A stretch of DNA of 37,592 nt from an uncultured virus (IMG/VR IMGVR_UViG_3300031951_000061) (IMGVR_UViG_3300031951_000061); one strand, 5' to 3'. Counted from the stretch's first letter, positions 1 to 37,592 are shown. The notes: generated from the sequence alone by a model not told the origin. A program made the numbers and translations.

Positions 1-1230
1 TTTTTCAACAATTGCAGTTGCATTAATACCGAACCTTGCAAGCATGTCTGATGCTTTTTCAGTTGGATTAATTAATGCTGCAAGACCTGACTTTAATGCG
101 TTAGCGCCTTCTGATGCATTAATACCGCCTTCTTTCATAGCAGCCATAAAGAATGTTAAGTCTTTTACATCTCCACCCAATTGTTGAATAACTGGTGCTA
201 CCTTTGGAATAGCAGTAGTGATATCATCAAGAGATACAACTGTTTGGTTTTCTACTGCGTTTAAAAAGTTAATAGAATCTGCAAGTCTGTCAGATGACAT
301 ACCAAAGGCATTTTGTAAAGAAATAGTTGTTTCAAGTGCTTTTTGACTATCAACTTGACCAAGAATAGAAAGTCGTGTTGCTTCTGTTGTTTGACGTTGT
401 AAATCTAGTCCTTGGAAGCCTGCTGCTGCAGCCTCTGCTGCTAATCCAACAGTAGTAGAAACTGCTACGCCATACTTTGTAAACTGCTTTCCTAATTCTG
501 TAATATTATCTAGTGCTGCCTGTGTTTCTGCCTGTGGTGTAAATAAGTCTCCATAAACTTTTCTAAATCTAAGTGCCTGTGCTTCCATGTCCATAAATGT
601 TTTGGTTGCTGCTGTGCCTACTGCCATCAATGGTAATGTAAAACCAACCATTAACTGACGACCAGCCCATTGTGTATTCTTACCAAAATTTAAAAGATTG
701 GTGGAACCCTGCTTCATTAATTGATTAAATAATGCCTGCTTCTGTGCTGCTATTTGAACTCTAGTTGTATAATCATCCATGTTCAACTGAGTTGGCATAA
801 CAGCCATTGCTTTCATTGCACCGTTAGTATCACGGCCCATCTTAATATATTGTGTTTGTAGTCTTTTTACACGTTCTTCGGCTACCTTGCCAATTGTGTC
901 AAACTCTGACCTAAATAATCTACCAAATGTTTTTGTAGATGCTCCCGCATAGCGGAAGTATTCCCGCATTGAAAATTTATTTTTTTCTAATGAGTCGGTA
1001 AATGATTCTGCAGATGTTTTAACTGTACGCATTTCGGCAGTAAATGAACCGATAGCGTTAATACTATTTAAAAGATTTTTCTGTAAGCCTCTTTGAGCAA
1101 GGGCTGCTGCTTCACTTGATTTGGCTATTGAGGTGTGAAACTGTGATATCTGACGTTGTAATGCTTTTAACTGTGCTAATGCATTAGACGAATCAATATT
1201 AATGTCAATATTAGCATTAACATCAGCCAT
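1..1230 (-). CDS. tail tape measure protein, TP901-like (N-terminal part; runs off the window)
   Basis: Hand translation from ATG at 1230 (GAGGTG SD upstream): MADVNANIDINIDSSNALAQLKALQRQI...AAEAAAAGFQGLDL...FMAAMKEGGINASEGANALKSGLAALINP. Open to base 1, Ala-rich and helical, directly after the tail chaperones. Confidence 0.93.
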   Translation of the reverse strand, partial: MADVNANIDINIDSSNALAQLKALQRQISQFHTSIAKSSEAAALAQRGLQKNLLNSINAIGSFTAEMRTVKTSAESFTDSLEKNKFSMREYFRYAGASTKTFGRLFRSEFDTIGKVAEERVKRLQTQYIKMGRDTNGAMKAMAVMPTQLNMDDYTTRVQIAAQKQALFNQLMKQGSTNLLNFGKNTQWAGRQLMVGFTLPLMAVGTAATKTFMDMEAQALRFRKVYGDLFTPQAETQAALDNITELGKQFTKYGVAVSTTVGLAAEAAAAGFQGLDLQRQTTEATRLSILGQVDSQKALETTISLQNAFGMSSDRLADSINFLNAVENQTVVSLDDITTAIPKVAPVIQQLGGDVKDLTFFMAAMKEGGINASEGANALKSGLAALINPTEKASDMLARFGINATAIVEK

Positions 1231-1252
1231 TTAGTTTCACACCTCTTTTAAA

Positions 1253-1582
1253 TTATTCAGCCATAGTTACGCCAAGAACGTCTGAAACTTCAGCAAGTTT
1301 AATACCTGATGCTGCTTCTACGATCTTGTAAACAGTTGGGAGATCAATATTCTCCTCTAGTTTCTTTACGTCTTCAGAGAGTTCTGGCTTGTATTGTTTC
1401 ATTGCAATCTGTACACATTCCATAAGAATGTCCATAGATTTCCCGTTATCTTCCGCCACTGCTCCCACACCCTCAAACTTCTTCATAAACGGACGAAGTA
1501 GAGAGATTTTTAGAGGACGTACTGTAACCTTTGTGCCATCAATCAATGTAAGAGTATTTTCCTCATACGTAGTTGTTGCCAT
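1253..1582 (-). CDS. tail assembly chaperone, gpG-like (short paralog)
   Basis: 109 aa between tail tube and tape measure genes; GGAGG SD; homologous to the N-terminal half of 1640..2335. Confidence 0.75.
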   Translation of the reverse strand: MATTTYEENTLTLIDGTKVTVRPLKISLLRPFMKKFEGVGAVAEDNGKSMDILMECVQIAMKQYKPELSEDVKKLEENIDLPTVYKIVEAASGIKLAEVSDVLGVTMAE

Positions 1583-1606
1583 TATTTCCTCCTATAGGTT
1601 ATGTCA

Positions 1607-1615
1607 ATTATAGCA
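1607..1615 (-). promoter_or_regulatory. extended -10 promoter (TGCTATAAT) for the short chaperone and tape measure genes
   Basis: TGnTATAAT about 25 nt upstream of ATG, followed by a GGAGG SD. Confidence 0.65.
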
Positions 1616-1639
1616 CGGAGGTGCTAATTTTTTATTGTA

Positions 1640-2335
1640 TTATTTTGTTAAATCTTCGTACTCTAAGCCCATGCCAATACCAAACCCTGCACTCTTGGCA
1701 TTTTGACCTTGAAGAGCCAATATGTCTTTACTATCACTTGTTTTACCTTTACTAAATACCCTGGCTTTCATGTCTTCCCATTCTTTTTGACCCCTTGAAG
1801 ATCCAGACTGTTTATCTAAGTCTACCCCTTGAATTGCAGCAAGAAACTTTTTTTCTTCATAGTCAAGTTCTCTACGACTAGAAAGGGTTGCCATAAGTTC
1901 TGGCATAGATAGTGATTCTTCTAACTCTTTGTAATCTTTCCAAATACCTATTAGAAATACCTCAGCCTCAATTTTTGCTAAATCCAAGTCTGACCATGTG
2001 GCACCACTATCCTCTGCTTGGTTTTTAACTGTCTGACTTGACTTTTCATTTATTTTAATTCCCGCCGAAATATCTAAAATTGTATATATTGTTGGCATAT
2101 CAAGACTATCCTCTATATCAGATTTTGTTAATATTATTTCTGGATAGTATTGCTTCATTGTAATTCTTACACATTCTATTAAATAATCTACGGCCTCATC
2201 ATCATTTTTGGCTTTTTTAACATATTCAAATGCTTCCATAAACTCACGTAGATATTTTATTTTTAGTGGCATAATCTCTAGTTCTGTGCCATCAATAAGT
2301 TTTATTATTTTATTTTGATAAACGGTTGTTGCCAT
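1640..2335 (-). CDS. tail assembly chaperone, gpGT-like (G domain plus in-frame C-terminal extension)
   Basis: 231 aa; first ~100 aa align with 1253..1582; C-terminal part (W-K-D-Y-K-E-L-E-E-S-L-S-M-P-E-L) resembles gpT-type extensions; position fits. Confidence 0.7.
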   Translation of the reverse strand: MATTVYQNKIIKLIDGTELEIMPLKIKYLREFMEAFEYVKKAKNDDEAVDYLIECVRITMKQYYPEIILTKSDIEDSLDMPTIYTILDISAGIKINEKSSQTVKNQAEDSGATWSDLDLAKIEAEVFLIGIWKDYKELEESLSMPELMATLSSRRELDYEEKKFLAAIQGVDLDKQSGSSRGQKEWEDMKARVFSKGKTSDSKDILALQGQNAKSAGFGIGMGLEYEDLTK

Positions 2336-2358
2336 GATTTATCTATTCTATCATAGGC

Positions 2359-2399
2359 AAAACAAAAAACCCACCTAATAAAAGGTGGGCCTTTGTTTT
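2359..2399 (-). terminator. intrinsic terminator after the tail tube gene
   Basis: Minus strand GGCCCACCT-TTTATT-AGGTGGGTT followed by TTTTGTTTT. Confidence 0.85.
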
Positions 2400-2413
2400 A
2401 ATCTAAAGTTAGA

Positions 2414-3046
2414 TTATGATTGACCAAATGTACGATCTACGATCTTTCCATATGATCCTGACGCATCTTCTGGTAGAAGACGGAATGAAACTTCAAACAT
2501 TGACGCTTCGTCACGCTTTGCGGATACAGTTACGTTCTCAATTGATAGAGCACGATATGCTGTGTAGACACGCTCAACAGAGTCAGAGTTGTCGCAATCT
2601 CCAGTTCCTGGTCCAACAGCAACGATTCCTCGTTCTACTGGACATTCTCCAAGTTCACCTGCAGATAGATTAAGTGTCTGACCTGTAGATGCTGCCTTGT
2701 TTCCTGTAAGTTGTGCATCAGAGAATGCTAATGCAAGAAGCAAGTTTTCTAGGGTTGCTTCAGCAAAAGCGGTAGCAAGATTAACTTGCATACCTTGCTT
2801 ATATAGTTTTGCAACGTCAAGAATTTGATCTACCTGGACTTCACCGAAGTCTGGTTGGAATTGTAATTCTAAACCGTTCATGGTATAACCTACGTTAGTG
2901 TACGCTGCATCTGCTGTCAGAGTATCCTTAAAAGACTCACTGGAATCAAAAGACTCTAGTGTGCCTGGTGTAAGGGTAGTATCTGCAACGAAAAGTGCTG
3001 CTGCACCAACGATAATGTTGTTTGACGTACCACGGCTATATGGCAT
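2414..3046 (-). CDS. major tail (tube) protein
   Basis: 210 aa; NIIVGAAALF, VGYTMNGLELQFQPDFGEVQVDQ and FEVSFRLLP are typical of siphoviral tube proteins; own promoter, GAGGTG SD and terminator. Confidence 0.85.
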   Translation of the reverse strand: MPYSRGTSNNIIVGAAALFVADTTLTPGTLESFDSSESFKDTLTADAAYTNVGYTMNGLELQFQPDFGEVQVDQILDVAKLYKQGMQVNLATAFAEATLENLLLALAFSDAQLTGNKAASTGQTLNLSAGELGECPVERGIVAVGPGTGDCDNSDSVERVYTAYRALSIENVTVSAKRDEASMFEVSFRLLPEDASGSYGKIVDRTFGQS

Positions 3047-3117
3047 ATTTATTCACCTCTTTCATAAAGTATATTAAGTTGTTTGGCGTGTTTCCTCAAA
3101 ACTAATTATACCGCTGT

Positions 3118-3690
3118 TTATGTGTATCTAGAGTCTGGCTCAGTCTTTATATGGTAGTCGTACTCAATGATTAATTTATTTACAAACAGGGTTCTGGCTG
3201 ATGCCAATTCTGCTACGTCCCTGCTTTCATCTGCCTGGTACACCCTTGTGTTATGGAAATAAATGTTATATGGTATAGACACCTCTCCAGCAGAGTTTAG
3301 TATAGGGTTTGAAATGCTATAAGAGTTTATATCCTGGGCTGAAGCGTCTTCACGATCAAGGGCATTTGAAATCACACGCACAGAATCTATTAACTTACCC
3401 ACATCTGTAGAATATATAAAATATATAAGTTGCTCTCTTTTGTGAGCATAAAATGGAGTAGGTCTAAACCTCATAAGTCTGTCATAAACAATAAGAACTG
3501 GGCTTTCTGTTTGTCTTATTTGAATACTATCGTTATATAAATCTTCAATGTTTGTTGGAAATTGTGCTGGAACCATTGGGGTTGGATTAACAAGGTCTGA
3601 TTCTGCAACAAGCCCATAGAATGCTAACTCAGATAAAACATATCTATTTAAAAAGGTAGGTGGAAAACCAGTGTCTGTTAGTATAGCCAT
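3118..3690 (-). CDS. putative tail terminator/completion protein
   Basis: 190 aa directly upstream of the tail tube gene; leaderless start (TAGAAT 6 nt before ATG). Call rests on synteny. Confidence 0.55.
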   Translation of the reverse strand: MAILTDTGFPPTFLNRYVLSELAFYGLVAESDLVNPTPMVPAQFPTNIEDLYNDSIQIRQTESPVLIVYDRLMRFRPTPFYAHKREQLIYFIYSTDVGKLIDSVRVISNALDREDASAQDINSYSISNPILNSAGEVSIPYNIYFHNTRVYQADESRDVAELASARTLFVNKLIIEYDYHIKTEPDSRYT

Positions 3691-3694
3691 AGTC

Positions 3695-4372
3695 TTATTC
3701 TACCCCAATTGTTGCATTAGTAATCCACTTAAAGCCTGTATCAACACCTTTACTTTTACCCATTTTTGATCCTGCTTTAAAATTCTTTTTGTATAAAGTT
3801 GGTTTTTTAATATAGTCGTATAAACCAGATGCTCTCAAAAATGATTGTTTAAAATATCTTGTCATAAATTCATCAAATGTTGATTCAAAACCTTTATATA
3901 CTGCATCTCCACCTGGATTTTCAATTTTAATTGGCTTACTTGTAAAAACTTCTCCGCTAGGTCCATTAAATTTCAATACTTTAGACTTGGTTGGTGCAAT
4001 TGTAACTGGAATTCCATTTTCCATTATTCTTGCTTTATCATAAAACGGGGCTGTCATATTTTCTGATACGCTTCTTGATTGTCTAAAGGTAGAATTAATA
4101 GATAATCCTAGATTGCTAACGGTATATCTTAAATCAAATAATCTTGCAGTTGGACTACCAGTTTGATTCCATTCGTAAACGTGATGTAATGCTTTTGGGT
4201 TTGACCTTGCCTGCACATCAATATATTGTGATAATGACTGAATAACTCCTAATCCCAAATTATCAAGAAATATTTTTTTACCACGATTTACACCCTCTAA
4301 AAATCCAAGGGAATAATTTACTATGTTATTCATTTGTTTAGTAAAAGAAAGCGTATTAGTGTTTACTATCAT
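3695..4372 (-). CDS. putative neck/tail-completion protein
   Basis: 225 aa, basic, in the head-tail joining block; coupled to the upstream gene. Call rests on synteny. Confidence 0.5.
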   Translation of the reverse strand: MIVNTNTLSFTKQMNNIVNYSLGFLEGVNRGKKIFLDNLGLGVIQSLSQYIDVQARSNPKALHHVYEWNQTGSPTARLFDLRYTVSNLGLSINSTFRQSRSVSENMTAPFYDKARIMENGIPVTIAPTKSKVLKFNGPSGEVFTSKPIKIENPGGDAVYKGFESTFDEFMTRYFKQSFLRASGLYDYIKKPTLYKKNFKAGSKMGKSKGVDTGFKWITNATIGVE

Positions 4373-4821
4373 TAGTCGCCTACGGTTTGATTTTCAGTTC
4401 TACGCCATAGCATTTTATAATACTCTACAGATCCAAATGGTCCAGTAAATGGCTCAACTGTTGCTATTTCATATATTGTTCCTCTACCAGATCTTGGGCC
4501 AGCAGTTTCCTTATAAATAATGCTATCACTAGCGTTTCTTACATTAGTTACAAGTATATTTGTTGTTGCATTATTTGCATTATTTGAAGATAATCTGGGG
4601 TCATTTTGGGTCCTTGCAATAAGTTTGTTTTCATATTGTAAAAATGCTTCTGGTTTAATATCTTCTGTTCCTAAGCCACCAACTGGTGTTGCATTACATA
4701 CTATAGTTCTATCATAAACCCAGTCTTTTTTGGGTTGACCATATTCACCTTGTGTAAGAATTGGGAAATATATATCAGCCTTCATTGGGTACATAAAGTC
4801 TGTAACTTCACATGAGTTCAT
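4372..4821 (-). CDS. putative head-closure (stopper) protein
   Basis: 149 aa, beta-rich (GEYGQPKKDW, YEIATVEPF), follows the adaptor; TAATG coupling. Confidence 0.55.
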   Translation of the reverse strand: MNSCEVTDFMYPMKADIYFPILTQGEYGQPKKDWVYDRTIVCNATPVGGLGTEDIKPEAFLQYENKLIARTQNDPRLSSNNANNATTNILVTNVRNASDSIIYKETAGPRSGRGTIYEIATVEPFTGPFGSVEYYKMLWRRTENQTVGD

Positions 4822-5822
4822 TACAAAACTCCAGGACGAACAATATTATTAACATATTTAGACAAAATCTTGTCTACAATAATATTTCCAGTACCCTCAA
4901 TCATTCTTTTATCGTATTCAATTTTAAATTGATCAGTGCTGTAGTTTTTTACATATCTCTTGTAATAATCTAATTTGCCACATTTAATGTCATTAATTAA
5001 TAATTTTGTGGCATCTTGAATATCAATAGGAACTACCTTGTATCCTGTTTCTACTAAGAAAATGTAATCTGTTCCATTTGGAAATCCTACGCCAGCCGTA
5101 ATAGTTTGAACATTTCCACTATCTTCTGTATCAAATATTGCAAACGAGTCTGAGGAAGCCACTGGAATTCTTGCTGGACGTCTTTCTGCTCTATTAAGAG
5201 AGTCTGTTGCTTGCACTGGATCTTTTGTAATTGCAGTTTTATCTTTAGTAATTAAATAATTATAATCTCCCAATGCTGGACCGTCTGGATCATCAATATC
5301 ATAAACTAACTCTGCATTTTCATATGCTTTTAATATTTTATGTGTTCTATCCCAAAGAGGAATGTAATCTGTTTCTTGACCAACTATTTCAAGATATTTA
5401 CGAGTATAGTAAAAACCATCAACCATTGTGTCAATAATTGCTCTTGCTAAAGATTCATATTCTTTATATTTAGCAATATCTGTGGCAGAGGTTTCACCAT
5501 TTGCAATTGCCAACTCTGTCGGATCTATATATGGACGTTCAATTTGTAAGTTATCTTCAACTACTATATCTCCACGTTCCCCATCAATATCTTCATATAT
5601 AGTCACTGCATAGGATTTATCATATTTAATAAAGTCCCCGCTTAGTTCATATGTAATAGTTCCTTCTGAAGAAGATGTTAGTCCAGATTCTGCACTAATA
5701 AATTCTTCAATTTCTGTTTGCTCTGGGACATCTTCAATAACAAGAATATAATCTGCTGCTTCATTTGGAACCTTATAGGTTACTGAAAGCGGGTATGGTG
5801 GTAAACGAAGTACTGTTGACAT
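4821..5822 (-). CDS. putative head-tail adaptor protein with N-terminal extension
   Basis: 333 aa; C-terminal GYKVVPIDIQDATKLLI...TGNIIVDKILSKY resembles SPP1 gp15-type adaptors; located after the capsid gene. Confidence 0.6.
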   Translation of the reverse strand: MSTVLRLPPYPLSVTYKVPNEAADYILVIEDVPEQTEIEEFISAESGLTSSSEGTITYELSGDFIKYDKSYAVTIYEDIDGERGDIVVEDNLQIERPYIDPTELAIANGETSATDIAKYKEYESLARAIIDTMVDGFYYTRKYLEIVGQETDYIPLWDRTHKILKAYENAELVYDIDDPDGPALGDYNYLITKDKTAITKDPVQATDSLNRAERRPARIPVASSDSFAIFDTEDSGNVQTITAGVGFPNGTDYIFLVETGYKVVPIDIQDATKLLINDIKCGKLDYYKRYVKNYSTDQFKIEYDKRMIEGTGNIIVDKILSKYVNNIVRPGVL

Positions 5823-6178
5823 TAATCTTTACGGTAATAAGATGCTACCTCTTCAGGTGACGCTATGCGTACAAGCCTATGAGTTAGCCACTTCTCCGAT
5901 GCCTCCTTTGACACTATGTTATACCCCACCTTTAAAGCACCAAGGTTGTCCATATGAAGATTTTTATCTGAATATAGAGCCACCTTGTTTGTTATATTTT
6001 CAGCCTTATCTGCTTCTTCTACACGCTCTTCTTTATTTTCTGGTGGAAACCAACTAGCAATAATTTCCAAAATTTCAAGTTTAGTACTTGCTTCAAACAA
6101 TTCTATATTATTTTTTTTAGCATATGCTTTTAATGCTAATACACTCTTAGTTGACAATTCTTCCATTGTTGTATTCAT
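5822..6178 (-). CDS. Rho-N/HeH-like domain protein
   Basis: N-terminal ELSTKSVLALKAYAKKNNIEL..TKLEILEII pattern; such genes commonly follow capsid genes. Confidence 0.55.
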   Translation of the reverse strand: MNTTMEELSTKSVLALKAYAKKNNIELFEASTKLEILEIIASWFPPENKEERVEEADKAENITNKVALYSDKNLHMDNLGALKVGYNIVSKEASEKWLTHRLVRIASPEEVASYYRKD

Positions 6179-6217
6179 AATTCTCCTGTACTCATTTGTA
6201 ATTATACCACCAGAATG

Positions 6218-6252
6218 ACAATAAGGAGGACGGTTTTTATACCGCCCTCCCT
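6218..6252 (-). terminator. stem-loop/terminator after the major capsid gene
   Basis: GGAGGGCGGT-loop-ACCGTCCTCC followed by a weak U tract (TTATTGT). Confidence 0.65.
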
Positions 6253-6271
6253 AGTACGTGATTGTTATATT

Positions 6272-7420
6272 TTAGGAATCAGCGCTATCTGAGTCAACAT
6301 ATGCGACTGCATCTAGTTCTTCCCATTGGATACCAAAGCGTACGAATACTGTGTATTCAATTGTGTCTTTCTTTGGCTTGTATTCACGGTTTACAGTGAT
6401 GTCTCTCTGGAAGCCCCATACACGGTTCTGAGGGAATGTTAAATCAACATAACCTGCAGGGTAGTAAGGAACCTCAAGAACATCTACACCAAGTACACGA
6501 GTTGTACGTGCATTACCTAGTGTCTGTGCTCCACCATCAAGGAATTCTTGACGATTTGCTTGTGTGCTACCAACACGATCAGCGAATGCTGATGAGATGG
6601 CGTCTGCAAGTGTACCGTTGTTGCGAACGATACCAGCAAATGCATCAGTACCTGCGTAGAACTTTAGATTGCTCTTAAGTGCACGATACTTGCGAGGCAT
6701 TGCTAATAGCAAACCTTGCATTACTGATGTTGTGTAGTTGTTATCTGAAACTGTTGCAGCATATTCGTGAGCATCGTTTCCGACTGTTCCACGAGTTTGC
6801 TTTACGAAACCTGCCATAATTGACAAGAATGCGTCTGCGCCTGTTCCAAGACCGTTGATAGCAAGATCTTCAATATCGTTTGCGAAAGCATTGGTCATTA
6901 AGCGAACTAAATGATCTTCAAGTGCTCCACCTTCAATATTGTCTTCAAGTGCTTCAGTTGATACTTCCCAATCAAGACGAATCTTTTTGGTTGTAAGTTC
7001 TACCTTTGAGAATGTTGCACCGATGTTTGTATAATCTGGTGCGCCTTGAGCAGCAGCACGAATTACACGTTCACCAACGTTTACCTTCTCAATTTCCATG
7101 GTGTTTGCTCTCATGGTGACACGACGGCCATCTTTAGCGAGGACAGTTGCATCCCATACGTAGTCAATAAAACGACGTGCTTGCTCTGGTGCTAAAATAC
7201 CACCTGCAACACCTGTTGGGTTTACTGCGTTTGCTCCAGTTGTTGAACCGAATGCTGCAGTAGCAGTGTTACCAAGTTGTGAACCTACAGATGATCCTGC
7301 AGAATCCAAACCTGTTGCACTACCTACACCACCTGATACAAATGAGCCTGCTGAGTTAATTTCAGCGCCTGCGGTTGCACCTGGATAGTTTTTTTCTAGG
7401 TCTTTATTTTGTTCCGACAT
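6272..7420 (-). CDS. major capsid protein (HK97 fold)
   Basis: 382 aa; GGILAPEQARRFID, FSKVELTTKKIRLDWEVSTEALEDNIEG, DIEDLAINGLGTG; strong GGAGGTG SD. Confidence 0.93.
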   Translation of the reverse strand: MSEQNKDLEKNYPGATAGAEINSAGSFVSGGVGSATGLDSAGSSVGSQLGNTATAAFGSTTGANAVNPTGVAGGILAPEQARRFIDYVWDATVLAKDGRRVTMRANTMEIEKVNVGERVIRAAAQGAPDYTNIGATFSKVELTTKKIRLDWEVSTEALEDNIEGGALEDHLVRLMTNAFANDIEDLAINGLGTGADAFLSIMAGFVKQTRGTVGNDAHEYAATVSDNNYTTSVMQGLLLAMPRKYRALKSNLKFYAGTDAFAGIVRNNGTLADAISSAFADRVGSTQANRQEFLDGGAQTLGNARTTRVLGVDVLEVPYYPAGYVDLTFPQNRVWGFQRDITVNREYKPKKDTIEYTVFVRFGIQWEELDAVAYVDSDSADS

Positions 7421-7448
7421 TATTTTTCACCTCCTAGTGATTTTTACC

Positions 7449-8042
7449 TTAGTTAAATAGGTCGGCATTTGTGAGGAAACGACCGCCCCATAGGGATTTT
7501 TGAACCACTTGTGGTGATTCCTGTACGATCTCGCCTAGATCGCCAGACTTGCGGAAAGCGGTGTCTTGTTCTACAAGATCTACTCGCTTGCCAAACTCGT
7601 TAAAGTTGCTCTTAATACCGTTAACATCTGCTGTTACTGCATCAAGAGATTTTGTTACTGCTGTTACCTTCTCGTTAAGAGATTTGATAGTTGCAGCAAG
7701 ATCGCCAAAGGCATTAGTAAGAGAAGTATTAATTTCTGAAACTGCCTTAGCAACTTCTTCTTTAACATCTGCAATAGATTTTTCCACTGCATTCTCTACT
7801 TCAACTGCTGCTTTTGCAACAGAAGAATCTGCACTACCGTCTTCTGATTTAGCAATAGCAAGTTCTTCAACTGCTGGTGCTTCTTCAGCGACTGCAGGGG
7901 TTTCTGTTGCTTCTGCAACAATTTTTTCTGCTTCTGCAACAATCTCTGTTGCTTCTGCTACTACCTCTGCTGGCTGTGCCTCTGGAGCAACCTCTGCATT
8001 TTCAACTGCAGTTTCTACAACTGCTTCTGTTGATTCTGTCAT
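7449..8042 (-). CDS. nested in-frame scaffolding protein (internal start)
   Basis: AAGGAGGT SD 7 nt before an in-frame ATG at 8042 (MTESTEAVVETAV...), exactly where the acidic scaffold composition begins. Confidence 0.65.
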   Translation of the reverse strand: MTESTEAVVETAVENAEVAPEAQPAEVVAEATEIVAEAEKIVAEATETPAVAEEAPAVEELAIAKSEDGSADSSVAKAAVEVENAVEKSIADVKEEVAKAVSEINTSLTNAFGDLAATIKSLNEKVTAVTKSLDAVTADVNGIKSNFNEFGKRVDLVEQDTAFRKSGDLGEIVQESPQVVQKSLWGGRFLTNADLFN

Positions 8043-8801
8043 TGGATTTACCTCCTTAGTAATCTTAATTGTATTAATGCCTTTAGCACTATCAACTAAG
8101 AATTTTATCATTTCTGCATTATCTTTATCATTCTTTTCTATAAAACCAATATTTTGCATTTTGTTTCCAGTTACTGGGCTTGCCACTGAGTCAGATTCTG
8201 ATACCATAACAATCCCGTTTTCTGAGTCCCAAAACACATTTTCAATTTCTGCTTTTGATAAATAACCACTAACAACATTTTGACCATTTACTTTTTCAAT
8301 AGATAAAATATTTGCAAATTGATTTGCTGGATTGTCTACAAGAGAAAGTTCATGTAATTCATAATTTTTAATTACACGAATTGTTTTATCAATTTTTGCA
8401 TCATAAGCATCATCCCAGGTTTTGATATTTCCACCAATAGAAAATCCTGTGTATGTTCCATCTAAAACTTTTTCCCAAGCATCTTGTGCGCCTTTGGAAA
8501 CATAGGCAGATACATAGACTCCGCTATAAAACTTTTTATCATTTGGATCAAAATACTTATCTTCTTTAAAAGAAACAATTTTACCTACAGCGCTTGGCTG
8601 GTGCATTTCACGAAGATTGCCACGGAAATTCTTAAAAGCCTCTATACTAGACTCTGTGGTTACAATATCACCTTGACGGTCAACATTGTCAAGCGTAGCA
8701 AAGCCAGACACCATACGGCGTTCAACGTCTATCTTTCCGATGGGCATTGAAAGGCGAACATTGTCACCTTTAGTTTCCCAATGAGCCTTGTTTGTTAACA
8801 T
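7449..8801 (-). CDS. prohead maturation protease fused to a scaffolding domain
   Basis: N-terminal SGFATLDNVDRQGDIV, REMHQ, YTGFSIGG, ELSLVDNPANQFA (HK97-type protease); C-terminal Ala/Glu-rich coiled coil. Confidence 0.88.
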   Translation of the reverse strand: MLTNKAHWETKGDNVRLSMPIGKIDVERRMVSGFATLDNVDRQGDIVTTESSIEAFKNFRGNLREMHQPSAVGKIVSFKEDKYFDPNDKKFYSGVYVSAYVSKGAQDAWEKVLDGTYTGFSIGGNIKTWDDAYDAKIDKTIRVIKNYELHELSLVDNPANQFANILSIEKVNGQNVVSGYLSKAEIENVFWDSENGIVMVSESDSVASPVTGNKMQNIGFIEKNDKDNAEMIKFLVDSAKGINTIKITKEVNPMTESTEAVVETAVENAEVAPEAQPAEVVAEATEIVAEAEKIVAEATETPAVAEEAPAVEELAIAKSEDGSADSSVAKAAVEVENAVEKSIADVKEEVAKAVSEINTSLTNAFGDLAATIKSLNEKVTAVTKSLDAVTADVNGIKSNFNEFGKRVDLVEQDTAFRKSGDLGEIVQESPQVVQKSLWGGRFLTNADLFN

Positions 8802-8841
8802 AACGTTATAATTATAGCACTGCTTTATATAGTTTTCTCAA

Positions 8842-10449
8842 CTATTGAGATGATCTACCTTCACCCTGTGGATTACGGCCAGCAATGGTGGTTGATGAAT
8901 CAGAATTGTTATTTGTTCTTTCTGAATCTCTTTCACGATTCCCTGCCAAATTTGCTCTAGCATCAGTTGCCTGCCTTGGAGACATAACAAATGGACTATC
9001 GCCATCTGACCTTTGTGGCAAATCTAACATTTCACGAGCCTCGTTTGGAGTCATGACTTGAGTTTTTACATATCTTTCAAGAATTTGAGACTGTGCAATT
9101 TCATCAGTTAGTGTCAACTCATTAAATTTAAGTTCTAAAATATCTGTCTTTTCTCTAATAATTTTGTTTACAATTTTTTCTAAATGTCTTTGTGCTGGAC
9201 GAGATACCTGTTCTTTAAATGTGCGATCTTGGGCAAGTGCTGATGCAGTACCTGCAGAGTCTGCTCCGCCTAATTTTGAGATAGGTACTTGATGGGCAAT
9301 TAAGATGTCATCACGATTTTGCTTACGGTATTCTTTAAATGAACCGTCCTGAATACCATTTTCAATTGGCTCCATCTTAAACTCAACCTTGTTGCCATCG
9401 CTATCTCCAGGAAGTGGGATATAGAGAGTTCTGTGTGATTGAGCCTTAAGGCCTGTTTGTAAAAATCTAAACATTTTATCTTCAGCATCACCAGATAGTT
9501 TTGCACCCTTTAGGGTTACCACATACCTTGGAACTGCTTTGTTTTCAAAATAATCAATATTGTATTGGGATGCTAATTGATCTCCAATTAAAGATGGCAT
9601 TGCTGCAACAATATCTGGAATACCATAAAATGTATTTAAAGGAGAATATTCCTTAAGATGAATAATTTCATTTGGTCTTGGGTCTGTGCCCATAGGGTTT
9701 GGATTTTTTGCTCCAAAGTTTCTAAAGTAAACTACCTTTTGACCAATAATTTGAATAAATCCATCACGTAAGCGACGCACACGGACAGTGGTTGCTGGAA
9801 TATGTCCAACATATCCAATATCTCCAGCCACAGTTCTACCTACTTCAATAAATCCATTGCCAGTTGCTTGAAGATCTGTGTAAACCTTTTCCATAGTTTT
9901 TGTAAAACTATCATCATCATTTAAACTTTCTAGCCAATCACGTAGTTGTATCTTTGCTCTTTCAATCCGATTACGAGCACGATCTACTGCTGCTTGATCT
10001 TCATTCATTTCAAACCTTAGCATAGTTCTATCTGAAATATCAAAGCGGTAACCAAGACCAACAACGTTTTCTACCTTAGCATCAATAGCAGCATGGTTAG
10101 CAAATGATGTGTCATAAAAGTTGGCTAACTCATACATATTGTATGGAGGAGTAATTACGTCAAATAGTCCGTAACCATTTCTGTATACCGTGCCAGGATT
10201 AATTTGTTTTGAACTTGCGTCTACTCCTGAAGGCGTAACATTTGCTGCATTTAAATATCCTTGGTTTGTTTCTGGACTAATATATTTTGAAAGATTACGA
10301 GTTGTTCTGCGACGAAAGTTTTGATCTAATCCAGCATAGTCTTTTAAATCATCCCAACTTTTATTAAATGGATCTTGATGCTTAAAAGGATTTTCTTCCT
10401 TATTTTGTGTATTAAGACCTACACGAATGTATTCTTGTTCGTCACTCAT
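8842..10449 (-). CDS. portal protein
   Basis: 535 aa; TDLQATGNGFIEV, HIPATTVRV, EIIHLKEYSPLNTFYGIP, YNIDYFENKAVP, VMTPNEARE. Confidence 0.93.
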   Translation of the reverse strand: MSDEQEYIRVGLNTQNKEENPFKHQDPFNKSWDDLKDYAGLDQNFRRRTTRNLSKYISPETNQGYLNAANVTPSGVDASSKQINPGTVYRNGYGLFDVITPPYNMYELANFYDTSFANHAAIDAKVENVVGLGYRFDISDRTMLRFEMNEDQAAVDRARNRIERAKIQLRDWLESLNDDDSFTKTMEKVYTDLQATGNGFIEVGRTVAGDIGYVGHIPATTVRVRRLRDGFIQIIGQKVVYFRNFGAKNPNPMGTDPRPNEIIHLKEYSPLNTFYGIPDIVAAMPSLIGDQLASQYNIDYFENKAVPRYVVTLKGAKLSGDAEDKMFRFLQTGLKAQSHRTLYIPLPGDSDGNKVEFKMEPIENGIQDGSFKEYRKQNRDDILIAHQVPISKLGGADSAGTASALAQDRTFKEQVSRPAQRHLEKIVNKIIREKTDILELKFNELTLTDEIAQSQILERYVKTQVMTPNEAREMLDLPQRSDGDSPFVMSPRQATDARANLAGNRERDSERTNNNSDSSTTIAGRNPQGEGRSSQ

Positions 10450-10837
10450 TTACAGCATCCTTTCCATATTTATCTAATGTTTGTTGTGCTGCATGCCAGG
10501 CGCCCAAGTCATTCATTGAAGGGATCAATCCCTCTCTCATTCTTTCTTTTTGTTCAGAGTATTCTTCTTCACTAATTCTTGTAAGTCCAGGAACAAAAAC
10601 TGCCTTGCCTTCTCCATCATCGCCATAATGCATAGCAGCCTTTCTTAGTTCTGCAATCTTAGATAAGTCGCCACGATCTGAGGGAATATTTAAAATTGAA
10701 CCAGTATCATCAGTAAACCATTTACCATTAGATTTTTTATAAACATAAAGACCCCAGTCATAATGCTTATCTATTACCTTACGACGAACATTTTTTACAT
10801 AGGGTTGACCAGTTTTTGGGTTAATTAGTGATTCCAT
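10442..10837 (-). CDS. hypothetical protein (probably leaderless; start reassigned to 10837)
   Basis: TGATATACT lies 7 nt before the second ATG; overlaps the portal start. Confidence 0.7.
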   Translation of the reverse strand: MESLINPKTGQPYVKNVRRKVIDKHYDWGLYVYKKSNGKWFTDDTGSILNIPSDRGDLSKIAELRKAAMHYGDDGEGKAVFVPGLTRISEEEYSEQKERMREGLIPSMNDLGAWHAAQQTLDKYGKDAVNE

Positions 10838-10855
10838 AACCATAAGTATATCAGA

Positions 10856-13800
10856 CTATACTGGTGTAGCGACAGTGCTTGACCATTCTATACCTGAATA
10901 GACCTTTAATATTTCAGGCTGATACACAAATCCCTCTCCGTCATCAATAATAATCTTATTAGTTCCTATATATGTTTTATAAATATCTAATGGATTAATT
11001 CCATAAAATTCTGAAGAACCTATGACTAACATGCCGTCCCAAGTAAAGTTATTTAGCCAGTATTGCCAGTCAAAAGTAGTAATTCCATCCGTTAATACTT
11101 TATACCAAGGTCTAAATGTTCTACTTTCAACCTCTTGTAAACTATTTGCCTGATAATAAGCAATATTGTTAAATAGGGCTGGTCCAGTGATATTTATACT
11201 ACCTAGGTATGAGTTGTAAACAAGCGATGTTATAAAAGATATGCCAATAGCAGACCACTCTTTAAGTGATAAAACTGGCTCTCTTACAAGATTTCCATTT
11301 AAATAAAAGGCAATTCCATTAACTGGAACCCCATTTTCATTTAAAACAAAAACCTTTCCCCTATTTAGATCAGTGCTGTTAGCCTGTATATAAAATTTTA
11401 GTATACCGTCTTTATGATTAATTTCAAATATTTCTGTAGCAGTTTCTGGAAAAGTATCTTGATCATATCTTAACCATAATTGCATAGCACTCACCTTGTA
11501 TGAAGTTGCTAATTCTTTATTAATAGGAAGAGATAATCCACGACTTTCTAAAATGTTAAATTCTCCACGTACTTCCAATCCAGAAGTTTTAGTTAAATAC
11601 AGATATGGAGTGCTTTCTTTATAGATACTAAATGGATTTTTTGATTTATAATCAAAATATATACCATTTTTCTTGTATGGAAATAAATCTACGCCAAATC
11701 TTGTTCCAACTGGATTAGATGAATTATTATTAAATGCCTGTGACGCTAATTGTAACTTATTCAATAATATTGGTTTAGTTAAAATACCACGACTATTGAA
11801 CTCAAGGCTATAAACAATAGCAAGACTATTAAAATCTTCTGTTTTAATAGGATAAATTAATGTATTGTTTAAAACTTCAAATCTTGTAGTTTCCCAATTT
11901 TCATAACTATTTATATCAAGAATTTTATACTGATTTAAAGTTTGTTCATTTGCAAAAGACGTTGTAATATTTGCCCCATTAGAAACATATTGAAAAGTAA
12001 TATAACTTTTTATTTGTGCTCCAGTTGTATCATAGTAGTATCCAGTGCTGCCAGACTCTTCTATTAATGTTGTTGTTGTTGGATATCCTAAGTTAAACTG
12101 TAAAAAATCTAAATCATAATATTCTTCGCCATCTTTATTTTTTACAAATTGTCCAAAATAGGAAAGTGGTAAATAATCTTGCCAATATCCAGCGACACCT
12201 ATATCTAAAAAGTATTTTTCATATGCTTCGGAAGGTAGGAGTGTATAACTTGCTGTATGAGAAATCAATGTTGATCCGTGATCTAGAATAATAATCCCAT
12301 TTTCATCAAAATTATTTGATATTTTTGAAGAATTGTTTGTGCTACAAATACCAACAGAATATATTCTTCCAGTAAATGAATGCTGTCCAGAATTTTCACC
12401 ACCGACATACATTTTTAAAGAATTTTGATTTCCAAAAAAAGATCCTACGCTTCCGCCAAAATTATCAGATAAATCTCTTAAATTAAAGCCCACTGCAAAA
12501 ATAGTGTTTGCTGTAATTGGATCTGATGTAAACAATAAGTCAGTATTTCCACTATAGGTTAAATAATATTTAATTTCATCAGCATCTTTGACAATAGAAA
12601 AATAATTTCCAGTTATAGGATTATATATTTTAAACAGTGTTTGTTCCGAAACAAGATCGTGGGAACTAAGAACACCATAAAAACTATCAACCTGATTTGC
12701 TAAAACATTAAATTTATTAAAATTAATATAGGTATTTTTGGAATTCCAAGTGTTGTTTGGCCTAAAAGACAAAAACTTGTTTTCAATAAATGGTCCAGAT
12801 TCATTATCCTGTATGTTCTGATTGTCTTCATATAACTCTTCTAATGTTTTTCCATCTAAAAATATTTCAGGTAATGAATATTCTGGCGTTCTTAAACTTG
12901 TTGTAGTTGTTGTTAAGTTATCAAAACTTCCCTGATTCCATCCTGCAAAGTCTGGATAGTTGTAGTTTGCTGTATAGTTAGCAAATGGGTAATCTACGAA
13001 TGCGGTTGTTCCTCCATATGCTGCGTTAATGCCTTCTGGAGAGATAACACCCTGTCCATACACCCATCTACGTTTTGCTACTGTGACTGGAATTTGATAT
13101 GAATAAATTGCAACACAGTCAATCTCAAAAGGGTATACATTAGTATCTGCATAAAATCCTAGCCAGTCTTGATTATCTCCATTGTTGTCAAGTTCGTCTG
13201 GTAAAGAAAGATTATCTGTATCTAATGACAAAGATAATACTTCTTCCCCATTTACCAATAGTGATGCTGAGTTTCTGATTAAACGAATATGAATAAGCAT
13301 TGGCCGAAACCATTCGCCAACGAAATGAGAAGCAAATTGATTACCAATAACTAATGTTAAAAATCCATCTTCAACATATAGTCCATCACTAGATCCAATT
13401 GGTCCAAAAATCTTAAATGGCACTGAAGTATTTACCGCTATTCTTGCCCAAAATTCAACTGTATATTCGTTATACTGTCCTTTTTTATTTAAAAATCCTT
13501 TGCCTGGAATTATTAAAGATGCATCTGTGCTTGGCTCTAGTCTTGTTGCCCCGCTTGCCCCATAAACTAATGGAATTCCTGTATTTTTACATTTTAGTCC
13601 ACCCTCTGTAATATAATATCCAGAATCTTCTGCAATTCCATATGCCTGTGCCTCTACGGCATCTAAACCGCCATAAATACTTATTGTTGATGGAACCGTA
13701 GTTTCTATTATTCCATTTAAAGAGTATGTATTAAACTCTTCATTCCATTGTCCCAAAGTAATTCCATTAAAATAAAATTGATTATCCTGTGGCCCTGCAG

Positions 13801-14320
13801 ATCCTTCAAATACTTTTATTTTAAAAATAATTCTTAATTGTGCTGATACATTTGGTATTTCAAAAGTTTCAGAAATAAATCCCCATTTTTGATAAAGTGT
13901 GCTTGTAAATGTTTTTAAGTTTTGTACTATTGTAGACGTATCTGGGTCAGTATATTCATATCCTATAGAAACATTTTGCAAAAAAACGCTATTTGAATAA
14001 AAATATGATCCTACCGTAAAAGTTCCAAGATTTTCAAGCGTATTAAAATTTAAAATATTTGGACTAATTATTGATGCTTCAAGTGTTTCTGATATTGGAA
14101 CATCAACTTCAATTAATGATAAAATACTATTTGGAAATGGTTCTTTTAGTGAAGAAGATTCTAAAGTTGCGGTTGCATTTGTTACTGTCCAAGAATTATG
14201 GATTTCACGATTTGACTCAGAAATTAAACTTTTATAGTCAAGTGTATCGTCTAATGCCCACAAAACTAGCGGATGCTCTGAATATATTTTTTCTGCATAC
14301 AAATTTGATGGGGTAGACAT
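10856..14320 (-). CDS. large virion-associated protein with concanavalin A/LamG-like domains
   Basis: 1154 aa, aromatic/Asn/Ser-rich beta protein; YAEKIYSEHPLVLWALDD, YTVEFW, LLVNGE, FTGRIYSV are LamG-like motifs. Confidence 0.6.
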   Translation of the reverse strand: MSTPSNLYAEKIYSEHPLVLWALDDTLDYKSLISESNREIHNSWTVTNATATLESSSLKEPFPNSILSLIEVDVPISETLEASIISPNILNFNTLENLGTFTVGSYFYSNSVFLQNVSIGYEYTDPDTSTIVQNLKTFTSTLYQKWGFISETFEIPNVSAQLRIIFKIKVFEGSAGPQDNQFYFNGITLGQWNEEFNTYSLNGIIETTVPSTISIYGGLDAVEAQAYGIAEDSGYYITEGGLKCKNTGIPLVYGASGATRLEPSTDASLIIPGKGFLNKKGQYNEYTVEFWARIAVNTSVPFKIFGPIGSSDGLYVEDGFLTLVIGNQFASHFVGEWFRPMLIHIRLIRNSASLLVNGEEVLSLSLDTDNLSLPDELDNNGDNQDWLGFYADTNVYPFEIDCVAIYSYQIPVTVAKRRWVYGQGVISPEGINAAYGGTTAFVDYPFANYTANYNYPDFAGWNQGSFDNLTTTTTSLRTPEYSLPEIFLDGKTLEELYEDNQNIQDNESGPFIENKFLSFRPNNTWNSKNTYINFNKFNVLANQVDSFYGVLSSHDLVSEQTLFKIYNPITGNYFSIVKDADEIKYYLTYSGNTDLLFTSDPITANTIFAVGFNLRDLSDNFGGSVGSFFGNQNSLKMYVGGENSGQHSFTGRIYSVGICSTNNSSKISNNFDENGIIILDHGSTLISHTASYTLLPSEAYEKYFLDIGVAGYWQDYLPLSYFGQFVKNKDGEEYYDLDFLQFNLGYPTTTTLIEESGSTGYYYDTTGAQIKSYITFQYVSNGANITTSFANEQTLNQYKILDINSYENWETTRFEVLNNTLIYPIKTEDFNSLAIVYSLEFNSRGILTKPILLNKLQLASQAFNNNSSNPVGTRFGVDLFPYKKNGIYFDYKSKNPFSIYKESTPYLYLTKTSGLEVRGEFNILESRGLSLPINKELATSYKVSAMQLWLRYDQDTFPETATEIFEINHKDGILKFYIQANSTDLNRGKVFVLNENGVPVNGIAFYLNGNLVREPVLSLKEWSAIGISFITSLVYNSYLGSINITGPALFNNIAYYQANSLQEVESRTFRPWYKVLTDGITTFDWQYWLNNFTWDGMLVIGSSEFYGINPLDIYKTYIGTNKIIIDDGEGFVYQPEILKVYSGIEWSSTVATPV

Positions 14321-14355
14321 ATTTCTCCTATCCCCTTATTATAGCAGGATGCGAA

Positions 14356-16386
14356 CTAATATAATTTAATCTCACATGCGTCTGTTGAACAGTATTTTTC
14401 AGACTCTGCATCAAGATTATCTTTACCATCATAAATAGCAGACCAATCAATTTTGCCAATTGTGCCAACATATGAGTTATACTCTTCTCTTGTTATCTGA
14501 GTATATGGCTGTTGTGGATATGTCTGGTTGCCCATTGGTAAAAATGATACTGCCTTTAACTGCCCTTCGTACATATGAAGTGCTGGAGCAATATGCTTAG
14601 ACTCTGATTCTTTGTCAAATGAAAGAGTTACAGATACACCATTATCAGACCAATACTTTTGAGCGGTAGCAGCCAAACCAATCTTTTCAAAAAGACTTAC
14701 ATCCTTCTCAGATCTTGGATGTCCAGATGCTACTGGGAAATATACTACTGAAGTATTTGCTGATACTACGTCATCTTCAATTTTATACCCTGCTGCTTTA
14801 AACAAATGAATCATTGGATCTGTGTTTCCAAACCTAATAGCACGAAGATAGAATGCTCCTCCAGGACCCCAATGAACTCCAGGAGTTGCACCAGAAAGTA
14901 ATGACACAGAGCCAGAAGGTTTGACGGTAGTTACACGAATTGATTCACGTACACATAGCCACTCTGAGTATGAATGATCGTATGAACGAATTTTTTTATA
15001 CCCTTCGTCCATCCACTCACGAATTACTGGCATACCTTTTGTATCTGCAAATGATGCAATACCAGTTAGAGATGTTCCAATGCGACGATTACGTTGCATA
15101 ATTCCATTTGTGGTTTGCCAATGTGTAGGCATTAATGTAACAGTCTTACCATATAGATATGCAAACTTTAGTGTACGAAGAAAGTCTTCTCTGTCTTCAT
15201 GACGATTTAAATGAACTTCTACGAGAGTGCATAGTTCATAACTTTCTAAAGGTTGTTCAGCGCAAGGATTGAATCCCATAACACGAGAATCTTTATAGTC
15301 TGCAGGATCTGCTAGTCTTCCATAATCTCTAGCAACGTCTAGCCAAATAAATCCTGGCTCACCATTATCTGCAATTAAATCAACATAATCTTCATACTTT
15401 GTTCCAACCTCTGCAGCAATAGAATTATTAGACATCCATGCCCATCCTGGATTTTTTGAATCAAAAGAGTTTCTATCTGGAAAAACCTCTGCATTTTTTA
15501 AATTAATAAAATCTTTATCTTCTGGTAGTCCTAAAGCCAAGGTAGCAGAACGACGAACATTTCCAGAAACAACACATGTGCCAATAAGGTTAACAATATC
15601 TACGATTGCACGAGAATCAAGTTTTTCTCCTGATCTACCGCCAATAACTGCGTCTATCTTGTTATGTAGTGCAATTAGTGGTGCTGGACCGCTAGCAACC
15701 CCTCCAAAGCCTTTTATAGGGGCACCTAGAGGACGGATAAGGTCATAGTTAAACTTCTGTATAGCCTGATTAGGGCGCAGGTATGAGTTTAAAAGCATTC
15801 TTACAGAATCTACCCAGCCTTCACGAGTATCTGGAATTTCCCATATATTTTCTGGTTCTGTTGGGGCATAGATAGGCATTTCTTTGTCTTGACCAATAGT
15901 GTCAAACCCTACACCTATACCTAGCATTAAGGCATCCATTACCCATGCGAATAAGGCTCCTGGATCATTACGATCAATATCACGAGTAGAGACCATGGCA
16001 CAATTTTGCAGGGAGGCAGAGTTACGTTTTTCCATAGTCATGGGGGTTCCAAATGCCCACAAACCACGACCTGGAGGAGTCCATTTTAAGTTAAACATTC
16101 TGTCATAGGCTTCTTGGGCAGACTTTTGTGCCTTATTATCATTCCAAGGTAAACGGTTATCTTTGGCGTGATTTTTTTGTACTGAGTACATTCCTTCAAT
16201 TACCCGCTTGCAAACCTCATGCCATCTTTCCTTTGTACCGTCTTCTTTCATGCGAGAATAGGTTCGTATAAAAGTGATTTCACCTAACGAATTAGAGCCT
16301 GCATCTGTAAAACCAAAAGGTGCTGATACTCCAACATATTTGTTTATGAATTCATCTGTTAAACGAAAAGAAAAAATATCTGACAT
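14356..16386 (-). CDS. nrdJ: class II adenosylcobalamin-dependent ribonucleotide reductase (monomeric RTPR-like, no ATP cone)
   Basis: RTYSR, PPGRGLW, NCA, GNVRRSA, NPCAEQPLESYELCTL, TTVKPSGSVSLL and C-terminal CSTDAC redox pair. Confidence 0.95.
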   Translation of the reverse strand: MSDIFSFRLTDEFINKYVGVSAPFGFTDAGSNSLGEITFIRTYSRMKEDGTKERWHEVCKRVIEGMYSVQKNHAKDNRLPWNDNKAQKSAQEAYDRMFNLKWTPPGRGLWAFGTPMTMEKRNSASLQNCAMVSTRDIDRNDPGALFAWVMDALMLGIGVGFDTIGQDKEMPIYAPTEPENIWEIPDTREGWVDSVRMLLNSYLRPNQAIQKFNYDLIRPLGAPIKGFGGVASGPAPLIALHNKIDAVIGGRSGEKLDSRAIVDIVNLIGTCVVSGNVRRSATLALGLPEDKDFINLKNAEVFPDRNSFDSKNPGWAWMSNNSIAAEVGTKYEDYVDLIADNGEPGFIWLDVARDYGRLADPADYKDSRVMGFNPCAEQPLESYELCTLVEVHLNRHEDREDFLRTLKFAYLYGKTVTLMPTHWQTTNGIMQRNRRIGTSLTGIASFADTKGMPVIREWMDEGYKKIRSYDHSYSEWLCVRESIRVTTVKPSGSVSLLSGATPGVHWGPGGAFYLRAIRFGNTDPMIHLFKAAGYKIEDDVVSANTSVVYFPVASGHPRSEKDVSLFEKIGLAATAQKYWSDNGVSVTLSFDKESESKHIAPALHMYEGQLKAVSFLPMGNQTYPQQPYTQITREEYNSYVGTIGKIDWSAIYDGKDNLDAESEKYCSTDACEIKLY

Positions 16387-16460
16387 TTATGTTCCAACTT
16401 TCTATTAAAATATTGTAAGTACTTTGTAAAATCCAAAGTAGTTCCTAAGTATATCATAGT

Positions 16461-16495
16461 TTAAAAAGAAAAACACGCTTGTTTAAGGCGTGTTA
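16461..16495 (-). terminator. intrinsic terminator between the fibre gene and nrdJ
   Basis: AACACGC-loop-GCGTGTT followed by TTTCTTTTT; an extended -10 (TGATATACT) for nrdJ follows. Confidence 0.75.
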
Positions 16496-16535
16496 ATCTC
16501 TAGTTTAGAGTTAGTGCTTTGTATTTTATAAAGTA

Positions 16536-18422
16536 CTATGCACCAATCAACATTAATTCGCTAAATGCTGCTCCGCCACCTGATGTTGCCCAAGATAAGT
16601 TTCCAGAGCCATCTGTTGACAATGCTTGCCCTGCTGTTCCGTCTGCTGAAGGAAGTGTCCAAACTTTATTTGTTGTAACAGTTCCTGGAGATTTAAAACC
16701 AACATAATGACTTGAATCTGTGTCTGCAAACCTTAATTCTGCTGTAGCATTAAGGGTAAGTGCTGTTGTTGCCAATGCGCTAGACAGTGTTTTATTTGTA
16801 AGAGTATCTGTTGAAGAGGTTGTTACAACATTAACACCTTCAATAGTTACTACTCCTGCACTACCTCTAGCAATTGTGGTGTCTGAAGCATGTCCTAGTT
16901 CAATACTTCCTAAGCCTAACGCCGTAGAAGTTGATGATGTAATTCCACTTACTGGAAGTCCTGTAGCATTTGTAAGAGTTAATGTTGTTGGAGTTCCTAG
17001 ACCTGCCCCATTTGGAATTGTTACAGTTCCAGTAAAGGTTGGAGAGGCAAGTGGAGCATATGTTGATGATGCTGTTGCTGAGGCAAGTTTAGAGTCTAAC
17101 TGTGTTTGAATTGCTGATGTTACCCCATTTAAATATGAAATTTCAGTATCAGAAACATCTGCTACACGAGTTTGTGTAATTGTTGTATCAATTGAAAATG
17201 ATGAGCCAGTTAGTGTTAAACCATTTCCTGCGGTATATGTTCCTGCACCAGAGAACTGAGTAAACTCAATATTATCTGAGCCAACAGTTGTAATTACATT
17301 GGTTTGTACGTAGCCTGTTTTGCCATTAGCAGTTCCAGCCTCTACGAATATAAAGTCTCCAGCGTCTACTTCTCCTGCTGTATTGTAGTCATCTGCACGA
17401 TCTGGAGCACCAGATGCTTTAACTACATAAATACCGTTTTCTGTTTTATCTGTTTGATTTTTAACCAAAACACGATTTCCAGTGGCAAGTGTAACTCCAT
17501 CAAGAGTATCGCCATTTTCAAGGGCACTTGCTAATGTAATATTTGCAGTTGTAGCAGCCTGTACTGCAGCGTGAACGTTAAGTCCTGCCGTTGCAGCATC
17601 TACATATGCTTTTGTAGCAGCATCAGCATCTGCTGTAGGAGTTCCAAGGCCTGTGATTTTGTTTGTTCCCATTGCAATGGCGCCAGTCATTGTGCCACCT
17701 GAAAGGGCTAACTTGCCATCAAGTTGTGTTTGAATTGCTGATGTTACTCCATTTAAATATGAAATTTCAGTGTCGGAAACGTCTGCTATACGAAGTTGAA
17801 CTGTTGATGAATCCACATAAATGGCACCAGTTGTATCGTTGTATAAAAGACCAGTAGAAACGCTATTTCCGATAGCATCTTGTGCTCTTTCATCAGTAAA
17901 ATATTTATTTGTAGATCCTTCTGAAAGTGAATCTGTATTTGATGGGATGTTTGATGTTAATGCAACTGTGCCTGTTGCATCTGGAAAAGTGATTGTGCGA
18001 TCTGCGGTTGGGTTTCCTGCAGAAAGGGTAAGTTCATAGTCATCTGCACTAGAACCCTCCATTGTAATAGTTGAAGTAAATACTCCAATATTTGTAATAT
18101 CTGAAAGGTTGCCAGTTGTAATAACTGTACCACTTACGTTTGGAAGGGTAATTGTGCGATCATCTGTAGGGTCTGTTACTTGAAGGGTAGTCTCATAAGA
18201 GTCAGCGGTAGCACCTTCAAAAACAATGCTTGTACCAAAAGATGGATTGACTGTAGAAGATTGATCAATAAAATAATCTAGGTCTGCCCAGTGGTTTGTT
18301 CCATCACCAATCTTGAATTTATTGGTATCTGATTCCCATCCCATTTCACCAGCATTTAATATTGGATTTGCAGATGTCCACTGTGAAGCAGTACCTCTGC
18401 GTTGTTGCATTCTGGTTGCCAT
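16536..18422 (-). CDS. tail fibre-like protein with Mtd-N-like N-terminus
   Basis: RMQQRRGTASQWTSANPILNAGEMGWESDTNKFKIGDG; AATKAYVD and RVLVKNQT..ENGIYVV fibre domains; internal repeats. Confidence 0.8.
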   Translation of the reverse strand: MATRMQQRRGTASQWTSANPILNAGEMGWESDTNKFKIGDGTNHWADLDYFIDQSSTVNPSFGTSIVFEGATADSYETTLQVTDPTDDRTITLPNVSGTVITTGNLSDITNIGVFTSTITMEGSSADDYELTLSAGNPTADRTITFPDATGTVALTSNIPSNTDSLSEGSTNKYFTDERAQDAIGNSVSTGLLYNDTTGAIYVDSSTVQLRIADVSDTEISYLNGVTSAIQTQLDGKLALSGGTMTGAIAMGTNKITGLGTPTADADAATKAYVDAATAGLNVHAAVQAATTANITLASALENGDTLDGVTLATGNRVLVKNQTDKTENGIYVVKASGAPDRADDYNTAGEVDAGDFIFVEAGTANGKTGYVQTNVITTVGSDNIEFTQFSGAGTYTAGNGLTLTGSSFSIDTTITQTRVADVSDTEISYLNGVTSAIQTQLDSKLASATASSTYAPLASPTFTGTVTIPNGAGLGTPTTLTLTNATGLPVSGITSSTSTALGLGSIELGHASDTTIARGSAGVVTIEGVNVVTTSSTDTLTNKTLSSALATTALTLNATAELRFADTDSSHYVGFKSPGTVTTNKVWTLPSADGTAGQALSTDGSGNLSWATSGGGAAFSELMLIGA

Positions 18423-18435
18423 AGATTACACCTTC

Positions 18436-18624
18436 TTATATGATGTCTTGTATTGTTTGACCAACTAGTATTGTTTTGTCAAGATCTGAATATCTAGTAG
18501 ATCCATCTCCAACGCAATATGTAAAAGTTGTCTGATTATAAGCAATTGTGCCAGCAGCAATTATAGGATTATGTTCTTCCCATTCTGCAGCAGAAGCATG
18601 TACGTTAAATGTTGAACCTGCCAT
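18436..18624 (-). CDS. stand-alone Mtd-N-like small protein
   Basis: 62 aa SAAEWEEHNPIIAAGTIAY...YCVGDGSTRYSDL matches the N-terminus of the next gene; own -10 and GAAAGG SD. Confidence 0.65.
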   Translation of the reverse strand: MAGSTFNVHASAAEWEEHNPIIAAGTIAYNQTTFTYCVGDGSTRYSDLDKTILVGQTIQDII

Positions 18625-18662
18625 GATTACATCCTTTCCATTATTAAGTATTATACCATCTT

Positions 18663-19121
18663 TTAGTTAAAGTTATCAATTGCAATTCCGCCATCCCAAG
18701 TAACAGCCCATGCAACTGTATTATAAAATCCAGCATCTGTTGAATCTCCTGCTTCATCATAATATCCAGCGTCTTTGAAAGTACTTACAATTAATCCAGT
18801 TCCATCAATTGCAGTATCATGAATGTGTTGTTGTAGTTCTAAAGTATCTTGTAATAACGCTATAGAACTCCAGGCAGAATTATAATAAACAAAAAGGTGA
18901 TCACTCTCTGTATCATAAAACAATTGACCATTTGTTGGTGATGCTGGAAATGTTGCGCCAGATCCAACAACAACTGTGCCAACAAGAGAATCTACATAAG
19001 ATTTTGTTGTTGCGTGTGTGTTTTGAGTAGGAGTGGCAACTGTAACAGTTCCTCCAAAAGTACCGCCTTCGGCTACATCTAAGCCATGCTTTACTTTAAA
19101 GTTTCTATTAGTAGTTGCCAC
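18663..19121 (-). CDS. fibre/decoration-like virion protein
   Basis: HATTKSYVD and FPASPTNGQLFYDT..LFVYY...W fibre motifs; GTG start with GAGG SD. Confidence 0.65.
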   Translation of the reverse strand: MATTNRNFKVKHGLDVAEGGTFGGTVTVATPTQNTHATTKSYVDSLVGTVVVGSGATFPASPTNGQLFYDTESDHLFVYYNSAWSSIALLQDTLELQQHIHDTAIDGTGLIVSTFKDAGYYDEAGDSTDAGFYNTVAWAVTWDGGIAIDNFN

Positions 19122-19141
19122 TTCCGACCTCTATTCTTTAA

Positions 19142-21589
19142 TTATGCTTCAATATAAGTCTTGCTTACTTTAACAACAGTATCTGCTGTAGTTCCAGTAA
19201 CCTGTAGAAGAACATTTCCTCCGCTGTATACAGCATTGGTTGTTCCAAGAACAGCGTTGCTAATTACATCAGCATATTCTGTTAAGTAAACATTGTTTGA
19301 TCCATCAACTGTAACAAGTACTTCAATTACTTCAATATCTGATCCTTTTTTCATTTGGACGATATATTTAGCGCTTGAGTATGTTGCTACTGCCCAAGAA
19401 TCAATTGTTGTTGCTGAGTCTGAAGCAGTTGCTGCAGCAGTTCCAAGCAAAGCATCTGTAAGTGTTACAGATCCAACAGTTACACCGCTAAATGTTGGTG
19501 TTGCGGTTGAATGAATGTTTTGTGGTAGTGATAGTGTTACTGAGCCAGTAGAACCAGATACTGATACTTGATTAGAAGTTCCAGTAAGTTCTGTTACACC
19601 ACTGTTAGAAATTGCACCAGATGTATCGTTATATGATAAACCAGTTCCTACAGCATTACCAACTGCATCTTGTGCTCTTTCATCAGTGAAGTACTTATTT
19701 GTAGATCCTTCAGAGATATCATCAGTTCCAAGTGTACGGCTTCCACCAAGTGATGTTGATGTTCCGTTAATTGTAATTGCTGAGTTTGACAAAGCATTGT
19801 TTGGAATGTTTGTAAGTGTGTTTGTTGAACCACTGATTGACTTGTTTGTAAGTGTCTGAGCGGTATTTAGATCAACTGTAACTCCTGTATTAATAGTAAA
19901 TGTGTTACCAGTTAGAGTTAATCCATTACCTGCAAGATATGTACCAGCACCTGAGAACTGTGTAAATACGATTGGATCTGTTCCAATTGTTGCTGGACGA
20001 TTTGTTTGTACCCATCCAGTGCTAGCATTTACTGTTCCTGAGTATACGAATACGAAGTCACCAGAGTCAACTTCTGTTGCTGTATCAAAGTCAGTTGCAC
20101 GAGTTGGTTGACCTGAAGCCTGTACTACGTAAATACCGTTTTCAGATGTCGTTGTCTGATTCTTAACAAGAATACGGTTGCCAGTAGCAAGAGTAATTCC
20201 GTCAAGAGTATCGCCATTTTCAAGAGCGTTTGCAAGATTTACGTTTGCAGTTGTTGCTGCAACTACAGACTCATGAATATGTAGACCTTCTGTTGCTGAG
20301 TCTACATAAGCCTTTGTTGCTGCATCTGTTGAGTTTGTTGGTGCTCCAAGACCTGTAATCTTGTAAGTAGCCATTGCAACATCGCCAGTTGGTGCTCCAA
20401 CAGCATTTAGTGCAAACTCTGCAGGGTCTACAGAAATTGCTCCTGAAGAATCATCATAGTCAAGACCATTACCAACATTATTACCAATAGCATCTTGTGC
20501 TCTTTCGTCTGTGAAATACTTATTGGTTGAGCCTTCTGCAATATCATCAGATCCTAGTGTGCGTGATCCGCCAAGAGAAGTTGATGTACCATTAATAGTA
20601 ATTGCAGAGTTTGTAAGTTTATCATTAGCAATTGATCCTGCAAGCATTGTATTTGTTACGCTTCCAGTATCTCCTGTAGTTACTACAGTACCTGTTACAT
20701 CTGGAAATGTAATTGTACGATCTGCTGTAGGGTCTGTAAACTGTACAGTAGTTTCGTTATCGTTTGCTGTTGTACCCTCTACAACAAATGATCCATCTGA
20801 AAGATATAGACCAGATACTGTAGGTGAGGTTAATGTTTTGTTTGTCAGAGTCTGAGTTCCAGATTCAGTTACATATCCTGAAAGTGATGGAATATCAGAT
20901 GTTAACGCTACAGTTCCACTTGCATCTGGAAGTGTAATTGTTCTATCATCTGTTGGGTTAGTTACTGTAAGTGTAGTTTCACTTGAATCTGCAGATGAAC
21001 CTTCAAATACAATTGAAGAGTCTGTTAGGTTTAAACCTGAAACACTTGGTGATGTAAGAGTCTTATTTGTAAGAGTCTCAGTACCAGCGATTGTTGCAAA
21101 GTCTGCATCTGTTAATGCTGAATTAAACTCTGCAAGTGTTCCTGTTACAGTGTTTGAACCAAGTGCAATTGATTTGTTAGAAAATGTATTTGTTGATGAT
21201 GCTGAAACTGTAATGTCACTTGTAAGTGCTACTGTTCCGCTTGCATCAGGAAATGTGATTGTTCTGTCTGCAGTTGGATTAGTTACTTGTAGTGTTGTTT
21301 CGTTATCATCTGCTGAAGAACCTTCAAATGTAATGCTTGATTCAAATGTTCCTACTGCTGGTGCTGCAGCCCACTCAATTCCGTTTGTGGCTGAGGAATT
21401 TGCAGTGAGAATATATCCGTTTGTGCCCGCTGCAAGGCGAGTTACGGTATCTGCTGCTGAAGCAACTAGTAAATCACCTTTTGCGTCTACTAATGCTTCT
21501 GTTAATATATCGTGGCCGTTTACAGTTGCGGTTGATCCCTCAACTACCAGCCCCGCTTTTACTCTAAAGTCTTTTGTTACGGTTGCCAT
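19142..21589 (-). CDS. long repeat-containing fibre protein
   Basis: 815 aa Thr/Ser/Gly-rich; repeats FEGSSADxxETTLxVTNPTADRTITFPD, TLTNKTLTSP and EGSTNKYFTDERAQDA. Confidence 0.8.
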   Translation of the reverse strand: MATVTKDFRVKAGLVVEGSTATVNGHDILTEALVDAKGDLLVASAADTVTRLAAGTNGYILTANSSATNGIEWAAAPAVGTFESSITFEGSSADDNETTLQVTNPTADRTITFPDASGTVALTSDITVSASSTNTFSNKSIALGSNTVTGTLAEFNSALTDADFATIAGTETLTNKTLTSPSVSGLNLTDSSIVFEGSSADSSETTLTVTNPTDDRTITLPDASGTVALTSDIPSLSGYVTESGTQTLTNKTLTSPTVSGLYLSDGSFVVEGTTANDNETTVQFTDPTADRTITFPDVTGTVVTTGDTGSVTNTMLAGSIANDKLTNSAITINGTSTSLGGSRTLGSDDIAEGSTNKYFTDERAQDAIGNNVGNGLDYDDSSGAISVDPAEFALNAVGAPTGDVAMATYKITGLGAPTNSTDAATKAYVDSATEGLHIHESVVAATTANVNLANALENGDTLDGITLATGNRILVKNQTTTSENGIYVVQASGQPTRATDFDTATEVDSGDFVFVYSGTVNASTGWVQTNRPATIGTDPIVFTQFSGAGTYLAGNGLTLTGNTFTINTGVTVDLNTAQTLTNKSISGSTNTLTNIPNNALSNSAITINGTSTSLGGSRTLGTDDISEGSTNKYFTDERAQDAVGNAVGTGLSYNDTSGAISNSGVTELTGTSNQVSVSGSTGSVTLSLPQNIHSTATPTFSGVTVGSVTLTDALLGTAAATASDSATTIDSWAVATYSSAKYIVQMKKGSDIEVIEVLVTVDGSNNVYLTEYADVISNAVLGTTNAVYSGGNVLLQVTGTTADTVVKVSKTYIEA

Positions 21590-21604
21590 CTTTTATCTCC
21601 TTGG

Positions 21605-22051
21605 TTAGGCCTTTAATCCCATACGCATATAGCGTAGAGTTATCGGTGTACTTCCCCCTACTGGAACAACAGTTAGTGAAACTGTATCTCCAGCCCTTGA
21701 AACAGAGATGGTGCCAATATTCCCATCGTTGTCAATTGTTGCATACTGAGTGACATTAACATTTGTTCCGTCAATCAGAATACTCATTTCTGTAGAGTAG
21801 TACTTATTTGCACCACCTGCTACATATTTAATGGAAATCATATATTTCATTGATCGCCATTCACTTGCGGAAAAGTTATCAAAAATTGTTGAGTTTTCAA
21901 TACCATTAATGGTTAACTCATTGTTGCCATCTGAACCAAGATCTGTAGACCTAGCAGAAGCACTATCAATTAAATCTATGTAGTCTTCTTGTGTTGGCCT
22001 ATCGCCAGTTTCAAACTTGGTTTTAACGCTTGGAATTGATATCTTTGCCAT
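21605..22051 (-). CDS. virion structural protein, paralogous to the C-terminal domain of 19142..21589
   Basis: KFETGDRPTQEDYIDLIDS N-terminus; IFDNF...RSMKYMISIK...EMSILIDG..V..TQYATI aligns with IDSW...SSAKYIVQMK...EVLVTVDG..V..TEYADV; leaderless. Confidence 0.65.
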   Translation of the reverse strand: MAKISIPSVKTKFETGDRPTQEDYIDLIDSASARSTDLGSDGNNELTINGIENSTIFDNFSASEWRSMKYMISIKYVAGGANKYYSTEMSILIDGTNVNVTQYATIDNDGNIGTISVSRAGDTVSLTVVPVGGSTPITLRYMRMGLKA

Positions 22052-22073
22052 ACCGCAATTATATCATTATATG

Positions 22074-22295
22074 TTAAAGTATATAGTTATTAATTCCAAT
22101 AATTTGAAGTCCGATACCAGGGATATTTGCATATGCTGGACCAATTCCAATGGTTGTAAATTTAACCCTAAATGGCAAAACTTCATTAATTTTTACTGCT
22201 CTTGCTTTATAAATGATTTTAGATATTGGATAATTAACAGGACTTATTTTTTTTGCTTTATGGCTGTCCGTATCAATTATGATAGCGGAGGCCAT
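22074..22295 (-). CDS. hypothetical small virion-module protein
   Basis: 73 aa, coupled (TAATG) to 22295..22705, GIGLQIIG C-terminus. Confidence 0.6.
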   Translation of the reverse strand: MASAIIIDTDSHKAKKISPVNYPISKIIYKARAVKINEVLPFRVKFTTIGIGPAYANIPGIGLQIIGINNYIL

Positions 22296-22705
22296 TATGA
22301 CTCACTGTTTGTTACGTCTTCAATAACTTTCATGGTTCCTCTGGCTACCGTCCAAACTCTACTTTCATCGCTTAACTCAATATCAAAAATATCACCAGTT
22401 TCTAATAGCACAGATTCATTTGCTGTAAGAGAAACTGTAAACTCTCCAGCGTTATCTAATTCTGTTTGAACTGGTTCAAGTTCAACAATTAATTCTGCAT
22501 CATCTGTAAAATCACCAGGTTTTGTATTTGGACGTTTAATTTCCATTGCAATTGTCCAATCAGGAATGCTTAAAGGATCTTTATTATCATCTGTTACATA
22601 AACACGAAATGAAGCAGTATCACCACGAACAACTGTCCATAATACATCTGGTGGCGTTAAACCAACGGAATAAGAACTTGCACCCTGACCTCTAAATGTT
22701 GCCAT
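22295..22705 (-). CDS. Ig-like/BppU-N-like virion protein (paralog 1)
   Basis: WTVVRGDTASF...FDIEL...GTMKVIEDVT. Confidence 0.6.
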   Translation of the reverse strand: MATFRGQGASSYSVGLTPPDVLWTVVRGDTASFRVYVTDDNKDPLSIPDWTIAMEIKRPNTKPGDFTDDAELIVELEPVQTELDNAGEFTVSLTANESVLLETGDIFDIELSDESRVWTVARGTMKVIEDVTNSES

Positions 22706-22769
22706 AACTAAATCATTATACCATTAACTAATAACAATATTATAAATATTTTTTATTTTTGTGAGGGTA

Positions 22770-22800
22770 TTTGACTAAAAAGGTCAAACAATGGTATAAT
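22770..22800 (+). promoter_or_regulatory. housekeeping-sigma promoter with an overlapping palindromic operator candidate
   Basis: TTGACT-18-TATAAT with TG extension; TTTGAC-N7-GTCAAA (22770-22788) covers the -35. Confidence 0.7.
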
Positions 22801-22806
22801 TAATAT

Positions 22807-22854
22807 ATGCTACCAACAGGTAGCATTTGTTCTCTAGGAGGTACTTTACAATGA
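22807..22854 (+). CDS. candidate leaderless 15-aa uORF (MLPTGSICSLGGTLQ) containing a 5' hairpin
   Basis: ATG 6 nt after TATAAT; its TGA overlaps the downstream ATG (ATGA); ATGCTACC-AACA-GGTAGCAT stem. Confidence 0.35.
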   Translation: MLPTGSICSLGGTLQ

Positions 22855-23399
22855 GAGAAGCAAATGTTTGGCTAGGGGTATTAATATTGGTAATTTGCGG
22901 TACCGTTTTTTCTGCATCTGCCAAGGCATCTAATGATAATAATTTATTGATTAAAAGTGATACAGAGGCAGTTGCCACCCAAGAGGTGGCTTTTCTGGTT
23001 TCTAAGGATAAAATATTACAAAAATATGAAAATGCTCATAAATTAACCGATATTCAGTTAGTTGACCTATTAAAGGCTATAGGGTTTAAAGGTGATAAAT
23101 TAAGAACGGCATGTGCAATTGCAAAGGCTGAATCTAACGGAAGGCCTTTTGCCTTTAATGGTAACTCAGAGACTGGAGATAGTTCTTATGGAGTATTTCA
23201 AATAAATATGATAGGAGAACTTGGTCCTAATCGTAGAGAAAAGTTTAATCTTGAATCTAATGTTGAATTGTTTAATCCAGTAGTTAATTCAAAAATTGCT
23301 TTTCATATGACAAAAGGCGGAAAAGATTGGTCGTCTTGGAGTTCTGTGAATGGTCCAAGGTATTTAGATTGGTATAATAAATATCCTTGTAAAATATAA
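22851..23399 (+). CDS. secreted lysozyme-like/lytic transglycosylase (SLT-like) protein
   Basis: GGAGGT SD before ATG 22851; signal peptide ending AKA; AIAKAESNG (catalytic Glu), SYGVFQIN, LFNPVVN, DWSSWS. Confidence 0.85.
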   Translation: MREANVWLGVLILVICGTVFSASAKASNDNNLLIKSDTEAVATQEVAFLVSKDKILQKYENAHKLTDIQLVDLLKAIGFKGDKLRTACAIAKAESNGRPFAFNGNSETGDSSYGVFQINMIGELGPNRREKFNLESNVELFNPVVNSKIAFHMTKGGKDWSSWSSVNGPRYLDWYNKYPCKI

Positions 23400-23403
23400 A
23401 ATT

Positions 23404-24090
23404 TTATGTGTATTCTTTTTTTCCCCAAAACATAGTTTTATACCGATCAAAAAACCTTGTTTGTAACTTTGATGAAACCTTGTCTTGCGCCTCATAGTCT
23501 TTGTTATTACCTATTGCCATTGACCATTTGTCACGTTTTATTGGTATTACTTGTGCAATTGGAGTTCCTTGGCTTATAAGCCCCTCAAAATTTGGATCAT
23601 TTAATACAAATGGAAAGTTTACTGGAGCAGTGTACATATCAGTATCCACAATACCTGGCAAAATAGTAAAAATAGAATCTCTATGAAATGGCTGCACAAA
23701 TAATGTTGAGTACCCTTTTGGAGTTTTAATTGACCACGGATTATTAAATTTTGGATATTGATATGGTTTAGCCATTGGATGCTGCGGTGCTTGCTCTATT
23801 GGATGAAAATCTATTAAATTACAGGCAGACCATTGAAAAAATTGATATTTTTGTCCATCTGGCCCATCTTTTAAAGTTACCATTACATCTGCTGGACATG
23901 TAATTATATATCCGCTAGTTAAAGAATCAAGTACTGGAATACAACGCTTAATTGTTCTCATTCCTAAATTTTTTTCTGTATGACTTTCTATGTATGGCCT
24001 TGTATTTTTATACCATTCTGGAATAAATTTGCTGGCAGGTTTTGGCTGCTCTATGTTAACTGGTATTGTGTTTGTAAATAATATTTCCAT
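23404..24090 (-). CDS. DUF6065-like (dUTPase-fold-like) protein, paralog 1
   Basis: PEWYK, KRCIPVLDSLTSGY, PWSIKTPKGYS, PGIVDTD, GTPIAQVIP. Confidence 0.6.
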   Translation of the reverse strand: MEILFTNTIPVNIEQPKPASKFIPEWYKNTRPYIESHTEKNLGMRTIKRCIPVLDSLTSGYIITCPADVMVTLKDGPDGQKYQFFQWSACNLIDFHPIEQAPQHPMAKPYQYPKFNNPWSIKTPKGYSTLFVQPFHRDSIFTILPGIVDTDMYTAPVNFPFVLNDPNFEGLISQGTPIAQVIPIKRDKWSMAIGNNKDYEAQDKVSSKLQTRFFDRYKTMFWGKKEYT

Positions 24091-24121
24091 TTTTTATCCC
24101 ACCTTTTATTATGTATAGTAT

Positions 24122-24385
24122 TTAGTCTAGTGGTATGTTTTTTGGTACTTCATGTACCCAACAGTTAGTTTCAACATTCCATTCATATTCAAATCTATCG
24201 TCTATTGGACGTGGTGATTTCCAAACTCCATCAAAATTTTCCCATCCAACACCTATAATTCCATTATCTTCAATAATTGTTTTTCCTGGATAAAATTCTT
24301 CAACAATTGATTTTGAATCAGCAACTATGCTGTTTATTACAAGGTTATTTTCAATAATTAGCCAATTAGTTTCCACAGTAGACAT
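24122..24385 (-). CDS. small fibre-associated protein
   Basis: IIENNLVINSIVAD...GVGW...W..P.P...Y.W.....W pattern typical of genes following Gly-rich fibres; overlaps the upstream gene. Confidence 0.6.
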   Translation of the reverse strand: MSTVETNWLIIENNLVINSIVADSKSIVEEFYPGKTIIEDNGIIGVGWENFDGVWKSPRPIDDRFEYEWNVETNCWVHEVPKNIPLD

Positions 24386-25442
24386 AAATTACTCCAGATG
24401 CTCCTGCTCCACCATATGTTGGCTCTTGATTATTGTTAAAATAGGCCTTGAGGCCACCACCGCCACCGCCTTGACCATATGAAGATGCGTTGCCACCGTT
24501 TTCAGTTTCTCCGCCACCATAGCCTGCACCTAAATTACTATTATATCGGGGAGCACCTCCCCCGCCACCGCCATTTGCACCACTAACTGATATTGATCCT
24601 AAATCTGTAAGATTTTGAGAAATTGAAATTGGTGAATTGTTTACGCTACCTGCACTTCTACCGTCAGTAGGAGTTGATCCATCAAAATATCTTGCAGTAT
24701 AGGTTCCGCCATTAGAACCTGCTGATCCTCCAGATGAATTTGCAGTTGAGAGAGGAGATGCATTTCCACTAACGCTATTTCCACCAACTGAAAGAAGGTT
24801 TCCAAAATTTGTTGTTCCGCCACTACTAGCAGTATTTCCGCCTGATCCAATTTGTACTGAATATGTTTGTCCGCCAGAAACTGCAAAGTCTTTAAATCCA
24901 GAAATAGCAGAACTTGCTCCTCCGCTGCCTGCTGCAGTGTAGTGCGTATTTATTTCATAGTTATTATTTGGACCTTGATTTGAACGATTATTAGCGCCAT
25001 TATTTCCACCAGAGCCACCACCTAGTGCAAAAACTGCTAACTTTGTACATCCTGCTGGAACTGTAAATGTTCCTGATGACGTAAATGTTTGATAAAGAAC
25101 ATAAGTTGCATCAAGTTGTAAAAGAGAAGTTATTTGAGAGGCAAGGCCAGTTCCAGTTGAAGCGGTTCCAGTTACAGTAAAATTATAAGATCCACTAGGA
25201 ATACCCATTTGCGGATAAGTAATTGGGCTTGTATTGCCAGTTGCAGTGTATGATCCTGGGCTAGATGTAACAGTATAAGATGTTGCCGTTACACCTGTAT
25301 TTGATGGTGTAAAACTTATAACAGGACGATCTTTTACTTCATTGGTTGCAGTACCAATAGCGGGAGCCTCTGGTGGTGTAACTAAGGCTTTTCCGTTACG
25401 TAACTTTCTAATGGTTCCGCTTTTAAGGCTTCTTAAACTCAT
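24366..25442 (-). CDS. Fn3 plus glycine-rich domain fibre/receptor-binding protein
   Basis: PEAPAIGTAT...SYTVTSSPG...YNFTVTG (Fn3-like); FTSSGTFTVPAG...LGGGSGG...GAGASGVIYV (Gly-rich domain). Confidence 0.75.
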   Translation of the reverse strand: MSLRSLKSGTIRKLRNGKALVTPPEAPAIGTATNEVKDRPVISFTPSNTGVTATSYTVTSSPGSYTATGNTSPITYPQMGIPSGSYNFTVTGTASTGTGLASQITSLLQLDATYVLYQTFTSSGTFTVPAGCTKLAVFALGGGSGGNNGANNRSNQGPNNNYEINTHYTAAGSGGASSAISGFKDFAVSGGQTYSVQIGSGGNTASSGGTTNFGNLLSVGGNSVSGNASPLSTANSSGGSAGSNGGTYTARYFDGSTPTDGRSAGSVNNSPISISQNLTDLGSISVSGANGGGGGGAPRYNSNLGAGYGGGETENGGNASSYGQGGGGGGLKAYFNNNQEPTYGGAGASGVIYVYCGN

Positions 25443-25771
25443 GCTGTGATCTCTGATCCAAAGGCATGGAATGAAAAGTTTGCAGTTGAAGCATATACAC
25501 TTATAACATCTGTTGCTGCAAGAGTTATACCTATTGTTAATGCTATAGTATCTAGTGCATCAATTGGTACATCATAAGCAATGTATTGTTTTTGCTCTAT
25601 TGATGCTCCTGCAGGTCTAACTGCAATTCTATATGCTGCTGCTGATCCGCCTTGATTTGCGACAGTTATTGTTGATACAACTGTTGAAGTTGCTGAAGGA
25701 ACTGTGTAAAGAGTAGTCAATGTTGTTGCTGCTGGTGCTGATTGTCCTAGTACTTTATAAGTTGTTGCCAT
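25439..25771 (-). CDS. small virion structural protein
   Basis: 110 aa; TLYTVPSAT..VVSTITVAN...GITLAATDVISVYAS...FGSEI beta-sandwich pattern. Confidence 0.65.
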   Translation of the reverse strand: MATTYKVLGQSAPAATTLTTLYTVPSATSTVVSTITVANQGGSAAAYRIAVRPAGASIEQKQYIAYDVPIDALDTIALTIGITLAATDVISVYASTANFSFHAFGSEITA

Positions 25772-25774
25772 TTA

Positions 25775-26203
25775 TTATCCTCCCATCAGTAAAAAAATAT
25801 CTGGCATTCCGCTTGCGTCTTGCCATGATGCAATTATACCATCTGTTTGTAGTACTTTTCCAGCCTTTCCAGTTTGACTTGGAATTAAAGTTTTCCACTC
25901 AGCACCGTCATAATATTGAATTTCGTTAACTGTTGTTCCGCTAGAATTCTGCCTTATTAAACATATTGTTCCAGCAACTGGGGATGTAATTGATGCATCT
26001 CTTGCTGCTGGATTAAGATAGTTGTTTATACCCTTTTTTCCAACAAGATGTTCTATAACAGTAAGTGTTGATAAATGAGTGTGTGGTCCAGCCCATTCAA
26101 AAGTTCCAGATGTATCTGTTTTTCCAGACAATTCATACCAAGTATCATCTGCTGCATTATAAATATACCCTGGTTTTCCATCGTAATTAAATGAAGTTGG
26201 CAT
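25775..26203 (-). CDS. fibre-related virion protein
   Basis: ARDASITSPVAG, YYDGAEW, PSQTGKAGKVLQTDG..SW; ends FLLMGG, like 16536..18422 (LMLIGA). Confidence 0.65.
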   Translation of the reverse strand: MPTSFNYDGKPGYIYNAADDTWYELSGKTDTSGTFEWAGPHTHLSTLTVIEHLVGKKGINNYLNPAARDASITSPVAGTICLIRQNSSGTTVNEIQYYDGAEWKTLIPSQTGKAGKVLQTDGIIASWQDASGMPDIFLLMGG

Positions 26204-26682
26204 TAAATCACCTGATCAAAACTACTAGTATCTCCATTATAAACATACATTTCTATAGGAGATGATCCCTTTTTAATCCAAATTACACCATTTGCTAAAC
26301 CAGTTGTTGGCTGTGTTGCTGTATAAAGAGATGTTGCTGATAAGTATCCAACTGGAGCAGATGCATCTTTATCTACCCAAATATAACCATTTGGTATTGT
26401 GGCAGAAAATGCTGAAAAATTTGCTGCTACTGGTGCAGAGTTTTGTGCTGAAGATATATTTCTTGCTGCTAATTCTAAAGCAACTTGGTCATCAATTTGT
26501 TCTTGTAGATCGTTAATTGTATGTGCCATTGATGGCACCAAAAGTTCTGCTGGATCATTTTCTGCCGTATCAAAGTCATACGATCCATAATGATATGCTC
26601 TTAATGCATCTTGAATATTAGCATCATCAACTAATGCTGGAATTTTAGTTGGTACTAAATTTCCTATATTTTCTACAGCCAT
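26203..26682 (-). CDS. virion-module hypothetical protein
   Basis: 159 aa; TKIPALVDDANIQDALRAYHYG, GYIWVD, MYVYNG; own promoter and GAGGTG SD. Confidence 0.65.
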   Translation of the reverse strand: MAVENIGNLVPTKIPALVDDANIQDALRAYHYGSYDFDTAENDPAELLVPSMAHTINDLQEQIDDQVALELAARNISSAQNSAPVAANFSAFSATIPNGYIWVDKDASAPVGYLSATSLYTATQPTTGLANGVIWIKKGSSPIEMYVYNGDTSSFDQVI

Positions 26683-26717
26683 TGGATCACCTCTTTAAAG
26701 ATTATACCATTTTTATA

Positions 26718-27293
26718 TCAAACTATAGATATAAATAAATGTACCGTTTTACTTCCAGTGAGTGCTGACCAACTACCTCCACTGTACTGAACTGCATCAA
26801 AATTTATTACTAGATTTGTTCCAGGGCCTGCTAAGGCAGGAATTTCCATAGAGGCTGCAATTGGATTTGCTCCTTCAATCTGAAATTGAACATTAAAGTT
26901 TGAAGCGGTAAGTGGTGAACCAGTTACGGTTACTATATTTGATATTGGAATAGTTATTGATGCAGATCCAGATGTAAATGAAATAGTTTCTATAGCGGAA
27001 TAAATTGCTGGACTTATGTTTAAAACTTCTACCCAAGTATTTCCTCCAGGTTGAGAGACATATTGATACATATATCCGTAGTCTGCTCCAGGATCGGTTT
27101 GTATATATATGTCATTTAATATTAATGTTGTTCCTAGTAACACTCCGCTAGATGTTTGTGCGTTTGGCTCTCCTGAACCAACAATAATTTTACTGCCACG
27201 AGTTCCTTGTGGACCAACATCTACTAAAACGTCAACTGAGTCTGGTGGTCCTAAAACAACAACATCTTCAGTATTAAGTAATACATCTACCAT
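26718..27293 (-). CDS. virion-module hypothetical protein
   Basis: 191 aa; VDVGPQGTRGS..GSGEP, DIYI; coupled to the upstream gene. Confidence 0.65.
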   Translation of the reverse strand: MVDVLLNTEDVVVLGPPDSVDVLVDVGPQGTRGSKIIVGSGEPNAQTSSGVLLGTTLILNDIYIQTDPGADYGYMYQYVSQPGGNTWVEVLNISPAIYSAIETISFTSGSASITIPISNIVTVTGSPLTASNFNVQFQIEGANPIAASMEIPALAGPGTNLVINFDAVQYSGGSWSALTGSKTVHLFISIV

Positions 27294-27643
27294 TATGACT
27301 CATCTGCTCCAGTAATATCATCTGTTACTGTAATAGTTCCAGTAAGTACTGTATAGATTTCAGATGCACTAGCGTCTATTTGAACGTCATAAACATAGGT
27401 TCCAGCAGCAAGATCTCTACCTACTCCAGGAAGAATTGTACAAGTAATTGTATCTGCAGAACCATCAACTACTGCTTGTGCTTCATACTGTGTTTGACCT
27501 TCACCTCTTGCAGTAGCAATAAAAAAATCTGCGCTAAAACCTGTTAAATCAAAGGCGTCACCGTTTGTTGTTTTTGGACGTACCACAAATTCAGCGGTGT
27601 CGCCACGGTAGTAATTAAAATTATAAGAACCTGGAAATGCCAT
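27293..27643 (-). CDS. Ig-like/BppU-N-like virion protein (paralog 2)
   Basis: YNFNYYRGDT, AFDLTGF, GTYVYDVQI, LTGTITVTDDIT. Confidence 0.65.
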   Translation of the reverse strand: MAFPGSYNFNYYRGDTAEFVVRPKTTNGDAFDLTGFSADFFIATARGEGQTQYEAQAVVDGSADTITCTILPGVGRDLAAGTYVYDVQIDASASEIYTVLTGTITVTDDITGADES

Positions 27644-27667
27644 TATTCCTCCTAGAACATTATACCA

Positions 27668-28387
27668 TTATGATACTGCAATATATATACCTTTTAAAAT
27701 AAAGGCTCCTTCGTTATCTGTTCTTATTTGAGGAGTGCCTCCATAATTTTTTATTTTATCGCTACTTATAAAAATGGCTTGAGAGTAAGATAAGTCATAT
27801 TGGTACTGATACTTTAACAATCCCACATATCCTGCAGGAGATAGCGCTTCATCCCGTAAAAGAGTCCTAATCCAAACTTCTGTATTGTTTGAGTATGTTT
27901 CTAAAAAAAAGTCATATCTAATTTCTATCTTTGCCCCTGCCTTAAGTGTCTTTAGATTAATGTTTTTTGCTATTCTATTTAATAAAGAAACTGATTTATT
28001 TGGAAGATATGTTTCAACTATTTGATCTTCATCTATATCTAAGAAAAAAGAAACCCATCCATCATCCCCTCTTTCTGGACCTACCTTATAGACTCCTGTA
28101 TTTTTTCCTTTATAATATGCCCATCCAGGATATTGTCCAGATGGGCTGTCATACCCCTCTGCCCCTTTTCCTGGATCACCCTTTTCACCTTTTGGCCCTT
28201 GGGGACCTTGAGGACCCTTTTCACCTCTATCACCTTTTAATCCTTGTAAACCTTGTGGGCCTTGTGAACCCCTTTCGCCCTTTTCTCCTTGAATTCCAGG
28301 AACAGCGATATACTCAATAGATTTAGCCTGCTCTATGGTTTCTGTATATTTTTTCTTTTTATTCGGAAAATCCATATTTGTAGCCAT
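27668..28387 (-). CDS. collagen triple-helix repeat protein
   Basis: About 14 consecutive G-X-Y triplets (GIQGEKGERGSQGPQ...GDPG), then a globular domain. Confidence 0.85.
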   Translation of the reverse strand: MATNMDFPNKKKKYTETIEQAKSIEYIAVPGIQGEKGERGSQGPQGLQGLKGDRGEKGPQGPQGPKGEKGDPGKGAEGYDSPSGQYPGWAYYKGKNTGVYKVGPERGDDGWVSFFLDIDEDQIVETYLPNKSVSLLNRIAKNINLKTLKAGAKIEIRYDFFLETYSNNTEVWIRTLLRDEALSPAGYVGLLKYQYQYDLSYSQAIFISSDKIKNYGGTPQIRTDNEGAFILKGIYIAVS

Positions 28388-28394
28388 ATGGTTT

Positions 28395-28484
28395 TTACTT
28401 TATTTTTGTCTTAAAAACCTTTTTTCCAATTTTGACAATTGGTGGAATATTTGCATTAGGTGTAGAAACTTTTACAACTGGCAT
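28395..28484 (-). CDS. 29-aa basic microprotein (MPVVKVSTPNANIPPIVKIGKKVFKTKIK)
   Basis: TAATG coupling to the upstream gene; fills the gap to the collagen gene. Confidence 0.55.
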   Translation of the reverse strand: MPVVKVSTPNANIPPIVKIGKKVFKTKIK

Positions 28485-28885
28485 TATAAACTTCCTATTG
28501 GAGTAATATTTCCAAGGACACATATTGTTCCAACTACTGGTGTCCAAACTGTATCTTCTTCTCCGCTACCGCCAGGAATTGTTACTTGAAGATCAAATGG
28601 TAGTTCAGATACAACTGACTTATATTGACTTCCCCAGTTTACGGTGGTTTCTGCTGAGGCAGAAATTGTTACATACCCAGCCTCATCTACTACGGCTAGT
28701 TCATCAAGAAAGTCCCCTGTTGGGTCGTAGGCTGTAGATGAAAATGTCCAGCCATCCGTATCCCAATATGTAGTTTCATCATCTTCAAAAAATTCTATTT
28801 TTAACGTTGCACTATCTCCACGGACTACGGTCCACTGAATGTTTGCTGGCGAGGCGCCATATTTTTCTATCGTAGGAGCACACAT
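28484..28885 (-). CDS. Ig-like/BppU-N-like virion protein (paralog 3)
   Basis: IQWTVVRGDSATL...FDLQV...GTICVLGNIT. Confidence 0.6.
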   Translation of the reverse strand: MCAPTIEKYGASPANIQWTVVRGDSATLKIEFFEDDETTYWDTDGWTFSSTAYDPTGDFLDELAVVDEAGYVTISASAETTVNWGSQYKSVVSELPFDLQVTIPGGSGEEDTVWTPVVGTICVLGNITPIGSL

Positions 28886-28903
28886 GATAATTGATTATAC
28901 CAT

Positions 28904-28960
28904 TAAATAAAACTGGACACCTAGATGCAGTGGGGTGGGGGATAGTATCTAGGTGCCAGC
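28904..28960 (-). ncRNA. candidate small RNA: one hairpin with a C-rich loop
   Basis: TGATATAAT (28967-28975), then CTGG-CACCTAGAT / ATCTAGGTG-T-CCAG stem, loop containing CCCCCACCCCAC, then TTTTATTT; no ORF. Confidence 0.55.
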
Positions 28961-29013
28961 ACGAAAATTATATCATTATATATGTTTTATAATATTTCTG
29001 ATATAATCGTTTT

Positions 29014-29748
29014 ATGGGGTTAGAGTTTAAAAGCAAAAAAATTATTTTTTATCCAAAATCTGAAAAAATAAAACAGATTATTCCTTGTCCACAAGTTGTT
29101 TCTGCTCCAAAATGGTTTAAGGAAATTCCAGTTTATCAAAAACAGGTAGGCTCTGTGTCTAATGATAAACTAATTGTAGAAAACGGTATACCAAACTATA
29201 CTGCTAAAGCCTGTATGCCATTTTTAGACTCATTAACTACTGGATATTCTTTTAATTTATGGTGTGATATTCAAGTAAGAATTAATCCAGATGGGGCTAC
29301 TACAATATCTTGGGGAAATACAGATGAAGATTTATCACCAATAGTTAGTAGGCCAGAGCCTGAAGGATTTGCTGTTCCAAATGGTTTTAATTCATTAGTT
29401 TTTAGTTGGACTTCTGCTTGGGGAATAAAAACACCAAAAGGTTATTCTTCTTTGCTGACCCATCCTTTTAATAGGACTGATCTTCCATTTTTAACAACGA
29501 CTGGAATTATGGATACAGACCGTTGGGGAATTTGGGGTACACAGCCATTTCATTTACAAAAAGATTTTGAAGGTGTTATTGAGGCTGGTACCCCCATTAT
29601 TCATATCTATCCCTTTAAAAGAGATAATTGGAAATCAGAAATAAATGATAGTTTAACTGAATGGGCTAATTATGAAAACATTAAAAGGTCGTCAAAATTT
29701 AGAGGTTATTATAAAAATAATTATTGGAGCAAAAAAAATTTTAGGTAA
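29014..29748 (+). CDS. DUF6065-like (dUTPase-fold-like) protein, paralog 2
   Basis: PKWFK, KACMPFLDSLTTGY, WGIKTPKGYS, GIMDTD, GTPIIHIYPFKRDNW; leaderless. Confidence 0.6.
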   Translation: MGLEFKSKKIIFYPKSEKIKQIIPCPQVVSAPKWFKEIPVYQKQVGSVSNDKLIVENGIPNYTAKACMPFLDSLTTGYSFNLWCDIQVRINPDGATTISWGNTDEDLSPIVSRPEPEGFAVPNGFNSLVFSWTSAWGIKTPKGYSSLLTHPFNRTDLPFLTTTGIMDTDRWGIWGTQPFHLQKDFEGVIEAGTPIIHIYPFKRDNWKSEINDSLTEWANYENIKRSSKFRGYYKNNYWSKKNFR

Positions 29749-29924
29749 AATATAACAAAAAGTTATAAAACCAGGGTATAAAAAGATTGTTATCAAACTG
29801 TTATAATATTTTTTTTAAAAGTGTAAAATCCAGGGTATTAGTAGTGTATACTTAAAATATATAAAGAAAAAGAATAACTAGCAAGTAAAGTATTTAAGAT
29901 ATCTTATATATTATATATAAAGAG

Positions 29925-30143
29925 TTATTTTTTAGAATGATCTTTAAAATGTTCAAGCAAAAGATCCATTAGTTTGTCAGTTTTTTGTTCTAAGCGGTCA
30001 ACAGAGTCTTTTAAACTGGATCCAGAATTCGGCTTAAGTTCGTTTAAATAATGTTTTACGAGCCAACGAATTGATCCGCCAATAATAGTTAATATTGAAA
30101 GAATCGTAAGTATTAGTTTTGCCCAGTCGTCTACTGTCATCAT
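29925..30143 (-). CDS. single-TM plus coiled-coil membrane protein (holin-like/lysis-associated)
   Basis: WAKLILTILSILTIIGGSIRW TM segment, then ELKPNSGSSLKDSVDRLE; start reassigned to the ATG after TGATATAAT. Confidence 0.55.
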   Translation of the reverse strand: MMTVDDWAKLILTILSILTIIGGSIRWLVKHYLNELKPNSGSSLKDSVDRLEQKTDKLMDLLLEHFKDHSKK

Positions 30144-30174
30144 TGTAAACAAATTATATCACTATTTGAGATTA

Positions 30175-30618
30175 TTATTCACAAATGTATGAAAATGACA
30201 TGTGAAATTTATCTTCAACGTTAGGGCTAAATGGAGTATTATAATCCATTGGCTCATCATTTCCAGAACCAGCATGTTGCCACAATGTCATTGTTGTACT
30301 TGATGGAATTAAATGTCCTTTTAAACTATAGTGTCTTAGTGTTGGCAATGTGTCATGTGCAGATCCACCATAAACATCCGTGTGATACTTTGAAGCAAAT
30401 GGCAATGTCAATGAATATTGACCAGTTCCAAAATTTGTAACAGTTGTATAAATAACATCAATTTGAATCATTACAAAATTACCGATTTTAATATATGATC
30501 CCGTTGCAGGTGTTTCAGTAAATGCAAGTCCAGTTCCAGACCAAGTCGGCGAATAGGACTGTATCTGCGTCGTAAGTCCACCAACATCGCCAAAAGCAGG
30601 ATGAGTAAATCTAGCCAC
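30175..30618 (-). CDS. fibre-tip-like beta domain protein
   Basis: YSPTWSG...GSYIKIGNFV..I...GTGQYSLTLPF resembles fibre C-terminal domains. Confidence 0.55.
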   Translation of the reverse strand: MARFTHPAFGDVGGLTTQIQSYSPTWSGTGLAFTETPATGSYIKIGNFVMIQIDVIYTTVTNFGTGQYSLTLPFASKYHTDVYGGSAHDTLPTLRHYSLKGHLIPSSTTMTLWQHAGSGNDEPMDYNTPFSPNVEDKFHMSFSYICE

Positions 30619-30897
30619 TTAAGGCTCCAAGCCAATTTGAATCATTGCGACATTCATAGAGTTAACGGATGAAGTAGCATATAGCGCATCGTTTGAAGAT
30701 AGTTCAAAAGAGATTGAGTGGTTTGGCAAAATTCTAAAACCGTAATTTGAAGATGTAACTCCTTCGCCACCAATATAAATATATCCAGTTGCGTTAACAT
30801 TTTGGAGCGTAACATCCATTCCACCGTGTGCGCCTGGTGGCGTCAAGCGAGTAGCGGAAGAATCGCTAAGTGTGACTAATGAATGCGCTGTTGCCAT
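30619..30897 (-). CDS. small virion/decoration-like protein
   Basis: 92 aa; LQNV...IYIGG.GVT..NYGFRI.P...LYA; leaderless. Confidence 0.6.
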   Translation of the reverse strand: MATAHSLVTLSDSSATRLTPPGAHGGMDVTLQNVNATGYIYIGGEGVTSSNYGFRILPNHSISFELSSNDALYATSSVNSMNVAMIQIGLEP

Positions 30898-31021
30898 CTA
30901 TTTAGTATATCGTATTATTTCGGCGGGATTTAGATTAAGCCGAAAATAGAATATCAAACCACTATAAGACACACTATGACTGCAAGCAGTCTAATAATGT
31001 CAATATGTTGAATATCTATAC

Positions 31022-31050
31022 TTGCTTAATATCCCGACATAGGTTATAAT
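31022..31050 (+). promoter_or_regulatory. promoter TTGCTT-17-TATAAT for a leaderless GTG start
   Basis: Canonical spacing; GTG 5 nt downstream; no SD. Confidence 0.65.
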
Positions 31051-31055
31051 GAGAT

Positions 31056-31652
31056 GTGCTAGATATCATTAAGCAAACCCTAGTTGAAGGTTTGACAAGT
31101 AAACTAAAAATACATCATAGTGTTTATAGACTTCCTTGTACCAGCGAATTTTTGGAAGAACTTATTGCTAACGTTTTGACTGAGGCAGGGTATATAAACG
31201 ATTGGCAGCCCAATAGAAGCCATAGTATCAGCGTAGACATGTCTTTAGAGTCAGGCGAAAGTTTCTCTGTCAAATCAGGCGTATATGCAAATAACACACT
31301 AACCTTCTCTGGATCCAGGCTAGGCAAATATCAAACCTTAGATGCCATGATATCTAGCGTAGTGGATAATAGTGCGGATTACTATGTGTGTCTTGCAAAG
31401 AGCGACCAGGATTGGTCTTCTGTACCGTCGCAAAATGAGAAGAAGGTTTACTATTTATTTGTCTTCCCTGCCCAAACCTTGATATATGATAGTGGGGTTT
31501 GGAATAAGGTTGAAACCAAATCTGGTGGATATAATTATGTTATGGAGTCTATCGGAATGTCAGCACGTATTAACACCTCTATGTCTTCTCAGTTATGGAC
31601 TAGTGTTAATGAATCGCTTATTGGTTCCCCGACAAAATTGGAAATACTGTGA
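31056..31652 (+). CDS. putative PD-(D/E)xK (restriction endonuclease-like) nuclease
   Basis: Helix SEFLEELIA, then VD(M)-x9-SVKSG, then DYYVCLA and YYLFVF strands; order fits the fold. Confidence 0.45.
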   Translation: MLDIIKQTLVEGLTSKLKIHHSVYRLPCTSEFLEELIANVLTEAGYINDWQPNRSHSISVDMSLESGESFSVKSGVYANNTLTFSGSRLGKYQTLDAMISSVVDNSADYYVCLAKSDQDWSSVPSQNEKKVYYLFVFPAQTLIYDSGVWNKVETKSGGYNYVMESIGMSARINTSMSSQLWTSVNESLIGSPTKLEIL

Positions 31653-31846
31653 GTGACAAAGTTCGTCCATGGGATATGATAAATGGATCGCCTAGGGTTT
31701 CAGCAGAGTTGGTTGAAGAAAGATTAAGTATTTGTTCTACATGCCCTGCTTTTAGACCATTGACTCAGACCTGTAAGAAGTGTGGATGTTTTATGAAAAT
31801 GAAAACACAATTAGAAAAGGCTTATTGTCCTTTAGGTAAGTGGTAA
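31649..31846 (+). CDS. Cys-rich zinc-binding protein (DUF6171-like)
   Basis: RLSICSTCP...CKKCGCFM..K......CPLGKW. Confidence 0.7.
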   Translation: MSDKVRPWDMINGSPRVSAELVEERLSICSTCPAFRPLTQTCKKCGCFMKMKTQLEKAYCPLGKW

Positions 31847-31849
31847 AGG

Positions 31850-32152
31850 TTAAATTGTTTTTTCTGGTTTAGGCCAAGTAAAATCCCATTTATCATCATA
31901 CATCCATGGGTAACCACACTCTGGATTATATTTATACCAGGTTCCTCTCCACTCAACTCCATAGTCTTTAAATTCTTCTTTCATTCTAGCCCAATTATCG
32001 TAATACCATTTTAACTTTTCAGGATTATCTTTATATAAATGATCAACAAGTGCAAAAAGCGCTTTCCAAGAACCTGGTGATTCATTACGAACTACTTCAG
32101 GCTTATATCTATATGATTGAATTTTTTGTTGTTCTACTAAGTCGTATTCCAT
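31850..32152 (-). CDS. hypothetical protein (aromatic-rich)
   Basis: 100-aa ORF with a GAAGGAAG SD-like sequence. Confidence 0.65.
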   Translation of the reverse strand: MEYDLVEQQKIQSYRYKPEVVRNESPGSWKALFALVDHLYKDNPEKLKWYYDNWARMKEEFKDYGVEWRGTWYKYNPECGYPWMYDDKWDFTWPKPEKTI

Positions 32153-32202
32153 GGGTCTTCCTTCTATAGTTTTATTCTATTATATTACCATATATCATAA
32201 TT

Positions 32203-32328
32203 TTATTTTTTAAAATACCAGACAACAATTGCTATCCCCGCCACAACTGCAAAAATTAACAAACCCCTGTCTAGGTGACTGTAATCTCCCCAACATTTAC
32301 TGGCCCCTGTATAACAATTATTCTTCAA
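32203..32328 (-). CDS. 41-aa membrane microprotein
   Basis: TTG start overlapping the upstream ORF; ...GLLIFAVVAGIAIVVWYFKK. Confidence 0.5.
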   Translation of the reverse strand: MKNNCYTGASKCWGDYSHLDRGLLIFAVVAGIAIVVWYFKK

Positions 32329-32479
32329 ATGAAGTCTGTGTTTCCATCAGTTTATTAAAGTCAGGAGTTGTTTCACACTCACAAGTATCGCAACATTTTT
32401 TTGATTTAGTTGTTGTGCTTTCAATGCTCATTCCTTTTGGGGTATGCCTATGCCATTGTTCAGGATAATTAGATTCCAT
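32318..32479 (-). CDS. 53-aa microprotein with a CCxxCxC motif
   Basis: GGAGG SD; MESNYPEQWHRH...KCCDTCEC... Confidence 0.55.
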   Translation of the reverse strand: MESNYPEQWHRHTPKGMSIESTTTKSKKCCDTCECETTPDFNKLMETQTSFEE

Positions 32480-32621
32480 GATCCTCCATATACTTTAGAC
32501 GTTCCATAAGTTTGTGATGCTCTGGATCTTCAAGCATTTCTTTAATTGCATCGGTAACTTTTTTACTTGGCATACCGTCGCCATCTGCCATAGAGGATTC
32601 TAAGTTTTCTAGAAAAGCCAT
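32469..32621 (-). CDS. 50-aa microprotein
   Basis: MAFLENLESS...MLEDPEHHKLMERLK; overlaps both neighbours. Confidence 0.55.
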   Translation of the reverse strand: MAFLENLESSMADGDGMPSKKVTDAIKEMLEDPEHHKLMERLKYMEDHGI

Positions 32622-32674
32622 AGGAGTGCTGCCAAACCGATTATAACTATAGAGATCAGGATCTGTTGTTTCAT
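32609..32674 (-). CDS. 21-aa leaderless membrane peptide (MKQQILISIVIIGLAALLWLF)
   Basis: ATG 6 nt after TATAAT; a single hydrophobic helix. Confidence 0.5.
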   Translation of the reverse strand: MKQQILISIVIIGLAALLWLF

Positions 32675-32689
32675 AGAATTATTATACTA

Positions 32690-32848
32690 CTAAATGGTCC
32701 ACCAGGTGTTATTGTTAAAGAAGAATCCAACCTTTTCCCTGTATTCGGCATATCCTTTATTTATCTTATCCCAATTGGGGTCATTAGTGTCCAAACCACA
32801 ATACCCGCATAAACCAGGACCTTGGTACTCATATACATGCTTGCACAT
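32690..32848 (-). CDS. 52-aa zinc-finger-like microprotein (leaderless; start reassigned)
   Basis: GGGTATAAT 6 nt before ATG; MCKH...CGYCG. Confidence 0.6.
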   Translation of the reverse strand: MCKHVYEYQGPGLCGYCGLDTNDPNWDKINKGYAEYREKVGFFFNNNTWWTI

Positions 32849-32937
32849 ACTTCTATTATACCCTGCCAAATCTGAAAAAATTTTCATTTTCATAAAATCT
32901 GAATATTTTTCTGAGATGTACGATATGCAATTTTAAA

Positions 32938-32969
32938 AATAAAAAATAAAAAAAATAGTGAGCACACTA
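32938..32969 (-). terminator. terminator of the leftward microprotein operon
   Basis: TAGTG-TGCT-CACTA overlapping the stop codon, then long T tracts. Confidence 0.55.
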
Positions 32970-33062
32970 CTCTTGGTAGTGGCTCCTATCATAGTCTGCA
33001 AGTGTCCCACCATTTTCTAGATGGGACTTGCGCTTTAACTGTTCAGCAGAATACTCTGCCAT
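32967..33062 (-). CDS. 31-aa microprotein
   Basis: MAEYSAEQLKRKSHLENGGTLADYDRSHYQE; directly abuts the upstream stop. Confidence 0.55.
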   Translation of the reverse strand: MAEYSAEQLKRKSHLENGGTLADYDRSHYQE

Positions 33063-33203
33063 TTATTTTTTCCACTGCTTTACTGACCAAATAAAAGCAA
33101 TAGTGCCAAACAATAACCATGTAGGTATCTCTATCGCTACACCATTTGGGTATAGATTGTTAATGTAAAGAGATACATACTCTAAGTCTGCGTAGAACTC
33201 CAC
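33063..33203 (-). CDS. 46-aa membrane microprotein
   Basis: GTG start overlapping TAG; IPTWLLFGTIAFIWSVKQWKK. Confidence 0.55.
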   Translation of the reverse strand: MEFYADLEYVSLYINNLYPNGVAIEIPTWLLFGTIAFIWSVKQWKK

Positions 33204-33361
33204 TATGCCACCTGCGAAATGTTATTGACCATGTGCTCAAACTTAACTGAGGTGTTGCCCTCGTTTAATTCTTTGACTGTAGCGATAACATCTTTCATGC
33301 TAGTTGCGGTTAGTGTGCCTTTGTATAGGCTACCTTGCCAAATTGAGTAAATGATTTTCAT
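33203..33361 (-). CDS. 52-aa microprotein
   Basis: GAGGAG SD; MKIIYSIWQGSLYKG... Confidence 0.6.
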   Translation of the reverse strand: MKIIYSIWQGSLYKGTLTATSMKDVIATVKELNEGNTSVKFEHMVNNISQVA

Positions 33362-33514
33362 TTAGTTATTCTCCTCTACATTGTATTGAGCAGATAGATA
33401 AGCGTTAGCCTGATTTAGTGCATCAAGCAGGGACTTATCCTCTCTATCATAGCGAGCCTGTTGGGCTTTTCTGATATCCGCAATAAGGTTATTGTTAGGG
33501 TTATTCTTTATCAT
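33362..33514 (-). CDS. 50-aa microprotein, first gene of the leftward operon
   Basis: AACGAAAGGA SD; MIKNNPNNNLIADIRKAQQARY... Confidence 0.6.
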   Translation of the reverse strand: MIKNNPNNNLIADIRKAQQARYDREDKSLLDALNQANAYLSAQYNVEENN

Positions 33515-33556
33515 TTTAGTTTATCCTTTCGTTAGATAACTTTCTTTATACCTGCA

Positions 33557-33578
33557 ATTCTAGCAGGGGGGTCTGACA
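33557..33578 (-). promoter_or_regulatory. promoter TGTCAG-N7-TGCTAGAAT
   Basis: One of five copies with identical spacing. Confidence 0.7.
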
Positions 33579-33650
33579 ATTTAGGGGGGTTATTTGCTAG
33601 GCTCACTGTGATTTGTATCACATTTACTTGCTAGGCTCACGCCCCTAAAT
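33579..33650 (-). repeat. nested symmetric element (17-bp direct repeats, outer inverted repeat, central CRP-like palindrome); candidate ncRNA
   Basis: ATTTAGGGG/CCCCTAAAT arms; TTAYTTGCTAGGCTCAC at 33590-33606 and 33624-33640; TGTGA-N6-TCACA at 33607-33622. Confidence 0.75.
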
Positions 33651-33677
33651 AATTCTTTATTTAATTTGTATACTGGA

Positions 33678-33706
33678 AGTTTAACATACTAAACCCCAAA
33701 AGTCAA
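33678..33706 (-). promoter_or_regulatory. promoter TTGACT-17-TAAACT with TG extension
   Basis: Canonical spacing; points into the symmetric element. Confidence 0.65.
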
Positions 33707-33813
33707 CACGACACGCCGTGAATAACACACATGTAATTAGTGATTTACACCACAAGACAAATGGTGCAAATCGGACATTGGCTCGGGGAACGACACGCCC
33801 GACCTCGTGATCC

Positions 33814-33882
33814 GTTATCCACATGACGCAGATCACATCAGCATTTCACGCTCAAGTTATCCACATGACCTACATCACATCA
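33814..33882 (+). repeat. 27-bp direct repeat x2, each a DnaA box overlapping a CRP-like site
   Basis: GTTATCCACATGAC-N4-ATCACATCA at 33814-33840 and 33856-33882 (42-bp period). Confidence 0.85.
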
Positions 33883-33919
33883 CACGATGTCCGTTTTGTC
33901 CTACCTACTGATCAGTAAA

Positions 33920-33941
33920 TGTCAGTGGTGGGTGTTATACT
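33920..33941 (+). promoter_or_regulatory. promoter TGTCAG-N7-TGTTATACT
   Basis: Conserved motif; leader GTATAAAGAAAGT is shared with the leftward promoter. Confidence 0.7.
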
Positions 33942-33991
33942 TCTAGTATAAAGAAAGTCAGAAAAGGTTTCTGAACTAGAAAGGAGTTCTA

Positions 33992-34237
33992 ATGAACTCA
34001 GTTAAAAATATAGAGATCGCTTACTATTGCGATGAAAATGAAAATCAAGAAATAGTTAATTATCTTGATACGCTAATTACTGGTTGTGTTAAACATGTTC
34101 CAAATCAATTAGCAATTTCTATCCATGAGGATATGAAATATACTTTCTGTGAGAATTGCGAAAGCAATATTTATTCTCACTATATTGAGGACAATGACTT
34201 CATGTCTTATTGGTCTTCATGGAAGGTAGGTAAGTAA
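33992..34237 (+). CDS. hypothetical protein with CxxH/CxxC motifs
   Basis: GAAAGGAG SD; CVKH...FCENCE. Confidence 0.7.
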   Translation: MNSVKNIEIAYYCDENENQEIVNYLDTLITGCVKHVPNQLAISIHEDMKYTFCENCESNIYSHYIEDNDFMSYWSSWKVGK

Positions 34238-34351
34238 ATGATAAAAACAATTTGTGAAATTTGTTATCAAAATACCGCTTACACTTCTAAGCGTAGTATC
34301 CCTGCTATGTGCGATGAATGTATCGTATTGAATTGGAAGGTGTCTAAATGA
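34238..34351 (+). CDS. 37-aa zinc-ribbon microprotein
   Basis: CEIC...CDEC; abuts the upstream stop. Confidence 0.6.
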   Translation: MIKTICEICYQNTAYTSKRSIPAMCDECIVLNWKVSK

Positions 34352-34449
34352 ATACCATAACTCTTAATTGTCGCTTATGCGATAACAAAATCTCTAGCGA
34401 TTTATTTGATGAGCAAGACATAATTACTTGCTCAAATTGTTGGGAGTAA
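34348..34449 (+). CDS. 33-aa zinc-ribbon microprotein
   Basis: CRLC...CSNC; ATGA overlap. Confidence 0.6.
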   Translation: MNTITLNCRLCDNKISSDLFDEQDIITCSNCWE

Positions 34450-34450
34450 A

Positions 34451-34573
34451 ATGTTAAACGAAATAAAAAATAAAATAATTCGTATTCAAGAATTGCGCCG
34501 TAGTAATGCGGCAACACCAATTCCAAATAAAAAAAAATATACTAGAAAGGTAAAACATAAAAATGGAAAATAA
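34451..34573 (+). CDS. 40-aa basic microprotein (ArfA-like C-terminal motif)
   Basis: MLNEIKNKIIRIQELRRSNAATPIPNKKKYTRKVKHKNGK; GGGAG SD. Confidence 0.6.
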   Translation: MLNEIKNKIIRIQELRRSNAATPIPNKKKYTRKVKHKNGK

Positions 34574-34670
34574 AAAAGATATTTTTAATTTTGAAAATGC
34601 AATTCAATTAAATCATTTAAATAAAAATGAATTAGAATTAGTTGCAAATATTTTAAAAGATTTTAAATAA
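34563..34670 (+). CDS. 35-aa microprotein
   Basis: MENKKDIFNFENAIQLNHLNKNELELVANILKDFK; overlaps the upstream ORF. Confidence 0.5.
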   Translation: MENKKDIFNFENAIQLNHLNKNELELVANILKDFK

Positions 34671-34675
34671 ATAAA

Positions 34676-34828
34676 TTAGAACAAACGTTCTAAAAACCCG
34701 AGGCGACGGCGTGTCGTCCACAGCCTGTGGATAACTTACGATGTGTGGTTAAGATCACACAAAACTTTGTCCATATTGTGAGATTTACGGCGTGGCGATT
34801 TGCTTTTGTCTGCTAATTTTGGTAAACT
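34676..34828 (+). promoter_or_regulatory. regulatory module A: LexA-like box, DnaA boxes, CRP-like box, promoter
   Basis: TAGAAC-AAAC-GTTCTA 34677-92; TGTGGATAA 34726-34; TGTGG-N6-TCACA 34744-59; TTGCTT-17-TAAACT with TGTCTG in the spacer. Confidence 0.75.
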
Positions 34829-34865
34829 TACGGAGTAAGAAAATAACGAAAGGAAGTGGCTAACA

Positions 34866-35066
34866 ATGGCTAACTTATTTACAATCCCTCAATTACTGGT
34901 AGGACAAAACTACCGCAGTAATTCTATCTCTGGAGAAATTATCTCAGCAGAGAAATCTCCTCAACCAATTTGGTATGGAGAAAATACTGAAGCCTATTTG
35001 GTAGGCGTTGTCTCTAATACTGGTAAGTATTCTTACCGCACCTTAGCAGTTAAGGTGGGTGAGTGA
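34866..35066 (+). CDS. 66-aa hypothetical protein (small beta protein)
   Basis: AACGAAAGG SD; ORF track. Confidence 0.7.
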   Translation: MANLFTIPQLLVGQNYRSNSISGEIISAEKSPQPIWYGENTEAYLVGVVSNTGKYSYRTLAVKVGE

Positions 35067-35188
35067 TGGGATATATAGAAGTATTCACCATGAATTCTGA
35101 GGGGGCTGGATGGCTAGACCTTTCAGATATTCCCGCAGAAACTCTCCTAGAGTTGGAACTAGGCTTGTTTAACGAAGGGGCTTTGTGA
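35066..35188 (+). CDS. 40-aa acidic microprotein
   Basis: MGYIEVFTMNSEGAGWLDLSDIPAETLLELELGLFNEGAL; TGATG coupling. Confidence 0.6.
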   Translation: MGYIEVFTMNSEGAGWLDLSDIPAETLLELELGLFNEGAL

Positions 35189-35249
35189 GGTATCTCACAC
35201 CCCAACACACCCCCCATAATTGGAAAATGTCAGCGATAACTGATAGAAT
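35184..35249 (+). promoter_or_regulatory. CRP-like box plus TGTCAG-N7-TGATAGAAT promoter
   Basis: Perfect TGTGA-GGTATC-TCACA 35184-99; -10 at 35244-49. Confidence 0.75.
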
Positions 35250-35282
35250 TACTACTCAAACAAAAACGAAAGGTGGTCAGAA

Positions 35283-35471
35283 ATGACTTTCACTGTAAGA
35301 CTAGAAACCTACAATGGTGCTACTAAAAAAATCAACCTACCTTCTAGGGGTGCGGTTGCTCAATTCATAAACACTTATCCAAACCAATTACCTGTTGGCG
35401 TATCTGTTAAATTAGATTGCGACGCTTTAGGTATTCGTGGAACACTAAGAGGCAAGGGGTTAGTTAAATGA
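35283..35471 (+). CDS. 62-aa hypothetical protein
   Basis: AACGAAAGGTGG SD; ORF track. Confidence 0.7.
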   Translation: MTFTVRLETYNGATKKINLPSRGAVAQFINTYPNQLPVGVSVKLDCDALGIRGTLRGKGLVK

Positions 35472-35617
35472 TAAACTCCGTAATGGCTTTTGATTGTAAT
35501 GATTGTAATGGGCAAGGTCTTATCTTTTGGGGTAATGACCTTGACTATGATGTAGAAAAATGCGATTGTAAAGATTTTGCGATTGGAACTTTATTTACTA
35601 GCGGAGAGGCTAACTAA
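35468..35617 (+). CDS. 49-aa CxxCxGxG zinc-finger microprotein
   Basis: CNDCNGQG.IFWGN..DYDVEKCDC; ATGA overlap; paralog of 35995..36180. Confidence 0.65.
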   Translation: MINSVMAFDCNDCNGQGLIFWGNDLDYDVEKCDCKDFAIGTLFTSGEAN

Positions 35618-35805
35618 TGACTAGAAAAGACTATATCAAAACCGCAAACATTTTAAAAAGTTTTGTAGATGAAATTCCGCAAACCACTTATGAAGATTTA
35701 GTAAATGAATTTGCTGAGTGGTTTAAATCTGATAATGAAAACTTTGATTTTGCAAGATTTGAAACTGCTTGCGGAATTGATGAGATTGGTTTAATTCCAG
35801 CATAA
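35617..35805 (+). CDS. 62-aa phage hypothetical protein (MTRKDY-type)
   Basis: MTRKDY...A..F..DN.NFD..RF..ACG, a pattern common in phage early genes. Confidence 0.75.
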   Translation: MTRKDYIKTANILKSFVDEIPQTTYEDLVNEFAEWFKSDNENFDFARFETACGIDEIGLIPA

Positions 35806-35835
35806 AATAAATTCCTGAGCAAGAATAAAAACTGC

Positions 35836-35970
35836 TCAAACATTTGTTCTAAAAAACCCGAGGGGTTTTCCACAGGCTTATCCACAGGCTTTACGTGTGA
35901 TTAAAAACACACCCCAGATTGTCCAGATTGTGGCGTCTGATTGGATTTTGTCAGTTTAATCTGATAGGAT
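35836..35970 (+). promoter_or_regulatory. regulatory module B: LexA-like box, tandem DnaA boxes, CRP-like box, promoter
   Basis: TCAAAC-ATTT-GTTCTA 35836-51; TTTTCCACA 35866-74; TTATCCACA 35878-86; TGTGA-N6-ACACA 35896-911; TGTCAG-N7-TGATAGGAT. Confidence 0.75.
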
Positions 35971-35994
35971 AAAGATATAACGAAAGGAAACCTA

Positions 35995-36180
35995 ATGGGA
36001 AAGTTCAAAGATACTTTAATGGAAATACTTGCTCATGATGAGTGCTATGGCGCAGGTTGGCAATTTACAGGAAATGCTATAGACTATGATGTATGGGCGT
36101 GTGAGTGTAATCCTTACAATGTTCCTGCTGATGAAATACAGGAATACCACCAATTATTCAAAACGAAGGAGAACGCATAA
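35995..36180 (+). CDS. 61-aa HxxCxGxG zinc-finger protein
   Basis: HDECYGAG...GN..DYDVWACEC; AACGAAAGG SD. Confidence 0.7.
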   Translation: MGKFKDTLMEILAHDECYGAGWQFTGNAIDYDVWACECNPYNVPADEIQEYHQLFKTKENA

Positions 36181-36272
36181 TGTATCCATATACACCTAAT
36201 AACAAAGAACAGGCACAGGCAGAGTTTGCTAGTGTTTGTGAGTGGCTACGCAACAATAAGGAGAACGCATAA
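36180..36272 (+). CDS. 30-aa microprotein flanked by 17-bp direct repeats
   Basis: AAGGAGAACGCATAATG at 36166-82 and 36258-74. Confidence 0.6.
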   Translation: MYPYTPNNKEQAQAEFASVCEWLRNNKENA

Positions 36273-36481
36273 TGGAATATACTTATTCACTTACTACTTC
36301 GTATGACGGAGAGTTAATCAATACCCTGCGAGTTAGCGATATGCTAACAGCAGTAGACGCTTGGAATAAGTGCGTGGACTATGGCTTCGCTAAAGAATAC
36401 GCAACCTATAACTTGTCAGACCCAACAGGCAAGATGTATACTAAAACCTTCTACGCCAACGGAGAGGTATCAATTAAATAA
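36272..36481 (+). CDS. 69-aa hypothetical protein
   Basis: AAGGAG SD; TAATG coupling. Confidence 0.7.
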   Translation: MEYTYSLTTSYDGELINTLRVSDMLTAVDAWNKCVDYGFAKEYATYNLSDPTGKMYTKTFYANGEVSIK

Positions 36482-36765
36482 TGGGATCAATAACAGCAAT
36501 AGGTTTAGCAGACACAACGCTAGACCTAGAAACACAATTAGCCTATCACCTGCAAGGTAATCACTATCCACCAATACCAACAGTAATGGTTCAGCCTTGC
36601 ATTGAGGCTATTGACGCATACTATGATGAGGACTATTCTCGTAAAATAGAATTGCCAATGATTGATAACTTTCAAATTAGTTGGAAAGGTAATACTTGGA
36701 CTACCGCCAGCGCATTGGTATCACACGCACACCTAGAGTGGTTTATTGAGCCAGTAGATGAGTAA
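36481..36765 (+). CDS. 94-aa hypothetical protein
   Basis: GGAGAGG SD; HLQGNHYPP...HLEWF. Confidence 0.75.
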   Translation: MGSITAIGLADTTLDLETQLAYHLQGNHYPPIPTVMVQPCIEAIDAYYDEDYSRKIELPMIDNFQISWKGNTWTTASALVSHAHLEWFIEPVDE

Positions 36766-36850
36766 AGACTTGCAAGATAAATTAGACGCATGCGCTAAAT
36801 TACTAGAGCCTATTCTATGGGAAACACTAGCAGAAATTGAGGAACAATGA
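36758..36850 (+). CDS. 30-aa microprotein
   Basis: MSKDLQDKLDACAKLLEPILWETLAEIEEQ; overlaps both neighbours. Confidence 0.55.
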   Translation: MSKDLQDKLDACAKLLEPILWETLAEIEEQ

Positions 36851-37086
36851 TTGATTTAGAAAATGATGATACTATTCAAATTGTGGACTATGTAAAAGCA
36901 GATATCTTAACTGCAGGACAGTTAATGATTGATGATTGTATTCAGGTTGCTGATGAAGTTGTATCTATCATAGATATAGTTTCATTGCCAGATGGATATA
37001 CTTTAGAAGTTGTAAACGATTTTGGTGAAAGAGATATAATTGAAGTTGGTGAATACGACCAATTTGATTTAATGGTTTTGCAGTAA
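36847..37086 (+). CDS. 79-aa acidic hypothetical protein
   Basis: GAGG SD; ATGA overlap; ORF track. Confidence 0.7.
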   Translation: MIDLENDDTIQIVDYVKADILTAGQLMIDDCIQVADEVVSIIDIVSLPDGYTLEVVNDFGERDIIEVGEYDQFDLMVLQ

Positions 37087-37134
37087 AGGGCGCCCGAGGG
37101 GGCGATTTGTCCGTTTTGGACTAATTAAGGGTAG

Positions 37135-37163
37135 TTGATATTTTTCCCAATTTATGATAATAT
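37135..37163 (+). promoter_or_regulatory. promoter TTGATA-17-TAATAT for the leaderless GP88-like gene
   Basis: ATG 6 nt downstream; no SD. Confidence 0.55.
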
Positions 37164-37169
37164 TTTTAC

Positions 37170-37592
37170 ATGACCCAATTAAAAAGATCGTTTGACAGAA
37201 AGGTTGCTAATGCCGTATCAAAAAATGGAAAGCAAGCCGCAATTGCTAACACCTTTGGATTACCTGCTGGAAAAAATTTCTCGTGCCCTGGTGCCACTAG
37301 TGTTTGTGAAAGCGTTTGCTACGCAGGCAGATTAGAAAAAGTTTATCCTGCCGTAAAGAATAACCTATTGCACAATTGGGAATTACTACGCAATGCGGAT
37401 GAACCAACTATGGTAGATCTAATTGAAAATATGATTGCAGAGTTTAGAAAAGATTGTGAAAAGAAAAACGCTAAACTACTATTCCGCATTCACTGGGACG
37501 GAGATTTCTTTAGTGATACTTACACTAGAGCATGGCAATATGTTATCTTAACTAATACAGATATACAGTTTTGGGTATACACTAGAGTAGAG
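37170..37592 (+). CDS. GP88-family (radical-SAM-like) protein, runs off the window
   Basis: Hand translation: NTFGLPAGKNFSCPGATSVCESVCYAG...FRIHWDGDFF...FWVYTR; three-Cys cluster motif. Confidence 0.75.
   Translation, partial: MTQLKRSFDRKVANAVSKNGKQAAIANTFGLPAGKNFSCPGATSVCESVCYAGRLEKVYPAVKNNLLHNWELLRNADEPTMVDLIENMIAEFRKDCEKKNAKLLFRIHWDGDFFSDTYTRAWQYVILTNTDIQFWVYTRVE

Follow-up and report, generated by a model that had tools for sequence, protein, structure and literature searches.

A modular internal-loop hairpin in the predicted early leader RNAs of uncultured freshwater phages

To our knowledge, phage leader RNAs acting on the transcription or translation machinery of the host are known from a few models (such as nut and put), all of them from E. 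coli phages. The RNase III signals of the T7 early mRNA and of the lambda N leader are hairpins with internal loops, whose approximate two-fold symmetry suits the dimeric enzyme. The archaeal bulge-helix-bulge comprises a central helix of 4 bp and 3-nt bulges on opposite strands, a dyad that is read by a symmetric enzyme; we know of no bulge-helix-bulge enzyme in bacteria. The UAA/GAN internal-loop motif combines UAA on one strand with GAN on the other, and hairpin-shaped, pseudo-symmetric aptamers exist as well. At the DNA level, the CRP/GlxR consensus used in this work is TGTGA-N6-TCACA.

The putL and putR elements of phage HK022 have been described as cis-acting, protein-independent processive antiterminators located just after early promoters (PMC9378689). 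According to the same source, the put RNA of around 70 nt folds into two stem-loops forming a V, binds the zinc-binding domain of the RNA polymerase beta-prime subunit and acts with no phage protein (PMC9378689). Two host regulators of Actinobacteria are also relevant here. PafBC is described as a heterodimer with two WYL/Sm-fold domains that requires single-stranded nucleic acid to activate promoters with the layout tGTCgg(N10)tA(N3)T (PMC8635444), and the actinobacterial LexA motif is given as tCGAAC-N4-GNNCGa (PMC9380542).

The DNA analysed here (the window, 37,592 nucleotides of the uncultured virus IMGVR_UViG_3300031951_000061) is part of a tailed phage, as indicated by PHROGs matches to tape-measure protein, portal, head protease, head protein, ribonucleotide reductase and tail fibres. 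A Pfam match to the mycobacteriophage family GP88 was found in the window, and WhiB is encoded by the closest complete relative (G002, 109.8 kb). The phage and Pfam matches, together with the promoter and operator types described below, point to an actinobacterial host. At least half of the sampled words of the window occur in 17 DNA sequencing runs, mostly labelled as freshwater or lake and, surprisingly, also as fungus metagenome; small shares occur in three runs labelled as RNA.

Several other features of the window deserve a record. The genes at 29014-29748 (+) and 31056-31846 (+) interrupt a long minus-strand gene array; the former and the gene at 23404-24090 (-) are paralogues of phrog_7084, a family of unknown function, on opposite strands. 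An ORF of 1154 aa (10856-14320, minus strand) with no PHROG family separates the portal-region genes from the ribonucleotide reductase gene. A canonical terminator hairpin (GGCCCACCU...AGGUGGG), two-way in that each strand has a T run, is located at 2335-2414 between two minus-strand tail-region genes, and another terminator-like site (minus strand, near 16472) precedes the ribonucleotide reductase gene.

Architecture and covariation of the hairpin

It had been proposed from the window that a promoter TTGACT-17-TAAACT drives an ORF-free minus-strand stretch, in which an outer stem encloses two copies of a 17-mer on either side of a UGUGAU-ACAA-AUCACA hairpin. Both hexamers lie at the positions given for them, and every part of the layout was found. 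The features of the locus are the following:

33709..33719, minus strand: conserved box ACGGCGTGTCG, directly 5' of the -35 (sequence inspection)
33701..33706, minus strand: -35-like hexamer TTGACT of the upstream promoter (sequence inspection and promoter scan)
33678..33683, minus strand: -10-like hexamer TAAACT (TAnnnT, with TG in front), separated from the -35 by a 17-nt spacer (promoter scan)
33651..33671, minus strand: A/U-rich stretch AUACAAAUUAAAUAAAGAAUU, predicted to form a single-stranded 5' end of the transcript
33642..33650, minus strand: 5' arm of P1, AUUUAGGGG, 9 bp, pairing with 33587-33579
33624..33640, minus strand: 17-mer copy 1, GTGAGCCTAGCAAGTAA as DNA and GUGAGCCUAGCAAGUAA as RNA; the outer loop takes its 5' strand from UGAGC, P2 one strand from CUAG (33634-33631) and the inner loop a strand from CAAGUAA
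33607..33622, minus strand: P3 hairpin UGUGAU-ACAA-AUCACA, 6 bp (TGTGAT-ACAA-ATCACA as DNA)
33590..33606, minus strand: 17-mer copy 2, GTGAGCCTAGCAAATAA as DNA and GUGAGCCUAGCAAAUAA as RNA; its CUAG (33600-33597) pairs with the CUAG of copy 1 to form P2 (4 bp)
33579..33587, minus strand: 3' arm of P1, CCCCUAAAU, closing the outer stem
33557..33578, minus strand: second, PafBC-type promoter-like site TGTCAG-N10-TAGAAT, between the element and the first gene
33362..33514, minus strand: first gene of the operon, 50 aa, with GAAAGGA in front and no Pfam family
32950..32985, minus strand: intrinsic-terminator-like hairpin of -14 kcal/mol, followed by the long U run UAUUUUUUUUAUUUUUU, within the same-strand gene array

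The folded element (33650-33579, minus strand) starts about 28 nt past the upstream -10 and runs through P1, 17-mer copy 1, the P3 hairpin and 17-mer copy 2 to the closing arm of P1. A single c links the 5' arm of P1 to copy 1, an a precedes P3 and cc follows copy 2. In line with the proposed ORF-free stretch, no ORF of at least 30 aa covers 33579-33650. The comparative data given below show a predicted rod-like hairpin, composed of P1, an internal loop, the 4-bp P2, a second internal loop and P3. The two loops are identical (5'-UGAGC / 5'-CAAAUAA) and related by a dyad through P2; all of their strands come from two copies of one 16-mer, UGAGCCUAGCAAAUAA, which is invariant.

The evidence from the single window is only modest, and the comparative evidence is decisive. 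In the window, the 17-mer pattern matches twice (0.23 matches expected), a number reached in 3 of 100 shuffles; the fold has a minimum free energy of -21.2 kcal/mol, equalled by 3 of 200 shuffles (z = -2.27). The upstream promoter has 9 of 12 matches to the consensus in the promoter scan, with TG preceding the -10, in a region where sigma-70-like sites are frequent (40 found vs. 31.5 expected).

A search of viral contigs with the pattern GTGAGCCTAGCAANTAA matched at least 120 stretches. Among the matches listed, nearly all carry two (R)UGAGCCUAGCAAAUAA copies, 25 to 34 nt apart, with a variable hairpin between them (for example CCGAAAGG, GACCCGAAAGGGU or UGUGAYNNNNAUCACA) and complementary variable arms outside. 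An A/U-rich (C/U)AUAACAAnUAAAUAAAG stretch precedes most members and is short or missing in some of them (L011, L071 and L096). Two further viral contigs (L030 and L055) show a lone 17-mer without a partner, directly 5' of a ribosome-binding site and start codon; it could reflect chance or represent a degenerate half-element.

The alignment of 85 distinct two-copy instances, with the window first, was made with MAFFT and the structure was written by hand. P1, P2 and P3 are kept in these instances while the stem sequences vary (48 distinct P1 arms and 19 distinct P3 5' arms), and the columns of the 17-mer are nearly all invariant. In the MAFFT alignment, 84.9% of the cells are paired, compared with 65.1% in shuffles, and the covariation score is 0.327 against 0.084 when shuffled; none of 500 shuffles reached either value. 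When the pairing partner was slid by 1-3 columns as a control, pairing dropped to 20-53%. Two-sided changes occur at all five modelled P1 pairs, and 12 G-U pairs were counted inside helices, vs. 2 A-C mismatches. When only P2 was forced, folding returned a P1 of at least 4 bp in 84 of the 85 instances. The RNA stems of the original prediction are thus borne out by covariation of P1 and P3.

A covariance model built from the same alignment gave 106 matches in 100 sources. The model-fitted alignment, which is biased towards its model, reached 88.4% pairing and a score of 0.468 (0.108 in shuffles, 0 of 500 as high). RNAalifold yields a weak consensus of -1.03 kcal/mol from the raw MAFFT alignment, recovering parts of P2 and P3; its alternative register, G4-C10' with a bulged C, lies in invariant columns. 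When folded without constraints, the antisense strand has the lower mean energy (-16.3 vs. -13.5 kcal/mol for the sense strand), so energy alone does not choose the strand.

The central helix was assessed by two one-sided scans, the first requiring only that position 9 of copy 1 was not G and the second only that position 6 of copy 2 was not C. Both scans returned an identical set of 108 stretches. All of the 123 matches are compensated, as CUAC/GUAG (112) or CUAU/AUAG (11), with no uncompensated case, and so are both matches for the other outer pair of P2 (GUAG/CUAC and AUAG/CUAU), while the two inner pairs are invariant under the scan pattern used. In addition, a 5-bp variant, CUGAG/CUCAG, is present on one metagenome-bin contig. 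These mirror-image changes, which direct-repeat DNA operators would not predict, argue that P2 pairing is real, and that the 17-mers do pair through CUAG as had been suggested.

The number of loops differs among relatives. In 22 distinct three-copy hairpins, a split third copy surrounds the pair (UGAGCCUC - two-copy core - GAGCAAAUAA), and in 19 distinct one-copy hairpins a single copy is split by a short covarying stem-loop, giving the form UCCUAG-UGAGC-C..G-CAAAUAA-CCUAGG. The existence of one- and three-copy hairpins indicates that the repeated unit is an internal loop (5'-UGAGC / 5'-CAAAUAA) beside a helix starting with C-G, and not the dyad; the element of the window would then be two such loops head to head across P2. 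With the loop as the unit, the dimeric protein previously envisaged on the two-fold site is unneeded, given that relatives carry the loop once (19 hairpins) or three times (22), and the idea of a binding platform is kept. K-turn and sarcin-ricin readings of the loop were dropped after inspection by eye, the required G-A positions being absent.

In the window, the covariance model identifies one element (the next-best match has an E of 1.5). One element is also found in each of five relatives' records of 98-116 kb, four of them estimated to be complete, and in these records the 16-mer occurs nowhere else on either strand. This rarity fits one site per transcription unit. Two metagenome-bin contigs (L124 and L125) hold three elements each within a few kb, and some contigs have two elements in tandem, about 150 nt apart. 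In a genome collection of 185,579 species, the two-copy pattern was restricted to five contigs, all from metagenome bins. The single-module pattern matched 19 of 401 genomes of one phylum, a chance level (8 matches for a backwards control pattern), and these matches look unstructured, except for a phage-like contig (G007). A host copy of the element, or a host RNA that it might mimic, was not found with the two-copy pattern in the 185,579 species or with the one-module pattern in the 401 genomes.

The claim of novelty holds with respect to Rfam. The whole window gave no match at gathering scores, and the region 33450-33800, searched at E up to 10, gave three chance-level matches (E 4.5-9.6), all outside the element, so that no Rfam ribozyme or riboswitch matches the element even at this threshold. 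Among GenBank phages, BLAST with either 701 nt or the 81-nt element as the query returned no match or chance-level partial ones (E of 0.7 or higher), so that no cultured phage of this collection is known to have the element. The tRNA scan found none. No complementary 16-mer that could be an antisense target occurs in the five relatives (up to 2 mismatches) or in the window (up to 3 mismatches). No description of the family was found in the literature, where sequence strings gave only chance primer matches. It may stand unnamed in a catalogue of more than 10,000 unnamed viral RNA candidates (PMC10690425), whose supplement, in the parts examined, does not contain the strings of the family. From these searches, the element family is, as judged by sequence, a large and uncatalogued one in uncultured lake phages of putative actinobacterial hosts.

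Leader position, promoters and DNA sites around the element

The element of the window is located in the 5' leader of a small-gene operon starting at 33514. A same-strand gene with a ribosome-binding site lies within 300 nt in 52 of 54 distinct instances, as opposed to 12 of 54 in the divergent control; the genes after the element vary from phage to phage, and so does the spacing to the start codon (-3 to 208 nt). Of the candidate non-coding RNA that the original prediction put forward, the structured RNA-type element stands and its stand-alone nature does not, since 52 of the 54 instances have a same-strand gene so close behind. We conclude that the element is an RNA module with a defined structure, placed in the 5' leader of a predicted phage early transcript. 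No U run follows P1 in the relatives compared, which, combined with the variable distance to the start codon, indicates the absence of a riboswitch-like expression platform.

A transcript start near 33671 is inferred for the window, and across relatives the predicted start lies 0-35 nt before P1. Nearly all loci have a promoter-like site in front of the element. TTGACT occurs at the matching place in relatives such as L041, L010, L016 and L045, and relatives have TATAAT or TAGTAT as the -10 at equal spacing. In 118 related loci, which were not de-duplicated, the 100 nt upstream contain 86 PafBC-type and 27 TTGAC(A/T) promoter-like matches and 32 occurrences of the 11-mer box ACGGCGTGTCG; another 18 PafBC-type matches fall in the 100 nt that begin with copy 1. 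The second promoter-like site of the window (33578-33557) fits the PafBC layout, and transcripts from it would start past the element and lack it.

Sites with the PafBC layout, TGTC(A/G)G-N10-TAnnnT, number four in the window, vs. 0.85 in shuffles: 33920-33941 (+), 35228 (+), 35949 (+) and 33578 (-). The site at 33920 heads a divergent plus-strand small-gene operon, in which the covariance model finds no copy of the RNA element.

From the predicted start to the terminator-like hairpin at 32985-32950 the distance is about 0.7 kb. The related loci show no enrichment of terminator-like sites in the 1.4 kb past the element (20 of 57 in sense vs. 16 of 57 in antisense), a comparison in which Rho-dependent sites are invisible. 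Behind its element, the closest relative has 28 same-strand ORFs. Pfam scans of 25 early ORFs of the window and of 114 of the 155 ORFs of the closest complete relative gave no RNA-binding protein or antiterminator.

Assembled RNA runs also touch the locus. One metatranscriptome contig (run X19, record 13) covers 33533-33701 and reaches into the -35; since it extends into the promoter, it shows no transcript, and carried-over DNA or upstream read-through are possible sources. No transcript start or end was found in the run contigs over the element. The RNA run X18 leaves 33638-33754 uncovered and shows, at 33608, a loose end that comes from the leader of a relative. In its contig, the leader of a related phage (…AAAUCAGGCA) is joined straight to a 17-mer that aligns with copy 2, skipping copy 1 and P3; this junction could be an alignment effect, a direct-repeat deletion or template switching on the folded RNA.

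The same stretch has a second layer as DNA. P3 is a perfect TGTGA-N6-TCACA palindrome of the CRP/GlxR type, one of two in the window (around zero in shuffles), located at 33622-33607, 28 nt before the TGTC at 33578. The other palindrome, at 35184-35199, has the same 28-nt spacing to a TGTC, that of the PafBC-type site at 35228. The CRP-like site that the original prediction recognised is therefore a perfect palindrome with a spacing repeated elsewhere in the window, and it is probably in use as a DNA operator. Since P3 needs only pairing in the RNA, the phage would be free to use its sequence as an operator for a host regulator.

The classes of P3 in 164 distinct instances are CRP-like (17), the LexA core GAAC-N4-GTTC (33), a GNRA-type mini-hairpin (45) and other (69), shares that are not frequencies, as the instances were chosen by pattern. 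In relatives such as L035 (1226-1306), L072 (264-344), L150 and L137 the apical stem is a full actinobacterial LexA box, (T)CGAAC-N4-GTTCG(A). The A and T beside the two central bases of the LexA box are conserved though unable to pair, which points to a constraint at the DNA level. A CRP-like GTGA-N6-TCACA directly follows copy 2 in 46 of the 164 instances.

Other DNA sites accumulate in this region. The window contains four perfect DnaA boxes, TTATCCACA (0.42 in shuffles), at 33815-33823, 33857-33865, 34734 and 35878. The first two lie in a 26-nt direct repeat, GATGTGAT-NNNN-GTCATGTGGATAAC (minus strand), located in the divergent gap just upstream of the promoter of the element, and in the 118 related loci 38 perfect DnaA boxes cluster 200-400 nt upstream of the element. 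This cluster may be an origin or a control site. On another contig (G007:C1, around 2800-6730; L125 and L236), a GTAAC-N6-GTAAC or TAAC-N6-TAAC box is found upstream of three element-bearing promoters, and is probably the operator for another regulator.

Proposed docking of a macromolecule in cis and the alternatives

We propose that the stems of the element would be a scaffold only and that each loop would be the docking site for one macromolecule. The RNA would fold on leaving the RNA polymerase and then act in cis on its own transcript. Within this reading it would most likely hold on to the host RNA polymerase during elongation, or to a factor that accompanies the enzyme, which would allow run-on through stop or pause signals into the co-directional genes; the polymerase version would amount to put-like processive antitermination. 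At the DNA level, the variable P3 would be reused as an operator, with the CRP-type site of the window serving the next promoter downstream. Taken as a whole, this class of cis-docking explanations is given a little less than an even chance.

The polymerase-docking version is tentative, a possibility favoured by the position just after an early promoter, the presence of one to three copies per genome and the invariance of the loops, which is as expected for a conserved host machine. A host machine is also the simplest partner because no phage RNA-binding protein was recognised. The terminator-like hairpin in the operon of the window and the long same-strand block in the closest relative suit it too. 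However, downstream terminators are not enriched, a second promoter follows the element, and the divergent operon has no copy. The occurrence of one to three modules per hairpin is odd for a single RNA polymerase surface and better suits a multivalent protein platform. A close second to the polymerase version is that a protein bound to the loops affects translation or stability in cis.

Rather unlikely, although with several points in its favour, is a platform or decoy acting in trans, by which the leader, perhaps cut free, would bind or soak up a host or phage protein through its one to three sites; this protein could be a dimer on the two-module form, which is truly two-fold symmetric. The modules vary from one to three with invariant loops, and hairpins stand in tandem about 150 nt apart, like sponge RNAs. 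Moreover, the promoter-like site after the element in the window and its closest relatives would make the mRNA independent of the element. Nevertheless, no terminator or defined 3' end is seen past P1, a same-strand gene follows in 52 of 54 instances and the Pfam scans offered no candidate protein. The genome searches do not favour it either: no host-like genome gave a two-copy match, all five being in metagenome-bin contigs, and the one-module matches (19/401) were unstructured-looking apart from the G007 contig.

The chances are lower for a processing or stability signal, where a double-strand-specific or loop-specific RNase (RNase III-like) would cut in the symmetric loops and so define where the mature mRNA begins. 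In favour of it, the element is rod-like, spans about two helical turns, has internal loops and stands in the 5' leader before the first gene. Such signals usually recur between genes, whereas the element is present in one copy in the 37.6-kb window and one per genome of around 100 kb, and its sixteen invariant loop bases exceed what is normally needed.

A ligand sensor of the riboswitch kind, or a self-cleaving RNA, with the loops as small-molecule pockets or catalytic cores, is very improbable. The loops are indeed conserved like an aptamer core and the stems covary, but the expression platform is missing: the spacing to the ribosome site varies, there is no terminator and a promoter intervenes in the window. 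Furthermore, the one-, two- and three-module forms appear interchangeable, and the Rfam search at E up to 10 gave no ribozyme or riboswitch match to the element.

Slimmer still are the prospects of a leader RNA acting as a nucleic-acid ligand for host PafBC, with its two A-rich loops mimicking the DNA-damage signal, so that the early PafBC-type promoters would fire without damage; adjacency and the two-fold shape are what suggest it. Least probable of all is a DNA-only control region with the 17-mers as direct-repeat operators flanking the CRP site and RNA structure as irrelevant. The perfect CRP-type P3 at a fixed 28 nt from a promoter, the CRP-like (17/164) and LexA-box-like (33/164) apical stems and the density of DnaA boxes and PafBC-type promoters would suit it, but it predicts neither the mirror-image compensation between copies (123/123), nor 48 different yet complementary outer arms, nor a split third copy whose halves are joined only by folding, and P3 is merely a GNRA-type mini-hairpin of 2-3 bp in 45/164.

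Comparison with known systems

The family, from uncultured phages of putative freshwater actinobacterial hosts, is abundant, sharply defined and modular, with an invariant core and an unusually well supported structure. It is also set apart by an apical stem that doubles as a candidate site for host regulators of the CRP or LexA type. The likeness to CRP/GlxR and LexA operators lies in the TGTGA-N6-TCACA of P3 in the window and the (T)CGAAC-N4-GTTCG(A) of P3 in many relatives; these operators account for the apical stem only, at the DNA level, and not for the 16-mers or the covarying P1 and P2.

With riboswitches, the element shares a conserved core and covarying stems and differs in the absence of an expression platform. 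Each loop has 5'-UAA-3' opposite 5'-GAG-3', as in the UAA/GAN motif, a coincidence of sequence only, and the extra CAAA of the loop is not accounted for by that motif. The 4-bp central helix with unpaired regions on opposite strands recalls the bulge-helix-bulge. However, the loops of the element comprise 5-6 against 7-8 nt, P2 can have 5 bp and one-module forms exist. The RNase III signals of T7 and lambda are alike in being internal-loop hairpins with two-fold symmetry in an early 5' leader, although the T7-type signals recur between genes, while the element is single per genome and has 16 invariant loop bases.

The element and HK022 put are both folded RNAs of around 70 nt, in sense orientation after an early promoter, with one or two copies per genome and no dedicated phage protein evident. 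In contrast to the two stem-loops of put, the element is one nested hairpin with two identical loops and has no second stem-loop in the conserved block; there is no sequence likeness, the predicted host is an actinobacterium instead of E. coli, and downstream terminators are unenriched. Should RNA polymerase be the partner, the family would provide the first put-like example from outside the lambdoid phages; a host regulator as partner would mean a new route by which a phage seizes the control circuits of its host. Whichever applies, the 16-base loop offers a ready bait for a partner search.
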